NCBI GenBank assembly: GCA_041583235.1 | Contig: JBFHGG010000003.1 | Coordinates: 3,823-67,822, forward strand | From: Halarcobacter sp. | GTDB taxonomy: Bacteria > Campylobacterota > Campylobacteria > Campylobacterales > Arcobacteraceae | Direction: 5' to 3' | Length of the DNA: 64,000 nt | Part shown: positions 1-64,000 of the stretch, piece after piece | How positions within the stretch are numbered: position 1 is the stretch's first letter | Layout of the letters: every line of letters begins with the position of its first letter | The notes under the pieces: model-generated | The model's input: only the letters and a program-made list of their open reading frames with translations | Told to the model about the DNA's origin: nothing | The model's database searches: none | Program-made: the position numbers and the translations under genes

Positions 1-78
1 TACTTATTAAATTTTAAAATCCACTACTTTAAAATTTTAAATTTACTTATAAATATAAGAAAAAAAGGGAGAAGATAT

Positions 79-393
79 ATGAAAGAGGAATTGGTAAATA
101 GGATAGAAAATAATCCTAAATATCAAGAACTAGTTTCTAAAAGAAATAGTTTTGGTATTAAGTTAGGTATATTTGTATTAGTAATGTTTTATGCATACAT
201 TTTAGTTATAGCATTTAATAAAGAGATTTTGGCTACAAAAATTGGTGAGGGACTTACAACAATTGCATTTCCTATTGCATTAGCAATATTAATAATTAGT
301 TTTATTACAACTCTTATTTATGTAAAAAGAGCAAATGGTGAGTTTGAAGATTTAACTAATGAAATTAAAGATGATGTAAAGGACTTAATCTAA
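79..393 (+). CDS. DUF485 (YjcH-like) small membrane protein, partner of ActP
   Basis: Two hydrophobic segments; stop codon overlaps the actP start (TAATG), the usual yjcH-actP arrangement. Confidence 0.85.
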
Positions 394-2042
394 TGTTTAA
401 AATATTAACACTTATTGCTATTTTTACAATTACTGCTTTTGCTGCTGGTGATGCAACATTTGAAGCAGTAAAAAGAGAACTTAATATTCCTGCGATTATT
501 ATGTTTTTTATTTTTATTATTGGTACTTTAGGTATTACATACTGGGCAGCAAGAAAAACTAAATCTGCAAGTGACTTTTATACTGCTGGTGGGGGGATTA
601 CAGGTTTTCAAAATGGATTAGCGATTGCTGGAGATTATATGTCAGCTGCTGCATTCTTAGGAGTATCAGGACTTATATATTTAAAAGGTTATGATGGTGT
701 TATTTATGCCGTTTCATTTCTTGTGGGTTGGCCAGTAATTCTTTTCTTTATGGCTGAAAAGTTAAGAAATTTAGGTAAATTTACATTTGCTGATATTGCG
801 GCATATAGACTTGGACAAAAAGAGATTAGAACGCTTGCTGCATTTGGTTCACTTTCAGTTGTAATCTTATATCTTATTGCACAAATGGTTGGAGCAGGAA
901 AATTAATACAAGTTTTATTTGGCATGGAGTATGAATATGCAGTAATCCTAGTTGGAATAATGATGATTATTTATGTAACATTCGGGGGAATGCTTGCAAC
1001 TACTTGGGTACAAATAATTAAAGCTTGTTTATTACTTACAGGTGTGTCTTTTATGGCTATTATGGTTTTATATCATTTTGATTTTTCATTTGAATCTTTA
1101 GCTGTTAAGGCAGTTGAAAACCATACAGCAGGTGAATCTATTTTAGCACCAGGAGGATTTATTTCTGATCCTATTTCTGCAATTTCTTTAGGTATGGCAT
1201 TAATGTTAGGAACTGCTGGTTTACCTCATGTATTAATGAGATTCTTTACAGTAGGAAACGCAAAAGAAGCTAGAAAATCTGTTGTTTACGCAACTGGTTT
1301 TGTTGGTTATTTTTGGATTATTATTACTATTGTTGGTTTTGGTGCAATTGCATTTTTAAACTCAGCAGATGGTGCAGAATATTTTGTTGATGGTAAACTA
1401 TTTGGTGGAAACAATATGGCTTCAATTCACTTATCACATATGTTAGGAGGGAATGCATTCTTAGGATTTATTTCAGCAGTTGCTTTTGCTACAATTTTAG
1501 CAGTTGTTTCAGGACTTACTCTCGCAGGAGCAAGTGCTATTTCTCATGATATTTATGCAAATGTAATAAATCCAAATTGTACAGAAGAGCAAGAAATAAA
1601 AGTTTCTAAAATAACTGTTGTTATTGTTGGAATAGTTGGTGTAATATTAGGTATTTCATTTGAATCTCAAAATATAGCATATATGGTAGGACTTGCTTTT
1701 GGTATTGCAGCATCTGCAAATTTCCCTATTCTTTTCTTATCTATTTATTGGAGAGGGTTAACAACTAGAGGTGCATTTTTAGGTGGATTTATTGGTTTAA
1801 TTACTGCTGTTACTTTAGTAATAGTAGGTCCAATTGTTTGGGTACAAATTTTAGGAAATGAGCAAGCAATATTTCCATATAAACACCCTGCACTATTCTC
1901 TGTAACAATAGCCTTTGTTTCAATCTGGTTTTTCTCTAAAATAGATAACTCGCAAAGAGGTGTAAATGAAAAAGAGATGTTTAGAGCTCAAAATGTTAGA
2001 GCAAATACTGGTATTGGTTCAGCAGGAGCTGTTGATCATTAA
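393..2042 (+). CDS. actP: Cation/acetate symporter, sodium:solute symporter family
   Basis: Motifs [24 protein letters not shown] and [15 protein letters not shown]; about 13 TM segments. Confidence 0.92.
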
Positions 2043-2052
2043 TAGTTTAAAG

Positions 2053-2074
2053 CAAAGAGAGTTTACTCTCTTTG
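2053..2074 (+). terminator. Hairpin after actP
   Basis: caaagagag-ttta-ctctctttg inverted repeat directly after the stop codon. Confidence 0.6.
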
Positions 2075-2188
2075 TTAAATTAAAAAATAAATATATTTAA
2101 AATTTATATTATTGATTTCAGTTTTTTATCATTTTGCCTATGATAATCTAAATTGTAATTATTTAAAATCAATAATAAAGACTTTAAT

Positions 2189-4030
2189 ATGAGAACACAA
2201 GAAGAAATTGCATTTCTTAAATCAATTCATCCTTTTGAAAATCTTTCGAAACTTCAATTAGAAAAATTTACAGAAGTTCTAGATATTATATATCTTAAAA
2301 AAGATACTATAATTCAAAAACAAGGTGAAGAACCTAAGTATTTATATTTTATTTTAAAAGGTTTAGTTCAAGAAAAACAAGAAGATGAAGTATTATCAAT
2401 TTATTCAAAAAAAGAATTTTTTGATCCTGTTTCTCTTATTGAAAATTATTCTAAAAATAGTTTTGTTACAACACAAGAAACTATTTGTTATATATTACCA
2501 AAAGAGATTTTTATTAAAACTCTTCGCCAAAACAATGTATTAGAGAGTTTCTTCTTTCAATCAATTTCTCAAAAATTAAATGCCAATATTAATAATGAAA
2601 AGAATAAAGAACTTTCAAATTTAATGCTTGCCAAAGTAAAAGAAGCAAATGTTCATAGAGCAGTCATTTTACCTTATAAAACTTCAATTTTTGATGCAGT
2701 TACAACAATTAAAAAAGAAAAAGTCCCAACCTTATTATTAAAAGATGAAAAAAATGAGATGTATATAGTTACAGATTCAGATTTTAGAGAAAAAGTGATT
2801 TTAAATAGAATGGATTTTGATGATACTGTAGGGAAAATATCTAATAAAAATCTTATTTATGTAAATGAAAATGATTTTTTATTTAATGCTCAATTAATAA
2901 TGGCAAAACATGGATTAAAAAGAGTTGTTGTTAAAAATGATGAAAATGAAATTTGTGGAATAATTGACCAAATATCATTATCATCATTTTTTGCCACTCA
3001 TACATTTTCTGTTTCAAATACAATTTCAAAAGCTGAATCTATAGAAGAATTAAAAAAAGCTTCTCAATCTTTTACTAAAATCATTAAATCTCTTAATGCA
3101 AAAGGTGTGAAAATTGAATTTATATCAAAATTAATTAATCAATTAAATAGAAAAGTAATGCATAAATTATTTAAAATGACTGCTCCAAAAGAGTTAATAG
3201 GAAAAGCTTGTCTTATTGTAATGGGAAGTGAAGGAAGAAGTGAACAAATTTTAAAAACGGATCAAGACAATGCCTTAATTATTGCAGATGATTGTGTTTT
3301 AAGTAATGAAGAGATATTAAAATTTACACATAATTATACCGAGCATCTTGTAGATTTTGGCTTTCCTAGATGTGAAGGAAATATTATGGTTTCAAATCCT
3401 TACTGGTGTAGAAGACAAAAAGATTTTAAAGATATTATTTTTGAATGGATTACAAAACCAAGTGGTGATAACTTTATGAATCTTGCAATCTTTTATGATG
3501 CAATGTCTGTAAGTGAGGATAGAGAAATGTTAAATGAATTAAAAGAGTATTTATTTAACATTGGTTCAACATCAAAAACATTTTATATGCACTTTGCAAA
3601 AATCATTATGGATTTCAATGTTCCTCTTGGTTTTTTTGATGGTTTTGTTTTTGATTCAAAAGATAAAGAACATAATAATGAACTTGATATTAAAAAAGGT
3701 GGTATTTTTATAATTGTACAAAGTATAAGAACCTTATCTTTAGAACATAAATTAATGAGAGTAAATACTATAAAAAGAATTAAAGAATTAGAAGAAAAAG
3801 GAGAGTTTGATAAAGAGTTTGCTTCTGAATTAATTGAAGCTTTCAAGTTTCTATTAACTATAAAACTAAAATCAAATCTTGAAAAAATGCATAATAATGA
3901 AACAATTGATAACTACATAAATCCAAATAATTTAAATACCATGGAAAAGGATTTACTAAAAGATAGTTTTAAAATTGTAAATAGATTAAAGAAAAAACTA
4001 GAACATCATTATAAGTTAAATTATGTTTAA
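2189..4030 (+). CDS. cNMP-binding + CBS + putative nucleotidyltransferase (DUF294/DUF294_C) protein
   Basis: N-terminal cNMP-like fold (YLYFILKGLV), a CBS pair, the GlnD-like motif GSEGRSEQILKTDQDN and C-terminal LDIKKGG. Confidence 0.85.
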   Translation: MRTQEEIAFLKSIHPFENLSKLQLEKFTEVLDIIYLKKDTIIQKQGEEPKYLYFILKGLVQEKQEDEVLSIYSKKEFFDPVSLIENYSKNSFVTTQETICYILPKEIFIKTLRQNNVLESFFFQSISQKLNANINNEKNKELSNLMLAKVKEANVHRAVILPYKTSIFDAVTTIKKEKVPTLLLKDEKNEMYIVTDSDFREKVILNRMDFDDTVGKISNKNLIYVNENDFLFNAQLIMAKHGLKRVVVKNDENEICGIIDQISLSSFFATHTFSVSNTISKAESIEELKKASQSFTKIIKSLNAKGVKIEFISKLINQLNRKVMHKLFKMTAPKELIGKACLIVMGSEGRSEQILKTDQDNALIIADDCVLSNEEILKFTHNYTEHLVDFGFPRCEGNIMVSNPYWCRRQKDFKDIIFEWITKPSGDNFMNLAIFYDAMSVSEDREMLNELKEYLFNIGSTSKTFYMHFAKIIMDFNVPLGFFDGFVFDSKDKEHNNELDIKKGGIFIIVQSIRTLSLEHKLMRVNTIKRIKELEEKGEFDKEFASELIEAFKFLLTIKLKSNLEKMHNNETIDNYINPNNLNTMEKDLLKDSFKIVNRLKKKLEHHYKLNYV

Positions 4031-4643
4031 TCAAATAAAAAATTATTTGAATAAAAAAAATCTAAAAGATGAAAAGTATTCTTATCTTTTTGATAAAACT
4101 ACTAATAATGAATTTGTATGTTTTGATTGTGAAACAACAGGTTTAGATTTAAAAATTGATGATATTATTTCTATTGGTGCGGTTATTATAAAAGATAATA
4201 TTATACTTTCAAGTAAAAGATTTATCAGATTTGTTAAGCCTAAAACAAAATTACAAATTGAAGCAATCAAAATTCATCATATAAGAGAAATGGATCTTGA
4301 AGAAGCAGAAAATATTGAAAATGTTATAAAAGAATTTTTAGAATTTATTGGAAATAGAAAACTTGTGGGTTATTATCTAGAGTTTGATATTGCAATGATA
4401 AATAAATATTTAAAACCAAAACTTGGAATTAATTTACCCAATTATGCTTATGAGATATCAGCTATTTATCATGACTATAAAATTGAAAAAATTCCTCAAA
4501 GTAACATTGACTTAAGATTTGATGCAATTATGAAGGATTTAAATATACCAGTATTTGGAAAACATGATGCTTATAATGATGCAATTATGACTGCTATGAT
4601 ATTTTTAAAACTAAAAAATTTAGCAAGAGTAAAAATTAAATAA
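4023..4643 (+). CDS. DEDDh 3'-5' exonuclease (DnaQ-like)
   Basis: ExoI FDCETTG, ExoII YLEFD and ExoIII HDAYND; overlaps the upstream gene by 8 nt. Confidence 0.88.
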   Translation: MFNQIKNYLNKKNLKDEKYSYLFDKTTNNEFVCFDCETTGLDLKIDDIISIGAVIIKDNIILSSKRFIRFVKPKTKLQIEAIKIHHIREMDLEEAENIENVIKEFLEFIGNRKLVGYYLEFDIAMINKYLKPKLGINLPNYAYEISAIYHDYKIEKIPQSNIDLRFDAIMKDLNIPVFGKHDAYNDAIMTAMIFLKLKNLARVKIK

Positions 4644-4744
4644 TTTTAAGTTAAAACTAAAATTAATATATATTAGTAAATTTACATACAATTAACATAT
4701 CTTTTAGTTATAATTTTCCAAAAATATATAGAGAAGGTAGAAAT

Positions 4745-5932
4745 ATGTTAGTACTCGTCTTAAATGCTGGAAGTTCATCTTTAAAATATCAATTAATGAA
4801 TCCTGAAACTGCTGAAGTTAAAGCAACAGGGATTTGTGAAAGAATTGGAATTGATGGAAGATTAGTTCATGAAGCAAAAGGTCATAAAGTAAAAAAAGAT
4901 CTTGCGATGCCTACACATAAAGAAGCAATTGAAATTGTTTTAAACTTTTTAACAAATGGTGAAGATAAAGTTATTGACTCAATAGATGAAATCAAAGCTA
5001 TAGGACATAGAGTTGTTCACGGGGGAGAATATTTTAATCACTCAGTTATTATTGATGATGATGTAATAGAAAAAATACAATCACTTATTCCCCTTGCCCC
5101 TTTACATAATCCTGCTCATATAATTGGTATAAAAATCTGTAAAGAAATAATGCCAAATACTCCAAATGTTGCTGTATTTGATACAGCATTCCATCAAACA
5201 ATGCCAGCAAGTTCATTTATGTATGCAGTTCCTTATGAAGATTACAAAGACCATAAAGTTAGAAAATATGGCTTTCATGGAACTAGCCACTATTATGTTT
5301 CAAATGAAGCAAAAAAAATGCTAAATAAAGAAGATTCAAAAGTTATTGTTTGTCACTTAGGAAATGGTTCTTCTATGTGTGCAGTTAGAGATGGTAAATC
5401 AATTGATACATCAATGGGATTAAGTCCTTTAGAAGGTTTAATTATGGGAACAAGATCTGGAGATTTAGATCCTGCTGTTTTGAACTATTTAATGGAAAAG
5501 AAAAATATGTCTTCTGAAGAGATGATAAGTTACTTGAATAAAAAATCTGGACTTCTTGGAGTATCTGGAATTTCTTCTGATTTAAGAGAGATTATTGAAG
5601 CTGCTCAAAATGGTGATGAAAGAGCGCAAACAGCAATAGATATGAAATGTAATAGAATTAAAAAATATATCTGTTCATATGCAGGAGTACTTGAAGGAGT
5701 TGATGCAATTTGTTTCACAGCAGGAATTGGTGAAAATGCAGATATAGTTAGAGAAAAAGTATGTAGCGGATTGGAATTTTTAGGCCTTGAACTTGATATA
5801 AAGAAGAATAAAACTAGAAGTTTTGAAAATAGAGAAATAAATAAAGATACTTCAAAAGTGAAGATTTATATAATTCCTACAAATGAAGAGTATGTAATTG
5901 CTCATGATACTTATCAATTAGTAAAAGCCTAA
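4745..5932 (+). CDS. ackA: Acetate kinase (copy 1)
   Basis: LNAGSSSLK, HRVVHGG, LAPLHNP, YGFHGTSH, HLGNGSS, GTRSGD and PTNEE motifs. Confidence 0.95.
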   Translation: MLVLVLNAGSSSLKYQLMNPETAEVKATGICERIGIDGRLVHEAKGHKVKKDLAMPTHKEAIEIVLNFLTNGEDKVIDSIDEIKAIGHRVVHGGEYFNHSVIIDDDVIEKIQSLIPLAPLHNPAHIIGIKICKEIMPNTPNVAVFDTAFHQTMPASSFMYAVPYEDYKDHKVRKYGFHGTSHYYVSNEAKKMLNKEDSKVIVCHLGNGSSMCAVRDGKSIDTSMGLSPLEGLIMGTRSGDLDPAVLNYLMEKKNMSSEEMISYLNKKSGLLGVSGISSDLREIIEAAQNGDERAQTAIDMKCNRIKKYICSYAGVLEGVDAICFTAGIGENADIVREKVCSGLEFLGLELDIKKNKTRSFENREINKDTSKVKIYIIPTNEEYVIAHDTYQLVKA

Positions 5933-6112
5933 AGCTTTTACTAATTATTATCTTACTTAGCTAAAAAAATATACAAAATCTATACTTATTTATACTATAT
6001 GTACTACTTTTATACACACCTTATTAATATGAACAAAACTTATTCCCAAATGCTATTATAATGCTACGTTTGAATATTATAATTTATTGAATTAACAATA
6101 AAGGAAACTTGA

Positions 6113-7105
6113 ATGGGTTTAATTGAAAGTATTAAAGAAAATGCTAGAAAAGAGCTAAAAACTATCGTCCTGCCGGAGGCTGATGATGAAAGAGTTTTAA
6201 AAGCTACTCAAATCGTTTTAGAAGAAAAAACTGCAAATGTAGTTTTAATTGGAAATGCAGAAAAAATCAATTCTGATGCTGCTGCTTGTGGCGCAAACAT
6301 AGAGGGTGCTACTATTATTGACCCCTTGAGTTTTGATGGAATTGAGAAGTATATTGATGCACTAGTTGAACTTAGAAAATCAAAAGGTCTTTCAAAAGAT
6401 GAGGCTGCAAAAATCATGACTACAGAACCTAGATTCTTTGGTTGTATGATGGTAAGACTTGGTGAGGCTGATGGATTAGTTGCAGGTTCAAATTCTCCAA
6501 CTGCAGATGTTTTAAGAGCTGCAATTCAAGTTATTAAAACTGCACCAGGAATAAATACTGTTTCTTCTACTTTTATTATGGAAACAAGTGATGGAAAATT
6601 TGGAGATAATGGCTTAATTTTATTTGCAGATTGTGCTGTTAATCCAGAACCAAATGCTGAACAATTAGCAGATATTGCATCTGCAACTGCTGCAACGGCT
6701 AAATCTGTTGTAGGATTAGAACCAAGAGTTGCAATGTTGTCATTTTCAACAAAAGGAAGTGCTAAGCATCCACTTGTAGATAAAGTACAATTTGCATGTG
6801 ATATATTAGAAGAGAGAGAAGTTGATTTTGCATTTGACGGGGAGATGCAAGCAGATGCTGCTATTGTAGAAGCTGTTGGTGCATCAAAAGCACCAGGTTC
6901 TAAAGTAGCAGGATGTGCTAATGTTTTAGTTTTCCCTGATTTACAATCAGGAAATATAGGATATAAATTAGTACAAAGATTTGCAGGTGCTTCAGCACAT
7001 GGACCTATTGTACAAGGATTAAATAAGCCTGTAAATGACCTTTCTAGAGGTTGTTCAATTGAAGATATTTCAAACTTAGTTGCAATTACTGCAACTCAAG
7101 CATAA
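6113..7105 (+). CDS. pta: Phosphate acetyltransferase, short (catalytic-domain-only) type
   Basis: IVLPE, FADCAVNP, MLSFSTKGS, DGEMQADAA, FPDLQSGNIGYK and NDLSRG motifs. Confidence 0.95.
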   Translation: MGLIESIKENARKELKTIVLPEADDERVLKATQIVLEEKTANVVLIGNAEKINSDAAACGANIEGATIIDPLSFDGIEKYIDALVELRKSKGLSKDEAAKIMTTEPRFFGCMMVRLGEADGLVAGSNSPTADVLRAAIQVIKTAPGINTVSSTFIMETSDGKFGDNGLILFADCAVNPEPNAEQLADIASATAATAKSVVGLEPRVAMLSFSTKGSAKHPLVDKVQFACDILEEREVDFAFDGEMQADAAIVEAVGASKAPGSKVAGCANVLVFPDLQSGNIGYKLVQRFAGASAHGPIVQGLNKPVNDLSRGCSIEDISNLVAITATQA

Positions 7106-7141
7106 TTACAAAATCAAATTTAAAGAAGAGGGAAAAGACAT

Positions 7142-8341
7142 ATGTTAGTATTTATTTTAAACGCAGGTAGTTCGTCACTAAAGTACCAATTAATGAATCC
7201 AATTAGTAAAGAAGTTTTAGCAGTAGGACTTTGTGAAAGAATTGGAATTGATGGTGTAATAAAACATGAATTTGGTGATGATCAAAAATTAAAACTTGAC
7301 GTTTCAATGCCAACACACAAAGAAGCAATTGAATTAGTATTAAAAACTTTAACTGAAGGTGAAGGTAAAGTTATAAATTCTATTGATGATATTGATGCTA
7401 TAGGACATAGAGCTGTTCATGGGGGAGAAGAGTTTGCTTCTTCTGTAATGGTAACAGATGCAGTTATTAACAAAATGAAGGAACTTATTCCTTTAGCTCC
7501 TTTACATAACCCTGCAAATATTATGGGTATGGAAATTTGTGCTGAATTAATGCCAGGTAAACCAAATGTTGCAGTATTTGATACTGCATTTCATCAAACT
7601 ATGCCTGATTATGCTTATATGTATCCACTTCCATATGAACAATATACTAATAATGGTGTTAGAAAATATGGTTTCCATGGTACGTCTCATTATTTTGTTT
7701 CAAGCGAAGCAACTAAAATGTTAGATAAAAAACATAATACAAGAATCATAGTTTGTCACTTAGGAAATGGCTCTTCAGTTTCTGCTATCTTTGATGGTAA
7801 ATGTATTGACACTTCTATGGGACTTACTCCTGTTCAAGGTTTAATGATGGGAACAAGATCTGGAGATATTGGAGCAGGTGCAATTCAATATATGATGGAA
7901 TCTGAGGGTCTTAGTATTAAAGAGATGCTTGATATGTTAAATAAAAAATCAGGAATTGTTGGAATTTCTGGGAAATCATCAGATTTAAGAGAAGTTCTTG
8001 AAGGAATGGATGCAGGTGATGATAGATGTAGATTAGCAGTTGATATGATTGCTTATATTATCAAGAAATATGTTGGTTCATATGCAGCAGCACTTGATGG
8101 TGTAGATGCATTATGTTTCACAGGTGGAATTGGTGAAAATGCAGCTCTTATTAGAGAAAAAGTTTGTTCAGGTTTAGATTATATGGGATTAAATATTGAC
8201 CCAACTAAAAATAATAAAAGATCTAGTAATGCAAGAGATATTTCTACAAATGGTTCAAATGGTAGAATTTTTGTTATTCCAACAAATGAAGAGTATGTAA
8301 TTGCAAATGATACATATAAAATTGTTCAAGGTCTAGCATAA
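7142..8341 (+). CDS. ackA: Acetate kinase (copy 2)
   Basis: Same motif set as copy 1, with HRAVHGG. Confidence 0.93.
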   Translation: MLVFILNAGSSSLKYQLMNPISKEVLAVGLCERIGIDGVIKHEFGDDQKLKLDVSMPTHKEAIELVLKTLTEGEGKVINSIDDIDAIGHRAVHGGEEFASSVMVTDAVINKMKELIPLAPLHNPANIMGMEICAELMPGKPNVAVFDTAFHQTMPDYAYMYPLPYEQYTNNGVRKYGFHGTSHYFVSSEATKMLDKKHNTRIIVCHLGNGSSVSAIFDGKCIDTSMGLTPVQGLMMGTRSGDIGAGAIQYMMESEGLSIKEMLDMLNKKSGIVGISGKSSDLREVLEGMDAGDDRCRLAVDMIAYIIKKYVGSYAAALDGVDALCFTGGIGENAALIREKVCSGLDYMGLNIDPTKNNKRSSNARDISTNGSNGRIFVIPTNEEYVIANDTYKIVQGLA

Positions 8342-8375
8342 TATTTTATTATAATAAACATAACTTTCAAATTTC

Positions 8376-8403
8376 GCTTCCTTAATAATCTAATTAAGGA
8401 AGC
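8376..8403 (+). terminator. Hairpin after ackA2
   Basis: gcttccttaat / attaaggaagc, an 11-bp stem. Confidence 0.6.
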
Positions 8404-8470
8404 AGAAAATAAATTTATAATAAAATTATAAATAAAAAATTGTTTTACTTCTACAATAAGGATTTATTTA

Positions 8471-9073
8471 GTGATACGTAAATTAAACCTTCTTTTATTA
8501 ACTCTATTTTGCCTAACTTCTTCAGCTAGTGCTGTAAACTATTATGTTTCAGATGATTTATATACTTATATTCATTCAGGGCCAGGAACACAATATAAAA
8601 TTATTGGTAGTGTAAATGCAGGGGAGCATATTAAAATACTTCAATCTAATGCAAATTTTACTCAAATAAAAGATTCAAAAGGTCGTTCAGGTTGGATTAA
8701 TTCAAAATTTGTTTCTAAAAGGGCAGGATTAAAAGAGCATTTACCAAAGCTCGAAACACAGCTTACAAAATTAAATGCACAATTAATTACTGTAAAAGAT
8801 AAAGCAGATAAAGATAAAATAAAGTTTAATGAAGATTTAGAATCAAAAAGTAAGCAAGTTAATGAATTACAAAATAAAAATTCTAAATTAAATAAAGAAT
8901 TACAAAAAATTCAAGCATTAAATCGTAATTTAAATGCAAAACTAGATACTCAAAAAAATGATTTACTAATGCGTTGGTTTACTTATGGAGGAATGGTTGC
9001 AGGAGCTGGTTTACTTTTAGGTCTAATACTTCCAGTACTAATTCCAAGTCGTCGCCGTAAAACAAGGTGGTAA
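8471..9073 (+). CDS. SH3-domain protein, YgiM/HtrG (TIGR04211)-like
   Basis: Signal peptide, YVSDDLYTYIHSGPG...GW SH3 pattern, coiled coil, C-terminal TM and basic tail PSRRRKTRW; GTG start. Confidence 0.85.
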   Translation: MIRKLNLLLLTLFCLTSSASAVNYYVSDDLYTYIHSGPGTQYKIIGSVNAGEHIKILQSNANFTQIKDSKGRSGWINSKFVSKRAGLKEHLPKLETQLTKLNAQLITVKDKADKDKIKFNEDLESKSKQVNELQNKNSKLNKELQKIQALNRNLNAKLDTQKNDLLMRWFTYGGMVAGAGLLLGLILPVLIPSRRRKTRW

Positions 9074-9080
9074 TTAAATA

Positions 9081-9111
9081 AAGTAAAAAGTGCATTTAGC
9101 ACTTTTTACTT
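9081..9111. terminator. Bidirectional terminator between convergent genes
   Basis: aagtaaaaagtgc-attta-gcactttttactt, a 13-bp stem. Confidence 0.7.
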
Positions 9112-9140
9112 CTAAAATATTAGAACGAGGTTTTTGTATT

Positions 9141-10031
9141 TTAATAGGCTTTTAAAGACCCGAATAAATTAACAGAAAAACTTGTAACAGCTTCACTAAT
9201 AATTTTATCTATAAATCTATCAAATTTATCCTCTTTTTTCCATATAGGATTTGTTACACCTGATAATTTCATAGTTTGTGATTTTGCATAACTTAGTGTT
9301 GATACCTCATCAATAAGTCCTACTTCTTTAGCTTGACTAGATGTAAAAATATGAGCATCTGCATATACAGTATGATTCTCTTTTTTTAGTTTTCTAGCAT
9401 TTGCTACATCAGATATAAACATATCATATGTATCTTTAATAACTTTTTCTAACTCTGCTTTTTCATAAGAATTCCATTCTCTTGTTGGAGTTCCTGATTC
9501 TTTAAACTTTCCAGCTTTTATAGTTTGAGTTTTTACACCTATTGTTTTCATTAACTCTTCAACATTTGTTCCTTGAAAAATTACACCAATAGAACCTACC
9601 ATAGCTCCTGGATTAGCAATAATTTCATTTGCCCATATAGAAGCATAATAAGAGCCACTAGCCATTACACCACTTGCATATGCAACAACCGGCTTTAATT
9701 CAGCTAATTCTTTAATTGCATAGGCTAATTCTACTGAAGGGGCTACTGAGCCACCTGGAGAATTTACAAGTAAAAGAACACCTTTAATATTTTTATTCTT
9801 TTTAGCATCATCAATTTCCAACATAGTTTTTTCAATATTTAATATAGGTCCAAGTAATTCAATTTTTTGTAGATTGGCACCTTCAAATTCACCTCTATTT
9901 AAAGCTGAATCTTCCGAGCTTGCAACAAAAAAATAAACAATAGTTAAAAAAACTACTGTTTTAAAATACTTAGTTATAAAATCTAAAACGGCAATAATAG
10001 GATAAAACAATTTTTTAATCATCTCAAACAT
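9141..10031 (-). CDS. sppA: Signal peptide peptidase SppA (S49)
   Basis: NSPGGS, MASGSYY and VGSIGV motifs; start placed at MFEM behind a GGAGG SD. Confidence 0.9.
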   Translation of the reverse strand: MFEMIKKLFYPIIAVLDFITKYFKTVVFLTIVYFFVASSEDSALNRGEFEGANLQKIELLGPILNIEKTMLEIDDAKKNKNIKGVLLLVNSPGGSVAPSVELAYAIKELAELKPVVAYASGVMASGSYYASIWANEIIANPGAMVGSIGVIFQGTNVEELMKTIGVKTQTIKAGKFKESGTPTREWNSYEKAELEKVIKDTYDMFISDVANARKLKKENHTVYADAHIFTSSQAKEVGLIDEVSTLSYAKSQTMKLSGVTNPIWKKEDKFDRFIDKIISEAVTSFSVNLFGSLKAY

Positions 10032-11247
10032 CTTTTCCTCCAATAATTGTACTTTCTACAAATTTAGTATGCAAAATTACATTCATACATAAATCATTTT
10101 TATCTTTCACTTCATCAGGTAATATCATTGAAATAATATCAGCATCTGCATTTTTTACTAATTCACCTTTGTTTAAACCTAAAGCTCTACTACCATTTTT
10201 TGTAGCTGCTTTTAATAACTCTTTTGAAAACTCTAAAACATTTTTATTTGTATGAGCCATTAAACAATTTCTTAATTCATCAAACATTGATAAAGAGTTA
10301 TTAGAACTTAATCCATCAGTTCCAATTGAATAATTAATATTTTCTAAATTATCTAAATTTAATTTACTATTATTTAACAATCTATTAGAAGTAACACAAT
10401 GATTTATTGTAGCTTTCAACTCTTTTATTTTTTCTAAATCTTTTAAACTAGCTTCCACACAATGCGTAAAAGAAAGATTTTCTAATCCCTTAAAGTGATT
10501 TAAAAATTCTATTGGCTTTGTAACAGCTTTTTCTTGACCTAAAAAATTTTTAAAGAAATGTAGAAAACTACCTTCATCTTTATGCAACCAAATAAATTCT
10601 TCAGGTGATTCTAAAAAGTGAGAAGAGACTGCAAGATTCTCTTCTCTTGCCATTTGTAAAGTCTCTCTTAATAAAAAAGGATGCACTGAATAAGGGGAAT
10701 GAATAGCAATAGCAGGTATAAAATTTTCACTTTTATTTAACTGTGAACTTTTTAATCTAGCTTTAAAATCTGTAAAAAGTGTATCAACCATATCAGGTTT
10801 ACTACCTATTACTTCATTAAAAAAAACTGTATTTATTGGAGATTTAACACAAGCTTCTAAATCATATGAATAAGAGGATATTGCACCTATTGTTGTTGTT
10901 CCAGTTTTTTGCATTTGTAATAATTTTAATGAAATAAATTTAGACGTTGATTTTTCAACTAATTCATCTCTTAAACTTATAACTGAATTTAACCAATCCA
11001 TAAAGTTACCATATTTAAGTGTAGTTTTATTAGAAGAAAACTCTAAATGTACATGAGAATTTATAAGTCCTGGCATTAAAACTGAATTTTCTTTTAATGA
11101 AGTAATTTCTATATTTGGGTATTTTTTTTGAATAAAATCTAAGCTTCCTACATCAACAATTTTCTTATCATAAACAACAGCACCATTTTTTATAATGCTG
11201 TTATTTTCATCGCAAGTTATAACCCAAGATGCATTAATAATTTTCAT
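10024..11247 (-). CDS. Metal-dependent amidohydrolase, aminodeoxyfutalosine deaminase-like (futalosine menaquinone pathway)
   Basis: PGLINSHVHLE, HSPYSV, HFLES and GTDG motifs; the substrate is inferred from Campylobacterota context. Confidence 0.7.
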   Translation of the reverse strand: MKIINASWVITCDENNSIIKNGAVVYDKKIVDVGSLDFIQKKYPNIEITSLKENSVLMPGLINSHVHLEFSSNKTTLKYGNFMDWLNSVISLRDELVEKSTSKFISLKLLQMQKTGTTTIGAISSYSYDLEACVKSPINTVFFNEVIGSKPDMVDTLFTDFKARLKSSQLNKSENFIPAIAIHSPYSVHPFLLRETLQMAREENLAVSSHFLESPEEFIWLHKDEGSFLHFFKNFLGQEKAVTKPIEFLNHFKGLENLSFTHCVEASLKDLEKIKELKATINHCVTSNRLLNNSKLNLDNLENINYSIGTDGLSSNNSLSMFDELRNCLMAHTNKNVLEFSKELLKAATKNGSRALGLNKGELVKNADADIISMILPDEVKDKNDLCMNVILHTKFVESTIIGGKDV

Positions 11248-11252
11248 ATATA

Positions 11253-11744
11253 TTATTTTTGAGGAGCTTGAGCTTGTTGTGCTTGAGCTTGCTGTGCTTC
11301 AACTGCTTTAACTTCAGAAACAATTTGAGTTAAAGAGATTAATCCAAGATGATAACCAAATGGTCCAAATCCAGAAATAACACCTGTTGAAGATGAAGCA
11401 GTTATTGATTTTTGTCTAAACTCTTCTCTTTTATAAATATTAGAAATATGTACTTCCACAGTTGGTAAGTTAACTGCTGCTAAAGCATCTTTAATTCCGA
11501 TTGAGGTATGTGAATAAGCTGCAGGATTAATTAAAATTCCATCAACTGTTCCTAAACACTCTTGAATTCTATCAATAATTTCACCCTCAAGGTTAGATTG
11601 GAAGAATTCTAATTCTACACCATTTTGTTCTGCACTTCCTTTCATTTGATCATGAATTTGATCTAAACTCATTGGACCATAAATATGTTGTTCTCTAATA
11701 CCTAACATATTTAAGTTTGGACCTTGGATTACCGCTATTTTCAT
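11253..11744 (-). CDS. aroQ: Type II 3-dehydroquinate dehydratase
   Basis: [25 protein letters not shown] and EVHISN motifs. Confidence 0.96.
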
Positions 11745-11880
11745 ATTATATTCCTTTTAAATAGTCCCCATTTAAAAGGGACCTTTGTATTTTACAACTA
11801 CTTTATTAACAATTGGTATGAAACCTACTTAAAAGTAGCAAAATTCTAAAGAGAACAATTAATTGTTCTTTTCTATAAAT
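11745..11880 (-). repeat. Three-hairpin conserved element, copy X (5' of aroQ)
   Basis: About 70% identical by manual alignment to 13503-13629, with compensatory changes in the stems. Confidence 0.75.
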
Positions 11881-11941
11881 TTTGGGTAAGATTATATTCA
11901 AATTATAGTTAATACTAAATCAAATTTAAAAAAGAGAAATT

Positions 11942-12967
11942 ATGAAAAATTATATTTTATTGAATGAAAACGCAATTTATTATGAATGTGGCTTTTCTTG
12001 TGATAATGTTGTATTCTTAAAGTTAGGTAAGGAGTCTTTTTTTATTACTGATGCTAGATATACTATTGAAGCACAAGAGTATGCGAAAAACTCAATTGTA
12101 ATTCAAAGTTCTGATTTTATAAAAGATACACAAGAATTATTAAAAAAATCAAAAATCAAAAAAATCACCTTTGATCCAAATGATTTTAAATTAGCTTTTT
12201 ATCAAAAACTAACAAATGATTTAAAAATAAATTTTATTCCAAAAGAAAACTTTTCAAAATTAAAAAGAATCATTAAAAGTGATGAAGAAGTTGAACTTCT
12301 AAAAAAAGCTGCAATAATTGGAAAAGCAGGATTTAAAGAACTTGCTAAATTTATAAGAAAAAATGGCTTTAATCAAAGTGAAAACTTTCTTCATTTTAAA
12401 GCAATAGAAAAAATGAGTCAAATAGGTAAATATGATTTAAGTTTTGACCCTATTGTTGCTATTAATGAAAATGCTGCAAAACCTCATGCCCTACCCACAA
12501 ATAAAAAATTAAAATTAAATAGTTTGATATTGGTTGATGCTGGAGTTAAATATAAAAGGTATTGTTCGGATAGAACTTGTACTTCAAACACAAATTTTGA
12601 GAAATTTACTTTTAAAAGAGAACAAAGATTTAAGAATAAAAAACATCAAAAGATTTATGATTTAGTTTACAAAGCTCAATTAAACGCAATAAGTAAAGCA
12701 AAAGTTGGAATGAAAGCTTCTAAAATTGATAAACTTACACGTGAAGTAATTGAAAAAGCCGGATATGGAGATTTTTTTGTACATAGTACAGGACATGGAG
12801 TGGGATTAGATATTCATGAGTTTCCAAATATAAATTCAAAGTCTGATGTTATAATAGAAGATAATATGGTCTTTACTATAGAACCAGGAATCTATCTTCC
12901 AAATGAATTTGGAGTTAGAATTGAAGATACAGTAGTAATGAAAAACGGCAAAGCCGTAATACTTTAA
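11942..12967 (+). CDS. Xaa-Pro aminopeptidase, M24 family
   Basis: AAKPH, LVDAG, YCSDRT, HSTGHGVGLDIHE, TIEPGIY and GVRIED motifs. Confidence 0.92.
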   Translation: MKNYILLNENAIYYECGFSCDNVVFLKLGKESFFITDARYTIEAQEYAKNSIVIQSSDFIKDTQELLKKSKIKKITFDPNDFKLAFYQKLTNDLKINFIPKENFSKLKRIIKSDEEVELLKKAAIIGKAGFKELAKFIRKNGFNQSENFLHFKAIEKMSQIGKYDLSFDPIVAINENAAKPHALPTNKKLKLNSLILVDAGVKYKRYCSDRTCTSNTNFEKFTFKREQRFKNKKHQKIYDLVYKAQLNAISKAKVGMKASKIDKLTREVIEKAGYGDFFVHSTGHGVGLDIHEFPNINSKSDVIIEDNMVFTIEPGIYLPNEFGVRIEDTVVMKNGKAVIL

Positions 12968-13031
12968 AAAATCAAAAAATTTGAAAATTTAACTTGACTT
13001 ATTTAATAAGTTTTATATTTTCAGGAGAAAT

Positions 13032-13514
13032 ATGAAAAAAAAATTAGCAGACAATTTAACACTTTTTTATAGTTCAAATTTTCCAAAAGTTTTCAATAAA
13101 TATTCAAATAAAAAACACTCTGTAACTATTGGTATTGGGGGAAATATTGGGAATATGAAAAAAACATTTGATAAATTACTCTTATGTTTAAAAGAGGATT
13201 CAAGATTTACTCTAATTAAAACTTCTGCACTATTAAAAAATCCTCCCTTTGGATTCTTAGAACAAAATGATTTTTTAAATGGTATAATTACCTTTAAAAC
13301 AAATCTTTGTCCTAATGCTCTTTTAAAAGCAATGCAAAGATATGAAAATAAATTCGGAAGAAAGCGATCCTTTCAAGATGCGCCTAGAACCTTAGATATT
13401 GATATAATATTTTTTGATAATAAAAAAATTAATACAAAAAATTTAATCATCCCTCATAAAGATTGGGCAAATAGAGAGTCTGTTATTATTCCTTTAAAAC
13501 TTATTTATAAATAG
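13032..13514 (+). CDS. folK: 2-amino-4-hydroxy-6-hydroxymethyldihydropteridine diphosphokinase
   Basis: IGIGGNIG, DFLNG, PRTLDIDII and IPH motifs. Confidence 0.93.
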   Translation: MKKKLADNLTLFYSSNFPKVFNKYSNKKHSVTIGIGGNIGNMKKTFDKLLLCLKEDSRFTLIKTSALLKNPPFGFLEQNDFLNGIITFKTNLCPNALLKAMQRYENKFGRKRSFQDAPRTLDIDIIFFDNKKINTKNLIIPHKDWANRESVIIPLKLIYK

Positions 13515-13629
13515 AACAACTCGTTGTTCACTTTAGGGTTTGCTTCTTTAAGTGGAATTTATTTCCACTGCTAAAAGAAGTCATAAAATATATGGTTCCT
13601 TTTAAAAAGGAACTTTTTTAAGGATAAAA
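13503..13629 (+). repeat. Three-hairpin conserved element, copy Y (5' of mnmA1)
   Basis: Stems at 13514-13529, 13543-13580 and 13594-13614; homologous to copy X. Confidence 0.75.
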
Positions 13630-14730
13630 ATGAAAAAAAAGGTAGTTGTTGGAATGTCTGGTGGTGTTGATTCATCAGTTACTGCACTATTATTAAAACA
13701 ACAAGGATATGAAGTAGTAGGCTTGTTTATGCGAAATTGGGAATATGGAATCGAAGGTAGCCAATGTCCTAATCGTATAGAGTTTGAAGATGCTAAAAAA
13801 GTTGGTGAACTAATAGGAATTGAAGTAAAAGGTAAAGACTTTGTAGAAGAGTACAGAACAAAAGTATTTGATGTATTTTTAGAAGGTTTAAAAAAAGGAC
13901 TTACTCCAAATCCAGATATACTGTGTAATCGTGAGATTAAATTCAATGTATTTTTAAATGAAGCAAAAAAAATGGGTGCAGATATGATTGCAACTGGACA
14001 TTATGCAAAAATAGCTAAACACAATGACCACTATGTACTAGATACTCCAAAAGATTCTTCAAAAGACCAAAGTTATTTTTTACATGCATTATCAAGTGAA
14101 CAATTATCTCATGCGATGTTTCCTCTTGGTGATTTAACTAAAAAAGAAGTAAGAGAAATAGCAAGAGAACATAATCTTCCTGTAAGTGATAAAAAGGATA
14201 GTACTGGAATTTGTTTTATAGGTAACCAAAGATTTGATGAGTTTATCACCCAACATCTAAAAGCAGTTCCTGGAGATATTATAGATGAGAATGGAAAAGT
14301 TATAGGAAAACACAAAGGTCTTATTTGTTACACATTAGGTCAAAGAAAAGGTATTGGTCTTGGTGGTATTAAAGAAACTGAATCAGCAGGTCATATTCAT
14401 AAACCATGGTATGCTGCAAAAAAAGATATAGAAAATAATACTTTAACAGTTGTTCAAGATACTATACATCCTTTACTTATGAATCAAAATGTTGAAGCTA
14501 GCCATATGCACTGGGTACTTGAAACCCCTCCTAAAATTGGAGATAAACTAGTGGCACAAGTTAGATATCGTCAACAAAAACAAGCTTGTACAGTTTGTGA
14601 AACTTTTGATGATGGGAGAGTAATAGTAAAATTTGATAAACCTCAAAGAGCAGTAACTTTAGGTCAAAGCCTTGTTTTATATGATGGAGATTATTGTTTA
14701 GGTGGGGGTTTTATAAGTAATTACTATTAA
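13630..14730 (+). CDS. mnmA: tRNA 2-thiouridine(34) synthase, D-type (DxxC+C)
   Basis: SGGVDS, MRNWE, PNPDILCN, ATGHYA, KDQSYFL and DSTGICFIG motifs. Confidence 0.94.
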   Translation: MKKKVVVGMSGGVDSSVTALLLKQQGYEVVGLFMRNWEYGIEGSQCPNRIEFEDAKKVGELIGIEVKGKDFVEEYRTKVFDVFLEGLKKGLTPNPDILCNREIKFNVFLNEAKKMGADMIATGHYAKIAKHNDHYVLDTPKDSSKDQSYFLHALSSEQLSHAMFPLGDLTKKEVREIAREHNLPVSDKKDSTGICFIGNQRFDEFITQHLKAVPGDIIDENGKVIGKHKGLICYTLGQRKGIGLGGIKETESAGHIHKPWYAAKKDIENNTLTVVQDTIHPLLMNQNVEASHMHWVLETPPKIGDKLVAQVRYRQQKQACTVCETFDDGRVIVKFDKPQRAVTLGQSLVLYDGDYCLGGGFISNYY

Positions 14731-14769
14731 ACAATCATTAGCTTTACTTTAGCAAAATTAGTTTTTAAA

Positions 14770-14778
14770 TGCTACAAT
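14770..14778 (+). promoter_or_regulatory. Possible extended -10 (TGcTACAAT) for mnmA2
   Basis: Sequence match only; no TSS data. Confidence 0.4.
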
Positions 14779-14807
14779 TGCGCTTCAAATTAATCTTTGC
14801 AGAAATA

Positions 14808-14988
14808 CTTTTTTAAAGCTATGCAAAGATATTAAAATAAATTCGGAAGAAAGCGATCCTTTCAAGATACGCCTAGAACCTTGAATATTGATATAATATT
14901 TTTTTAATTATAAAGAATTAATAGAAATAATTTAATTATTCCTTTTTAAAATTGGGCTAGTAGAGAATCAGTGATTATTCCTTTAAAA
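14808..14988 (+). pseudogene. folK: Decayed duplicate of the folK 3' end
   Basis: Near-identical to about 13320-13499 (atgcaaagatat.aaaataaattcggaagaaagcgatcctttcaagat...), with GAA>TAA at 14833-14835, a second stop and indels. Confidence 0.9.
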
Positions 14989-14998
14989 AGGATGAATT

Positions 14999-16033
14999 AT
15001 GAGCAAAAAAGTAATGGTTGGTATGAGTGGAGGAATTGATTCTTCAGTAACTGCTTATATGCTACAAAAAGATGGATATGAAGTTGAAGGGGTATATTTA
15101 AAACTTCATAATAGAACAGATGGTTATCATGAAAAAAATTTAGAACATATAAAAGATGTAGCAAAATTCTTGAATATCAAATATCATATTTTGGATTTAG
15201 CAGATAAATTTACAACTGAAATATATGACTATTTTGTTGATTCTTATTTAGAAGGAACAACTCCAAACCCATGTGTGAAATGTAATAAACAGATAAAATT
15301 TGGTGCTATGCTTGATTTTGCGAAAGAGAAAGGGGCTTCATTTTTAGCAACAGGACATTATGCTAAAACTGATGGTGAGTTTTTCTATGAAGCAGATGAT
15401 AAAACAAAAGACCAATCTTATTTCTTATCTCAAGTAAATAAAGAAGCTTTACCTTTTATGATGTTTCCACTAAGTACCTATAATAAAGAAGATATCATTA
15501 AATTTGCTAAAGATTTAGATGTAGCTTATGAAAGAATTACTGAAAAAAATGAATCACAAGAAATTTGTTTTGTTGAAACTGTATATACAGATGTTGTAAA
15601 AAAACATGCAACTATTGATGTTCCTGGAAAAGTATTAGACGAAAATGGAAATATTGTAGGAGAGCATAAAGGTTATGCACATTATACAATTGGTAAAAGA
15701 AGAGGTTTTACAGTTCATGGAGCTCATGAACCTCATTTTGTAACAAAATTAAATGCAAAAGACAATACAATTGTTGTTGGAAAAAAAGCTGCTTTAGAGA
15801 TAAATGAAGTAGAAGTTGAGAACTTAAATATGTTTATAACAGAGCCTTCTTTTTCATGTACAGTTAAGTTAAGATATAGATCTGTTTCAATACCTTGTAG
15901 AGTTAAAATTGAAGGGAATAAAGCTAAAATAACTTTAGAAGAACCCGCTTTTGGAGTTGCATCTGGGCAACTTGCAGTTTTTTATAATAATCAAAAAGTA
16001 CTAGGTAGTGCTTGGATAACAAATACTAAGTAG
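14999..16033 (+). CDS. mnmA: tRNA 2-thiouridine(34) synthase, C-type (CxxC+C)
   Basis: SGGIDS, PNPCVKCN, ATGHYA, KDQSYFL and ESQEICF motifs. Confidence 0.94.
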   Translation: MSKKVMVGMSGGIDSSVTAYMLQKDGYEVEGVYLKLHNRTDGYHEKNLEHIKDVAKFLNIKYHILDLADKFTTEIYDYFVDSYLEGTTPNPCVKCNKQIKFGAMLDFAKEKGASFLATGHYAKTDGEFFYEADDKTKDQSYFLSQVNKEALPFMMFPLSTYNKEDIIKFAKDLDVAYERITEKNESQEICFVETVYTDVVKKHATIDVPGKVLDENGNIVGEHKGYAHYTIGKRRGFTVHGAHEPHFVTKLNAKDNTIVVGKKAALEINEVEVENLNMFITEPSFSCTVKLRYRSVSIPCRVKIEGNKAKITLEEPAFGVASGQLAVFYNNQKVLGSAWITNTK

Positions 16034-16037
16034 GCTC

Positions 16038-16066
16038 TTAAACTAGGCTCTTAGACCCTAGTTTAA
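16038..16066 (+). terminator. Hairpin after mnmA2
   Basis: ttaaactagg / cctagtttaa, a 10-bp stem. Confidence 0.5.
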
Positions 16067-16207
16067 AAGTCCATAAAAAATATATTTATTAGATATTTTA
16101 TTTTTATTTAAAAAGACAAAAATCAAAAATATCAAATAACTTAAAATTGATTAAGTAGTTTTTAGATAAAATCGCAACAATACATACAATCACACAAGGA
16201 TAATCTG

Positions 16208-17140
16208 ATGGCGAAATTTAAGCTTTTTAGCGGTACCGCAAACCCTGAATTTGCTAAAAAAGTTGGTAAATATTTGAATATGCAAATAGGTGGAGCAACT
16301 ATACAAAAATTTAGTGACGGTGAAATATCTGTTCAAATTCATGAAAGTGTTAGAGGACAAGATGTATTTATTGTTCAACCAACATGTGCCCCAACAAATG
16401 ATCACTTAATGGAATTACTTATAATGGTAGATGCACTTAAAAGATCAAGTGCAAAATCTATTTCTGCAGTTATTCCATATTTTGGATATGCAAGACAAGA
16501 TAGAAAAGCAGCTCCTAGAGTTCCAATTACTGCAAAATTAGTTGCTGATATGTTAGAATCATCTGGAATTGATAGAGTCATAACAATAGACTTACATGCC
16601 GCACAAATTCAAGGTTTCTTTAATATACCTGTAGATAATTTATATGGTTCTGTATTATTTGTAGATTTCTTAAAAAGAAAAAATCTAAAAAATCCAATTA
16701 TTGCAAGTCCTGATATTGGTGGAGTTGCACGTGCAAGATCATATGCTGACAAATTAGGTTATGATTTAGTTATTGTTGATAAAAGAAGAGAAAAAGCAAA
16801 TGTTGCTGAAGTAATGAATATCATTGGTGAAGTAAAAGGTAAAGATGTAATTTTAGTAGATGATATGGTTGATACAGCTGGAACTTTAGTTAAAGCTGCT
16901 GAAGCATTAAAAAGTAGAGGAGCTACATCTGTTATGGCCTGTTGTACACATGGAGTACTAAGTGGTCCTGCTTTTGAAAGACTTAATAATGGAACATTAG
17001 ATGAACTTGTTATCACAGATACAATTCCATTACATGGAACTAGTGATAAAATAACTATCTTAACAGGTACTAAAATTATTGCAGAAACTATTAGAAGAAT
17101 CACAAACAACGAATCTGTGAACTCTATCTTTATAGATTAA
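16208..17140 (+). CDS. prs: Ribose-phosphate pyrophosphokinase
   Basis: FSDGE, PYFGYARQDRK, DLHA, SPDIGG and DDMVDTAGT motifs. Confidence 0.97.
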   Translation: MAKFKLFSGTANPEFAKKVGKYLNMQIGGATIQKFSDGEISVQIHESVRGQDVFIVQPTCAPTNDHLMELLIMVDALKRSSAKSISAVIPYFGYARQDRKAAPRVPITAKLVADMLESSGIDRVITIDLHAAQIQGFFNIPVDNLYGSVLFVDFLKRKNLKNPIIASPDIGGVARARSYADKLGYDLVIVDKRREKANVAEVMNIIGEVKGKDVILVDDMVDTAGTLVKAAEALKSRGATSVMACCTHGVLSGPAFERLNNGTLDELVITDTIPLHGTSDKITILTGTKIIAETIRRITNNESVNSIFID

Positions 17141-17210
17141 TTTAAAATATAAATAAATATTTAATATATTTTTTGATAATATGGTGATTACTTAAACATA
17201 AGGGAAAAAG

Positions 17211-18302
17211 ATGAAAAAGATTTTATTAACGAGTGCATTATGTGCTACTATGATGTTCGCAGCAAATAGTGAGTATAAATATGAAATCACTCCAATGATT
17301 GGTGGTGTTTACACTGAAGGTAACATTGGATTAGAGAGAGATTACGTAGACGCTGGATTATCTTTAGGTTTTAACTTAGATGATTCTATGTTTGATCAAG
17401 TTGAATTAGGTTTCTTAAGAAGTATTGAAGATGTTAATTACAGAAATGCAAGTCCTGCTCAAGATACTGGTGTTACAAGAGTGTTTTTAAATGTTGTAAA
17501 AGATTATCCTTTATCTTCTTCAACTTCTTTATATGCATTAGCTGGTGCTGGTCTTGAGTTCTTTGATGATGAATCTTTTGATAACAACGAAAATGGTTTA
17601 TTTGGAAACTATGGTGTAGGTATCAAATATAAAATTTCTGAAATGGTTTCTTTAAAAGCAGATGTAAGACATCTTATTGAAACAGATCATGGGGATAACA
17701 ACTTATTATACACAGTTGGTTTAGCAATTCCATTTGGTAAAAAAGCTACTCCTGCTCCAATGCCTGTTAAAGAAGAACCAAAACCAATGGATTCTGATAA
17801 TGATGGTGTTATAGATGCTCTTGACAAATGTCCAAACTCACCTGTTGGTGCAGTTGTAAACGCTCAAGGGTGTGAAATTGATACAGATGGTGATGGTGTT
17901 GTTGATTCTTTAGACCAATGTCCTGCAACTCCAAAAGGTGATATTGTTGATGGAAATGGTTGTACTTTAAAAGTTGACTTAAATATTAATTTTGAAACTG
18001 ATTCTGCTGTTATTAATAACTCATATGATTCAAAAATTAAAAAATTTGCTGACTTTATGAAAGCATTCCCATCAGTTAAAGGTAAAATTGAAGCACATAC
18101 AGATTCAGATGGATCTGATGCTTATAACCAAAAGTTATCTGAAAAAAGAGCGGCATCTGCTGTAAAAGCATTAGAAGCTTATGGTGTTGAAGCATCAAGA
18201 TTAAACTCTGTTGGTTATGGAGAAATGAAGCCTAAAGCATCTAATGATACTGCTGAAGGTAAAGCAATGAATAGAAGAGTAGAAGGTTCTATCTCTAAAT
18301 AA
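17211..18302 (+). CDS. OmpA-family outer-membrane protein (OprF/CadF-like) with TSP3-type Ca-binding repeats
   Basis: Signal peptide, beta-barrel, DSDNDGVIDALDKCP and DTDGDGVVDSLDQCP repeats, and OmpA C-domain motifs HTD...YNQKLSEKRA and NRRVE. Confidence 0.88.
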   Translation: MKKILLTSALCATMMFAANSEYKYEITPMIGGVYTEGNIGLERDYVDAGLSLGFNLDDSMFDQVELGFLRSIEDVNYRNASPAQDTGVTRVFLNVVKDYPLSSSTSLYALAGAGLEFFDDESFDNNENGLFGNYGVGIKYKISEMVSLKADVRHLIETDHGDNNLLYTVGLAIPFGKKATPAPMPVKEEPKPMDSDNDGVIDALDKCPNSPVGAVVNAQGCEIDTDGDGVVDSLDQCPATPKGDIVDGNGCTLKVDLNINFETDSAVINNSYDSKIKKFADFMKAFPSVKGKIEAHTDSDGSDAYNQKLSEKRAASAVKALEAYGVEASRLNSVGYGEMKPKASNDTAEGKAMNRRVEGSISK

Positions 18303-18315
18303 TTTTATTACTTTT

Positions 18316-18351
18316 ATAGATTTTAGGCTTAGGCCTAAAATCTATTTTTTT
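18316..18351 (+). terminator. Intrinsic terminator after the ompA-like gene
   Basis: 13-bp stem atagattttaggc / gcctaaaatctat followed by a T-tract. Confidence 0.8.
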
Positions 18352-18450
18352 AAATTTCTTACTTAAAACTTATCATCATTTCTTTCTTAACTCTAAACTT
18401 ACAATTTTTTAGATATAATCGCGTTAAATTATATTATATAGGATTAAACC

Positions 18451-20238
18451 TTGCAAAAAAACATCAGAAATTTCTCAATAATTGCACATATTGACCATGG
18501 TAAATCTACCTTAGCAGATAGAATTATTCAAGAATGTGGTTCAGTTGCAGATAGAGATATGTCAGCACAAGTTATGGATACAATGGATATTGAAAAAGAG
18601 CGTGGTATCACTATTAAAGCGCAAAGTGTTAGACTTGATTATATAAAAGATGGACAGAATTATGTTCTAAACCTTATTGATACTCCAGGACATGTTGATT
18701 TCTCTTATGAAGTATCTCGTTCTTTAGCCTCTTCAGAAGGAGCATTACTTATTGTAGATTCAACACAAGGTGTTGAAGCACAAACTATTGCAAATGTCTA
18801 TATCGCTATGGATAATGACTTAGAATTACTTCCTGTTGTAAATAAGATTGACTTACCCTCTGCTGATCCTCTTAGAGTTTTAGAAGAGGTTGAAGACTCA
18901 ATTGGAGTTGACTGTACTGAGCACAATCTAATATCTGCAAAGACAGGTTTAGGTGTAAAAGATTTAATTGATTCCATAGTAGATAGAGTTCCTGCTCCAA
19001 CAGGAGATGAAGATGCTCCAACTAAAGCTTTAATCTATGATTCTTGGTTTGACAATTATCTTGGGGCTGTTGCATTAGTTAGAGTTTATGATGGATCTAT
19101 TAAAAAAGGTCAATTAATTAAATTAATGAATACAAAACAAGAACATCAAGTTCTTAATTTGATGTATCCACATCCTTTAAAAAGACAAAACACTCCTGAA
19201 ATAAAAACAGGTGAAATTGGAATTGTAATCTTAGGTCTTAAAACTCTTGATGGAGTTGCTGTTGGTGATACTATGACTGATGCTAAGAATCCAACAGCTG
19301 AAATAATTGATGGATTTGAACCTGCTAAACCTTTTGTATTTGCAGGAATTTATCCAATTGAAACTGATAAATTTGAAGATTTAAGAGAAGCATTAATCAA
19401 ATTGCAATTAAATGATTCCTCAATTTCTTTTGAACCTGAGTCTTCAGCAGCACTTGGAAGTGGTTTCAGAACAGGATTCTTAGGAATGCTTCACATGGAA
19501 GTAATAAAAGAAAGACTTGAAAGAGAGTTTAATCTTGACTTAATTGCAACTGCCCCAACAGTTGTATATGAAGTACTTAAGAATAATGGTGAAAAAATCA
19601 CTATACAAAACCCTAGTGAGTTACCTGAACCAAACTATATTGAAACAATATTTGAACCATATGTAAAAGCTACAATCTTGGTTCCTGATGAATTCTTAGG
19701 AAATGTAATAAAACTTTTAAATGATAAAAGAGGAATCCAAAATAAAATGGATTACATAGGGAAAAGAGTTCTTTTAGATTATGATATTCCTATGAATGAA
19801 ATTGTTATGGACTTTTATGATAAGTTAAAATCTTCAACTAAAGGTTATGCCTCTTTTGATTATGAACCAATAGGTTTTAGACCTGGTGTTTTACAAAAAC
19901 TTGATATCAAAGTTGCTGGTGATGTTGTTGATGCTTTATCTATTATTGTTCCATCTAATAAAGCCTTATCAAAAGGTAGAGAGTTTATTAAAGCATTAAA
20001 AGAGTTAATTCCTAGACAACTATTTGAAGTAGCTATTCAAGCAAGTATTGGCTCTAATATTATTGCACGAGAGACTGTAAAATCAACAGGTAAAAATGTA
20101 ACTGCTAAATGTTATGGTGGAGATATTACAAGAAAAAGAAAACTTCTAGAAAAACAAAAAGCTGGTAAAAAAAGAATGAAAGCTATTGGAAAAGTAAATG
20201 TTCCACAAGAAGCTTTTATGGCTGTTTTAAAAATATAA
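18451..20238 (+). CDS. lepA: Elongation factor 4
   Basis: [21 protein letters not shown] and [13 protein letters not shown] motifs; TTG start. Confidence 0.97.
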
Positions 20239-20261
20239 TAAATCTTCTTAAAATAAAAGTT

Positions 20262-20296
20262 GCAGTATTAAATAAAAATTTAATACTGCTTTTTTT
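20262..20296. terminator. Terminator between lepA and the yceI-like gene
   Basis: gcagtatta / taatactgc followed by a T-tract. Confidence 0.6.
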
Positions 20297-20846
20297 ATTC
20301 TTTAAATGGCAAAGTAAACTCTATATTAACTTCAGAATAACTTTTACCTGCGTGTAAATCAAAACACTCTTTTGCAAACTTAGCAAAAGACTCACTCATA
20401 CTATAATCTAAAATGTCTATTAATCCTTTTGCAATAATATTTCCATCTTCTAACTTATAAGTTAAAGAAATATCTTTACTTACCTCATTCATAGTTAAAT
20501 GCAAAACAAGAGTTTTCTTATTTATATCAACTTCTACAATACTTGCTCTTATCTCTTCTGAACTTTTTAAAGAAAAGAGAGTTGAAACAATACTTTTATT
20601 TCTGACGTCAAGTCCGGAGTCAAAACTTAATGTATTTATTTTTACATCTGCACTTGTTAAGAAATCTTCTAAATTATCATTTTTCATGATATTAAGTTTT
20701 ATTTCATTAAAAGTACCAGAGACAGGAACTTTTTTTTCTGTTTTATAACCAGTCCATTTAACTTTTAAATCCCCATTTAACTCATATGCATTTACCCAGA
20801 CAAAGGCAAATAAGGATAATATTCCTAAGAGTAATTTTAACTTCAT
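20295..20846 (-). CDS. YceI-family periplasmic lipid/polyisoprenoid-binding protein
   Basis: Signal peptide, WTGYK...VSGTF and DSGLDVRN beta-rich pattern. Confidence 0.7.
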   Translation of the reverse strand: MKLKLLLGILSLFAFVWVNAYELNGDLKVKWTGYKTEKKVPVSGTFNEIKLNIMKNDNLEDFLTSADVKINTLSFDSGLDVRNKSIVSTLFSLKSSEEIRASIVEVDINKKTLVLHLTMNEVSKDISLTYKLEDGNIIAKGLIDILDYSMSESFAKFAKECFDLHAGKSYSEVNIEFTLPFKE

Positions 20847-20978
20847 AACATCTCCTTTTTATTTTTTAAATTTAAAATACTACTTTTTATAGTAATAAAA
20901 ATTATGTTAGTTGTTACTTAATTATTTTAATTAGATTTAAGTAAGATCTAACACTTTAAAGATATAATATTTAATATT

Positions 20979-21548
20979 ATGAAATGCCTATCATGTGAAA
21001 ATTTATCATATCAAATAATCTGTAAAAACTGCCAAAATAATCTACTTAAGCCCTCTTTTCATAAGAGAGAACTAAAGCAAAATTTTTATAATTACTCATT
21101 TTATTCATTTTCAGAAATTGAAGAGTTTATAACTTCTAAATACTATTTTCATGGGGATAGAGTTTTTAATATTTTAGCCTCACTCTCTTTTAAAGTATTT
21201 GCACAAAATTTTGATTTTAGTGAAACTGTTTATTCTATTGGAATTGATGAACATACAAGACATGAATTTTCACAAACTGCAATACTATCAAAGCATTTAA
21301 AATCAAAAAATATTAAACCCCTTTATAATCAATTAAAAGCTACAAATATTGTAAAATATGCAGGGCATGACCTAGAGTTTAGAAAGAAAAATAAAAGAAA
21401 ATTTATAACAAATCTATCTAATAAAAAAATTATCTTAGTTGATGATTTAATTACAACAGGGAGCACAATTCTTGAAGCAAAGAAACTACTAGAATCTAAA
21501 AACAACGAAGTTCTCTTCTCTTTAACCCTAGCTGATGCAAAAATTTAG
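20979..21548 (+). CDS. ComF-family phosphoribosyltransferase
   Basis: N-terminal CxxC...CxxC and the PRPP motif LVDDLITTGST. Confidence 0.85.
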   Translation: MKCLSCENLSYQIICKNCQNNLLKPSFHKRELKQNFYNYSFYSFSEIEEFITSKYYFHGDRVFNILASLSFKVFAQNFDFSETVYSIGIDEHTRHEFSQTAILSKHLKSKNIKPLYNQLKATNIVKYAGHDLEFRKKNKRKFITNLSNKKIILVDDLITTGSTILEAKKLLESKNNEVLFSLTLADAKI

Positions 21549-21586
21549 TATAATGCAAACTTTCTAAAGAACACAAAGGATATTAT

Positions 21587-22201
21587 GTGATTGGAATTAT
21601 TGATTACAATATGGGCAATCTAGCTTCTGTATACAATGCATGTCATTTATTAGATGCTAAAGCTTCATTTGTAAAAGACCCTGAAGACTTAAAAAACTAC
21701 AATAGAATTATTCTTCCTGGAGTTGGGGCATTTGGTGATGCTATGGAGAATCTTAATGAAACAGGAATGTTTCAGGCCATTCATGAGTATGCAAAAAGTG
21801 GAAAACCAATGATTGGAATTTGTCTTGGAATGCAACTACTTTTTGAAAGTTCACAAGAGTTTGGAAAGCATAAAGGCTTAGGGCTTATTGATGGAGAAAT
21901 TGTAAAATTTGATAAATCAAAAATGCATGAAGATACTAAAATTCCACATATGGGTTGGAATGTAATAAAAACACAAGATGATCATACTTTATTTGAGGGA
22001 TTAAAAGATCCATATTTATATTTTGTGCACTCTTATCATGCAGTTACTAATGAAAAAAATATCATTGGAAAAACTGAATATGGTTATGAATTTGCAAGTG
22101 CTGTACATAAAGAGAATATTTATGGTTTTCAACCACACCCTGAAAAATCCCATGACAATGGATTAAAAATACTTAAAAATTTTATGAGTTTGTCACATTA
22201 A
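21587..22201 (+). CDS. hisH: Imidazole glycerol phosphate synthase, glutaminase subunit
   Basis: PGVGAF, GICLGMQ, PHMGWN, YFVHSY and QPHPEKS motifs; GTG start. Confidence 0.95.
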   Translation: MIGIIDYNMGNLASVYNACHLLDAKASFVKDPEDLKNYNRIILPGVGAFGDAMENLNETGMFQAIHEYAKSGKPMIGICLGMQLLFESSQEFGKHKGLGLIDGEIVKFDKSKMHEDTKIPHMGWNVIKTQDDHTLFEGLKDPYLYFVHSYHAVTNEKNIIGKTEYGYEFASAVHKENIYGFQPHPEKSHDNGLKILKNFMSLSH

Positions 22202-22236
22202 TTTAAAATAGTAAAAGTAAAAAGGAATAATAAAAT

Positions 22237-22944
22237 ATGGATATTTTACCAGCAATTGATCTAAAAGACGGAAAAGCTGTAAGACTAAGTAAAGGACTTA
22301 TGGATAGTGCAAAAATCTATTCAGATGAGCCCTGGCAAGTTGCAAAGAGATTTGAAGAGTTAGGTTCAAAATGGCTTCATATTGTAGATTTAAATGGAGC
22401 TTTTGCAGGAGAACCAGCAAACCTTGAACAAATCAAGAAGATTAGAGAAAACTGTAATTTAAAAATTGAACTTGGTGGAGGAATCAGAGAGGAAGAGACT
22501 ATTAGGATGTATATTGAACTTGGAGTTGATAGATTAATTTTAGGAAGTATTGCTGTAAAAGATCCACAATTTGTAAAAGATATGGCTTCTAAATATCCAA
22601 TTGCTGTTGGTATTGATGCTATGAATGGAATGGTTGCAGTTGAAGGTTGGGCAGAAGTTTCTACTATGAAAGCTACAGACCTGGCAAAAGAGTTTGCAAA
22701 TGCTGGGGTTGAAGCTATTATTTGTACTGATATTTCAAAAGATGGAATGCTTTGTGGTGTGAATGTAGAGTTTACAGAGTCTATTGCTCTAGCATCTGGT
22801 GTTGATACCATTGCATCTGGTGGAGTAAAAGATATTAATGATATCACAAACTGTAAAGCAAATGGAAACATAGCTGGTGTTATTGTTGGAAAAGCATTCT
22901 ATGAAGGTACTTTAGACTTAGAAGAAGGTTTTAAAGCACTTTAA
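22237..22944 (+). CDS. hisA: ProFAR isomerase
   Basis: [31 protein letters not shown] and IASGG motifs. Confidence 0.96.
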
Positions 22945-23101
22945 TGTGCCTTATAATCTCAATAATATTTACGGCACTTGCATATTCATTTTTTGAAGAT
23001 GGAAATATGCAAGGCTTTTATATTAATATTTCTATTGCCCTACTTTTTATATTATTAATGCTTAGAAATATTATAAAAACCAAAAAAGATAGAAATATAA
23101 A

Positions 23102-24421
23102 ATGATAAAAAAACCAAAACATGAATCAATCTATGAAAAAATGATGAATGAAGAAGATGCTAGAGTTTGTAAAGCAATAGATGAAAAAGCTTGTAAAGTA
23201 GTCCCTGGTAATTTTTTCTTAACTATCATTAGCTACTTTTTTAATAAACTTGCAGACTCAGTTGCAAATACAAAGGTAATTATACCTTGGGTAATGGAAA
23301 CACTTAATGTTCCACTTTTCTTAATCTCTTTTCTTGTTCCTATTAGAGAATCAGGTTCACTTCTTCCTCAACTTTTAATAGCAGCATATGTTAGAAAACT
23401 TCCTATTAGAAAATATATTTGGTCTCTTGGAGCATTTTTACAAGCTCTTAGTATGATTGGTATTGGGATAGTAGCTTGGAGTATGCAAGGATTAAATGCA
23501 GGTATTGCAATTATTATATTAATAATACTTTTTAGTTTAGCACGTGGACTAAGCTCGGTTGCTGCAAAAGACGTATTAGGTAAAACTATTCCAAAAACAA
23601 GACGTGGTGCTTTAAATGGCTACTCAGGAAGTTTAGCAGGCCTTTTAATTGTAGCACTTGGAATATATTTTTTAATTGTTGGAGAAAAGCCTTTCTCACC
23701 CCAAAATTTTGGTATACTACTTTTTATTGCTGGTTTCTTTTGGATTATTGCAGCTATTATTTATTCTCGTATCAATGAATTTGATGGAGAAACTGATGGT
23801 GGAGGAAATGCCATAAGTGTTGCACTAAAAAAAATTGGCTTGCTTAAAACTGATAAGGATTTTAGAACCTTTGTTATTTCAAGAGCACTATTTTTATGTT
23901 CAGTTTTATCTGCTCCTTTTTTTGTAATCTTAGCACAACAAGATACAAATTCAAGTACTTATCTTTTAGGACTTTTTATCCTTGCTGGAGGATTAGCTGA
24001 TTTTTCTTCATCAATTATTTGGGGAAAACTTTCAGATATATCAAGTAAAAGATCAATGATATTAGGGGCAACAATTTCAACAGCACTTGGATTTTTAGTA
24101 TTTTTTCTAGATACTTTTTTTGAGAATATTTTTGCTACTATTTGGTTAATGCCTTTAATATATTTTGTATTAACAGTTGGTTATCAAGGTATTAGAATAG
24201 GAAGAAAGACTTATCTAGTAGATTTAGCTGGGGGAAATAAAAGAACTGATTATGTAGCAGTTTCTAATACTATTATTGGTATTATTTTGCTATTTACAGG
24301 TTTTATTGGAGTCCTCTCTTCTCTTATTGGTTTAAATGGAATAATCTTATTATTATCAATTTTTGGAATACTTGGAATTATAATGGCTTCAAAATTACCT
24401 GAAGTTCAAGAAGAAGAGTAA
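23102..24421 (+). CDS. MFS transporter, substrate unknown
   Basis: About 12 TM segments and LVPIRESGSLLPQ. Confidence 0.75.
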   Translation: MIKKPKHESIYEKMMNEEDARVCKAIDEKACKVVPGNFFLTIISYFFNKLADSVANTKVIIPWVMETLNVPLFLISFLVPIRESGSLLPQLLIAAYVRKLPIRKYIWSLGAFLQALSMIGIGIVAWSMQGLNAGIAIIILIILFSLARGLSSVAAKDVLGKTIPKTRRGALNGYSGSLAGLLIVALGIYFLIVGEKPFSPQNFGILLFIAGFFWIIAAIIYSRINEFDGETDGGGNAISVALKKIGLLKTDKDFRTFVISRALFLCSVLSAPFFVILAQQDTNSSTYLLGLFILAGGLADFSSSIIWGKLSDISSKRSMILGATISTALGFLVFFLDTFFENIFATIWLMPLIYFVLTVGYQGIRIGRKTYLVDLAGGNKRTDYVAVSNTIIGIILLFTGFIGVLSSLIGLNGIILLLSIFGILGIIMASKLPEVQEEE

Positions 24422-24433
24422 AATTAATTAACT

Positions 24434-27385
24434 TTACTCATTCATAGTGTAATGCAGTTCTAAACCTTTACTTGTGGCAACAAAACCATTTATATTAATA
24501 GTTCCATCATGTACCATTTTATGATGTTTCTTACATAATGGTATAAGGTTATATTTATGGTTCGCATTGACATGTCCAATAAAGCCATCTTTGTTTGCTC
24601 TTGCTTGCTCTTTTATATGATGCACATCATCACAAGCACGCCCACATATTAGACATGAACTTACAAAAACATCTTTATTATATTTAGATGATTTTTTATG
24701 AGTTATTCTTTCAACAGCAGAATAATCATCTGTAAGTTTTTTTCTTATATCATTTGCAACTTGTAAAAATTCTTTATCCATATGAAGTGATTTTGCATAT
24801 TCAAGTCCATACATAGATGAACCACTTCCATACTTTAGTTTTCTATCAAAAATTAGTTTATCTTCTGCATCTTCATACATAACAGATAAATGAAGCGGAA
24901 TTATATTTTTAAGTTTTTTAATCTCTTCAATTTCAGGTAATTGATGAAGATGAGTAGCAAAAATAAACATTGCTTCGAGTTTTGAAAGCTTTAAAATTGA
25001 ACTAGCAACAATACTAACCCCACTCATAGTTTCTGTACTATGTGAAATTTCATCACCTAAGATTAAAGATTGATTTGTTGCACGATTAAAAATATTTTTT
25101 AACTCTAACATCTCGACTGCAAAAGAAGATAAACCTTTTGCAATATTATCAGCCCCACTTATTCTAGTAAAAATAGAATCAAAAATTGAAAATCTCATAG
25201 ATTTTGCTGGTACATAAAATCCTGCTTGTGCTAAGATTACTGCAATACCAATTGATTTCATAAGAGAAGACTTACCTGATGAATTTATACCATAAAGTAA
25301 AACACCATGCATTTTATTATTATTCATATTTATTGGATTTGAGTTTTTAATTATTACATTGTTTTTATATTCATTTTTTGCTAAAGATAATTCACCTAAA
25401 ATAATATCATTAGGAACATAAATACCCTGCTCTTCATTTGCTTCAATAATTGGATGTCTTAAATCAATAAGTTCTAAAAAATTGTTATTTTCATCTGTTT
25501 TTACAATTTTTGGACATACATAATTATATTTTTTAGCTGTTTTTATATTTGATATTGTTAAATCAACTTCTGCAATAAATTGAACTAATTCTTCTAAAAG
25601 GCTTGCAAACTTTTTTTCAAACTCTGTTAATTTTTCTTTAAATACAAGTTTATTAAGCTCAATTATTTTTCTTAAATTATGAACATATCTATCAGAAATA
25701 CTATCCATAAATTTACAAGAAATTTTTACAGAAGTTGTTTGAATTTTTATATTAAAATCTTTTATTAATAAAAGTTCATCATCAATAATAATATGTGAAT
25801 TTAATAACTCTTCTTTAATTAAATTAAATCTATTTTTAGTAAGAGATAAATAGAAACCTTCTTTATCTAATCTATTTATACTTACATAATTTGAATCTTT
25901 GCTATTAATAAAAGTAAAGATATGAGCTCTTATAAGTTCTAATTTTTCATAAAGTTCTTCATTCTCTTTATTTAATTCATCAATTTTAGTATTAACTCCA
26001 TCACAAACCATATTGCACTCAACATCTTTTAGCATATATTTACCTGATACTGCTAAATTAAATGTTGACTCAATTGAATCTATAAACATTTGAAGCTCTG
26101 CTAAAGAACAAGGTGGAGTTATAAATTTATAGTTTTCCATAAAAGATACAACTTCTTTTATACTTTGTAAGGAGTCATATAAATAGTTTAATTCAAAAGG
26201 ATGAAGCCTTGTTAGTTTTATTCTTCTTGTTAATCTTTCTATATCATAAATATTAGCTAATTCATTTTCTATTGGAGCATGATAATCATATAACTCTTTT
26301 GATAAAGCATAACGTCTTAATAATTCTTTACTATCTTTTACAGGATGAGTTAGTCTCTCTTTTAAAAGCCTCTTTCCCATAGCAGTTGATGTATTATTCA
26401 TTAGTTTTATTAAAGATGGATTATGAGTAGTTTCAATTATATTTAATTGCTCTAAAGCATTATTTCCTAAATATATATATTTACTAACATCAAGTTTCAC
26501 AGGATATGATAATTTTTGCACAATATTAGAATCATGTCCAATTACAAAATCAATTAAAATTGCTAAAGATTCTGTACTTAAAGGAACTCTTTCCATATCT
26601 AAATGTTCTATTGAAGTAAGAAGTGATTCTATATTAAAAACATTTTTAAAAAGTTCATTTTGATATGAAATTTTTGGAGTAAAACCTCCAATATGAAAAG
26701 TTTTTAAACTAAGCTCTAAGTAATCAATTACCTCTTTTTGATTTATATTTTTATCAGCAAAAGTAACCATTACTTCATTTGTTTTATGCATATTCATATA
26801 ATTAAATACTTCATCAAGTGCATAAAACTTATCTTCACTAGTGCCATGAACTTCATTATAAAAACATTTTCCTGTAGTTACATCAATAGCAGAATATCCA
26901 ACAAGATATATTCCTTTTATTTGGTCAATTACAAGTGAAGTAATATTATTTTCATCTTGGTCAATTACAAAATCAAAGTTAGTCCCTGGACTTACAACAG
27001 TATCTAAATAACGTGACACTTTAGGAGGAAGACCTCTTTGTCTAATTATTACAACCGTATATTTTTGTTCTGAAATTATTCGGGCTAGATGTTTTTCCAA
27101 AGAAATAGCTGGGACTCCAGCCATAATAGGATTCTCTTTTGAATTTTCAAGTATAGATTTGTTTTTTCTTGTTAATTGAATATTTAGTAATTCAGCTATC
27201 TCTTTTGCTTTTCCTACTTGCTCTTCATCATTATTAACTTCATATACTTCAAAAAATGTTCCTATTTCCATAAGAACTACTGTATTTTTTCCATACTTTT
27301 TTTCAAAAAGTCTTTGTAGTTTAAAATATGTTACTGTTAAAAGAGTCTTTTTCTGATCTAATAATTCTTGAACTTCTTCTCTCAA
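24434..27385 (-). CDS. MutS-family ATPase with C-terminal HNH nuclease (MutS7-like)
   Basis: GTFFE mismatch motif, Walker A GINSSGKS, SSFAVEM, DEISHST and FATHLH; C-terminal CLICG...HHI...NLIPLCKKHHKMVH; TTG start. Confidence 0.9.
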   Translation of the reverse strand: MREEVQELLDQKKTLLTVTYFKLQRLFEKKYGKNTVVLMEIGTFFEVYEVNNDEEQVGKAKEIAELLNIQLTRKNKSILENSKENPIMAGVPAISLEKHLARIISEQKYTVVIIRQRGLPPKVSRYLDTVVSPGTNFDFVIDQDENNITSLVIDQIKGIYLVGYSAIDVTTGKCFYNEVHGTSEDKFYALDEVFNYMNMHKTNEVMVTFADKNINQKEVIDYLELSLKTFHIGGFTPKISYQNELFKNVFNIESLLTSIEHLDMERVPLSTESLAILIDFVIGHDSNIVQKLSYPVKLDVSKYIYLGNNALEQLNIIETTHNPSLIKLMNNTSTAMGKRLLKERLTHPVKDSKELLRRYALSKELYDYHAPIENELANIYDIERLTRRIKLTRLHPFELNYLYDSLQSIKEVVSFMENYKFITPPCSLAELQMFIDSIESTFNLAVSGKYMLKDVECNMVCDGVNTKIDELNKENEELYEKLELIRAHIFTFINSKDSNYVSINRLDKEGFYLSLTKNRFNLIKEELLNSHIIIDDELLLIKDFNIKIQTTSVKISCKFMDSISDRYVHNLRKIIELNKLVFKEKLTEFEKKFASLLEELVQFIAEVDLTISNIKTAKKYNYVCPKIVKTDENNNFLELIDLRHPIIEANEEQGIYVPNDIILGELSLAKNEYKNNVIIKNSNPINMNNNKMHGVLLYGINSSGKSSLMKSIGIAVILAQAGFYVPAKSMRFSIFDSIFTRISGADNIAKGLSSFAVEMLELKNIFNRATNQSLILGDEISHSTETMSGVSIVASSILKLSKLEAMFIFATHLHQLPEIEEIKKLKNIIPLHLSVMYEDAEDKLIFDRKLKYGSGSSMYGLEYAKSLHMDKEFLQVANDIRKKLTDDYSAVERITHKKSSKYNKDVFVSSCLICGRACDDVHHIKEQARANKDGFIGHVNANHKYNLIPLCKKHHKMVHDGTININGFVATSKGLELHYTMNE

Positions 27386-27386
27386 T

Positions 27387-27806
27387 TTATTTTTTAACCC
27401 CTGTCCAATCTCTAATCATTGTTCTTTGCTCTCTTGTTAAATCTGCTTCTTCATGAAAAAAGATATAATCTTCTAAAGGCATTGAAATATATGCTGTTCT
27501 AAATATTTCTTTTAACTCTTTTCTTTTTTCTTCTTTTGTATAATTTTCCCATTCAGAAAAGTTTAAAGCACTTCTTCCATGGGAAACATGTCTATCAATA
27601 ATCCATGAGAAGGGAGCTATATTTGAATACCAAGGCCATCTTACTTCATTTGAGTGGCAATCATAACAAGCATTTTTAAGTAATATCTTAATATTTTCTG
27701 GAGCTTTTATTTCTAACTCTTTAGCTGTTACTTTATTCGTTTTTTCAGTCTGAACAAACTGCATAAGTATAAAAATTGATACAATTATTAGTAAAGTTCT
27801 TTTCAT
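27387..27806 (-). CDS. Haem-binding (Haem_bd) monoheme cytochrome c-like protein
   Basis: N-terminal hydrophobic anchor and CYDCH followed by WPWYS.IAP.SW. Confidence 0.85.
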   Translation of the reverse strand: MKRTLLIIVSIFILMQFVQTEKTNKVTAKELEIKAPENIKILLKNACYDCHSNEVRWPWYSNIAPFSWIIDRHVSHGRSALNFSEWENYTKEEKRKELKEIFRTAYISMPLEDYIFFHEEADLTREQRTMIRDWTGVKK

Positions 27807-28138
27807 TAATCCTAATCCATAAATAATATATATAATTTAAATTTAAATTTTTAAGGGCATAACTATAAATGACTAAAAATAAGAAAAGACATTTATATTT
27901 AAAAGAAATATTTTATCTAAATAGTTTTAAATAGAGTTTACTGCAATACTATTATCACAAGTGTAAATAGATATTATAAAGAAAAATAATATTTGATTTT
28001 TAAGTGATGACGTTCAAATCTATTTTTTGATTATTCTAACTTAAATATAACTTTTTATTTAAAAATAATAATTAAAATTTTAAATTCTTAAATACATATA
28101 GACTATTATAAAATAACTAAAACTAAAGCAGAGTTAAT

Positions 28139-30427
28139 ATGAAAAAAGAAGTTAGCAGTTTAATAAATATCATTAGATTTACTCCACCTATTTTAATTAT
28201 AATTGTATGTATATTTTTAATTACATTAACTTATCAAGAACAAAAAAATGAATTTGAATTAGAAAAAAACTTTATTGAAAAACAATTTATTGAATATGAA
28301 AAAAACAGAATAAAAGAAAATGTTAATACTATGCATAGTTTTATAAAAGATAGAAAACAAGAATTTGAAAAAGAGTTGAGAGAGGATATTTATCAAAGAA
28401 TTAATAATGCACATGAAATTGCTACAAATATCTATAATAAAAATAGAAATAGAAAATCAAAAACAGAAATAATTGAACAAATAAAAGATTCATTAGAAGT
28501 TTTTAGATTTAATGAAGGAAGAGGTTACTTTTCTATACATACTATTGAGGGTATAAATATTTTACAACCAATTAACAAAGCATTTGAAGGAACATCTGTA
28601 TTTTATAGAAAGGATGTAAAAGGTAATTACCCTGTACAAATGGCAATTAATATTGCAAAGAAAAAAAATTATGGTTTTTTTTCTTGGTATTATTATAAAC
28701 CAAAAGATAAATCAAAAGAGTTTAAAAAAATTGGAATAGTAAAAAAATTCGAGCCATACAATCTAATTATTACAACAGCTGAATATGTCGAAGACTTTAA
28801 TAAAAATTTACAAAAAAAAACTTTAGAACATATATCTAATTTAAAATATAAAAATGATGGTTTTATATTTATTCTTTCATATGATGGGAAAATGATTTTA
28901 CATAAATCAGAAAATATTATAAATTATAATATTTTTGAAGATAAGCGCTTTTCGCATGTAAAAAGCTTCTTTAAAAAGTTTGTAAAAGATGAAAGAAATG
29001 ATGCCTTTATAGAAACTATACCTACAATTTCAGAAGGTATAAATACAAATGAAACAAAAATCACATATGTTAAAAAATTTGAAGAATCAAAGTGGATTAT
29101 CGCAAAAAGTTTTAAATTATCAAATATACAAAAGACAATTAATGAAAAGAAACTTAGTTTAGAAGAGAAATACACAGGATATAAAAATGATATTTTGACA
29201 TTTGGAATTATTTTCACTCTTTTATTATTATTTATTTCTTACTTAGCGTCAAAATCTCTAGAAAATAGATTTTTAAGATATAAAGAAAAACTAGAAAAAC
29301 AAATCACTAAAAATGTTAGACAAAAAGAAACTTTATTAAAAGCACAAGAGATAGCACATATTGGAGATTGGAAATTAAATATAATTACAAAAAAAGCTTT
29401 TTGGTCAAATGAAATTATTCGTATTTTTGGATTAGATAAAATAGATAAAGATAAATTTGGTATAGAATATTTAAAAAATATCATACATGAAGATGATATT
29501 TCTTCTTTTAAAAAATCAATTAATAACTGCATTACTTCACAAAAAGAGTATCAATGTATATATAGAATTATAAGAGCAAATGGTGAAATAAGATGGATTG
29601 ATAGTAGAGGGAAACTCGACAAAGACAAAAACTTAATAATTGGAACCATTCAAGATATTACTGAAAATAAAAGACTTGAAATAGAAAAACAAGAACAAGA
29701 AGAACTTCTATATCAACAAAGTAAACTTGCTGCAATGGGTGAAATGATAGGAAATATTGCCCATCAATGGAGACAACCTTTATCTGCTATATCTACAAGT
29801 GCAACAGGAGCAAAACTTCAAAAAGAAATGAATATGTTAAGTGATGAAAATTTTAATCATACAATGGATACTATTAATGATTCAGCGCAATATCTATCTC
29901 AAACAATTGAAGACTTTAGAAGCTTTTTTGATGTTAGAAACAATGAAAAAAGAGAATTTTCAATTTCTGGTACAATTAATAAAACCTTAAATCTTGTAAG
30001 TTCACAATTTACTGCTAAAGAGATTGAAATAATTCAAAATATTGAAGACATTTCAATTATGTCTTTAGAAAATGAGCTTATTCAAGTATTGGTAAATATA
30101 TTAAATAATTCAAGAGATGCATTAATAAAAACAGAAAATCAAAAAAGATTTATTTTTATAAATACTTTTAGGCAAGATAATAAGCTAATAATTGAAATCA
30201 AAGACAATGCCAATGGAATATCTAGAAATATAATAGATAGAATCTTTGAACCATACTTTACTACAAAACATCAATCGCTAGGAACTGGTATTGGATTATA
30301 CATAAGTAGAAACATACTTATTAATCATTTAGAAGGAAGTATACAAGTGAAAAATGAAACTTATACTTATGAAGGGGTAGAGTACAAGGGTGCAAAATTC
30401 ATTATAACAATAGATATATTAACTTAA
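28139..30427 (+). CDS. Cache-domain sensor histidine kinase with PAS
   Basis: Two TM segments flanking tandem Cache-like domains, then PAS, the H-box NIAHQWRQPL, and N/G boxes (DNANG, GTGIGLY). Confidence 0.9.
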   Translation: MKKEVSSLINIIRFTPPILIIIVCIFLITLTYQEQKNEFELEKNFIEKQFIEYEKNRIKENVNTMHSFIKDRKQEFEKELREDIYQRINNAHEIATNIYNKNRNRKSKTEIIEQIKDSLEVFRFNEGRGYFSIHTIEGINILQPINKAFEGTSVFYRKDVKGNYPVQMAINIAKKKNYGFFSWYYYKPKDKSKEFKKIGIVKKFEPYNLIITTAEYVEDFNKNLQKKTLEHISNLKYKNDGFIFILSYDGKMILHKSENIINYNIFEDKRFSHVKSFFKKFVKDERNDAFIETIPTISEGINTNETKITYVKKFEESKWIIAKSFKLSNIQKTINEKKLSLEEKYTGYKNDILTFGIIFTLLLLFISYLASKSLENRFLRYKEKLEKQITKNVRQKETLLKAQEIAHIGDWKLNIITKKAFWSNEIIRIFGLDKIDKDKFGIEYLKNIIHEDDISSFKKSINNCITSQKEYQCIYRIIRANGEIRWIDSRGKLDKDKNLIIGTIQDITENKRLEIEKQEQEELLYQQSKLAAMGEMIGNIAHQWRQPLSAISTSATGAKLQKEMNMLSDENFNHTMDTINDSAQYLSQTIEDFRSFFDVRNNEKREFSISGTINKTLNLVSSQFTAKEIEIIQNIEDISIMSLENELIQVLVNILNNSRDALIKTENQKRFIFINTFRQDNKLIIEIKDNANGISRNIIDRIFEPYFTTKHQSLGTGIGLYISRNILINHLEGSIQVKNETYTYEGVEYKGAKFIITIDILT

Positions 30428-30440
30428 ACTTGTATCATAA

Positions 30441-30770
30441 TTACTGCATAAATAGAGTATATGGCCTTTTTAATTCTTCTACAAATAAAGAAACGGATAA
30501 GTTTCTACTTTTTCTAAAAAACTCTTTTGAATCAAAAAAGACAAGTATTGTTGGAATAGAAAATACTGAGAAATCACTTGCTATTTCTTTATACAAATCA
30601 GTTTTAACTTCATACAGTTCCATCTTAGGAAAGTTCTTAATTATTTCTGCTTCGATTTTTGGTTTTAATGCTTTACAAACAGAACAATTTTCACCTGAAA
30701 AATAGATAAGTAAAGGACTTCCTTTACTTATCTTCTCTTGAATTTCACTATTTGTTGATATTTGAATCAT
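30441..30770 (-). CDS. Thioredoxin-family protein
   Basis: YFSGENCSVC (CxxC) and cis-Pro motif SIPT; start moved to MIQIS. Confidence 0.85.
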   Translation of the reverse strand: MIQISTNSEIQEKISKGSPLLIYFSGENCSVCKALKPKIEAEIIKNFPKMELYEVKTDLYKEIASDFSVFSIPTILVFFDSKEFFRKSRNLSVSLFVEELKRPYTLFMQ

Positions 30771-32784
30771 GAACGACAGCTGTTTCTTTGATTTTTTCAA
30801 TAATTTTATCTTCTTCTTTTTTCATTAATTCATCAGTATCTATATCAGGATTAGTATGATCTTTTCTATTCACAAAAATATCATGTCTACTTAAACTAAT
30901 TCCTTTCATATGTGATAAGGGGAAGGCAAAAGCAATTCCTTTTCCTGATGTAGTTATATGTAAAGAGTGAATTATAGATTTAATAACAGGATTTACCAAA
31001 CTTTGAGGAAGTAAAAATAATAACATAGCATCATTTGCTTCAAAAGATGTTCTATAATAATTATCAATTTTTCCAAGTCCAATTCCATCTGCTCTTAATA
31101 CCGTAACCCCAGAAGCTCCTGCTTTATTTGCAGCTTGAATTGCATCAATTTTTTTCTCTTTAGGAACTAGAATAACAACAGCTGAGAAATCCATTGGTAA
31201 AGAGTGTCTTCTGTCACTTCCATCGATATTTACTGTTGCTAAATCCATATTTTCTGCATCAATAAGTGCATCTCTTAAAATATTAGCTGCTTCAATTTCT
31301 GTATCTGATTTAATTCCTAGTTTTTCAGTTAAGATACCATAAAGCATTACTGTAATCATTGGAAAAAGAGAAGCAAAGGCAATAAGTCCAAAACCATCAA
31401 TTAAAGGACTTCTATCTGGAATATTTGTAGCTAATCCAATTCCTAAAGCTGCAACTAAAGGTACAGTTACAGTTGAAGTTGTAACACCTCCACTATCATA
31501 GGCAATAGGAATAATATATTTTGGAGCAATAAATGTTAAAATTATTACCAATAAATATCCTACAATAATATAATAATGAATATGTCCACCATCTACAATT
31601 CTAAAAGCCCCTAAAGCAATACCCATGGCAACACCAAATGCAACAAAAAGTCTTAAGGCAAAATCATTTATTTTACCATCTGATATCTCTTTAGCTTTTT
31701 TAGCAATTGCCATTAAAGCTGGTTCTGCCATTGTTGTAGAAAAACCAATTGCAAAAGCAAAAGCATAAATCATCATCACTGAATCTGATTTTGTAAGTTG
31801 ATAAGCCATTGTTTCACCAAGAGTGAAAAGCCCCATTTCAAGACCTAAAATGAAAGCATATAAACCAATAATTACAAGAGCAAATCCTAAAAGAACTGTT
31901 TTAATATTTTCAATTTTTTTCTTTAAAACTGCATATTGAAAAAATACAATAATAAATAAAATTGGTGCAACATCTTTTACAACAGAACTAATACCATTAA
32001 ATACTGAAGTAAATGAAATTTCTATTGTACTTGAAACAGAGGCTTGAACTACAACTTCTGCGACCTCTTTTGCATCAACTAAATTATATACAGCAATCCC
32101 ATATATTTGAACAAAAATCATTGGAGTTAAAGAAGCAAAGGCAATTAAACCAAAACCATCAACAACAGGATTTCTTCCTTTAATTGTAGAAGCTAAACCA
32201 ATACCAAGAGCAGCAACAAGGGGAACTGTAACTGTAGAAGTTGTAACTCCTCCTAAATCGTATGCTAATCCAATAATTTCTTGAGGTGCAAAAAAAGTAA
32301 CACTTACTACTAAAATATATCCAGCAATGATATAGTAGTGAATAGCATGACCTTTATAGATTCTATATACACCTAAGAATATAGCAAAACCAACAGAACC
32401 TGCAACAACAAGTCTTAATATTGTTGCGTCAATTCTTCCGCTTGATATTGAAGCCGCCTTATCAGCAATAACTGCAAGAGCTGGCTCTGCAATTGTTGTA
32501 CCAAAGCCAATTAAAAATCCAAAGAAAAGAACCCATAACATAGTTCCATGCTTTGCAAAATCTCGCGCCAATCCTTCTCCAACAGGGAAAATCCCAATCT
32601 CTAAACCTTGTAGAAAAATTGCAAGTCCAACACCTACAATACCTAATCCAATTGCAGTACTCAACCATCCTTCAGGAATAGCTTGAATTATTGCTAATTG
32701 AAAAAATAATATTACAATAATAATTGGTAGTAAATCTCTAAAAGATTCTTTTAGTAATTTCAAAAAGAAATTAAATTGTGTCAT
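30748..32784 (-). CDS. DUF1538-DUF1538-PII-like fusion membrane protein
   Basis: Two internal repeats (TIAEPAL / TMAEPAL, DxGGVTTSTVTVPLVAALG, DGFGLIAFASL) and a C-terminal PII-like domain (GASGVTVL.ADGIG, GKGIAF). Confidence 0.82.
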   Translation of the reverse strand: MTQFNFFLKLLKESFRDLLPIIIVILFFQLAIIQAIPEGWLSTAIGLGIVGVGLAIFLQGLEIGIFPVGEGLARDFAKHGTMLWVLFFGFLIGFGTTIAEPALAVIADKAASISSGRIDATILRLVVAGSVGFAIFLGVYRIYKGHAIHYYIIAGYILVVSVTFFAPQEIIGLAYDLGGVTTSTVTVPLVAALGIGLASTIKGRNPVVDGFGLIAFASLTPMIFVQIYGIAVYNLVDAKEVAEVVVQASVSSTIEISFTSVFNGISSVVKDVAPILFIIVFFQYAVLKKKIENIKTVLLGFALVIIGLYAFILGLEMGLFTLGETMAYQLTKSDSVMMIYAFAFAIGFSTTMAEPALMAIAKKAKEISDGKINDFALRLFVAFGVAMGIALGAFRIVDGGHIHYYIIVGYLLVIILTFIAPKYIIPIAYDSGGVTTSTVTVPLVAALGIGLATNIPDRSPLIDGFGLIAFASLFPMITVMLYGILTEKLGIKSDTEIEAANILRDALIDAENMDLATVNIDGSDRRHSLPMDFSAVVILVPKEKKIDAIQAANKAGASGVTVLRADGIGLGKIDNYYRTSFEANDAMLLFLLPQSLVNPVIKSIIHSLHITTSGKGIAFAFPLSHMKGISLSRHDIFVNRKDHTNPDIDTDELMKKEEDKIIEKIKETAVVHDSNINK

Positions 32785-32929
32785 ATATTACATCCCTTGT
32801 CATTTATTTAAATATATCTAATTTTTTTTGATATACAATTAAAACTAAGCTATATTAATGGTTAATTTTATTATTAATCTTATTTATGTATAAATTTATT
32901 AAATTATGTGAGTAGAAAATTGCAGTATT

Positions 32930-32957
32930 AAAAAAGAGTACTAAAGTACTCTTTTTT
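32930..32957 (-). terminator. Terminator after leuA
   Basis: aaaaaagagtac-taaa-gtactctttttt. Confidence 0.75.
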
Positions 32958-34535
32958 TTAAACTTGATGTTCTTGATTTTTTAATAACCTTTGTTTTTGA
33001 GAAAGGTAAGAGTTTAATGCACTTAAATATGCTTTTGCAGTTGCTAACATAGTATCAATACTTAAACCATGTCCAACAAAAGAAGGTGAATTATCATCAA
33101 ATGCAACTCTTGTTGTTACTTTTGCTAAGGCATCTTTACCTTCAGATACAGAAGTTACTTTATAATCTTTTAATTCCCCATTATAACCTGTTAATCTATC
33201 TATAGTTTTAAATATTGCATCCATAGTACCATCACCAATAGCAGCATCAGACATAACTTTATCTTCGAATTTAATTGAAACAGCAGCAGTTGGAACACCA
33301 TTAGAACAATCAGAAATTTGTAAACCAACTAATTCATATGTTTTATCTTGATTTAATGCTTCATCAGTAATTAACATTCTTACATCATCATCTGTTACAT
33401 CTTTTTTCTTATCTGCTAATACTTTAAATCTTTCAAATGCTGCATTTAACTCTTCATCTGTAACTTTATCAAAACCTAAATGTATTATTTTATCTCTAAA
33501 AGCAGCACGACCTGAATGCTTTCCTAAAATTAATGTAGATTCTTTAAATACACCAACATCTTCAGGTTTCATAATTTCATAAGTTTCTTGATGTTTTAAA
33601 ATACCATCTTGATGAATTCCACTTTCATGAGAGAATGCATTCTTACCAACAATTGCTTTATTTTGTTGTGGTTCAACACCTGTAATTGTTGCAACTAATC
33701 TAGAAGTAGCATATAATTCAGGAGTATTTATATTTGTATATAAGCTTCCAAAAGCATCTTTTCTTGTTTTAATAGCCATTACAGCCTCTTCTAATGCAGA
33801 ATTTCCAGCTCTTTCACCTAAGCCATTAATTGTAACTTCAATTTGTCTAGCTCCATTTAAAACAGATGCTAAAGTATTTGCTGTTGATAAACCTAAGTCA
33901 TTATGATTATGAACTGAAATAATTGCACGATTACCTGCAAATTCACTTAATTCTTTAACCATAGCACCTAATTCATTTGGTAATCTATATCCAACTGTAT
34001 CAGGTAAATTAATAGTTGAAGCACCAGCTCCTATAACTGCATCCATAACTTCTTTCATAAATGAAATATCAGATCTCCCTGCATCTTCTAATGAAAACTC
34101 AACATCATCAACGAATGTTCTTGCATATTCAACTGCATGAACTGCTCTTTTAATAACTTCTTCTTCACTCATTTTTAATTTGTATTTCATGTGAATTGGT
34201 GAAGTTGCGATAAATGTATGAATTCTATGTAGTGGAGCTTTTGCAACAGCTAAACCTGATTGTTTGATATCATTATCAATTGCTCTACTTAAAGAACAAA
34301 TACTTGAGTTTTTAACTTGTTCAGCAATTCTAGAAACAGCATCAAAATCCCCTGGACTTGCAGCTGCAAATCCAGCTTCAATAACATCAACTCCTAATTT
34401 TTCTAATTGTAAAGCTACTTTTATTTTTTCTTCTGTGTTCATTGAACAACCTGGGCTTTGCTCACCATCTCTTAATGTTGTATCAAATACTATAATTCTG
34501 TTTTTATCTATATTTTTTTCCATATTTTTCCCCAT
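32958..34535 (-). CDS. leuA: 2-isopropylmalate synthase
   Basis: [25 protein letters not shown] and HESGIHQDG motifs plus the C-terminal regulatory domain; the start may be 34523. Confidence 0.96.
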
Positions 34536-34642
34536 TGTATAAAGCTTAAAATTCGTGTATTATATCCTTTTTTAATATAAAAAAGAAAAAACTGTTTGCG
34601 TGATTATTATTTTTGTTTGACTTAATATATAATTATTAAGTA

Positions 34643-34720
34643 TTAGAGTGATTTTTGAAGTAGCAGAAGAGTGTTAACACTTTTTATAAAATGTTTATTA
34701 TAAAAATTAAATATTTTCAT
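34643..34720 (-). CDS. leuL: Leucine-rich leader peptide (25 aa, MKIFNFYNKHFIKSVNTLLLLQKSL)
   Basis: SD AGGAG, then ATG; CTT CTG CTA CTT run plus a CTC near the stop; lies directly upstream of leuA. Confidence 0.8.
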   Translation of the reverse strand: MKIFNFYNKHFIKSVNTLLLLQKSL

Positions 34721-34749
34721 TTTGTACTCTCCTAGATTTTGTATGTAAG

Positions 34750-34778
34750 ATTATAATGTGAAAAAAAGAATTTGTCAA
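34750..34778 (-). promoter_or_regulatory. Consensus sigma70 promoter for leader-leuA
   Basis: TTGACA (34778-34773), a 17-nt spacer and TATAAT (34755-34750) on the minus strand. Confidence 0.85.
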
Positions 34779-34793
34779 GAACTTTTTAAAATT

Positions 34794-35396
34794 CTATTCA
34801 TCTTCTTCTTTTTTTGCTAATAATGTTTGTCCTGAGGTGATTTTATCACCAATTTTAACAAGAGTAATAAACTCTTCATTTAAAGTTACTACAACTTGAC
34901 CTTGTAAAAAAATACCAATTTTTTCACCTTTTTCAAACTTTTTCTTTTTTGATATTTCTATACTTGTATTATATATTGAAGAGTATAACTCCATGCAAGA
35001 ATTAGAATATTCTAATTTTGCTTGTTCATTTAAAACTTTTGATTTAAAACTTTCAAAAAATAGATTTAATCCTCTTTTTATATTAATTTTACAATCTCCA
35101 TTTTCTAAACTTCTTAAAATATGAGAATTACATAAAGAGACATCAATATAAATAGTTTTTTTAAAATCTTTTATATCAATAGCACTTATAGTCCCTGAAA
35201 TTGGAGCTATTATTTCATTTTTCTTAAAGGATTTAAAATCCATATATTTATATCTATAAATATACATTAATGAAATCATTATCACAAAAGAGATAAAAGT
35301 TAAAAATCCACAATCAAGTAATATAAAAATTATAATCGCAATAAATGCAATTAAAACAGATTTTTGTCCCTCTTTTGCAATAATCGAATCAAACAT
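34794..35396 (-). CDS. Phosphatidylserine decarboxylase-related protein, probably inactive
   Basis: N-terminal TM, APISGTI..I and VKIGDKITSGQT; no FGS/LGST self-cleavage motif. Confidence 0.65.
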   Translation of the reverse strand: MFDSIIAKEGQKSVLIAFIAIIIFILLDCGFLTFISFVIMISLMYIYRYKYMDFKSFKKNEIIAPISGTISAIDIKDFKKTIYIDVSLCNSHILRSLENGDCKINIKRGLNLFFESFKSKVLNEQAKLEYSNSCMELYSSIYNTSIEISKKKKFEKGEKIGIFLQGQVVVTLNEEFITLVKIGDKITSGQTLLAKKEEDE

Positions 35397-35397
35397 T

Positions 35398-37470
35398 TTA
35401 TTTTTTATCCTCATTTTTATCTAAAGTTTCTTCTTTAGAATCTTCTTCTTTTATTTTAGTATCTTCATTAGCTTGAGTTTCTTCAGTTTTTTCATCTTTA
35501 GATTTATTATCTTCATCTGTTTTTACAGCTTCAGTATGTAAATCTTCATCTTCAAAAACTACACCTCCATGTGCTTTAATAATTTCTCTAACTCTTTCTC
35601 CTGAAATAACTTCAATTTCAAGTAATTCAGCAGTCATTTCTTCAATTGCATCATTATTGTCTCTTAATTCTTGTAAGACAATAGCATATCTATCATTTAG
35701 AAGTGTTTTCACATGTTCATCTAAATTTTTTGCCATTTCATCAGAAAAATCTTTTGTAGTTTGTCCACCTAAAAATTGGTTTTGTCTTTTCTCTAAAACC
35801 ATCAATCCAGCAACATCACTCATTCCATAAACAGAAGCCATAGATTTAATAATATCAGTAGCTCTTTCTAAGTCATTTCCTGCACCTGTTGAAATTTCTC
35901 CAATAAATACTTCTTCCGCTGCACGTCCTCCAAGTAATGTATCAACTTCAGCAATAAGTTCATGTTTTTGCATTAAGTATTTATTCTCTTCAGGAGTATT
36001 AAGTGTATAACCTAATGCTGCCATTCCTCTTGGTACTATCGAAACCTTGTTTACTTTCTTAGCACCTTTTGTAATTTCAGCAATTACAGCATGTCCTGAT
36101 TCATGATAAGCAACAATTTTTCTCTCTTTTGGAGAAATTCTTCTAGATTTCTTTTCAAGTCCTGCAATTTGTCTTTCAACTGCTTCTTTAAAATCATCAT
36201 ATGTAACTTCATCTTTCTTAGCACGACCTGCAAGAAGTGCAGCTTCATTAATAATATTTGCTAAATCTGCACCTGCAAGTCCTGCAGTCATTCGTGCAAC
36301 TTCAACTAAATCAACATCTTTTCCTAAAACTACATTTTTAATATGTACATTAAGAATCTCTTTTCTACCTTCAAAATCTGGTTTATCAACAAGTACTTGT
36401 CTGTCAAATCTACCTGGTCTAAGTAAAGCAGGGTCCAAAACTTCTGGTCTATTTGTTGCAGCTAAAACAATAACAGGTGCAGCTTCAGTTGAAAATCCAT
36501 CCATTTCAGCAAGTAACTGATTTAAAGTTTGTTCTCTTTCATCATTACCGCCCATTGGGCCACCACTAGCTCTTGATTTACCAATAGCATCTATTTCATC
36601 AATAAAAATAATTGCAGGGGCTACTTTTTTAGCTTGTTCAAAAAGATCTCTAACTCTTGATGCTCCAACTCCAACAAACATCTCAATAAATGCAGAACCA
36701 GATACTGATAAAAATTCAACGCTAGCTTCTCCAGCAACTGCTTTTGCAAGTAATGTTTTACCAGTACCTGGAGGTCCCACAAGTAAAACACCTTTTGGAA
36801 TTTGAGCTCCAAGTTTTACATATCTATCTGGGTCTTTTAAGAAATCAACAACTTCTTGTACCTCTTCTTTAGCTTCTTTATTTCCAGCCATATCATCAAA
36901 AGTTACATTTGGTTTTTCTGAATTAATCATTTTTTTAGAAGATCCAATACCAAGGATTCCTCCTGAACCCCCACCCATAGATTTAGACATTCTTTTTGCT
37001 AGGAACATCCAAATTGCAAAGAAAATGAAAATTGGTAGAATCCATCCAAAAAGAATATCTGCAATTAGGTTTTCTTCATTAATCCCACCATAATTAATTC
37101 CTTTTTCTTCTAAAGAAGGAATTAATGTAGAATCAGGAATAACTCTTCTAGCTGTATATGTTGTAATTTGACCATTAGATGGCTTACCAACTGCTTTAAT
37201 TTGAGTATTTCCAATACCAACGTATTCAATTGCACCACTTGAAATCATTTTCTTTAAATCAGAATATGCTACTGTTTGATTTTTTGTTTTTCCATAAGCT
37301 GCAATTGATGAATTTTGTCCTGCCATTCCTTGAGTATTTCCTTCTGGAAATATTGCTTTAAATACAAAAATTGTAACAATTGAAAATATTACAAATACTA
37401 ATAATGGATTATTATTAAAAAAATTGTTGTTATTATCTCCACCATTGTTATTGTTGTTTTTACCATTCAT
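35398..37470 (-). CDS. ftsH: ATP-dependent zinc metalloprotease FtsH
   Basis: [22 protein letters not shown] and HESGH (HExxH) motifs. Confidence 0.97.
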
Positions 37471-37485
37471 AAAATATAACTCCTT

Positions 37486-38292
37486 TTATTTTTTAAATAC
37501 TACAGTTATCCACTCATTCTTGTGAATTAACTTTAACTGTTCTAAGTCTTTAAATTTCCTTAGAACCTTATCTATATGTTTATCTAAAATACCTGATATA
37601 ACTAGAATACCATCTTTGTTTAAGCATTTTTTCAAATCACTTGCAATAAATACTAAAACATCTGCAACAATATTTGCAATTACTACATCATATTTTTTTC
37701 TTGTAGTATTAGCAGATCCTACCCATGATTCATGAAAACTTGTTCGATTTAATTCATAATTTGAAATTGTATCTTTAATACAAACTGGGTCTGTATCACA
37801 GATATCTACTTTTGCTCCAAGCTTAGATGCTGCAATTGCTAAGATTCCACTACCTGTTCCCACATCTAAAACTGTATTTTCAGGTTTTACATATGAACTT
37901 ATAGCTTCAATACAAGATGATGTTGTTTCATGATGTCCTGAACCAAAAGATAATGCAGGATCAATAATAATATTGATTTTATCTTCTTTTGCTTTATCCC
38001 AAGATGGTCTAATATAAAAATTTCCAACTTCAACAGATTTAACGGATTCTTGATATTGTTTAATCCAGTCAATATTTTCTTTTTTTAGTAAAGTGGTTTC
38101 GCACTCTATTTCTAGTGCTTTTGCAAACTCTTTTATTCCAAACTCTACATCGCTTAAGTCTTCTTCACTTCTTGCGATTACAGTGTTATTTAATTCTTCA
38201 ATAGCCTCATTTGTGAGGCTAGTAAGTAAATCAACAAATGTTTCATACTCTTCATTTGGTTTAATTGTTAATTCATAATAGTATTCGGTCAA
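37486..38292 (-). CDS. prmA: Ribosomal protein L11 methyltransferase
   Basis: IDPALSFGSGHHETT, LDVGTGSGIL and VIANI motifs. Confidence 0.93.
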   Translation of the reverse strand: MTEYYYELTIKPNEEYETFVDLLTSLTNEAIEELNNTVIARSEEDLSDVEFGIKEFAKALEIECETTLLKKENIDWIKQYQESVKSVEVGNFYIRPSWDKAKEDKINIIIDPALSFGSGHHETTSSCIEAISSYVKPENTVLDVGTGSGILAIAASKLGAKVDICDTDPVCIKDTISNYELNRTSFHESWVGSANTTRKKYDVVIANIVADVLVFIASDLKKCLNKDGILVISGILDKHIDKVLRKFKDLEQLKLIHKNEWITVVFKK

Positions 38293-38353
38293 GTAATTCC
38301 CTTAGATTAAAATGCATAAATGCATAAAGTGGCTAATTTTATCTAAAAAGGTT

Positions 38354-39286
38354 TTAAAAAAAGTTTTCTATCATATCTCTCATGATTTTTTCATCAGAAA
38401 CACGGTTAATAATATCTCTAAATTCAGCAGCTCCTGCATATCCTTTAGAATATGAATGTAATAGTTTTCTAAACATTACAGCTCCATGAATTCCATGATA
38501 TTTAACTACTTCATCATAATGTTCTAAGATTACTTCTCTTTTTTTATCTTCTTCAATATCTTCTATACCATGTTTTAATTGATAAAAAATCCAAGGTTTT
38601 CCAATGGCACCTCGACCAATCATAACACCATTAGCATTTGTATATTTTAAAACTTCTTTAGCTTTATCATAATCTTTAATATCGCCATTTGCTATAACAG
38701 GAATAGAAACAGCGGCTTTCATATCTCTAATTGCATCATAATCAACAGGTGCTTTATATTTACCTGCTCTAGTTCGTCCATGAACTGACACAAAATCAAC
38801 ACCACAAGCTTCAACTGCTTTTGCAATATCAACTGGTATTTTTTCATTAACACCAATTCTTACTTTCGCACTTGTATACTGTTTTTTATTGTATTTTTTT
38901 ACTGTTGATAATATCTCTTCAAGTTTATTTAAATCACCCAATAAGTTAGAACCTGAACCATGTGAAAAAACTTTTGGTGCAGGACAACCACAATTTAAAT
39001 CAATACCGTCAATACCATCAATATCATTTAATATCTCAACTGCATCTCTAACTATTTCAACACTATTACCGGCAATTTGTACAATATATGGATCTTCACT
39101 TGGCGATTTTTCAATCATTTTTTTTGTTTTTTCAGATTTATAAACTAAGGCATTTGAAGATATCATTTCAGAAATAGTAATATCCGCACCAAATTTTTTA
39201 ACAACAGCACGAAAAGGTAAGTCAGTATATCCAGCAAGTGGAGCCAGCACCATTAAGGGCTGGCTAAAATCAATTTTTTTTCTCAT
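38354..39286 (-). CDS. dusB: tRNA-dihydrouridine synthase
   Basis: LAPLAG.TD, IDLNCGCP, VHGRTR, ANGDI and MIGRGA motifs. Confidence 0.9.
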   Translation of the reverse strand: MRKKIDFSQPLMVLAPLAGYTDLPFRAVVKKFGADITISEMISSNALVYKSEKTKKMIEKSPSEDPYIVQIAGNSVEIVRDAVEILNDIDGIDGIDLNCGCPAPKVFSHGSGSNLLGDLNKLEEILSTVKKYNKKQYTSAKVRIGVNEKIPVDIAKAVEACGVDFVSVHGRTRAGKYKAPVDYDAIRDMKAAVSIPVIANGDIKDYDKAKEVLKYTNANGVMIGRGAIGKPWIFYQLKHGIEDIEEDKKREVILEHYDEVVKYHGIHGAVMFRKLLHSYSKGYAGAAEFRDIINRVSDEKIMRDMIENFF

Positions 39287-39289
39287 ATA

Positions 39290-40300
39290 TTAAAGTGTAA
39301 TATCACATAAAGAGTAATGTTTTCCAGCATCTTTTAAATCTAAAATAGCTCTAAATACTAACATCTCATCTTCATTGTATCCTGTTAAAATATCTTTTAA
39401 CTTATCAATCATTTCTAATTCACAAAGAACATAAAAATATGCAGTTGTCGCTGCATCGTCTTCTTCAGAAATTGTTTCAAAAAGTTCAAGTAATTTATCA
39501 GGGGTTAAAGCATCTTTATAAAGTTTTGCTAAAGTCACATACTCTTCTTTTGAATAGTTTAAACTTTTTGTGATTTTTAATATTTCTTCTTTGCTTAAAC
39601 CAAACTCAGTATTATCAATATCTTTAATAAAAAGTTTAAATGCCATTTCTCTATCTAGAATCACATTAGTATAAACTTTTTTAATTGTAGTCATAGTTTT
39701 ATTTTCTAATACATTAAAGAAGGCAACTCTAACTACATCATTAGAATATTGTGTAGCTTTTTTTAAAATATCCAATGAATAATCAACTTGCTCATTCATT
39801 TTATTAATTAAATTTTGTTTAGCTAAAGCAGACCCCTGATCTAATTTTAAAGATTTGTCACTTACAAATTTTCCAGATTTAATATCTTTAATTTGAGATA
39901 CAACTTTATTTAACTCTTCATTTGTAGAAGTAAAGGCTTGGTCTTTAACATCAATATTAAATTGATTTAATATACCTGCAACATTTTTATAACCAGATGT
40001 TTTAAATTTTCTTTTATCATTTTTTTGTAAAAGTACATTTTTTAATGTTTCAATTATTGTTGTTTCATCTTTTGTAAAACCTCTAGTTTTACAATAATTA
40101 ACAGAACCATAAAACAATAGATGTAAAACTGTAAATATAAACAGTAAAACAATTGGTGCTAAAACCCATGCAACTGTTGGCAACATTAGAGAATAGTCTA
40201 ATACTGTAACTGTATAATCTCCACTTTCAACACTGTATACATATAGTCCTACAACTATAATTAACAGTAAAGAAAACCCAATATATTTTTTAAGTCCCAC
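39290..40300 (-). CDS. Conserved hypothetical membrane-anchored helical protein
   Basis: Two N-terminal TM segments followed by a helical soluble region; no catalytic motif recognised. Confidence 0.6.
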   Translation of the reverse strand: MGLKKYIGFSLLLIIVVGLYVYSVESGDYTVTVLDYSLMLPTVAWVLAPIVLLFIFTVLHLLFYGSVNYCKTRGFTKDETTIIETLKNVLLQKNDKRKFKTSGYKNVAGILNQFNIDVKDQAFTSTNEELNKVVSQIKDIKSGKFVSDKSLKLDQGSALAKQNLINKMNEQVDYSLDILKKATQYSNDVVRVAFFNVLENKTMTTIKKVYTNVILDREMAFKLFIKDIDNTEFGLSKEEILKITKSLNYSKEEYVTLAKLYKDALTPDKLLELFETISEEDDAATTAYFYVLCELEMIDKLKDILTGYNEDEMLVFRAILDLKDAGKHYSLCDITL

Positions 40301-40328
40301 ATCTTATCCTTTTTATCGTTTTACTTTT

Positions 40329-40679
40329 TTATTCTGCTTCGTAAATCTCTCTACAAGGTGTACAAAATTTTGCAAATGGTTTTGCTCTTAGTCTTCCAAT
40401 AGCAATAGCTTCATCACACATTTCACAAATACCATAAGTACCTTTTTCAATACCTTTTAAGGCATCCTCTATTTCATTTAATTCTTTAATTTGTTGGTTT
40501 GCAATAATCCCTTCTTTAAAAGAATCACTAGAAACTTCTGCATAATCAAATTCATCTTTACATTCAGAATCTTTAAGGGAATCAATACTATCTCTACTTC
40601 CTTGAATGTTTTTATTTATTTTTTCTTTTCTATCAAGCAAGATTTGTTTTAATTCATCAATTTGTTTTGTATTAGCCAT
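40329..40679 (-). CDS. dksA: RNA polymerase-binding protein DksA
   Basis: DEFD acidic tip and YGICEMC...CTPC zinc finger; start moved to MANTK. Confidence 0.9.
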   Translation of the reverse strand: MANTKQIDELKQILLDRKEKINKNIQGSRDSIDSLKDSECKDEFDYAEVSSDSFKEGIIANQQIKELNEIEDALKGIEKGTYGICEMCDEAIAIGRLRAKPFAKFCTPCREIYEAE

Positions 40680-40728
40680 ATTATACCTTATTAAAAAAAT
40701 TTTGCAATTATACACAAATATTTATAAA

Positions 40729-41187
40729 TTATTTATGATATGGATGATTATTATTTATTGCTAAACCTCTGAATATCTGTTCAAGTAGGACAAGAGTGAC
40801 CACTTTATGTGCCATGGTAAGAGAACTAAGGCTAATAATTTTGTCACATTTTTTCAGAAAATCTTTTTCAAATCCATACGCTCCACCAATAAAAAAATTA
40901 ACTTCACTGCTATTACTTAGCATTTTTGAAAATTCATAACTATCAAGACTTTTTCCTAATACATCTAATGCTACACAATAACCACTTATAAACGGTTCAT
41001 ATGCTTTTGTATAAGACTCTTTTGCTTCTTTTTCTCCAATAGTTTGAGCTTTAGAAATATTCTTATTAAAAATTGAAAAAACTTCAACTTTTGCATATTT
41101 TGAACACATCTTAATAAACTCTTTTGAGATTTTATCAAACTCATCTGTATTTGGTTTAACAATTGCATATATGTTAATTTTAGCCAT
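40729..41187 (-). CDS. rlmH: 23S rRNA pseudouridine-1915 N3-methyltransferase
   Basis: FFIGGAYG, SLSSLTMAH, LLEQIFR and HPYHK motifs. Confidence 0.92.
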   Translation of the reverse strand: MAKINIYAIVKPNTDEFDKISKEFIKMCSKYAKVEVFSIFNKNISKAQTIGEKEAKESYTKAYEPFISGYCVALDVLGKSLDSYEFSKMLSNSSEVNFFIGGAYGFEKDFLKKCDKIISLSSLTMAHKVVTLVLLEQIFRGLAINNNHPYHK

Positions 41188-41201
41188 AAAATTACCCTTT
41201 A

Positions 41202-41807
41202 TTATTTATATAATGCACTTCCAACTACATTAAAAGAGACATTTTTTATTTTATCATTAATTTCAACTGCTCCAATTGCACAAACAGGTTTTGAAGAAAT
41301 TTTTGCTAAGTATGAGATTTTATCACCTAAGAGGTTTTTTACATCTTTTGTTGAAGTAGTTCTATAAGCACCTAAGCCAATCATATCAATATCTAAGTCA
41401 TTTGCCTCAAGTATTTCAAGCTCATTATGAGTTGAAAGCCCTAATAGTTTATCGCCAATTCTTTTTCTAATTATTTTTGTGGCAAATTTTTTATCAGGAT
41501 TTATTTTAATAAAATCTTCTTGTCCTAAGTGTAAACCATCGGCATACTCTATTAACTCAATTTTATCATTTATAAGTATTGGAATATTAAGATGTTTTTT
41601 TAGATAAAGCAAGTTCTCAATCTGGGTTTCATTTGAATTTATTTTATCTCTATATTGAATAACTTTTACATCTAAAGTTAAAACACGTTCAATAAAATGA
41701 TTTAAGAGTAAATCTTTTTTTAAGAGAGTTTGAAAGTCACATAAGGCATAAAGAAGATTAGAAGCTTTAAGTTCAAAACCTAAAGCTTCTTCAAATCTAC
41801 TAGACAT
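41202..41807 (-). CDS. thiE: Thiamine phosphate synthase family protein
   Basis: IQYRDK, IND, GLHLGQED, GLSTH and AIG motifs. Confidence 0.8.
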   Translation of the reverse strand: MSSRFEEALGFELKASNLLYALCDFQTLLKKDLLLNHFIERVLTLDVKVIQYRDKINSNETQIENLLYLKKHLNIPILINDKIELIEYADGLHLGQEDFIKINPDKKFATKIIRKRIGDKLLGLSTHNELEILEANDLDIDMIGLGAYRTTSTKDVKNLLGDKISYLAKISSKPVCAIGAVEINDKIKNVSFNVVGSALYK

Positions 41808-42676
41808 TAGCTAGCGTTAGTTGTTTTTGAAAACATTGTTAATAAATCAGATAATGTTTTTTTCATATCTTTTCTATTAACAACCATATCAATTGAACCT
41901 TTTTCAAGTAAGAATTCTGCTCTTTGGAAGCCTTCAGGAAGGTCAGCACCAATAGTTTGTTTAATAACTCTTTGTCCTGCAAATCCAACTAAAGCACCTG
42001 GTTCTGCCATTATAATATCACCTAAAAAAGCAAAAGAAGCAGAAACTCCTCCCATAGTTGGGTCTGTTAGAACAGAAATAAATGGAAGTTTTGCCTTATC
42101 CATTCTTTTTAATGCAGCAGATGTTTTTGCCATTTGCATTAAAGAGAAAGTTGACTCTTGCATTCTTGCTCCTCCTGAAGCAGAAACTATAATTAAACCC
42201 TGGTGTTTCTCCATTGCTCTATTTACAGCTCTTACTATTTTTTCACCCTCTACAGAGCCTAAACTTCCACCCATAAAAGCAAAATCAAATACTACAATTT
42301 GAGCAGGAACATCATTAATTGTACATTCACCACTAACAACAGCAGAAGTTCTACCAGTTTTTTTCACTGCTTCATCTACTCTTTTTTTATAAGATTTCTT
42401 ATCAACAAATTTTAAAGGATCAGTGGGTTTCAAATCTTCATCATATTCAACAAAAGAGTCTTTATCTGAAAGTATTTCTATTCTTCTCTTTGCACCAATT
42501 CTCATATGAAAATTACATTTAGGACAAATATTATTTTGATTTTCTACTTCTTTAAAGAACATCAATGCTGCACACTCTGGACATTTTATCCAATGTGTTG
42601 GAGCATCATTTTTTGTTGGTTGTTCTTTTTCACTACTATCAAATGAAATTTTACTAAATAAATTTTTTAAATCCAT
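41807..42676 (-). CDS. accD: Acetyl-CoA carboxylase carboxyltransferase beta subunit
   Basis: WIKCPEC...CPKC zinc finger, [15 protein letters not shown] and GFAGQRVI. Confidence 0.96.
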
Positions 42677-42737
42677 GATATTTCCTTTAAATTAGTTCCT
42701 GATTTATTGGAACCTTTTTTATTTATTCTTATTTTAT

Positions 42738-43946
42738 TTATATATTCTTAAGTTTTTCAACTTCGTCAAGTTTTTCCCAAGGGTAATCACTTTGTCCAAC
42801 TTGTCCTCTTGAAGCTACATCAGCATAAAGGAAAGTCTCAGGAGATGGCTTATCAAGACCAAATTTTTCTGTAATCCATCTTGGAGTTAAAGCATATTCA
42901 TTCATTACAATTGAAGATAATTTATCATCATCATATTTTTTATAAGTTCCCATTGTATCAACGGCAACAGAAGTTGGACGTGCTACTCCAATAGCATATG
43001 AAATTTGAACATTAGCCTTATCAGCAAGTCCCGCAGCAACTATATTTTTTGCAATCCAACGTGCAGCATAAAGTCCAGATCTATCAACTTTTGTATAATC
43101 TTTTGAAGATTGAGCTCCCCCACCAATTGGAGAATATCCACCAAAGGAATCAACAATAAGCTTTCTTCCTGTTAATCCTGAATCATGTAAAGGTGAGTGA
43201 CTTACATATCTTCCTGTTGGATTAATATGAATGATTGTTTCATCTTTATTATACATATCTGTTGGTAATCCTGTATCATCAATTAAACCTTGAATCAATT
43301 CTCTAACTTCTTCAATTGGCATATTTTCAACAGAAGGTGCCGAAACAACAATTGTATGAATTTTTTGTGGTTTACAATTTTCAAAGTTTTCTTTTGTACC
43401 ATAATCAACTGTAACTTGAGTTTTGATATCAACTCCTAGCTTATGATTATGTTTTAAGGCATAATGATAAACTTTATCTGCTAACATTCTTGCATATGTA
43501 ATAGCTGCAGGCATAAAATCAGCAGTTTCAGTTGAAGCAAAACCAAACATAATTCCTTGATCCCCTGCCCCAATTTCACCTGTTTCTTGGTCAACACCTT
43601 GAGAAATATCAGGAGATTGTTGATTTAATAAAACCTGTACTTGTACATCATCAGGATGTAAACATTGTTCTTTTGTAAAAGATGATTTTCCATCATAACC
43701 TATTTTAGCTAAGGCATCTTTTACTAAATTTTGATAATCTTCTTGTAATAATTGACATTGTGATTTTACTTCACCACCAATTATTACATGTTTTCCAGCA
43801 ACAAAAACCTCAGAGGCAACTCTACTATTTTTATCCTCAATAATTAACTTATCAACTATTGTATCAGCAATAATATCTGCACATTTATCTGGATGCCCTG
43901 GGCTTACAACTTCACTTGTAAATAAGTAGTTTGTTTTGTTTTCCAT
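42738..43946 (-). CDS. metK: S-adenosylmethionine synthetase
   Basis: FTSE...GHPDK, GAGDQG, DSGLTGRK, GGGAQSSKD and KVDRS motifs; start moved to MENKTNYL. Confidence 0.96.
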   Translation of the reverse strand: MENKTNYLFTSEVVSPGHPDKCADIIADTIVDKLIIEDKNSRVASEVFVAGKHVIIGGEVKSQCQLLQEDYQNLVKDALAKIGYDGKSSFTKEQCLHPDDVQVQVLLNQQSPDISQGVDQETGEIGAGDQGIMFGFASTETADFMPAAITYARMLADKVYHYALKHNHKLGVDIKTQVTVDYGTKENFENCKPQKIHTIVVSAPSVENMPIEEVRELIQGLIDDTGLPTDMYNKDETIIHINPTGRYVSHSPLHDSGLTGRKLIVDSFGGYSPIGGGAQSSKDYTKVDRSGLYAARWIAKNIVAAGLADKANVQISYAIGVARPTSVAVDTMGTYKKYDDDKLSSIVMNEYALTPRWITEKFGLDKPSPETFLYADVASRGQVGQSDYPWEKLDEVEKLKNI

Positions 43947-43985
43947 GTTTGTTTTCCTATTTTGTTTTCCATTTTTGTTTTCCAT
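43934..43985 (-). repeat. Four imperfect 12-14 nt tandem copies of ATGGAAAACAAA at the metK start
   Basis: ATGGAAAACAAAA-ATGGAAAACAAA-ATAGGAAAACAAAC-ATGGAAAACAAAA. Confidence 0.8.
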
Positions 43986-44041
43986 TAAATCTATACTTAT
44001 TTTTATCTTTAAATTCTAATAAAAAAATAAAAAATTAATAT

Positions 44042-45844
44042 TTATTCAACAGTAACTGACTTAGCCAAGTTTCTTGGCATGTCAACGTCATTTCCGAGCC
44101 GTATTGAAATCTCCATTGAGAATAATTGCAATACAACTAACATCTCAAAAAACTCTAACATATAATGATCAGTTTTTTGAGTTTTAATAAAATCATCGCT
44201 TAATTCAAATTCAAGTGGTGAGATTGAACAAATAGTACTATCTCTTGCACTTAACTCTTCAACATTAGATTTGATTTTATCATATAATAAATTTTCTGGC
44301 ATTAGTGCAATCGTAAATAACTCAGGATCTGCTAATGCTATTGGACCGTGTTTCATTTCACCTGCAGGATAACCCTCTGCATGTAAATACGAAATTTCTT
44401 TTAATTTTAAAGCACCTTCAAGTGCTAATGGGAAAAAGACATCTCTTCCTATAAAGAAAAAACCATGACCATGAAGATATCTTTTTGATAATCTTTTAGT
44501 CTTCTCATGTATTTTATCATCGATAATTAGAGACTTAGGAACCTCTCTTAAAGCAAGAAGTTCACTTTGTAATTTCTTTGATGAAATTGAACCGTTTATT
44601 TTAGCGAAATAAAGTGATAACATCCATAAAACTGTTGCCTGAGTTGAAAAAGCTTTTGTAGATGCTACTCCTTTTTCAATTCCAGCACGAGTTAGTATTG
44701 TAAAATCAGCCATTCTAGTCATTGATGAATTATTTACATTACAAATTACAAGAGATTTAAGTCCAGCTTTTTTTGCCATTTTTAAAGCTTCTAAAGTATC
44801 TGCAGTTTCACCACTTTGAGAAATCACAATAAAAAGTGTATCTTTGCTAAGTAAGGGTTCTTTATATCTAAATTCGCTTGCAACTTCAATACTACACTTA
44901 ACTTTTGCTAATCTTTCAAAAAGATATGTTGAAGTTAGACCTGCATGATAAGAAGTTCCACAAGCACAAATTTTAATCTCTTTAATTCCATCTAATATTG
45001 ATCTATCAATTTCATCAAATAAAATTTCTTCATCTTGTATCCGTCCAAGCATACAATCGCTTACAACATCACTTTGCTCATAAATCTCTTTTTCCATAAA
45101 AAATCTAAAGCCATCTTTTTGAGCAAATTGCTTTGAAGTTGGAAGAGTTGACCAAGAATAATTATTGGAAAAAAATTCAATACCTGAAGCTGATGCAATA
45201 CCACCAACTCCATCTTCTAAATAAACTACTTCATTTGCTAAACCAATCAATGGTGCATCAGAAGAAGCAAATAAGACTTCACCCTCTACTTTCCCACGTG
45301 CAATAATTAAGGGACTTCCATGCTTAAAGAAAAAGATTTTTGAAGGATCAGCTTTTGAAATTAAAAGAACTGAAAAGGCACCTTGTAATCTTTCAATTGT
45401 ATTTTCAAAAGCTTTTTTTGTGTCATTTAATTTATTTTGAAAATTTTCAAAAAGATGAACAATAACCTCAGTATCTGTTTGTGAAACAAAATTATGTCCT
45501 GCTTCAATTAATTCTTCTTTTAATTCTTTGTAGTTTTCAATAATTCCATTATGAACCACATAAGAATATTCACCTAAATGTGGGTGAGCATTTAATTCTG
45601 TTGGTTTACCATGTGTTGCCCATCTAGTATGACCTATTCCTATTTTATATTTACCTAGGGATGCATTTTCAACTTTTTTGCTTAAATTATTGAGTTTTCC
45701 AAGAGCTTTAAAAACATCTATTTTTTCATCATTTAAAAGTGCAATTCCTGCACTATCATAACCTCTATATTCTAACTCTTTTAAGCCATCTAGTAAAAAA
45801 TTTGTTGTATCTTGTTTCCCAATATATCCAACTATTCCACACAT
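44042..45844 (-). CDS. glmS: Glutamine-fructose-6-phosphate transaminase
   Basis: MCGIVG, HTRWATHG, HNGIIEN, SQSGETADT and PRNLAKSVTVE motifs. Confidence 0.97.
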   Translation of the reverse strand: MCGIVGYIGKQDTTNFLLDGLKELEYRGYDSAGIALLNDEKIDVFKALGKLNNLSKKVENASLGKYKIGIGHTRWATHGKPTELNAHPHLGEYSYVVHNGIIENYKELKEELIEAGHNFVSQTDTEVIVHLFENFQNKLNDTKKAFENTIERLQGAFSVLLISKADPSKIFFFKHGSPLIIARGKVEGEVLFASSDAPLIGLANEVVYLEDGVGGIASASGIEFFSNNYSWSTLPTSKQFAQKDGFRFFMEKEIYEQSDVVSDCMLGRIQDEEILFDEIDRSILDGIKEIKICACGTSYHAGLTSTYLFERLAKVKCSIEVASEFRYKEPLLSKDTLFIVISQSGETADTLEALKMAKKAGLKSLVICNVNNSSMTRMADFTILTRAGIEKGVASTKAFSTQATVLWMLSLYFAKINGSISSKKLQSELLALREVPKSLIIDDKIHEKTKRLSKRYLHGHGFFFIGRDVFFPLALEGALKLKEISYLHAEGYPAGEMKHGPIALADPELFTIALMPENLLYDKIKSNVEELSARDSTICSISPLEFELSDDFIKTQKTDHYMLEFFEMLVVLQLFSMEISIRLGNDVDMPRNLAKSVTVE

Positions 45845-45921
45845 AATAAACCTTTTTATCTGTTTTAAAATCAGATATAATAGCTAAAATATCATAAGAA
45901 GTTACTTTATAAACTTTCTTG

Positions 45922-46692
45922 TTATTTTAGTATAGAAATTAAAGAATCATGTATATATTTATTACTTGCAAGTAAATATTTATCTTCAAATAGGGTATAC
46001 TCATTTCCATCAATATTTGAAATTTTTCCTCCTGCTTCTTTTAAAATAATAATTCCAGCACTTACATCCCAAGCTTTTAGATTCATTTCATAATAACCTT
46101 CATATGTTCCACGTGCTACATAACATAAATCAAGTGCAGCAGAACCTAGTCTTCTAATATCTTGACATCTTGGAAGAATTTTTTTCATTTTCACAATTAC
46201 ATCATTTAAATCATCTTCACAAGTTCCACTTGTATAAGGAAAACCACTTGCAATTAATGCTTTTTGAAAATCTTCTTCTTTTGATACTTCAATTTTATTC
46301 CCATTTAAAAAAGCTCCTTTCCCAACTTCTGCTGTATATAACTCATCTAAAATTGGATTATAAACAATTCCAATAAAAGGTTTTTTATTTTTATAAACAC
46401 CAACTGAAATACAAGTATGTGGTACTTGATTTACAAAATTTGTTGTACCATCTATTGGGTCTACAATAATTGAGTTTAAAAATTCTATATTTGAATTATC
46501 AGACTCTTCTGCAATTACATTAAAATCTTTAAATTCAGACAAAAACTTCTCTTTTAGTAAGTTTTCAATTCCAACATCATACTTAGTAACTAAATCTTTT
46601 TTAGCTTTAAAATTCACATCTTTTTTAGAGTAATAACCCTCTTTTAGGATTTCACCTGCTTCTTTAATAATTGTAATTAATTTTGTTTTCAT
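45922..46692 (-). CDS. suhB: Inositol monophosphatase family protein (SuhB)
   Basis: AEES, DPIDGT.NF, RRLGSAALD and WDVSAG motifs; start moved to MKTKL. Confidence 0.9.
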   Translation of the reverse strand: MKTKLITIIKEAGEILKEGYYSKKDVNFKAKKDLVTKYDVGIENLLKEKFLSEFKDFNVIAEESDNSNIEFLNSIIVDPIDGTTNFVNQVPHTCISVGVYKNKKPFIGIVYNPILDELYTAEVGKGAFLNGNKIEVSKEEDFQKALIASGFPYTSGTCEDDLNDVIVKMKKILPRCQDIRRLGSAALDLCYVARGTYEGYYEMNLKAWDVSAGIIILKEAGGKISNIDGNEYTLFEDKYLLASNKYIHDSLISILK

Positions 46693-46940
46693 TTTATATC
46701 CATAATTTTTTTTAAATTTTAACAAAAGATTACTATAAAACTATTAATCTTAAAAAAAAAGATTGTAAATTATGAATAAATAAAGATTTTTTTTAAGGTA
46801 AAAATGCTTTTTTATGCAAATATACCTATAATCACTTTATTTTATTCAATAAAAAATACTCTATCTTAGCTATCTAACTCCCATTTTATAAGGGTACTAA
46901 CATAAATTCATAAAATTTATTAAATTTAAGGCAAAAAGAT

Positions 46941-46970
46941 TTGCTTTTTATAAATAAATAGTGCTATAAT
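46941..46970 (+). promoter_or_regulatory. Orphan sigma70 promoter (TTGCTT-18-TATAAT, with extended TG)
   Basis: TGcTATAAT at 46962-46970, with no annotated gene downstream on this strand. Confidence 0.6.
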
Positions 46971-46975
46971 TTTAC

Positions 46976-47139
46976 ATACAAAGACGGTATGGAGGTGTAA
47001 ATGACGAAGGTTTCACATTTTTAGTATTGTTAAAAACTAATTTAAAAATAATTTACAATGTATGTAAATCGTTATAAATAAAAGTTTTATTTATAACTTA
47101 ATATAGAAAAGGAGAAATGTTAATTTCTCCTTTTTTTTT
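46976..47139 (+). ncRNA. Candidate small RNA or mini-ORF transcript
   Basis: Promoter upstream, internal hairpins and a terminator with T-tract downstream; no family recognised. Confidence 0.45.
47107..47139. terminator. Bidirectional terminator
   Basis: aaaaggagaaat-gtta-atttctcctttt plus a long T run. Confidence 0.8.
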
Positions 47140-47151
47140 GCCCTAATTTAA

Positions 47152-47775
47152 TCAATAATCAAGTGCTAGTTTTAAGCCTAAAGCAGCTAATAATGTTCCT
47201 GCAACTCTATCAATATATTTTTTAAATCGTAAATATACTTTTTGTGATTTCTTAGTTGATAATAATAAAACAACAGTACAATACCAAATACCATCTACAA
47301 AAAAAGCAATTAAACATAATAAAATTTCACTATAATTAGGTAGTTCTGCAGGTAATAAAGCAGCAAAAATACTTCCTAAAATAATTGCTGTTTTAGGATT
47401 ACTAATTTGAGTTAAAAAACCAAATAATAAAGCCTTGAAAAAACTTTTTTTGCTCTTTTCTAATTTCATATTAAGAGATAAAGATTCATCTGAGTGCTTC
47501 CATATTTTATAAGCTAAATATAATAAATATACTCCACCTAAAACTTTAAAAAGTCCAAATAGAAAAGGTACAGTTACAAATAATGCATTTAATCCCAAGA
47601 TTGCAAGCAAAGTAAAAAACACTGCACCTAAAGATAATCCAATAGATACTCCAATTCCTTCACTAAAAGGTTTAGAAACAGCTGTTTTTGCAACAAGAAT
47701 AAAACTAGGTCCTGGACTCATAGTCCCAAACATAAATACAATAGCAATTGCTAATAGAAAAGAATACTCAGCCAT
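47152..47775 (-). CDS. LysE/RhtB-family amino-acid exporter
   Basis: SPGPSF, GGVYLLYLA and GFLTQISNPK motifs; start moved to MAEYS. Confidence 0.9.
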   Translation of the reverse strand: MAEYSFLLAIAIVFMFGTMSPGPSFILVAKTAVSKPFSEGIGVSIGLSLGAVFFTLLAILGLNALFVTVPFLFGLFKVLGGVYLLYLAYKIWKHSDESLSLNMKLEKSKKSFFKALLFGFLTQISNPKTAIILGSIFAALLPAELPNYSEILLCLIAFFVDGIWYCTVVLLLSTKKSQKVYLRFKKYIDRVAGTLLAALGLKLALDY

Positions 47776-47913
47776 AATATAAACCTTTGATTGAAAATTT
47801 ATTATATTGAAATTAAAATAAGATATTCTTGATTTAGATAATTCTATTTTGTTTAAAATTTTATGCAATCCATATAAATTAATAAATAAGAAAAAGTTGC
47901 GATTAATTCTTTT

Positions 47914-48315
47914 TTATTTTGTAAGTTTTTCTAAGGCTTCTATAGCTAATATAGCTTTTTCTTTTGGTACAAAAATATGATCATGATAATAACCTGCAAC
48001 AACATTTGCAGAGATTCCATATTCAGTCAATTGCTTTGAAAATGCAGCAGTAAGTCCAACGGCATCTAAACTAGAATGTATTTCTAAAGTAATTTTATTA
48101 AACACAGATTCATAGGAAAGTTTATTTTCATCAGCTTTTATTCTAGAAATAATAAGTGTCATACCTTCTGACTCTAAAAAAGTTCCTATTGGATTTAATT
48201 CCATAATTTCTGTATTAAGTTCAAAATAATTTTTTGTACAAAAAACATATTCTTCACTATCTAGAACTGGTTTCATATCTTTTAATAAAATTTTAATATC
48301 AACTATACCTGACAT
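47914..48315 (-). CDS. ACT-domain protein (DUF2241/ACT_3 type)
   Basis: MKPVL...YVF, ESEGMTLI, HSSLDAVGLTA, ANVVAGYYHDHIFVP. Confidence 0.85.
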   Translation of the reverse strand: MSGIVDIKILLKDMKPVLDSEEYVFCTKNYFELNTEIMELNPIGTFLESEGMTLIISRIKADENKLSYESVFNKITLEIHSSLDAVGLTAAFSKQLTEYGISANVVAGYYHDHIFVPKEKAILAIEALEKLTK

Positions 48316-48407
48316 ATTCATCCTTTTTTAATGAGATTTTATTGTATCATTTAAAACTTTATTTAAATACAAAATAATTAGAAATTAGCACTTTAAATTA
48401 GTTAAGA

Positions 48408-48692
48408 TTACCTTAATTCATATTCATATAAATCTCTGCCCATCCCGATATTATCAATAATAAGATGAAAATTCAATTCTCCTTTTGATAATAATTTGTC
48501 TTTTTTCTTTGCTCTCTTACAATATAACGAATAATCCAAAGTCTTAACTTTATCATATTCAGCAAAAACTTCTATGCTTACTTCATTTTCGGAATTATCA
48601 AAATAAACTGCATAGGTATAGATATATGTTCTTAATGTATTATAATGAGTATTTTTATAATGTATGGGTTGAAATAAGTTAGGAAAATAAGT
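48408..48692 (-). pseudogene. 5'-truncated gene remnant (94 open codons, no usable start)
   Basis: Frame checked codon by codon; no ATG/GTG/TTG before residue 52; the C-terminal two-thirds look protein-like. Confidence 0.5.
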
Positions 48693-48717
48693 CTAAAAGG
48701 GAGTTATATAAAGGCTC

Positions 48718-48740
48718 AAAGTCCCTTAAAAAGGGACTTT
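48718..48740 (-). terminator. Hairpin after groEL (same family as the GGTYCC hairpins)
   Basis: aaagtccc-ttaaaaa-gggacttt. Confidence 0.65.
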
Positions 48741-48762
48741 AAAAAGGGTATATAGTTTTTAA

Positions 48763-50659
<1,897 letters not shown>

Positions 50660-50710
50660 TTTAACTCTCCTATAAATTTTATTATATTTTTATTATAACT
50701 ATTATTTACT

Positions 50711-50737
50711 TTAGCACTCATTTTTTTAGAGTGCCAA
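50711..50737. promoter_or_regulatory. CIRCE element (HrcA operator)
   Basis: TTAGCACTC-N9-GAGTGCCAA, one mismatch from consensus, upstream of groES. Confidence 0.9.
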
Positions 50738-50770
50738 ATTTTATAAAACTTTTGATTAATTCTCAATTAA

Positions 50771-50791
50771 TATGAGTATATTTGACTAAAG
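50771..50791. promoter_or_regulatory. HAIR-like site (possible HspR operator)
   Basis: Minus strand CTTTAGT-N7-ACTCATA versus consensus CTTGAGT-N7-ACTCAAG. Confidence 0.5.
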
Positions 50792-50803
50792 TTAAAAACT
50801 TTT

Positions 50804-51667
50804 TTAGTTTTTATGTCTATATAAATATTTTGAAAGTAGTTCTTGCAGTGAATTCTTAAGGTTTTCATCTAAAGAATTTAAATTTTCTTCACATTTATTT
50901 GCTAGTTTATCTGCAGATTTAATAGCATCTTCAAGACCAAGTAGATTTACAAAAGAGTTTTTTGCTTGATCATTTTGTGTTGTTTTACCAGCTTCTTCTG
51001 AGCTTTGAGTTTCATCTATAATATCATCTTGAATTTGAAATAATAATCCAATATCAATTCCAAAATTATATAGTTTTTCTTGTGTTTGTAAATCATATTC
51101 AGAAATTATTGCTCCCATTTTTAAAGAAGCTGCAATTAATTTTGCAGTTTTGTGAATATGTAAAAATTCTAATTGTTTTAATTCTAATTTTTGATTTTCA
51201 AAATAACAATCAATTGCTTGTCCAATGATCATTCCATTAATTCCACCATCAGAACTTAAAACTTTAATTAATTCAATTTTAATATCATTATGTAATGGAG
51301 CATTTGAAATTTGACTGAAAGCCTCAGTGTTTAAAGCATCTCCAGCTAAAATAGCTGTAACTTCATCATATTTTTTATGTAATGTTTTAAGTCCACGTCT
51401 AAGATCGGCATCATCCATTGCAGGTAAATCATCATGAATTAATGAATAAGTATGTAACATTTCTAAACCTAAGGCAACAGGTAAAGCACTAGGAATAAGT
51501 AAAGACTTATTTGACTTTAAAACAGATAATAAAAGCATAGGCCTAAATCTTTTTCCTCCTGCTTTTAATATATCACCTAAGGCATCTTCAAAATAAGGAT
51601 GGAAAGTTTTTGATTCTGGCAAATTTTTTAATAAATAGTCTTCAAAAGATTCTAGTAGTTTTTGCAT
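50804..51667 (-). CDS. ispA: Polyprenyl (farnesyl) diphosphate synthase
   Basis: GGKRFRP, HTYSLIHDDLPAMDDADLRRG, HKT and FQIQDDIID motifs. Confidence 0.92.
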   Translation of the reverse strand: MQKLLESFEDYLLKNLPESKTFHPYFEDALGDILKAGGKRFRPMLLLSVLKSNKSLLIPSALPVALGLEMLHTYSLIHDDLPAMDDADLRRGLKTLHKKYDEVTAILAGDALNTEAFSQISNAPLHNDIKIELIKVLSSDGGINGMIIGQAIDCYFENQKLELKQLEFLHIHKTAKLIAASLKMGAIISEYDLQTQEKLYNFGIDIGLLFQIQDDIIDETQSSEEAGKTTQNDQAKNSFVNLLGLEDAIKSADKLANKCEENLNSLDENLKNSLQELLSKYLYRHKN

Positions 51668-51668
51668 A

Positions 51669-51989
51669 TTATTTTTGTCCAAAAGATCCAAGACCACCCA
51701 TCATATTCATTGCCATCATTTTTTTGCTCTCATCACTTTGTTTGATTACATCATTCATAGCAGAGATCAATAAAATCTGCAAAGAATCTTTGTCTTCAAG
51801 TAATGAATTATCTATTTGTAAATCTATAACTTCAGAATTACCATTAATTGAAATTTCAACCATTCCACCACCTGCTTTAGAAGTGAAAATTTGTTCGGCA
51901 TTCTTTTCTTTTGCTTGATTAGCCATTTCTTGTACTTGGCCCATAACTTCGTTTAAGTTAATTTTACTTAAATCTATACCATCAAACAT
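51669..51989 (-). CDS. YbaB/EbfC nucleoid-associated protein
   Basis: [12 protein letters not shown]...IDNSLLED...LLISAMND. Confidence 0.9.
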
Positions 51990-52365
51990 GATCACTTCCT
52001 ACAAGTTCATTTGTTACCATTTCTATATTATTTTCATCATCAACGATAACTACAGTTGGTAAATAGTTTTCTAATTCTTCTTCTGAATAAGATGCATAAG
52101 AAATAACAATAATTTTATCACCAATTTCAACTTTTCTAGCAGCAGCACCATTTAAACACATATCTTTGCTTCCTGCTCTACCTTTTATAACGTAAGTTGC
52201 AAACCGTTCACCATTGTTTACATTTACTATTTCAACTTTTTGTCCAACTCTTATTTTTGAAGCTTTCATCAGTTCTTCATCAATTGTAATCGAACCAATA
52301 TAATTAAGATTCGCATCCGTTACAGTTGCTCTATGAATCTTACTATATAGCATATCAAATGTCAT
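51982..52365 (-). CDS. panD: Aspartate 1-decarboxylase
   Basis: [25 protein letters not shown] and LNGAAAR motifs. Confidence 0.96.
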
Positions 52366-52377
52366 TTATACTGTCCT

Positions 52378-52740
52378 CTATTGGGCTAGATTAATAGGGT
52401 CACCCCAAAATTGTTCAGGAATTAAAAATTCTTGTACAGGATTTCCCCCTACTATATGTTCATCAACTATTTTATCAATTTTTTCCTTAGATAATTGACA
52501 ATACATATAATGACCTGGTTCAACTAACATTACTGGTCCCATTTGACATCTACCTAAACATGATGTTCTAATAGCTTGAACTGGTCCCATTAAACCTTTT
52601 TTCATCATATTTTGTGCTAAATGATTATACAAATCTTTATTTTGTTCATTAACACAAGATGGTTTTGGCATTCCTGGAGGAGAACTTTGTTCACATTTAA
52701 AAATATAAAATGTTGGTTGGGGAATAGCTGGCATTTCCAT
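52378..52740 (-). CDS. Thioredoxin-like [2Fe-2S] ferredoxin
   Basis: FKC...SC...TSCLGRCQMGP...Y...IVDEHIVGG Cys pattern. Confidence 0.85.
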   Translation of the reverse strand: MEMPAIPQPTFYIFKCEQSSPPGMPKPSCVNEQNKDLYNHLAQNMMKKGLMGPVQAIRTSCLGRCQMGPVMLVEPGHYMYCQLSKEKIDKIVDEHIVGGNPVQEFLIPEQFWGDPINLAQ

Positions 52741-52888
52741 TATACAAATCCTTTTTATTTAAAAGTAAATTTTCTTGAATTCTAACTAATATTTATTAAA
52801 CTCTTATAAAAATAGATTTTTAATAAGTTTTTAAATTCATACATAATATACTAAAATCTTATAAAATATAGTATAAAAAAGGTTAAAA

Positions 52889-53419
52889 ATGAAAAAAATA
52901 TTTTTTATTTTATTTTGTTCGGTGTTACTTTTAGAAGCAGCAAATCCAATTGCTGTGTTAAAAACGACACAAGGTGATATAGAAATTGAATTAAGACCAG
53001 ATATTGCACCTAAAGCAGTTGAAAACTTTGTAACTCATTCTAAAAATGGTTATTATAATGGATTAATTTTCCATAGAATCATTAAAAATTTTATGATTCA
53101 AGGTGGAGATCCTACAGGAACGGGTAGAGGTGGAGAATCAATTTGGGGAAAATCGTTTAAAGATGAATTTGCACCAAATGCAGTATTTGATAAGCCAGGA
53201 ATTTTAGCTATGGCTAACTCAGGACCAAATACAAATGGAAGTCAATTTTTTATTACAACAGTGCCAACATATTGGTTAAATGGGAAACATACTATTTTTG
53301 GATATGTAAAAGGGAATACAAAAACATTAAAAGCATTGGAAAATGTTCCTACATCTGGTCAATATAAAGGGAATAAACCTTTAAATGATCAAAAAATTAT
53401 ATCAATTACAATTAAATAG
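52889..53419 (+). CDS. Periplasmic cyclophilin-type peptidyl-prolyl isomerase
   Basis: Signal peptide, FHRIIKNFMIQGGD, AMANSG, TNGSQFFIT and HTIFG. Confidence 0.93.
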   Translation: MKKIFFILFCSVLLLEAANPIAVLKTTQGDIEIELRPDIAPKAVENFVTHSKNGYYNGLIFHRIIKNFMIQGGDPTGTGRGGESIWGKSFKDEFAPNAVFDKPGILAMANSGPNTNGSQFFITTVPTYWLNGKHTIFGYVKGNTKTLKALENVPTSGQYKGNKPLNDQKIISITIK

Positions 53420-53453
53420 TTTAAAGGAAATAAATAGATAATTATAAAAAAAT

Positions 53454-54830
53454 CTATTTATTTCCAAATAATTTACTCATTATTTTTTTATCACCATATT
53501 GAATAATTTCTCTTTCTAATTGCTCTATTCTTTTACCCTCATTTTTTGCTTTTTCTTTCCAATAACTAAGTTTTTGAGAAATAGATTCTGCATTATTTAC
53601 AAGTGAAACTTTTTCTTTTAAATAATTAAGTTCTTCTTCTAAATCATCAATTTGAACTTCATAATTTACTTTTATTTGCTTACACTCTTTTTTATGTTCA
53701 TCTTTTATAGTTTCAAGTTTTGCATTTAATTTTTTTAATTCAATTTTTAAATCTACATTTTCTTTTGAGAGTTGTTTTGTTTGTGTATTTTTTTGCTCAA
53801 CATAACTTGAATTGTTTTTATATTGTTTTAATTCTAATCTTAACTTTTTATTTTCATTTCCATACTTTTCAACAGAATAAAGAAACTTATCTTTTTCAAG
53901 TTCTGACTTTTTAAGTTCATTTCTAAGAATACTTATTTCATCTCTTAGACTATTAATATTAATTTGAAACTCTGCACTATTTTCTTTACTTTTAATAAAA
54001 ATTTCACTTTTATCTTTCATTAAAGATGAACGTACTTCTCTATTTTTAATAACTTTTTCTGTTTCATCTTTTTGTATTACTAAACAACCAGTAACTTCTC
54101 CTGCATCATTTAAAGTACTAATAACACTAGTTTCTGCAATATAATAACTAGCATCTTTTGTAATACTTTTTAATTGTCCATTCCATTGTTTATTATTTAA
54201 AACATCATTATATATTTCTTTATAAATACTTGAATCAGTATCTTTATGTTTTAATATTATAAGTTCTTCTCCAAGTAACTCTTTTTTTTCATATCCAGTA
54301 ATTTGACAAAAAAGATCATTTAGAAAAGTAATTTCCATATTTTTATTAGTTCTTATTACAATATTATTATTGTAAATAATATCTTTATATTTTTTTAATT
54401 CTGTATTTTGCTGATTAAGTAAAAAGTCATGATATAAGATTTTGCCAAGTTCTAGCAAAGATTTCATTAAATTTCTAATATCTATTGGTTTAATTATATA
54501 TTCAAAAACTTTTAATTTTATTGCATCAATTAAAAACTCTGTATCAGAATATGCTGTTGTAAAAATAACAGGCACATTTTTATCAAAACTCCTAATCTCT
54601 TCTAGCATCTCAATACCAGTCATATTGGGCATATTTATATCTGCAATTATAATATCAATATCATTTTGCCTATTTGTATATAATTCTAAGCCTTCTTTTC
54701 CATCATTAGCAGTATAAACATTATCAAAGAAATTTGATAATAGTGATGATAATTCGCTTCTAACATTGCTATCATCTTCTACATAAAGAACTTTCAATCT
54801 TTTTAAGAGTTCTTTATCAACTGTTGCCAT
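53454..54830 (-). CDS. Response regulator: receiver + PAS + long coiled coil
   Basis: YVEDD / ADINMP / KP receiver, FCQITGY..EELLG PAS, and a charged heptad-rich C-terminus. Confidence 0.82.
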   Translation of the reverse strand: MATVDKELLKRLKVLYVEDDSNVRSELSSLLSNFFDNVYTANDGKEGLELYTNRQNDIDIIIADINMPNMTGIEMLEEIRSFDKNVPVIFTTAYSDTEFLIDAIKLKVFEYIIKPIDIRNLMKSLLELGKILYHDFLLNQQNTELKKYKDIIYNNNIVIRTNKNMEITFLNDLFCQITGYEKKELLGEELIILKHKDTDSSIYKEIYNDVLNNKQWNGQLKSITKDASYYIAETSVISTLNDAGEVTGCLVIQKDETEKVIKNREVRSSLMKDKSEIFIKSKENSAEFQININSLRDEISILRNELKKSELEKDKFLYSVEKYGNENKKLRLELKQYKNNSSYVEQKNTQTKQLSKENVDLKIELKKLNAKLETIKDEHKKECKQIKVNYEVQIDDLEEELNYLKEKVSLVNNAESISQKLSYWKEKAKNEGKRIEQLEREIIQYGDKKIMSKLFGNK

Positions 54831-55222
54831 TAGTTTTTTCTTTCTATACTTGTTACTAAATCTATAAACTTAATAAAATCAAAGGGTTTTAGTAAGTAAT
54901 TATCAATGCCCAACTCTTTTGCATTTTCAATATAATCTGATTCTGTATGAGCAGACATAATTATAATAGGGATTTTACTTCCTTTATCAACTAATTCTTT
55001 TATCATTAAAAGTCCATTCATTACAGGCATATTTATGTCAGTAACAATAACATCAATATCATTATTCTCTTCAATTAATGCTAATGCCTCTTTCCCATTT
55101 TTTGCAGTAAGAAAATTAGCATCAAGTTTAATTAATGTTTCCGAAATAATTTCAATTAGATCTTCTTCATCTTCAACAAATAGTAGTTTTAGTTTTTTTA
55201 ATTTTTCAATTTTTTTTTGCAT
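54830..55222 (-). CDS. Single-domain response regulator
   Basis: FVEDE, TDINMPVMNG, SAH and KPF motifs. Confidence 0.9.
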   Translation of the reverse strand: MQKKIEKLKKLKLLFVEDEEDLIEIISETLIKLDANFLTAKNGKEALALIEENNDIDVIVTDINMPVMNGLLMIKELVDKGSKIPIIIMSAHTESDYIENAKELGIDNYLLKPFDFIKFIDLVTSIERKN

Positions 55223-55230
55223 ATAAATTC

Positions 55231-55737
55231 TTAATCTTCATCTTTTAATTCATTTTTATGTACAACTGATTCAATATCCATTACCACAAGCATCTGATTA
55301 TTGGCTAATCTAACAAAACCTTTTAAATATTTTGAGGGAATTGCTGAACCCATATCTGAAACTGCAGCTAGAGTTGAAGTGTCTAATCTTTGTACGTCAT
55401 CAACTTTATCCACTATTATACCAATCATTCTTTTATCTTCTGTTATAACAGCGATAACAGACGTATTTTCATCATAAATAGCTTCACCTGTATTAAACTT
55501 AATTCTAATATCTAAAATAGGAACAACTTCACCTCTTAAATTAATAAGTCCTTTTACCCAACTAGAAGTATTTGGTAAAACAGTTATATTATCAGGATAT
55601 GTTAAAATTTCTCTAATTTTTGGTAATTCAATTGCATACTTCATTTTACCCAATTCAAAAGTCATAAATTCACTTGTATTTGAATAATCTATTACTTCTT
55701 CATTTGAATAATTATTAACGTTTTTATTTTCATCCAT
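55231..55737 (-). CDS. cheW: Chemotaxis coupling protein CheW
   Basis: FMTFEL, YAIEL..IREI, GLINLRGEVVPILD and GIIVD.V motifs. Confidence 0.92.
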   Translation of the reverse strand: MDENKNVNNYSNEEVIDYSNTSEFMTFELGKMKYAIELPKIREILTYPDNITVLPNTSSWVKGLINLRGEVVPILDIRIKFNTGEAIYDENTSVIAVITEDKRMIGIIVDKVDDVQRLDTSTLAAVSDMGSAIPSKYLKGFVRLANNQMLVVMDIESVVHKNELKDED

Positions 55738-55738
55738 T

Positions 55739-56146
55739 TTACTGCCTTCCTTCTTCTTGATTCCATATAGAGTATAGCTTTTCTACTTTTTCAATCTCAT
55801 TAACTGATGACTTTCTTCTACAAGATAAGAAACCTTTTGAACCATCACAGCTTACAAAAGGATATACAGTTGCAAAAACCCAATAAAAGCCACCTGACTT
55901 AGTAGCATTTTTTACATACCCTGTCCAAACATCACCTGCTAATACAGTTTCCCATAAAGATTTAAAAGCTTTTTTAGGCATATCTTTATGTCTTACCATG
56001 CTATGAGGTTGCCCTATTAACTCTTCTAATGAATATTCTGCAATTTTACAAAAATCTTCATTTGCAAATCTAATATTTCCTTTTTCATCTGTTTCGCTAA
56101 CTAAGAATGCATATTCATCTAAAACTGTTTCTTGTCCTATTGCCAT
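55739..56146 (-). CDS. Stand-alone Aer-type PAS protein (CetB-like)
   Basis: SETD..G.I.FAN..F...EELIGQPHSMVRH.DMP..AF..LW...W.G.VKN..K.G..YWV matches the Aer FAD-PAS pattern. Confidence 0.85.
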   Translation of the reverse strand: MAIGQETVLDEYAFLVSETDEKGNIRFANEDFCKIAEYSLEELIGQPHSMVRHKDMPKKAFKSLWETVLAGDVWTGYVKNATKSGGFYWVFATVYPFVSCDGSKGFLSCRRKSSVNEIEKVEKLYSIWNQEEGRQ

Positions 56147-56155
56147 TATCTCTCC

Positions 56156-58333
56156 TTAGTTGATTTTTTTACTTTTTGCTTCAGTAACTAAATCATTAGC
56201 CATATCTGCAACTTCATTTGCTATTGTTTTTATATGATTAGCCTCATTCGCATTTTCTTGTGTTACTCTATCAAGAATAGTAACGGCATCATTAATTTGC
56301 TCTATTCCTGTCATTTGCTCTTTTGATGCATGAGATACATCTTCAATCAGATGTATTGTTTTCGTAATATGTTCATTTAATTCTTTATAGCCATTAATCA
56401 TATCATCAGATATATTTTTACCATCATTAGCTTTTGTATTTGCATCCTCAACTAATGTTTTTATCTCTTTTGCTGCTTCTGCACTTCTTGAAGCAAGATT
56501 TCTCACTTCTTGGGCCACAACAGCAAAACCTTTTCCTGCTTCTCCTGCAGTTGCCGCTTCAACAGCAGCATTAAGTGAAAGAATATTAGTTTGAAAGGCT
56601 ATTTGATCAATTATATTAATTGCTTCATTAATTGCCGTTACTTTTTGATTTATTTCATCCATAGACATAGCTGTTCTTGTTGCTAAGTCTTGGCCTGAAG
56701 TAACTGAAAGCTTAACTGTCTCTCCAAGTTTTGCCATCTTAGTTGAATTTTCAGCATTGCTTCTAGTAATACTTGTAATTTCTTCAACGGCAGCTGCTGT
56801 TTCTTCTAATGAGGCTGCTTGTTCATTTGCCTTAGCTGCTAAATTATTCATTGAAGCTGTCATAGTAGATGAATTTTGTTCTAGGATTTGACCATTTGAT
56901 AAATTTGTTTTTGCTCCTCTACTTAATGATTCACCAAGCTTATTTACACTTTCCATAACTTCAAGCATATTTTCTTTCAATTTAGGAGAAATCTTAACTT
57001 TTTCTCGATAATCATCATTTGCATAATGAGTAACAGTAGATACTAATGCATTCATATTATTTTCTGTTACATCAAGCATTTTATTTAAGGTGTTTTTTAA
57101 TGTTACAATCATTGGATTTTCAGAAGAAGAGAAAATTCTACACTTATAAATTCCTTGTTCAACCTTATCTGTAGTTAGAACAATTTCGCCAATTACTCTC
57201 ATATCATCTTTTAATTTTTTATCAAAATTATCAGCTGCATTATTTAACATAACTAACATTTCTCCAATTTCATCTTGTGTAGCAACAGGAGATTTTTCAA
57301 ACTTATTAATTTTAAAAGAAACAAAATCTAGAAAATATGCAAAACTCGATTTAAATTTACTTATTCCTTCAAATACCATTTTCTTCAGTAAATATATCGT
57401 TGTAAATATTAAAATAATTGTAAGAATAATCATTAATCCAAGCATTAAAAAAACAATCTCACTTGAATCATTAACAATATTTTCAATCTTTTTAATATCT
57501 TTTGCTAAAAGATAAATTCCTATCTCCTCGCCTTTTATGTTTTTTATAGGGAAACTTGTATAGTAATATTTTGAATCTGTTAAATAGCCTTTGTTTTTTA
57601 ATAAATCAAAATTAATATTTGAAGCTGAAGCTTTAAAATCTTCATCAATTATATTTTGAGAAATATAATATTTATTAATCTTTTTTTCTTTACTTAAAGT
57701 ATTAGTATTTTTGTATTGTTCATCCATTAAAACAAGTAAAAACTCTTTATCATTTTTGAAATCTTCAACAACAGAATCATAACTTTGAATAAACTCTATA
57801 GAACCTAAATAATCTTTATCAAGACTAAAAATAGGAGCTAATCCTCTTAAATCTAATCCATTTGCACTTATTTCAACTGTTGATAATGCTTTTTTTGTAT
57901 TTTTAACTTCTAAGATTGCATCTCTATATGTACTTAAATCATCTTTGTATTTATCAAAATCCCAAGATCTCATATATGATTTAACATCTTTATCATGAAT
58001 ATGGATTCTTATATTATTAAAAGAAGTTGCTTCTTTCATAGCATCTGAAATACCAGATAATGCAATTTTTGCAAGATCTCTATCCGAAAGTTCTAAGGCT
58101 GTCATAATATCTGTATTTTTTGAAATAGTTAAAGCATTAGAAATTCCAACATTCATTTTAGATTTAACTCTTTCTTTAATCATCATAGAAAAATGTTCTT
58201 TTGTACTTATTTCAACTTCTTTTTTTATATTTTCTATCATATAATATGAGATTACTGCTGCAGCAATAATAATAATTAAAGCGTATATTATAAGTTTAGC
58301 ACGAATTTTACTTGCAATTGATTCTGTTTTCAT
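56156..58333 (-). CDS. Methyl-accepting chemotaxis protein with periplasmic Cache domain
   Basis: Two TM segments and the signalling hairpin [35 protein letters not shown]. Confidence 0.93.
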
Positions 58334-58385
58334 ACAAACCTTCTTTTAAAAATTTGTATATTTTATCTTTTGTAAACTTAAATTA

Positions 58386-59573
58386 TTATTGTCTTTTAAT
58401 ACTATTGACTTTACAGGAGATTATAACCTTGGGGCTTTGAAGGCTTATTTCATCATTTACTTTTAATTTTTCAATGTCGATTATTTTATTATTTAATGAA
58501 ATTTGCGCATAACCATTTTGAATATTTTCTTTTGGATTTTTTGCCTCAATTGCATCTTTTAAAATATTCAATCTATTCTGATTACTAGTAAATGATTGTC
58601 TTAAATAATTTTCATAATTCAGCTTTAATAGATTTATTTGCTGGGAAATAAATCTAAATTTTGCTTCGATTGAGTTTTGTTCAAATAATTTAAACATATG
58701 TTTTAGCTCATTCTCTTTTTGTAAAAGCATATTTTTTGTTCTATTTTCCATATCTAAACTTAATGTATCTATATAAATTCTATGTTCATTAATATCAGGA
58801 AGTGCAATTTCCATAGCATTTGAAGGAGTGGCAGCTCTAATATCAGCTACAAAGTCAGAAATTAAAAAATCTATTTCATGACCAACTGCTGAGATAATAG
58901 GTTTCTCACACATGTAAATAGCATTTGCAACTATTTCTTCATTAAATGCCCATAAATCCTCAATACTTCCCCCACCACGACCTACAACTATTAAATCTAC
59001 TTCTAAAGTATCAGCATATTTAATAGAATCGACAATATCATATTTTGAATCTTCTCCTTGAACTAAGGTAGGAATTAAAATTAGCTTTGTCAAAGGCCAT
59101 CTATGTAGTGCTACTTTTTTCATATCTGCAATAGCAGCTCCTGTTGCAGAAGTTACAAGGGCAATTTTTTTAGGATATTGAGGTAAAGTTTTTTTAATAC
59201 TTTGCTCAAAATATCCTTTAGCTTGAAGTTTTTGTTTTAATTGTTCATAGGCTAATGCTAATGCTCCTTGTCCTGAAGGTTCGATTTTATTACACATTAG
59301 TTGATAAGAACCTCTTGGAGTATATACTGTAATTGTTCCACTTATAACAATTTTTTGTCCTACTTCAAGTTGGAACTTTAGATATTTTGCATTTCCTTTA
59401 AACATCACACATGAAATTGTAGAACCTGAATCTTTTATAGAAAAGTATATATGCCCTGAATTATGATAAGTTAGATTTGAAATCTCTCCTTCAACATAAA
59501 CATTAATAAAAGTAGTTTCTAAAAGAGATTTAATTTGAGTATTTAATGTTGATACGCTAATTGCTGAATTCAA
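58386..59573 (-). CDS. xseA: Exodeoxyribonuclease VII large subunit
   Basis: VEGEISN, SGHIYFSIKD, RGGGSIEDLWAFNEE, SAVGHEID and RAATPS motifs; TTG start. Confidence 0.95.
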   Translation of the reverse strand: MNSAISVSTLNTQIKSLLETTFINVYVEGEISNLTYHNSGHIYFSIKDSGSTISCVMFKGNAKYLKFQLEVGQKIVISGTITVYTPRGSYQLMCNKIEPSGQGALALAYEQLKQKLQAKGYFEQSIKKTLPQYPKKIALVTSATGAAIADMKKVALHRWPLTKLILIPTLVQGEDSKYDIVDSIKYADTLEVDLIVVGRGGGSIEDLWAFNEEIVANAIYMCEKPIISAVGHEIDFLISDFVADIRAATPSNAMEIALPDINEHRIYIDTLSLDMENRTKNMLLQKENELKHMFKLFEQNSIEAKFRFISQQINLLKLNYENYLRQSFTSNQNRLNILKDAIEAKNPKENIQNGYAQISLNNKIIDIEKLKVNDEISLQSPKVIISCKVNSIKRQ

Positions 59574-59600
59574 ATTTTTCCTTTTAATTATTGTAAGAAA

Positions 59601-60311
59601 TTATAATTTTCTAGCAATAATTAAAGTTGATATTTTCATAGAAAAAGCTTGTGTATGAATTGGCTCAAGTCCTGCTTGTTTTAACTCTTTACATAAGTTT
59701 TCTGTAGTTAAAAACTCATCAATTGAGTTTGGTAAATAGGTATAAGCTTCTTTATTTTTTGAGATTAAACCACCTAAAGTAGGAAGTACTTTATTCATAT
59801 AAAAATCTGTTGCATAATCAAGTGGATTTGTTTTTTCTTGCTTTGTAAATTCTGAAATTACAACAAGGCCATCTTTTTTAAGAACTCTAGCAAACTCATC
59901 AAAAGCCTCTTGTCTTTGAACTACATTTCTAATTCCATATGAAATAGAAATAATATCAGCACTACTACTTTCTAAAGGCATTTGAGCAGCACCTGCTTCA
60001 ATAAACTGAACCTCAGGTAATTTTTCTTTGGCTACATCCATCATACCAATACTAGGATCTACTCCTACAATATTTTGTAAATTTATTCCATTTGAAGTAG
60101 CAATTTTTTTCCAAAACTCAATCATATCACCTGTTCCACAAGCAACATCTACAATTCTTTCAATTTCATTTTTCCCATAAAACTTATATGCTAAATTACA
60201 TGCTTTATTTCTCCAAGATTTGTCAATACCCATACTAAGAACTCTATTTGCAATATCATAAGTCCCTGCTATGTCATTAAACATTGATACAATTTTTTCT
60301 TGTTTACCCAT
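59601..60311 (-). CDS. ubiE: Demethylmenaquinone methyltransferase
   Basis: MFNDIA..YD..NR.LS.G, DVACGTGD and YGIRNV motifs. Confidence 0.93.
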   Translation of the reverse strand: MGKQEKIVSMFNDIAGTYDIANRVLSMGIDKSWRNKACNLAYKFYGKNEIERIVDVACGTGDMIEFWKKIATSNGINLQNIVGVDPSIGMMDVAKEKLPEVQFIEAGAAQMPLESSSADIISISYGIRNVVQRQEAFDEFARVLKKDGLVVISEFTKQEKTNPLDYATDFYMNKVLPTLGGLISKNKEAYTYLPNSIDEFLTTENLCKELKQAGLEPIHTQAFSMKISTLIIARKL

Positions 60312-60364
60312 TCATTTTCCTTTTATATGTCCCATTTAAAAGGGACCTATACTTTTATTTAAAT

Positions 60365-60613
60365 TTATAATAAATACTTACCTACAAAAAGACCTGCTAT
60401 AAAACCAATATTTAGCATTATTACTAAATATAAATATTTTATCTTACTCTCTTTTTCAGGTAATTGTTTTAACATTTTTTTTTGTACGATTATTGAATCA
60501 TCTAATGAACGTCTAGCGTAGTCAATATTATCAAAAGAATTTCTTAAACTAAGTTCTGCTAATTCAAGTCTTTCAACTATTTCTTTTGCTTGCTTAAAGC
60601 TCATATCACTCAT
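60365..60613 (-). CDS. Hypothetical coiled-coil protein with a C-terminal membrane anchor
   Basis: Helical N-terminal part and terminal hydrophobic segment YLYLVIMLNIGFIAGLFVG. Confidence 0.6.
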   Translation of the reverse strand: MSDMSFKQAKEIVERLELAELSLRNSFDNIDYARRSLDDSIIVQKKMLKQLPEKESKIKYLYLVIMLNIGFIAGLFVGKYLL

Positions 60614-60654
60614 TATTTGATTCTACTCTCTTTAACTTATTTATTAATGACATT

Positions 60655-61446
60655 CTATTTTTTAATATCAAGCCATTGATCTAAATCACAAAATATTTTA
60701 TTTAATGTGCCTAAAACATAATCTTTTGCTTCTGTTTGAATTCTTCTAAAAAATAGAAATTTTCTTGCACTTTCTATATCACCAAGCTCTTTAGCTTTTA
60801 CAGCTTTTGCTGCAAAATCTGAATTATTATAAGCCATTTCCCAAACTGTACTTCCAAGATACCTACTCATTGTAATTACCTTGTCATTTTTTACAGAAAA
60901 ATATTTAGGATCTTTTACAAAATCGCAAATAACTGAGTTACTATCTAAGTATTTATGTCCAAAAAAGTTTATAAATTGCTCTTCTATATAATCAGGTTCC
61001 ATTGAAATTGCACGATTAAGTGCAAACATAATATTTTCTTCTGGATTTTTTTCTATTTTTTTTATTTTTTTCATAGTTGCAATAGCATTTTTACCATCAA
61101 GTTCACCATCACCTAAGGGTATAATCCACTTCACATTTCCAAATGTTCCTACTTTTTTTATCTCTTCAAGAACCAAAGAAGAAGTTTTATTTCCACCAAC
61201 ATCAATTATAATTTCATGATTATCATCCATTAAGATTAATTCATCTAATTCTGTAAGTTTATTAGTACCTAACATTCTTTTATTTACAATTTCTGTTCTT
61301 GTAAAAGATTGACTATCATTGTTTTCATCATCGATTTCAATATATGTTATTTTTTTTCCATGTTTTTTAAATAAATATGGAGCAATAACTTGCATTGCAA
61401 CAGTAGATTTACCAACACCACCTTTTGTTTGTGGGATTATAATCAT
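60655..61446 (-). CDS. ParA/MinD-superfamily P-loop ATPase of unknown function
   Basis: Deviant Walker A KGGVGKST, IEIDD and Walker B IIIDVGG. Confidence 0.75.
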   Translation of the reverse strand: MIIIPQTKGGVGKSTVAMQVIAPYLFKKHGKKITYIEIDDENNDSQSFTRTEIVNKRMLGTNKLTELDELILMDDNHEIIIDVGGNKTSSLVLEEIKKVGTFGNVKWIIPLGDGELDGKNAIATMKKIKKIEKNPEENIMFALNRAISMEPDYIEEQFINFFGHKYLDSNSVICDFVKDPKYFSVKNDKVITMSRYLGSTVWEMAYNNSDFAAKAVKAKELGDIESARKFLFFRRIQTEAKDYVLGTLNKIFCDLDQWLDIKK

Positions 61447-61465
61447 TAATTAACCCTTGTTATAC

Positions 61466-62125
61466 TCATAATTTATTACTTTTCATAAATTCAATAATCT
61501 TACCATGAAATCTGCAAAAAAGTTTATTTAGAGATATTTTGTAACCATAAAGTTCGCATATTTTATCAAAGTTTTCATTAATTCCATATTCACACCAAGC
61601 TTGCAAATCTTCATAAGATTCAAAGTCATATCCAAAATAAGATACTAATCTTTGTGTATATTTATCAACTACCATAAACTCTTGATGGCAAGCATAACAT
61701 AAAATTGCATCTGCAGTTTCTAATCCAATACCTTTTTGAGATAGTAACCACTCTTTTGTAACATTTTCACAGAAATCTTCAAAAGTATTAAACTCTTCTA
61801 AAATATTTTTTGCTAATTGTTTTATTCTTTGCGATTTTTGATTTTTAAAACCACTTGGTGTTATTGCCAAAATAAAAGTATCCATATCAATATTTGCTAA
61901 GGCTTCTAAAGATAAGGCATCTATTTTTTTTAGATTTTCTAAGGATATTTCAACATTTGTCCATTTTGTATTTTGTGTTAGAACAGCACCAATTAAAATT
62001 TCAAATTCATTTGTTCTAGGCCACCAAAACTCTAAATGATTTTCTAAGAGATTTTGATTTTTTAAAAACTCCAAAAGTTCAAAACTATTTGAAATTTTAG
62101 GAAGGTCAATATTTTTATTAATCAA
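61466..62125 (-). CDS. HhH-GPD DNA glycosylase (endonuclease III-related, no Fe-S cluster)
   Basis: FEILIGAVLTQNT.W.NV, GIGLETADAIL and VVDKY motifs. Confidence 0.88.
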   Translation of the reverse strand: MINKNIDLPKISNSFELLEFLKNQNLLENHLEFWWPRTNEFEILIGAVLTQNTKWTNVEISLENLKKIDALSLEALANIDMDTFILAITPSGFKNQKSQRIKQLAKNILEEFNTFEDFCENVTKEWLLSQKGIGLETADAILCYACHQEFMVVDKYTQRLVSYFGYDFESYEDLQAWCEYGINENFDKICELYGYKISLNKLFCRFHGKIIEFMKSNKL

Positions 62126-62957
62126 TTATTGCATCCGTTTTTATTAAGTCACTTTTATTACAAAGTTTTTTTAATTTAAATGAATTTATAGCTTTCCCAT
62201 CTTCTATATCTACAATCATCATTTGGAAAATTGATTTACATGCATTTGGAACTTCAAAGTGGCCACCTAGTCCTGTTGTTGCTTTAGAAATGGGAACTTT
62301 ATTATCCATGCCAATTATATTATCCCTACAACCTGTAAGTCCTATATCTGTTAAATAAGCTGTATTATCTAGAATTTGTAAATCATCAGTTCCTACATGA
62401 GTATGTGTTCCACAAATAGCACTAACTTGACCTTTTAACATCATAAAAATAACTCTTTTTTCACTAGTTGCTTCAGCATGAAAGTCTATAAAAATATTTT
62501 TTATATTTTGCTCTTTTAATTCATTTACTAATTTAACAGCCCAATTAAAAGGATTTTCAACTGTTGGCATTGAAAATTGTCCCATTAAATTTATAACTGC
62601 TAATTTTTCTGTTTTTTCAGTAGAATCTTCATTAGAGGTTTTTATTTCAAATATTTTTATACCAGAACCTGGAACTCCAGGGGGATAATTATCAGGTCTT
62701 AAAACATTTTTAGTTTCTAATAATACAAACATCTCTTTTTTCTTATCAAAAGTATGATTTCCACCAGTAATAACATCAATTCCAGCTTTTAAAAGTTCAT
62801 CACAATTCTTAATAGTTAAGCCAAAACCATGACTTGCATTCTCACCATTTGCTATTACAAAGTCAATATTATATTCATCTTTAATTTTAGATAGATTTTC
62901 TTTTATTATTTTACGACCAGGTCTACCTACTATATCTCCAATAAATGCAATTCTCAC
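62118..62957 (-). CDS. YmdB-family (TIGR00282) metallophosphoesterase
   Basis: GDIVG, NGEN, GNH, DFHAEATSEK and GTHTH motifs. Confidence 0.92.
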   Translation of the reverse strand: MRIAFIGDIVGRPGRKIIKENLSKIKDEYNIDFVIANGENASHGFGLTIKNCDELLKAGIDVITGGNHTFDKKKEMFVLLETKNVLRPDNYPPGVPGSGIKIFEIKTSNEDSTEKTEKLAVINLMGQFSMPTVENPFNWAVKLVNELKEQNIKNIFIDFHAEATSEKRVIFMMLKGQVSAICGTHTHVGTDDLQILDNTAYLTDIGLTGCRDNIIGMDNKVPISKATTGLGGHFEVPNACKSIFQMMIVDIEDGKAINSFKLKKLCNKSDLIKTDAIID

Positions 62958-63019
62958 GTAAATTCCTTAAATAAAACTTCTTTTTATATAATATTGTGCG
63001 AATTGTATCTATTAAATAG

Positions 63020-64000
63020 TTAGTTTTCTCTTTTAGTAAGTTCTTTTGCGCACTTATAAGCTTGAGCAAAATAGAGTTGAAAATTATAACCTCCAAGCTC
63101 TCCTGTAATATCTAAACACTCACCTATGAAATATAAATCATCTTGTTTTAAACTTTCAAATGTTTCATGATTAATTTCATCTGTATCTATTCCACCACTT
63201 GTAACTTCTGCTTTTGTATATCCAAAGGTTCCTGCAGGTGAGAATTCATAATTTTTAAGAAGTTTTAATTTTTCTTTTTCATCATTATTTAAAGAAGAAA
63301 GAGCTTTGTCTTTTAAATCAATTGAGTTTAAAAACTCAAGCATAAATCTTTTAGGAAGAGGAAAAGCAGTGCTTATTTTTTTATTACCTTTTAAAAAGCT
63401 TTCAAGTTTTTTATTTGGAAGGAAATCAATACTCATTTTTCCTTTTTGCCAATATAAAGAAGAGTTTAAAATAACTGGTCCAGAGCATCCTTTATGGGCG
63501 AAAAGTAAAGAGCCATCAAAAGTTTTTTCTCCTACTTTTGTTTGAACCATACAAGATAAACCACTTAAGTTTTTAAACCAGAACTGGTTTTTTTGAACTG
63601 TAAAACCTACAAGAGCAGGCTTTGTTTTATTTATTGCATGTTCAAATTTTTCTGCTATATCATAAGCAATGGAAGAGGCTCCTAATCCAACATAAGATAA
63701 ACCGCCGCTTGAAACAATTACTTTTTTTGCTTCAATTACTTGTTTATTTGTTTTGATTTTAAAATGAGTATTTGAGTCTTTTTTAAAAACTTCAATATCT
63801 AAAACTTTTGTATCCATAAATTTTTTTGTATGTGTTGTAAGTTTTTCAAACATAGAAATTACATCTTTAGAAGAATTACAAAAATATGTTCCTTTTACAA
63901 TTTTTGCATTAACTTTTGGGTAAACACCATTTTTATTTAAAAAATTTAATAAATCTTTATTTGTAAAAGCATTTAATGTATTTTTTGTAAACTCTTCATC
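63020..64000 (-). CDS. HI0933/BaiN-family flavoprotein, 5' part outside the window
   Basis: SSGGLSY, LLFAHKG.SGP, AEVTSGG, GECLDITGELGGYNFQ; the frame stays open to the window edge. Confidence 0.88.
   Translation of the reverse strand, partial: DEEFTKNTLNAFTNKDLLNFLNKNGVYPKVNAKIVKGTYFCNSSKDVISMFEKLTTHTKKFMDTKVLDIEVFKKDSNTHFKIKTNKQVIEAKKVIVSSGGLSYVGLGASSIAYDIAEKFEHAINKTKPALVGFTVQKNQFWFKNLSGLSCMVQTKVGEKTFDGSLLFAHKGCSGPVILNSSLYWQKGKMSIDFLPNKKLESFLKGNKKISTAFPLPKRFMLEFLNSIDLKDKALSSLNNDEKEKLKLLKNYEFSPAGTFGYTKAEVTSGGIDTDEINHETFESLKQDDLYFIGECLDITGELGGYNFQLYFAQAYKCAKELTKREN

Follow-up and report, generated by a model that had tools for sequence, protein, structure and literature searches.

The Neisseria REP2/CREN and Borrelia plasmid IR elements are repeats of 120-150 bp with internal stem-loops and no terminal inverted repeats (Delihas 2011, PMC3184786; PMC9031163). 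REP2/CREN copies are gene-oriented, lie immediately upstream of ORFs adjoining the RBS and vary in presence between strains (PMC3184786; PMC9031163), and in these respects they resemble the element described here, two copies of which, X before aroQ and Y before mnmA1, lie in the window (the whole 64,000-nucleotide stretch of Halarcobacter sp. DNA that was analysed). REP2 has been described as bringing a promoter, an RBS and an ATG with it and as marking a co-regulated gene set, whereas the Arcobacteraceae element, compared by description only, has no conserved -10 box, uses the Shine-Dalgarno (SD) sequence of the target gene, precedes unrelated housekeeping genes and carries an anti-SD helix. 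The bcr1 repeat of the Bacillus cereus group is a non-coding mobile repeat of ~155 bp with 5-bp direct repeat flanks (PMC3184786). It is similar in a distribution that is not conserved between relatives, in being transcribed, as the present element would be, and in an RNA structure kept by compensatory changes (PMC3184786), but so far as that review describes it, it has no tie to the SD or to start-codon orientation, it belongs to another phylum, and no anti-SD switch is described for it (PMC3184786).

The REP/BIME sequences known from Enterobacteria and Pseudomonas and associated with RAYT transposases share a mosaic of hairpin modules, conserved linkers, compensatory stems and extragenic or intercistronic sites, and are able to influence the stability of mRNA. 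REPs have a high G+C content, are found in either orientation and mostly follow genes or lie between convergent ones without placement at the SD, whereas all of the roughly 100 copies analysed here are sense-oriented to the gene and adjoin its SD. The PATEs derived from IS200/IS605 likewise have subterminal hairpins, lack both inverted termini and any clear target duplication of the classical kind, and sit in a single orientation beside a short conserved target with a flank or cleavage sequence that pairs an internal "guide"; the pairing in the present element differs in being a 6-10-bp Watson-Crick helix rather than 3-4 nt, and the AAAGG flank is found at both ends. Correia elements (CREE) and classical MITEs are also small, multi-copy, near genes, co-transcribed and able to form long RNA hairpins, and the TA duplication of Correia elements would fit the aroQ junction, but they have terminal inverted repeats and both orientations, neither of which is true of the Arcobacteraceae element.

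The features of copy X, all on the minus strand, are as follows.

11758..11873, minus strand: copy X, the whole inserted element before aroQ, bounded by filled/empty alignment with genomes G022, G010 and G002 (covariance-model hit C3:15575-15693); a shared TA makes the placement of the boundaries ambiguous.
11853..11868, minus strand: P1 hairpin GAACAA-TTAA-TTGTTC, the stem extendable to AAAAGAAC/GTTCTCTTT.
11839..11852, minus strand: J1/2 linker CTCTTTAGAATTTTG, conserved in sequence family-wide.
11798..11838, minus strand: P2, with a conserved outer stem CTACTTT/AAAGTAG and a hypervariable, covarying inner hairpin (arms AGTAGGT..ACCAATT).
11784..11797, minus strand: A-rich P2-P3 spacer containing TAAAAT.
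11764..11783, minus strand: P3 hairpin GGTCCC-TTTTAAAT-GGGGAC, a conformer in which the SD is free.
11753..11779, minus strand: P3alt, CCTTTTAAAT / ATTTAAAAGG, predicted by folding to pair the aroQ SD and to be the MFE structure of copy X.
11742..11758, minus strand: aroQ SD (AAAAGGA) and ATG (at 11744), both kept in element-free genomes in the filled/empty alignment.
11902..11907, minus strand: aroQ -10 box TATAAT, upstream of the insertion point and invariant in 6 aligned genomes.

Copy Y is arranged in the same order on the plus strand.

13511..13624, plus strand: copy Y, the element before mnmA1 (covariance-model hit C3:17333-17446), whose inserted block begins at 13500 when set against the paralogous empty junction.
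13514..13529, plus strand: P1 GAACAA-CTCG-TTGTTC, beginning immediately past the stop codon of folK (13512-13514).
13543..13580, plus strand: P2 CTTCTTT...AAAGAAG, with inner arms AGTGGAA/TTCCACT.
13594..13614, plus strand: P3 GGTTCC...GGAACT.
13598..13623, plus strand: P3alt, CCTTTTAAAAA / TTTTTTAAGG, predicted to pair the SD of mnmA1, the ATG of which is at 13630.
14753..14988, plus strand: degenerate second copy of the 3' end of folK, located before mnmA2 (83% identity over 238 nt), terminating in CCTTTAAAA followed by AGGATG and thus, with respect to copy Y, an "empty site" in a paralogous sequence.

X and Y share 78% column identity (MAFFT) and each folds into three hairpins; against dinucleotide shuffles X scores z = -2.6 and Y scores z = -3.7. 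The first-pass annotation had located both copies and their P1, P2 and P3 stems correctly, each copy ending in an AAGGA SD and an ATG, and had reported the element as present twice; nhmmer and covariance-model (CM) searches instead give 17 copies of a three-hairpin repeat of ~115 nt in the source genome. Chance similarity of X and Y is ruled out by this number and by the nhmmer E-values of 5e-35 and 3e-34, with 15 further matches in the genome. The covariance-model search that the annotation had proposed returns ~380 matches in 32 of 61 related genomes, and the carriers, each with 2-29 copies, are all Arcobacteraceae (24/24 congeners, 7/12 other Arcobacteraceae genera and 0/24 members of other families). 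A pattern scan likewise confines the repeat to Arcobacter, Halarcobacter and Arcobacteraceae records, with Arcobacter iocasae KX21116 and Arcobacter sp. YIC-464 and YIC-310 among the carriers, and viral contigs contain no match that would indicate phage carriage. The annotation recognised no Rfam family, in agreement with a cmscan of positions 9000-17000 of the window against Rfam 15 at E <= 10, which gives four chance-level matches of 15-21 bits compared with gathering thresholds of 34-60, and the literature on Arcobacter MITEs or repeats contains nothing that we found to describe the element. X and Y are members of a previously undescribed non-coding, modular interspersed repeat that is specific to the Arcobacteraceae. 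The hundreds of copies, each directly before an RBS over which it may fold, argue for a spreading insertion element rather than a two-copy riboswitch.

The hairpins are maintained through compensatory change. Among the P1 and P2 cells of the alignment 98.4% are paired compared with 75% in shuffles, and double-change cells number 402 compared with 103; these counts are inflated because the copies taken in are related by descent and phylogenetically non-independent. Controls with a slid register score near 0.1 against 0.65 for P1+P2 covariation, so that the earlier proposal of selection on base pairing is borne out across the family. In P1 and P2 there are 41 G-U against 7 A-C combinations, an excess indicating that the gene-sense strand is the folding strand. 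The P3 pairs occur as GTCCC/GGGAC in 57 copies, as GTTCC/GGAAC in 15 and as a G-U intermediate in 5. The P3 of copy Y was flagged as terminator-like in a scan because T6 comes next; family-wide the stem is 5-6 bp, the loop 8-10 nt and the tail mixed A/U. Both this U6 and the TAAAAT before P3 are present in the copies for which they had been noted, but neither is a feature of the family.

On its 3' side each analysed copy runs up to the SD, (A)AAGGA or (T/A)AAGGA, and in 82 of 89 copies the GGA of that SD lies 5-9 nt from the start codon. The repeat is sited within a short 5' UTR, or else in the gap separating a stop codon from the SD of the next gene, and at least 11 of the 17 copies in the source genome begin 0-55 nt past a co-directional upstream ORF. 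The genes downstream in this genome are diverse housekeeping genes (rpsB, aroQ, dapC, a DEAD-box helicase and ppiC) together with sulfur- or Fe-S-related ones (sufC, apbC, cysK, metE, trxA, mnmA and fdx), and in the relatives, read from N termini only, guaA-, folA-, glnB-, dnaJ-, ispH- and mnmG-like genes are added.

A second 3' hairpin, termed P3alt, is mutually exclusive with P3 and is predicted to occlude the SD, with CCUUUU of the element pairing the AAAAGG of the gene. This alternative hairpin had not been described in the first-pass annotation. Complementarity within copies is 5.76 bp compared with 1.67 +/- 0.21 in 2000 permutations, and the mean predicted energies of P3 and P3alt are -8.6 and -7.3 kcal/mol, respectively. 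In 48 of 90 copies the local MFE structure has the SD paired, and the predicted SD accessibility is 0.29 compared with 0.48 in 300 ordinary AGGA genes of the source genome (p = 3e-8). No G-U/A-C bias is seen in P3alt (12 compared with 12). Because several of the genes behind the element are essential (rpsB, aroQ, dapC, sufC and trxA), repression, if any, must be mild. FourU RNA thermometers resemble this module in a U-rich tract that pairs an AGGA SD within an A-U-rich hairpin, but the element is mobile and multi-copy, has a competing G-C hairpin in P3, and its predicted accessibility barely depends on temperature. An RNA thermometer was accordingly rejected, with the predicted probability of an unpaired SD moving from 0.44 to 0.54 between 5 and 45 C in the 3' module and staying at ~0.30 across that range in the whole element.

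Comparison at aroQ of three close filled/empty genome pairs, namely the source genome with G022, G014 with G010 and G017 with G002, defines the element as an insertion of ~116 nt at the 5' edge of the SD. The SD is older than the insertion since the empty sites of close relatives, such as that at aroQ, already have it, and copy X lies inside the aroQ 5' UTR because the conserved TATAAT is upstream of the insertion point. At least 12 more loci are filled in some relative and empty in the source genome. In G009 and G018 the element lies in the aroQ-pepP spacer but is directed toward pepP, and G016 contains a triple tandem array. Variant forms comprise P3 alone, P1-P2 without P3, copies in which the inner P2 hairpin is missing and copies with an extra nested hairpin. 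Two P3-only modules lie in the window.

60329..60347, minus strand: module consisting of P3 alone, immediately before the SD of a ubiE-like gene, with TAAAAG repeats on its flanks.
42694..42714, minus strand: module consisting of P3 alone, immediately before the SD of an accD-like gene.

Short AAAG(G/A) direct repeats bound both the full elements and the P3-only modules, and the element can be lost again through deletion between them. A target duplication of TA would also fit the aroQ junction. The flanking repeat is no longer than AAG. The P1 5' arm was considered as a long target duplication, on account of one locus with 10/10 identity, and rejected at 2.71 matches compared with 2.62 +/- 0.09 in permutations. 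There are no terminal inverted repeats, the left end (G/C)AAAAGA(A/G)CAA being unrelated to the reverse-complemented right end AAT(A)GTCCC. The repeat is otherwise MITE-like in being small, non-coding and multi-copy with filled and empty orthologous sites, and mobility of the element is well supported. The suggestion of a portable leader cassette or MITE-like element made from the two copies has thus held up, given the dispersal of the family, its insertion polymorphism at filled and empty sites, tandem arrays and variable copy number.

We infer that the element would act as RNA, and the account that we consider moderately probable is an SD-adjoining interspersed repeat that is co-transcribed with its gene and has a 3' module gating access to the SD. 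The element is inserted in the sense direction immediately 5' of an SD that was already in place. It would be co-transcribed with the downstream gene, and at aroQ it lies downstream of the conserved -10 box. The 3' module may act as a gate with two states. P3 (GGUCCC/GGGAC) would form in one of them and leave the SD free, and in the other CCUUUU(AAAU) of the element would pair with AUUU and the AAAAGG of the gene, occluding the SD. Two states of similar energy would mean that downstream translation is damped or is responsive to a factor that tips the balance, which may be a protein, an RNase or ribosome traffic out of the upstream cistron. A search of the source genome, a marine MAG, for an E. 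coli-like CsrA gave no match with an approximate query distant from the Campylobacterota protein. P1, P2 and the conserved linker may serve as 3'-end or processing determinants, or as recognition sites for a mobilising machinery. The ability of an internal pyrimidine tract to pair the flanking AAAGG on either side is reminiscent of how guide and cleavage site work together in single-strand transposition of the IS200/IS605 type.

The strongest competing explanation, which we regard as possible although unlikely, is a selfish non-autonomous transposable element in which the hairpins and AAAGG-complementary tracts serve a single-strand DNA transposase (HUH/Y1-type or other) and any effect on mRNA is incidental. 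It would account for the filled/empty polymorphism, the tandem arrays, the 2-29 copies per genome and the unrelated downstream genes, and equally for terminal hairpins without inverted termini, strict orientation and a conserved flank; the sense-strand wobble bias is expected just as much for single-stranded DNA. The stems could persist for a single-stranded transposition intermediate, or arise by quasi-palindrome template switching, without any RNA function. Against this, orthologous copies at fdx, sufC, apbC and ppiC have diverged in stem sequence and are still perfectly paired, which implies that selection has acted over the long term wherever a copy resides and not just when it transposed, and the hypervariable inner P2 is unlike the output of a recently spreading master copy. 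Also counting against it, no IS200/IS605 TnpA is found in the 96%-complete MAG with the regex YHIVWxPKYR and tblastn, a weak test given the approximate query. No longer element with these ends, as expected of a parent IS, occurs among the CM matches of the source genome, and a very permissive fuzzy-motif search yielded no usable candidate for an autonomous parent. A search at <=4 mismatches, with noisy output, gave no partial copies of the J1/2 core beyond the known ones and no trans antisense partner.

The gated-repeat reading can be extended to the insertion step, although the extended scheme is speculative and we think it rather improbable. In this scheme a non-autonomous "SD-homing" mobile riboregulator would find SD sequences through pairing of its internal CCUUU(U) with AAAGG, as single-stranded DNA or RNA, would insert at the 5' edge of the SD in a single orientation and would thereby install the two-state gate on housekeeping genes of any kind.

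It is quite unlikely that the repeat is intercistronic mRNA punctuation, REP/BIME-like in function, that sets differential expression within operons, with P1 and P2 as 3'-end protectors or partial terminators, the A-rich spacer as an endonuclease site and P3 as a 5'-terminal stabiliser of the downstream cistron. Most copies in the source genome do lie directly past the stop codon of a co-directional gene, the hairpins flank a length-constrained (13-14 nt) A-rich single-stranded spacer, and the effect of REP/BIME on mRNA stability is known (PMC3184786). The covarying SD-pairing helix, the nucleotide-exact adjacency to the SD and monocistronic 5' UTR copies such as that at aroQ are all left unexplained.

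A portable promoter and RBS cassette resembling Neisseria REP2/CREN, with a -10 box between P2 and P3, so that of the repeat the mRNA would include just P3 and the SD, is very improbable. REP2 is a precedent, TAAAAT is present 5-7 nt before P3 in both X and Y, and Y has a 9/12 promoter-like match, but no more than 10 of 86 spacers contain TANAAT, and T1 and A3, the positions that are conserved in the spacer, misfit a -10 hexamer, leaving no conserved internal -10 box in the element. The region has 13 promoter-like matches, just as many as shuffling predicts (13.0), the SD and the conserved promoter are already present at empty aroQ sites, and the sense-strand wobble bias of P1/P2 is unexpected in untranscribed DNA. 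The portable-promoter option of the earlier annotation finds no support, with TANAAT being rare and the conserved aroQ promoter lying upstream of the insertion. A sigma-70 promoter in J1/2 or the spacer was rejected since TANAAT is rare in the spacer, and a sigma-54 promoter in J1/2 was rejected by inspection because the GG-to-GC spacing is wrong.

Least credible of all is a ligand-sensing riboswitch or classical vertically inherited leader of a defined regulon, close to the undescribed cis-regulatory RNA suggested earlier for aroQ and mnmA and consistent with the strong covariation, the conserved junction sequences and the several sulfur/Fe-S genes downstream, but opposed by the missing Rfam match, the tandem triplets and optional modules and the lack of a functionally coherent downstream set, a sulfur/Fe-S regulon in particular being rejected because many of the downstream genes are unrelated and presence at the same gene differs among close relatives, the aroQ site being filled in 3 of 25 congeners.

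We found no described interspersed hairpin repeat with nucleotide-precise siting at the RBS, sense-only orientation and a covarying helix on the host SD. A family model, as an Rfam or repeat entry, would avert miscalls of its copies as riboswitches, terminators or sRNAs in Arcobacter and Halarcobacter. If the gate works, it could serve in engineering as a small, transferable RBS switch with two states, and regulation would have been spread by insertion, with one module retuning dozens of unrelated core genes and translation tuning differing between sister species. Targeting by base pairing, if true, would be a new insertion specificity, and the "SD-homing" scheme, if true, would make the element a transposable unit of post-transcriptional regulation that is spreading through the Arcobacteraceae.

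The two stretches reported in the first-pass annotation, with the stems quoted for them, are correct on re-reading and are copies of an element of about 115 nt composed of three hairpins (P1, P2 and P3) that abuts the Shine-Dalgarno (SD) sequence of a gene.

Window 11758-11873, minus strand: copy X, upstream of aroQ, ending at its start (ATG 11742-11744).
Window 13511-13624, plus strand: copy Y, upstream of mnmA1, ending at its start (13630).

X and Y align with 78% column identity, their three-hairpin fold exceeds dinucleotide shuffles in stability (z = -2.6 and -3.7), and Rfam 15 returns no match even at E <= 10, in keeping with the initial view that no known family is involved. Although both copies are real, the count of two is wrong. 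A BLAST-type search of the own assembly (a marine MAG of 2.93 Mb in 193 contigs, 95.9% complete, the sequencing runs on record being DNA only) finds further copies at once, and iterated nhmmer converges on 17. The covariance-model search suggested at first reading, with a model built from 15 of the 17 (alignment A2, model R1), recovers the same 17 and further copies in Arcobacteraceae relatives. One additional weak match on contig C34 of the own genome (C34:8423-8468, minus strand) is partial (32 bits, E = 0.06) and may be a degraded remnant of the element. The model gives about 380 matches in total; among 60 relatives the element occurs in all 24 genomes of the same genus with 2-25 copies each, in 7 of 12 from other genera of the family with up to 29 copies, and in none of 24 from other families of the order. 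When one genome per species is scanned with an exact pattern, the matches are confined to Arcobacter, Halarcobacter and Arcobacteraceae records, among them cultured A. iocasae KX21116 and Arcobacter spp. YIC-464 and YIC-310; the viral contigs searched contain no match, and literature searches return no account of a repeat of this kind in Arcobacter. The element is shown to be a new interspersed, modular hairpin repeat specific to the Arcobacteraceae.

Every aligned copy has the orientation of its downstream gene and the 3' end ...GGGAC-N-ATTT(T) followed directly by (T/A)AAGGA and the start codon, with a GGA-to-start spacing of 5-9 nt in 82 of 89 copies. A co-directional upstream reading frame has its stop codon 0-55 nt before the element in at least 11 of the 17 own copies, so many copies are intercistronic. 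The downstream genes in the own genome are mnmA, sufC, trxA, a DEAD-box helicase, apbC, aroQ, a HIT-family gene, metE, a 2Fe-2S ferredoxin, cysK, ridA, a CitE-like lyase, rpsB, dapC, a parvulin and two unknowns, and those in relatives, judged by N-termini only, include ispH-, dnaJ-, guaA-, glnB-, folA- and mnmG-like genes; these do not form a coherent regulon.

The aroQ upstream regions of the own genome and all 24 congeners illustrate how the element reaches this position. The empty site in most congeners reads ...CTTACCyAAAATTTAT followed by AAAAGGAATATAATATG, whereas the filled site of the own genome reads ...AAAATTTATA, the element (GAAAAGAAC...GGGGACTATT) and TAAAAGGAATATAATATG. Two features of the window are used in the comparison of junctions.

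Window 11902-11907, minus strand: TATAAT upstream of aroQ, conserved in the comparison with congeners.
Window 14753-14988, plus strand: decayed duplicate of the folK 3' end between mnmA1 and mnmA2 (83% identity over 238 nt).

The SD and TATAAT therefore pre-exist and the element is an insert of about 116 nt between the two, which places X within the aroQ 5' UTR. The site is empty in the joint-closest relative, G022 (92% AroQ identity), and this pair is one of three pairs of close relatives whose aroQ regions differ by the insert alone (own/G022, G014/G010 and G017/G002). One base of the element's left end, the C, is still present at the empty site of G002 (TTACAAAAGG), which looks like a deletion scar between flanking AAAAG repeats; in the G017 copy the 26-nt P3 module is missing precisely and there is an additional nested hairpin. 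G009 and G018 have an element in the same aroQ-pepP spacer in the opposite orientation, next to the SD of pepP, the divergent gene. The flanks of relatives' copies locate at least 12 further loci that are filled in relatives and empty in the own genome, each with a native (A)AAGGA-N5-9-ATG. The folK duplicate has frame-breaking changes, runs directly into the mnmA2 SD and ATG and ends CCTTTAAAA/AGGATGAATTATG, forming a paralogous empty junction for copy Y; this implies that the folK-mnmA junction was probably duplicated, or mnmA1 inserted there. Short AAAG(G/A)-type direct repeats, which extend no further, bound the element and the P3-only modules described below, and the element has no terminal inverted repeats. 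These comparisons show that the element inserted in the sense orientation at the 5' edge of SDs that were already present, and that it is gained and lost between close relatives.

Two other observations concern this locus. The AATATAATCTTACC block of the divergent aroQ-pepP spacer (window 11880-11941; L077-L101 in relatives), in the aroQ -10 region, is invariant in all congeners examined. AroQ has a low-complexity C-terminal tail of 14 residues in the own genome (window 11253-11300, minus strand), and the match of congeners ends before residue 163 in all but G011, so that the tail appears variable or absent in the others.

Pairing was assessed in 85 distinct copies aligned to the model (A3). 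In P1 and P2, 98.4% of cells are paired compared with 75.0 +/- 0.6% with partners shuffled, the covariation score is 0.65 compared with 0.19 in shuffles and about 0.1 in slid registers, and 402 cells are changed on both sides compared with 103 in shuffles, counts that overstate independent events as the copies are phylogenetically related. The lower P1 and inner P2 stems are hypervariable with almost always perfect pairing; conservation at the sequence level is seen in the linker CUCUUUAGGRUUUG, the outer P2 stem (YUUCUUUA/AAAAGAAR) and P3. Non-Watson-Crick cells are G-U in 41 cases and A-C in 7, indicating that the gene-sense strand folds, as RNA or single-stranded DNA, and pairing of P1 and P2 is shown to be kept on this strand. 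P3 has a compensatory switch, with GTCCC/GGGAC in 57 copies, GTTCC/GGAAC in 15 and a G-U intermediate in 5.

Within each copy the P3 loop is the reverse complement of the tail after P3 (TTTTAAAT/ATTTAAAA, TAAAAAT/ATTTTTA, TTTAATT/AATTAAA), so that CC and the loop can pair with the tail and the GG of the SD, leaving GGGAC as the loop. Within a copy, the complementarity continues without interruption for 5.76 bp on average, compared with 1.67 +/- 0.21 (maximum 2.33) when tails are permuted among copies (2000 permutations). This predicted covarying second 3' conformer, P3alt, is a new finding. P3 and P3alt are mutually exclusive, with predicted mean energies of -8.6 and -7.3 kcal/mol, respectively; the SD is paired in the predicted local MFE of 48 of 90 copies, and P3alt is the MFE in copy X. 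Predicted SD accessibility is 0.29 in element leaders compared with 0.48 in 300 ordinary AGGA-SD genes of the own genome (p = 3e-8), and is nearly flat over 5 to 45 C, making an RNA thermometer unlikely.

Parts of the element also occur separately or in multiples.

L061 1501-1856 (region of the G016 chromosome), minus strand: three copies in head-to-tail order, lying after a stop codon and before the SD of the following gene.
Window 60329-60347, minus strand: isolated P3, with neither P1 nor P2, immediately before the SD of a ubiE-like gene.
Window 42694-42714, minus strand: isolated P3, with neither P1 nor P2, immediately before the SD of an accD-like gene.
L120:6647-6739, L140:3021-3112 and L132:5839-5928 (regions of relatives): copies without the inner P2 hairpin.

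In the G016 array the AAAAG start of the next copy occupies the SD position each time. Its first copy has an extra nested hairpin of about 22 nt (CTCAAAGAGAGTACAAGTAC) in J1/2, the linker between P1 and P2; L127:5442 and the G017 aroQ copy have this extra module too, and the own-genome dapC copy has part of it. The two P3-only sites indicate that P3 behaves as an independent 26-nt module; the ubiE-like one has TAAAAG direct repeats on both sides and is able to pair with its own SD. The inner P2 hairpin looks like another optional module, and in its absence the arms of the outer stem close directly on each other (GCTTCTTTA-T-AAAAGAAG).

The terminator-like U6 first noted in copy Y is specific to that copy and is not a family trait. 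A portable promoter, the other early suggestion, is likewise not a family feature, since TANAAT is found in only 10 of 86 P2-P3 spacers, which are A-rich and constrained to 13-14 nt, and promoter-like matches in the region are at the shuffled expectation. P1 and P2 may have a role in mRNA 3'-end or processing control or, alternatively, may be recognition sites for a putative mobilising activity. Each end of the element has a pyrimidine tract inside it (CUCUUU in P1, CCUUUU in P3alt) that pairs with the AAAG(G) beside it, a pairing that resembles the guide/cleavage-site logic of IS200/IS605 single-strand transposition and is only a lead; weak tests detected no IS200/IS605 TnpA motif or homologue in the MAG.

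The closest described elements are Neisseria REP2/CREN, Borrelia IR repeats, Bacillus bcr1 and REP/BIME (review PMC3184786; PMC9031163). In contrast to these, the Arcobacteraceae element lacks its own promoter, adjoins the host SD with single-nucleotide precision and carries an anti-SD helix. It would be co-transcribed with the downstream gene, with the 3' module acting as a two-state gate on SD access.

Follow-up and report, generated by a model that had tools for sequence, protein, structure and literature searches.

The window analysed here is a 64,000-nucleotide stretch of DNA from a marine Arcobacter-family bacterium. Between folK and prs it carries two tandem, co-directional genes, mnmA1 and mnmA2 (Table 1), which by their sequences are two intact genes of different classes for MnmA, the tRNA U34 2-thiolase. 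Taken singly, each is an ordinary and already annotated MnmA. The initial annotation had described a D-type MnmA1 followed by a C-type MnmA2, and this description is confirmed: both open reading frames lie exactly where it had placed them, far beyond chance, and both class assignments agree with the motifs and the clade positions of the proteins. The 2.93-Mb assembly contains no other full MnmA gene.

Table 1. Features of the mnmA1-mnmA2 locus, numbered from the first nucleotide of the window.
Feature	Position	Strand	Description	Basis
folK (HPPK)	13032..13514	+	Intact; 3′ part (codons ~72-160) is the left direct-repeat copy flanking mnmA1	Open reading frame
P_A	13272..13288	+	Candidate folK-internal promoter, TTTTTAAATGGTATAAT	Cross-species invariance
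Extended -10	13280-13288	+	TGGTATAAT, within P_A	Sequence
Three-hairpin repeat element	13503..13629	+	Initially noted as mnmA1 leader	Repeat copies, fold
mnmA1	13630-14730	+	D-type MnmA (C-DxxC-C), xenolog, 366 aa	Open reading frame
psi-folK	14731..14992	+	Decayed duplicate of folK codons ~72-158	Direct repeats
P_B	14762..14778	+	Candidate promoter, duplicate of P_A in psi-folK, TTTTTAAATGcTAcAAT	Promoter-like match with TG
mnmA2	14999-16033	+	Resident C-type MnmA, CxxC-C variant without CC motif, 344 aa	Open reading frame
Inverted repeat	16035..16069	+	17 nt, directly after mnmA2 stop	Inverted repeat in sequence
prs	16208..17140	+	Conserved downstream neighbour, context only	Open reading frame, relatives

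Both proteins score above the curated cut-offs of two MnmA equivalog models, NCBIfam NF001138 (435.9 bits for MnmA1 and 375.7 bits for MnmA2; cut-off 284) and TIGR00420 (413 and 335 bits; cut-off 237). They are 33% identical to each other and share a three-domain architecture of a PP-loop HUP domain, a PRC-barrel and a C-terminal beta-barrel (PF03054, PF20259 and PF20258). Over its full length, MnmA1 can be aligned to E. coli MnmA (PDB 2DER; 364 bits), and it keeps D99, C102 and C199; in the corresponding alignment of MnmA2 (212 bits), a cysteine replaces D99. The PP-loop SGGxDS and both catalytic cysteines (E. coli C102 and C199) are present in both proteins. The motifs of MnmA1 are SGGVDSS, GSQC, PNPDILCN and DSTGICF, giving it the Asp in DxxC, the single upstream cysteine and the third cysteine of the D-type class. 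Those of MnmA2 are SGGIDSS, PNPCVKCN and ESQEICF, with CxxC and the third cysteine, and no cysteine was found in the region where C-type enzymes have their CC motif. MnmA2 thereby matches the C-type variant of Campylobacter and Helicobacter, which lacks CC; the C-type enzyme of T. thermophilus is [4Fe-4S]-dependent (PMC7025502). Phylogenetic reconstruction separates the D and C clades with 100% support, placing MnmA1 with D-type enzymes, including that of E. coli, away from all Campylobacterales C-types, and MnmA2 within the Campylobacterales C-type clade.

The motif positions (PP-loop, D/CxxC and third Cys) are invariant among 62 MnmA1 orthologs and 64 MnmA2 orthologs. Both enzymes would be expected to adenylate and then thiolate U34 in tRNA-Glu, tRNA-Gln and tRNA-Lys. 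There are relatives whose sole MnmA is of the D-type and others whose sole MnmA is of the C-type, which lends indirect support to s2U34 formation by both. PP-loop thiolase paralogs have diverged in other families, so that one copy might act on another nucleoside, position or substrate and be MnmA by name only. This is highly improbable here, however, as both proteins lie far above the equivalog cut-off over their full length and all three domains, their three motifs do not vary, and relatives exist in which either type has no MnmA beside it.

Set against known systems, MnmA1 resembles E. coli MnmA (2DER; IscS-TusA-TusBCD-TusE relay) in its PP-loop, first cysteine, D99, C102, C199 and three domains, but it occurs here without TusA, TusE/DsrC or IscS, and its gene adjoins a second MnmA of the other class. 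MnmA2 shares CxxC...C in place of DxxC...C with the C-type enzymes of T. thermophilus and of Campylobacter and Helicobacter (PMC7025502), and lacks CC like the latter; binding of an oxygen-sensitive [4Fe-4S] cluster on which activity depends has been shown for the Thermus enzyme only, and MnmA2 differs in coexisting with a D-type.

On this sequence evidence, mnmA2 is the vertically inherited Campylobacterota C-type gene and mnmA1 a D-type xenolog. A foreign origin of mnmA1, suspected in the initial annotation, is thus borne out by the tree, by an insertion scar derived from folK and by empty sites in relatives. The whole 268-nt spacer between mnmA1 and mnmA2 derives from the folK 3′ end, of which it is a decayed copy with one frameshift and at least five in-frame stops; identity within the repeat pairs 13263-13327/14753-14817 and 13321-13499/14810-14988 is 75-85%. 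In all relatives examined, pepP-folK lies upstream of mnmA; empty sites in congeners read pepP-folK-mnmA2-prs, and in the empty-site relatives L080-L086 the mnmA2 ortholog is a single copy directly 3′ of folK. About 20 relatives have orthologous psi-folK remnants, most of which find their nearest match among the remnants in other species, indicating a single old event. Insertion of mnmA1 between folK and mnmA took place in an ancestor within the Arcobacteraceae, through a recombination by which the last ~260 nt of folK became duplicated. One candidate route that fits this pattern is Campbell-like integration, with mnmA1 and a folK 3′ fragment brought in on a circle. Simple tandem duplication followed by divergence was rejected, as MnmA1 and MnmA2, at 33% identity, belong to different deep clades while the flanking folK repeats remain 75-85% identical. 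Gene conversion between the remnant in the window and its own folK found no support either, the remnant being about equally similar (84-86%) to the 3′ ends of functional folK genes of several species.

Within folK lies a 17-nt box, TTTTTAAATGGTATAAT, which is the longest near-invariant nucleotide run across five genes in 31 species. Of 27 functional folK genes, those at empty sites included, 26 have the box without any change, and it may be the native mnmA promoter. TGNTAYAAT is kept in 18 of the 20 psi-folK remnants of at least 150 nt, and ten remnants have been trimmed to 'TA' joined to TGNTATAAT directly 3′ of the mnmA1 stop. TGNTAYAAT by itself is not rarer than chance would have it in the AT-rich window (19 found against 13.4 expected, not significant); what speaks for a promoter is only the invariance of the box between species and its retention in remnants. 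Since the duplicated segment includes a copy of the box, both mnmA genes are preceded by this candidate promoter, with P_B about 220 nt 5′ of the mnmA2 ATG.

This arrangement bears on the control of the pair, for which the initial annotation had proposed a separate promoter for mnmA2 and a separate leader element for mnmA1. Neither proposal could be upheld. The region before mnmA2 is the decayed folK 3′ duplicate and the same -10 box also lies upstream of mnmA1, so that the two genes are under no visibly different control. In many relatives the gap between them is only 1-30 nt, leaving no room for a separate promoter, and pairs so closely spaced are surely co-transcribed. The supposed leader belongs to a dispersed three-hairpin repeat, some 120 nt long, of which the genome contains at least 12 copies at 70-90% identity, one of them preceding aroQ; among relatives, it precedes mnmA1 in only some and is missing in many. 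It folds with -30 kcal/mol (z = -3.1), and its last hairpin (13594-13614), followed by a T-run, is terminator-like and stops just short of the mnmA1 Shine-Dalgarno sequence. Being one of at least 12 dispersed copies, it was dropped as a specific riboswitch; an Rfam search of positions 12900-16300 (E <= 1) returned no family for the leader element or the spacer. The predicted fold of the putative mnmA2 5′ UTR (14786-15025) is no more stable than that of shuffled sequence (z = 0.03), and no claim is therefore drawn from an inverted repeat overlapping the Shine-Dalgarno sequence of mnmA2. Another inverted repeat, immediately 3′ of the mnmA2 stop, might be where the transcription unit ends; as it has no T-run, a terminator role is a guess. 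Nothing in the sequence indicates differential regulation of the pair; switching by oxygen or iron is plausible.

D-type mnmA1 orthologs (82-95% identity) were found in 83 of 154 Arcobacteraceae genomes, about 77 of which also hold the C-type, so that some 77 of 83 D-holders, and about half of the family, have both. In a 401-genome sample of the phylum, the D-type is confined to Arcobacteraceae and most Campylobacterota have the C-type only. Genomes without the D-type are nested among D-holders; the D-type alone is present in four genomes (G021, G165, G166 and G172) and in two families (f7 and f9), and the C-type gene has been lost in various ways, being deleted, decayed, displaced or split by an IS. 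Judged from these genomes, both genes are kept in most descendants and either has been lost repeatedly, and losses in both directions imply that each enzyme alone suffices in some lineages. In P. lekithochrous, the C-type is absent at one locus (L018) and from genome G172, and another record holds a C-type ortholog (P0234); this species was dropped as a clear case of C-type loss, and may instead represent strain-level variation.

Both genes are under strong purifying selection. Their dN/dS values are 0.097 (mnmA1) and 0.133 (mnmA2), compared with 0.145-0.238 for neighbouring genes, at similar dS values of 0.78 and 1.0, respectively, which are near saturation. Such ratios (~0.10 and ~0.13), along with motifs that do not vary among 62 and 64 orthologs, show that neither copy is a dead gene. 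Taken together with the two-class identity, a history of insertion, duplicated box, purifying selection and repeated loss appears highly probable.

Such a history would also fit a xenologous displacement caught midway, in which the two genes are fully redundant, have no roles tied to particular conditions and persist only through slow drift or a benefit of dosage. In its favour, losses of either gene are seen, the genes abut in many species and must be co-expressed, and both lie behind copies of one candidate promoter. Yet about 77 of 83 D-holders keep both, dN/dS stays near 0.1 over a dS of ~0.8-1.0 in both genes, which are as constrained as prs or more so, and no catalytic motif varies among the more than 60 orthologs of each, whereas neutral redundancy should decay much faster. 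In A. butzleri, furthermore, a Tn5 insertion in a 1038-bp 'mnmA_1' adjoining 'mnmA' is viable and forms less biofilm; here a C-type insertion mutant has a phenotype despite the presence of a D-type (PMC12811638). We therefore consider a displacement in progress unlikely. A division of labour, in which tRNA-Glu, tRNA-Gln and tRNA-Lys or their isodecoders would be shared out between the two enzymes, is less likely again: tRNA-binding surfaces could differ at 33% identity, but C-type-only or D-type-only lineages must thiolate all three tRNAs with one enzyme, and losses have occurred both ways within one genus.

The explanation that we favour is that the pair is retained because the two enzymes would depend on different cofactor and sulfur supply lines. 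No match to TusA (PF01206) or TusE/DsrC (PF04358) was obtained in the 95.9%-complete assembly, in a search that covered these two families and to which controls responded. IscS was not found in the genome, whose only desulfurases are an epsilon-type NifS and a SufS-family enzyme; NifS_epsilon/NifU and SufS/SufE/SufT are present. The desulfurase genes are on other contigs than the mnmA pair and none is next to mnmA1, the neighbours of which are folK, mnmA2 and prs. By analogy with characterised enzymes, the C-type would use a [4Fe-4S] cluster held by CxxC...C and presumably supplied by NifS/NifU. As there is no Tus relay here, a cysteine desulfurase (NifS or SufS-SufE) would have to pass sulfur to the D-type enzyme without intermediaries, much as happens with YrvO-MnmA and apicoplast SufS-MnmA. 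These Tus-free, desulfurase-fed D-type systems of B. subtilis and the Plasmodium apicoplast represent the likely mode for MnmA1 (PMC13066941, PMC10219651), but YrvO and MnmA form a dedicated adjacent pair, whereas mnmA1 adjoins no desulfurase gene and has NifS or SufS/SufE as candidate partners.

With separate supply lines, s2U34 formation would be robust when Fe-S supply fails, for instance under oxygen or iron stress. Among the 154 Arcobacteraceae genomes, SufS is present in all 83 D-holders and in 25 of 71 non-holders, an association that amounts to about three independent contrasts and may reflect shared ancestry or lifestyle only. The confinement of the D-type to genomes with a SUF system is circumstantial support, and the only support, for the idea of an oxygen or iron back-up. 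Whether D-type MnmA works via persulfide or via a labile [4Fe-4S] cluster is itself in current dispute, with PMC8053098 and a 2026 paper (cited in PMC13066941) set against Ogunkola 2024 (cited in PMC11784392); the supply lines may thus differ less than assumed. Retention by different supply lines is tentative, at somewhat short of even odds. For the explanation as a whole, comprising the history, the shared box and retention by supply lines, we estimate a probability of about 0.55.

Comparable solutions exist elsewhere, in the pairing of the Fe-S fumarases A/B with fumarase C and, within the same xm5s2U pathway, of the FAD enzyme MnmC with the radical-SAM enzyme YhcC (PMC13228596), where a single genome likewise keeps two distant or unrelated solutions to one reaction. 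Oxygen or iron regimes as the reason for keeping such pairs offer a plausible parallel to the MnmA pair; condition-specific expression or activity has been demonstrated for the former, whereas the latter is known from sequence and has one apparent promoter type. A more specific proposal, rather doubtful at present, is that s2U34 is wired to two systems, with the C-type on NifS/NifU [4Fe-4S] and the D-type on a stress-resistant SufS-SufE persulfide. Were this so, aerotolerant Arcobacteraceae would decode accurately despite oxygen or iron limitation disabling the Fe-S route, and the family would provide the first in vivo contrast able to settle the need of D-type enzymes for Fe-S.

A family that has long kept a D-type and a C-type side by side is a natural genetic test system for the difference between the classes. 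Relatives with only one type occur in nature, including sister species of which one has the D-type and the other lacks it (the G017 and L045 pair, for instance), and A. butzleri is tractable. Such a system could reveal the contribution of each class in vivo, the desulfurase that feeds a Tus-less D-type and whether the aerotolerance of Campylobacterota is limited by tRNA thiolation. In addition, the locus illustrates cleanly how a gene insertion can duplicate and then preserve an intragenic candidate promoter. The search for C-type orthologs gave no protist-transcriptome match among the top 120, and one D-type ortholog was found in the transcriptome assembly of a protist (EukProt, Cantina marsupialis), a weak indication that the gene is transcribed in a relative.

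Two genes for the tRNA U34 2-thiolase MnmA lie in tandem in the window, a D-type copy (mnmA1) and a C-type copy (mnmA2), and the initial annotation had located and classed both correctly, as their motifs, equivalog scores and domains confirm. The two proteins exceed the curated cut-off of 284 for the NCBIfam MnmA equivalog (MnmA1, 436 bits; MnmA2, 376 bits), each contains the three Pfam MnmA domains, and they are 33% identical to one another. MnmA1 and E. coli MnmA (2DER) can be aligned over their full length, with D99, C102 and C199 conserved; the alignment of MnmA2 with this structure puts a cysteine at the D99 position. D-type enzymes are defined by C-DxxC-C and C-type enzymes by CC-CxxC-C, with a C-type variant lacking the CC reported for Campylobacter and Helicobacter (Shigi et al., 2020, PMC7025502). 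The MnmA2 protein sequence has no cysteine at the usual CC position, and by its motifs it is this variant. Both genes are already annotated as MnmA as a matter of routine, and no additional full MnmA gene was found in the window's assembly (2.93 Mb, 95.9% complete).

Features of the mnmA tandem and its surroundings (window coordinates)
Feature	Position	Strand	Description
Three-hairpin repeat, further copy	11745-11880	-	
P_A, candidate promoter	13272-13288	+	17-mer TTTTTAAATGGTATAAT with extended -10 box, inside folK; cross-species conservation
TGATATAAT motif	13400-13408		extended -10-like; in folK, conserved LDIDII codons
Three-hairpin element	13503-13629	+	predicted fold -30 kcal/mol, z = -3.1
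Last hairpin and T-run	13594-13614 (hairpin)	+	terminator-like; ends right before mnmA1 Shine-Dalgarno
mnmA1	13630-14730	+	366 aa; SGGVDSS, single upstream Cys (GSQC), PNPDILCN, DSTGICF
psi-folK	14731-14992	+	decayed duplicate of folK 3' end
P_B, duplicate box	14762-14778	+	TTTTTAAATGcTAcAAT, within psi-folK; also flagged by promoter scan
TGATATAAT motif	14889-14897		in psi-folK
mnmA2	14999-16033	+	344 aa; SGGIDSS, PNPCVKCN, ESQEICF

A tree of 71 MnmA sequences unites all Campylobacterales C-types in a single clade, split from the D-types at 100% support. MnmA1 belongs to a 24-member clade (100% support) shared with D-only Campylobacterales families and nested among E. coli-like D-types; its best matches outside the phylum, such as a Wenzhouxiangella protein, are 52-54% identical. 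The phylogeny thus supports the foreign origin suspected for MnmA1. Simple tandem duplication followed by divergence is ruled out, because the two proteins sit in different deep clades.

The insertion has left a trace beside folK. At empty sites, which lack mnmA1 (loci L080-L086, L089 and L090 of congeners and sister genera), the order is pepP-folK-mnmA2-prs, with a gap of 10-95 nt between folK and mnmA2. In the window, the 268 nt that separate mnmA1 from mnmA2 consist entirely of a degenerate duplicate of folK codons ~72-158 (psi-folK). Its DNA is 75-85% identical to that of the functional folK 3' end and contains a frameshift and at least five stops in frame; it continues directly into the mnmA2 ribosome-binding site, as the functional folK end does at empty sites. 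A homologous remnant is present in ~20 relatives, and most remnants are closest to those of other species rather than to their own folK, a pattern indicative of a single ancient event. Deletion of the remnant in other relatives has left spacers of 1-30 nt. The insertion of a xenolog next to the resident gene, with both then kept, is well supported. A circle bearing a folK 3' fragment and mnmA1 would, on Campbell-type integration, yield such flanking direct repeats, and other duplicative routes could also have been taken.

The duplicated segment includes a candidate promoter. Of 27 functional folK genes, those at empty sites included, 26 share the 17-mer of P_A without change. No other nucleotide run in pepP, folK, mnmA1, mnmA2 and prs is near-invariant over so great a length in a comparison of 31 species, even though folK encodes the least conserved of the five proteins. 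That synonymous sites are also invariant suggests a function at the DNA level, and the 17-mer is read as a candidate native promoter for the downstream mnmA. Among remnants of at least 150 nt, 18 of 20 keep TGNTAYAAT, and ten of these have been trimmed, their box beginning two bases past the mnmA1 stop. The remnant thus seems to survive because of its candidate promoter. TGNTAYAAT by itself is no rarer than chance in this DNA, and the case for a promoter is based solely on conservation. For the second motif, TGATATAAT, no nucleotide invariance across species was found at either position, and it is probably coincidental.

As a consequence, mnmA1 and mnmA2 each stand behind a copy of one candidate element, and where the remnant is gone the gene arrangement implies that they must be co-transcribed. 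A conserved design for separate regulation does not fit these observations, and the proposal that a separate leader and a separate promoter make the pair switch with conditions is not supported. The supposed mnmA1 leader is a dispersed repeat rather than an mnmA1-specific sensor: the ~120-nt three-hairpin element occurs at least 12 times in the window's genome, in copies of 70-90% identity, one of them preceding aroQ, and gave no Rfam family match. Relatives differ in what stands before mnmA1: some have the element, others retain just its last hairpin, and many lack it, with a spacer of 0-21 nt. In this strain it could dampen read-through from P_A. Further copies lie on contigs C71, C88, C36, C9, C67, C18 and others of the assembly, often terminating at a gene start; the C71 copy lies ~100 nt past the sufC end of the suf cluster.

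Neither TusA nor TusE/DsrC was found in the window's genome, which encodes epsilon-type NifS with NifU, a SufS-family desulfurase adjoining sufC, sufD, a SufE/CsdE-like acceptor and SufT, and a third, divergent class-V enzyme. Therefore, the D-type enzyme would here have to be supplied directly by a desulfurase, the mode known from B. subtilis YrvO-MnmA and apicoplast SufS-MnmA (PMC13066941, PMC10219651). Among 154 Arcobacteraceae genomes, each at least 90% complete, SufS occurs in 83 of 83 D-type holders and 25 of 71 non-holders; in one genus it occurs in three of 23 genomes, and two of these three hold a D-type. The association is correlative and draws on few independent contrasts; a functional SufS-MnmA link could explain it, as could a shared aerobic lifestyle package.

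Of the two proposed chemistries, that of the C-type is documented in Thermus thermophilus, whose enzyme requires a [4Fe-4S] cluster (PMC7025502). The contrast with the D-type is in live dispute, since one group reports a required cluster ligated by two cysteines and one aspartate (PMC8053098, and a 2026 paper cited in PMC13066941), whereas others describe the cluster-free enzyme as active (Ogunkola 2024, as reviewed in PMC11784392). In the PDB, 9HLN and 9HLV seem to represent a D-type MnmA and its D-to-C variant, and show that the question is under active study. An oxygen or iron back-up role for the pair is a reasonable hypothesis with only circumstantial support.

The tandem is not confined to this genome. 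Related loci place the window in Arcobacteraceae, near Halarcobacter, Arcobacter and Poseidonibacter; an mnmA1 ortholog at 82-95% identity is present in 83 of the 154 family genomes, and both genes in ~77 (seven apparent D-only cases were checked). Named D-type holders include Halarcobacter, Malaciobacter, Poseidonibacter and Aliarcobacter cryaerophilus, vitoriensis and vandammei. The D-type is restricted to Arcobacteraceae in an even sample of the phylum (401 genomes, 64 genera), and in an earlier sample it is the sole MnmA, at ~62% identity, in two small families of the order. No paper was found that reports a D-type and a C-type MnmA within a single genome. The presence of two copies in A. 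butzleri is already mentioned in print: a Tn5 study lists a 1038-bp 'mnmA_1' with an upstream neighbour 'mnmA', and the 'mnmA_1' insertion mutant is viable with less biofilm (PMC12811638); from length and position, we infer that 'mnmA_1' is the C-type copy. The most divergent family D-type (82-83% identity) is the only MnmA of G140 (C27) and G141 (C60), two of the three SufS-positive genomes among 23 sampled from their genus; it lies away from folK and prs, adjoins a 935-aa ORF (loci L106/L107), and may result from a transfer of its own or mark an earlier landing site. A SufS-less genome of the family (G117:C151:401-1447) has, besides its C-type, a second MnmA-like gene only 50% identical to MnmA1, which could be another acquisition or small-contig contamination.

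Neither copy is decaying. Median pairwise NG86 dN/dS across 31 species is 0.097 for mnmA1, 0.133 for mnmA2, 0.145 for prs, 0.178 for pepP and 0.238 for folK, values that are rough because dS is near saturation (similar, at 0.78 for mnmA1 and 1.0 for mnmA2). Among 62 MnmA1 and 64 MnmA2 orthologs, no variation occurs in the PP-loop, D/CxxC and third-Cys motifs. Each gene is nevertheless dispensable in some lineages. D-less genomes branch from among D-holders in a tree built on folK+mnmA2 (for example, L085 is sister to L045 at 99% support), and well-supported branches force at least three changes in D-type presence (six by parsimony); recombination between the folK repeats would remove mnmA1 scarlessly. 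The C-type gene is deleted in G021 (L060) and L035, cut down to a C-terminal remnant in G166 and L027, displaced in G165 and G172, and split in G034 by an IS whose transposase and helper are IS21-like. In this Aliarcobacter-like complete genome (L095, G034:C1:1468200-1476100), the ~2.6-kb insert, at about 4850-7440 of the locus, encodes a 528-aa transposase-like ORF and a 256-aa IstB-like helper, and the adjoining D-type gene is intact. In P. lekithochrous (L110/L018), an opposite-strand 372-aa porin-like gene takes the place of mnmA2 between mnmA1 and prs. G025 carries a second, very divergent C-type paralog (C1:492001-493011; 42% identity, long branch, one in-frame TAG), and its main mnmA lies in a 549-aa open frame (L099, C1:723800-730900); this frame, and one of 526 aa in G178, may reflect an N-terminal extension or fusion.

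Follow-up and report, generated by a model that had tools for sequence, protein, structure and literature searches.

The window analyzed here, a stretch of 64,000 nucleotides from a Halarcobacter sp. contig, carries on its minus strand the gene for 2-isopropylmalate synthase, leuA (NF002086, 745 bits, above the cut-off), and ahead of it a short leader ORF flanked by two predicted promoters. The genes upstream of the leader are psd-like, ftsH, and prmA. The gene directly upstream (34794-35414, minus strand) encodes 206 amino acids, matches phosphatidylserine decarboxylase families only weakly and below threshold (37.8 bits at best, where the cut-off is 183), and stops 16 nt from the -35 box of promoter P1. 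In the direction of transcription, the features of the locus are as follows:

34750-34778, minus strand: predicted promoter P1 (12/12), with TTGACA at 34778-34773, a 17-nt spacer, and TATAAT at 34755-34750
34726-34734, minus strand: leader Shine-Dalgarno (SD) region UAGGAGAGU, which is also the 5' arm of stem A
34643-34720, minus strand: LeuL-type leader ORF of 25 codons plus stop, encoding the peptide MKIFNFYNKHFIKSVNTLLLLQKSL
34664-34672, minus strand: anti-SD ACUCUUCUG (codons 17-19), the 3' arm of stem A, which pairs with 34734-34726
34658-34669, minus strand: four consecutive Leu codons, CTT CTG CTA CTT, proposed to be regulatory
34603-34672, minus strand: C-rich, G-poor tract that begins at codon 17 and runs through the spacer, by composition only a candidate rut-like Rho-loading region
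34620-34641, minus strand: hairpin B, ACUUAAUA/UAUUAAGU, 8 bp of which all but one are A-U, just past the leader stop
34565-34587, minus strand: hairpin C, U-run UUCUUUUUUA paired with A-run UAAAAAAGGA, minimum free energy (MFE) -4.5 kcal/mol
34559-34566, minus strand: predicted promoter P2, GATATAAT, a Campylobacterota-type extended -10 element (GnTATAAT) that precedes the first leuA ATG by 29 nt
32958-34535, minus strand: leuA

The leader ORF begins with an ATG at 34720 and closes with a TAA at 34645-34643. Its SD sequence, AGGAGAG at 34733-34727, ends 6 nt before the ATG, which gives proper ribosome-binding site (RBS) spacing, and an SD is present in all relatives compared. The peptide ends in LLLLQKSL, with every Leu codon of the CUN type, including the fifth, CTC at 34648-34646, which is the last sense codon. 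The genome has a G+C content of 27.3%, and its long ORFs encode leucine by TTA (60%), CTT (23%), CTA (9.7%), TTG (5%), CTC (1.0%), and CTG (0.7%); its tRNA-Leu genes carry the anticodons CAA, UAA, GAG, and UAG. The initial annotation had described a TTGACA-17-TATAAT promoter, an AGGAG motif, and a 25-codon ORF (34720-34643) using exclusively CUN codons in place of the favored TTA, and each of these elements was recovered in place on the minus strand, with the codon preference borne out by the genome-wide usage. It had also taken the leader to be unannotated. Indeed, Pfam and NCBIfam scans of the leader peptide gave zero matches, exact look-up of three leader variants in a collection of 15 billion proteins found them absent, and annotation pipelines still miss the LeuL leader. 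A genome-wide search for further Leu-run leaders placed every other candidate inside coding regions.

Relatives were collected by a LeuA protein search of 40 related genomes, a procedure that is blind to the leader. Upstream of leuA, the 25-codon leader was present in 24/24 same-genus genomes of this set, with the consensus MKIF[DN]F[YF]N[NK]HFIKSVN[TS]LLLLxKSL and a start 164-190 nt upstream of the leuA match (leader-leuA distances overall were 120-190 nt). Since these leaders were found through leuA alone, their recurrence argues for an ORF that does not depend on chance. Among species genomes, 58 were hit by a degenerate DNA pattern designed for FIKSVN[TS]L. In about 53 of the 58, labeled Arcobacter, Halarcobacter, Aliarcobacter, Malaciobacter, Poseidonibacter, and Marinarcus, the match lay in a 25-amino-acid ORF followed by leuA within 120-166 nt. 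Conservation of the Leu run ahead of leuA in relatives, which the initial annotation had proposed as a check, thus extends across both sets. Three matches, in MAGs assigned to Cyanobacteriota, Promethearchaeota, and Clostridia (L048, L055, and L077), fell inside other ORFs and were discarded as chance. Four contigs labeled Elusimicrobiaceae, Candidatus Paceibacteria, Sulfurovum, and "bacterium" (L075, L088, L085, and L037) carry an Arcobacter-type leader with leuA and look like mis-binned or mislabeled Arcobacteraceae.

Among 25 genomes of the LeuA-based genus set, variable sites of the leader fall at codon positions 1, 2, and 3 in numbers of 7, 6, and 15; F11, V15, and N16 vary synonymously only, as does I12 apart from one I-to-M change in 25. 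Such third-position-biased substitution is, at the level of sequence comparison, a coding signature. The 124 Leu codons of these leaders comprise 66 CTT, 31 CTC, 20 CTG, 6 CTA, and 1 TTG, with no TTA. The spacer after the leader stop is far more variable than the leader ORF and rich in indels; conservation of the leader therefore does not merely reflect the closeness of the genomes. Beyond the family, a short Leu-ending ORF precedes leuA in all five of the other families of the order that were compared, with the endings ..PKIEIKNLLLRF, ..PKIEIKNTLLLFRF, ..QNLLLPN, ..ANLLLLVLL, and ..SSILL. In the LeuL peptides of two of the other families (L026 and L027), the Leu run is preceded by a common motif, LPKIEIKN, which is also found in published peptides of C. 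concisus, C. curvus, Sulfurospirillum, and Nitratiruptor. In the same two sequences, the leuA SD region has its complement in the RNA just past the leader stop (UCUCCUAUCAUA and UCCUUUC, respectively for the two loci), and that lineage may use SD masking.

The implied novelty of the leader did not hold. For C. jejuni, potential leader peptides ahead of leu, trp, and met genes were described by Porcelli et al. (2013, BMC Genomics 14:616; PMC3847290), who introduced the name LeuL, noted the rare CUA, CUC, and CUG codons of the C. jejuni leu leader, placed LeuL upstream of leuA in most Epsilonproteobacteria, and proposed termination/antitermination without giving structures. Their Table S12 lists near-identical Arcobacter orthologues, namely MKIFDFYKSHFIKSVNSLLLLSFSL for A. 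butzleri, MKIFDFYKNHFIKSVNSLLLLSFSL for Arcobacter sp. L, and MKNINFFKNNFTKSSNSQLLLKNFL for A. nitrofigilis (PMC3847290). The window leader and that of A. butzleri are of equal length, identical at 19/25 residues by our own count, and share the core HFIKSVN[ST]LLLL. In 2025, Ribo-seq revealed strong translation-initiation peaks on C. jejuni LeuL, listed as CJsORF41 (PMC11955535). Our literature search found no other paper on LeuL in Epsilonproteobacteria/Campylobacterota, and neither of these two establishes a mechanism. Judged by its sequence, the window leader adds one member to a LeuL family already published and is not a new kind of element. As a sighting it adds little, given that LeuL was predicted in 2013, including in three Arcobacter species, and that the C. 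jejuni member is translated (PMC3847290, PMC11955535).

Both promoters predicted at this locus are conserved. The -10 box of P1 lies 35 nt from the leader ATG, within the canonical distance of 30-40 nt, and P1 is the sole 12/12 promoter in the 3 kb scanned; another 20 kb of the window, scanned separately, held none. P1 takes the form TTGACA-17-TATAAT or TATACT in 58/58 valid family sequences. A perfect -35 box accompanies only 6/357 gene-upstream TATAAT sites in this genome, against a chance expectation of about 0.35/357, a figure that is our own base-frequency estimate and not the output of a tool. Promoters of this genome are otherwise almost without a -35 signal, and a perfect TTGACA box spaced 16-18 from the -10 is rare (the 6/357 sites, P1 among them); G is enriched two bases before TATAAT, and positions -3 to -6 are T-rich.

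The second promoter, overlooked by the initial annotation, lies directly after hairpin C and has the form G[AGT]TATAAT; its distance to the leuA ATG is 29-34 nt in 54/54 unique sequences. TATAAT itself is kept in 52 of the 54, the variants being TACAAT and TATAAC. Across the genome, TATAAT on the sense strand is most frequent 30-39 nt before start codons (140 per bin versus approximately 27), GnTATAAT is enriched in the same peak (45 versus approximately 4), and published Arcobacter -10 boxes have a matching GnTAnAAT form. We read P2 as the own promoter of leuA, predicted at the canonical distance of this genome, and with P2 present leuA need not rely on read-through alone.

The leuA ATG at 34535 aligns with the start in relatives, and a second ATG at 34523 has a better SD (GGGGA). 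The true start may be this second ATG, because the first lacks a good SD whereas the second follows GGGGA. A 12-nt insertion, ATGGGGAAAAATATGG, is found at the leuA start in the window and in its nearest relative (L002). When the leader RNA of the window is folded at full length, the partner of the U-run (34579-34591) is GGGGAAAAA, which lies ahead of the second leuA ATG (34520-34535), a pairing specific to the window genome and the same relative. On long transcripts, according to this model, the U-run could mask the RBS of the second ATG unless the A-run keeps the U-run in hairpin C.

Folding of the whole 224-nt leader gave a z-score of -2.3. In stem A, a feature of the MFE structure and of the centroid alike, the SD region UAGGAGAGU of the leader is paired with ACUCUUCUG, a segment that spans the first two Leu codons. 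The stem A duplex has a mean energy of -10.6 kcal/mol over 51 unique family sequences, compared with a mean of -6.6 kcal/mol when the Leu segment is paired instead with 400 other RBS regions of the genome that contain an SD. Because CUN codons are inherently complementary to GGAG, the modeled pairing is consistent with a function and is not independent proof of one.

The two AT-rich hairpins that had been noted downstream of the leader were both found, at 34641-34620 and 34587-34565. Hairpin B starts at the leader stop codon or a few nucleotides beyond it. A fold of -2 kcal/mol or lower occurs in its window in 65% of 62 unique family sequences, versus 28% of GC-matched genome windows; it is weak, is missing in approximately one quarter of sequences, and its stems vary by genus (UAAUAUUUAA/UUAAAUAU, AAUUAUAAA/UUUAUAAUU, AAUAAUAAA/UUAUUAUU, AAUUUUU/AAAAAUU, and UCUAAUU/AAUUAGA). 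Hairpin C overlaps the -35/spacer region of P2 and is present in 54/54 unique sequences, as U5-C-U7 or similar against A7-G. Its variants were read sequence by sequence, since anchored alignment shifts the 5' arms where loop lengths differ. The C-G pair is replaced by A-U in L041 and L070, one extra A-U pair is present in L059, and C and G have both moved beside the loop in L046, L067, and L078. These coordinated changes in sequence argue for selection on the pairing, beyond the mere presence of T- and A-tracts. In L084 and L085, an unrelated hairpin, UUAAAUAA/UUAUUUAA, stands in place of hairpin C. Hairpins of a T-run with an A-run occur genome-wide in 31 intergenic versus 83 coding positions with no consistent context, and on these counts we dropped them as a general class of terminators or promoters.

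The absence of a classical terminator/antiterminator pair, which the initial annotation had also reported, was borne out by every search made. A consensus scan of 32500-35500 gave no terminator-like site, and folding of the segment from the leader stop to the U-run in 25 genomes gave no stable hairpin adjoining the U-run; real terminator hairpins elsewhere in the genome have 13-14 bp with G-C pairs. An Rfam cmscan of the region at E-values up to 10 returned only chance eukaryotic matches, with no Leu_leader or other leader family.

The RNA from codon 17 onward is distinguished by its base composition. Per 70 nt of the C-rich, G-poor tract, the family averages 13.6 for C, 2.0 for G, and 8.5 for YC dinucleotides, compared with 7.2, 8.9, and 3.2 in control windows taken from the sense strand upstream of 773 genes of the genome. 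The excess of C over G averages 11.6 in the family, above the 99th percentile of the controls (9.3), and the window, at 10, ranks within the top 1% of controls. The spacer holds one to three AAUCA[AC] motifs, and the genome encodes rho (660 bits). The tract is in part a by-product of the CUN codons, and its composition alone does not demonstrate Rho loading.

Based on these results, we consider it probable (approximately 0.8) that the window element is the Campylobacterota LeuL orthologue, and that it is translated and couples leucine supply to the adjacent leuA by ribosome stalling at rare CUN codons. If charged tRNA-Leu were scarce, the ribosome would stall on the four consecutive rare CUN Leu codons. 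Basal transcription of leuA would come from P2, and the leucine-regulated addition to it would presumably be read-through from the strong P1.

As to how stalling might act on this read-through, we favor Rho-dependent control, to which we assign somewhat less than an even chance and which is drawn from composition and anatomy only. With leucine plentiful, the ribosome would complete the leader and leave, and the RNA that starts with the Leu codons, rich in C and poor in G, would lie bare. Rho could then load on the bare tract and halt RNA polymerase around the U-run ahead of leuA, a downstream run that would be a natural zone of pausing and release. The freed Leu codons would pair with the leader SD in stem A, closing the leader start site. 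A ribosome stalled on the Leu codons would instead hide most of the tract, including most of its YC dinucleotides, because it is at the regulatory codons that the candidate tract for loading begins, and the polymerase would read on.

Rho-dependent attenuation of P1 transcripts is the reading that fits most features. Nonetheless, hairpins B and C have no clear role in it, which counts against it, as does the amino acid conservation of HFIKSVN beyond the Leu run, which would be superfluous for a pure codon sensor. The share of read-through could also be small if P2 is strong and constitutive. Taken as one scheme, the Arcobacteraceae LeuL would be an attenuator without a terminator hairpin, in which the CUN codons serve at once as the sensor, as the leader anti-SD, and as the core of a Rho tract hidden by the stalled ribosome, and in which read-through from P1 adds to P2, whose -35/spacer encodes the covarying U-run:A-run hairpin. 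We advance this combination tentatively, as a less probable claim than its Rho component.

An intrinsic but non-canonical form of attenuation is unlikely. Here, hairpin C with the following AUAUAAU would be a weak terminator of P1 transcripts, and a stalled ribosome would break stem A, freeing the purine-rich RBS to pair with the U-run and block hairpin C. The presence of hairpin C in all 54 sequences, with its compensatory changes, is in keeping with such a role, and with the Leu codons masked, hairpin C forms in the model with an average probability of 0.55 instead of 0.83, falling to approximately 0 in roughly a dozen sequences. However, hairpin C is far weaker than the 13-14-bp, G-C-containing terminators of the genome and has no U-tract after it, the RBS:U-run pairing is no better than that of ordinary RBS regions (median percentile approximately 0.3; window 0.49), and the stall mask leaves the hairpin C of the window itself unchanged (0.89 to 0.86). 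The RBS:U-run antiterminator was retained as no more than a weak rival: it forms in about half of the constrained folds, but it is absent in the sequence of the window, and its complementarity is ordinary.

Translational attenuation of the erm/cat type, in which a stalled ribosome would expose the leuA RBS on the long transcript, is improbable. The complementarity of post-stop sequence to the leuA SD in the two other families and the pairing of the U-run with GGGGAAAAA in the window would suit it. Against this, the modeled probability that the leuA SD is unpaired is 0.53, 0.54, and 0.56 in the free, stalled, and stop states of the 25 genus sequences. With accessibility unchanged under the stall masks, masking of the leuA SD was rejected as the main mechanism. 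The leuA RBS is moreover 110-130 nt away from the leader, and P2 would give a short mRNA without any upstream element. Thus, of the non-classical routes named in the initial annotation, the Rho-dependent one remains compatible with the data through the C-rich, G-poor tract and rho, whereas translational control is unsupported by folding.

Slightly less probable again is an independent mini-gene, whose transcript would end before leuA and whose peptide or RNA would act in trans or have no regulatory part, with leuA expressed from P2 only. The leader together with P1, and leuA together with P2, do each resemble a canonical unit, with a -10 box 30-40 nt before the ATG, and the peptide is conserved outside the Leu run, as the purely synonymous variation at F11, V15, and N16 (and nearly so at I12) indicates. 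Yet Leu-rich short ORFs are strictly linked to leuA across many families despite otherwise unrelated peptides, and TTA is avoided exclusively within the Leu run. Also against it, at the leuA locus of C. jejuni a text search of published lists of transcription start sites found an entry for LeuL only (Cj1719c_LeuL). A chance ORF in AT-rich intergenic DNA can be dismissed as effectively refuted already by the conservation data, for although this genome has 86 ORFs of at least 20 amino acids in 9 kb, length, frame, SD, promoter, and Leu run are kept in more than 70 genomes with third-position-biased substitutions.

To our knowledge, few cis-regulatory RNAs are known in this AT-rich phylum. Several parts of the Arcobacteraceae LeuL lend themselves to testing, namely the anti-SD formed by the regulatory codons, the C-rich, G-poor tract, the covarying AU hairpin, and the internal promoter at the canonical distance. 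Its value is that it could make Rho-dependent or otherwise non-classical amino acid attenuation testable in such a phylum.

Compared with the LeuL elements of other Epsilonproteobacteria, the window element has the same layout: a short ORF (20-35 amino acids) with an RBS directly before leuA on the same strand, a C-terminal cluster of Leu in rare CUN codons, and a sigma-70 promoter of its own (in the window, the predicted P1). It differs in coming from a species that was not among the 2013 set, and in having a second promoter and two conserved AU hairpins between leader and leuA, with no terminator found. Enterobacterial leuL (RF00512, PF08054), like trpL and hisL a classical attenuator, likewise has four rare Leu codons in a short leader before leuA, and its leader RBS is able to pair with a downstream segment. 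Unlike these attenuators, the window element has neither a G+C-rich terminator with a U-tract nor a clear, mutually exclusive 2:3/3:4 pairing, and its leader matches no Rfam or Pfam family and is not similar in sequence to enterobacterial leuL. In Actinobacteria, leader-peptide regulation of leuA, or a LEU element, has reportedly been predicted by comparative genomics, in an unrelated lineage and with an unrelated sequence.

The nearest parallel to the reading we favor, Rho-dependent control of P1 read-through, lies in another group of leaders. E. coli tnaC and Salmonella mgtL/mgtA and corL/corA are Rho-dependent leader-peptide attenuators, in which the position of the ribosome decides Rho loading and an unstructured C-rich, G-poor tract after the leader ORF takes the place of a terminator. 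The window leader resembles them in having a C-rich, G-poor tract, by composition only, and in the presence of a rho gene. Whereas tnaC, mgtL, and corL sense tryptophan, proline, or Mg2+, the window leader is proposed to sense the charging of tRNA-Leu, and its candidate rut tract, in contrast to theirs, overlaps the regulatory codons themselves.
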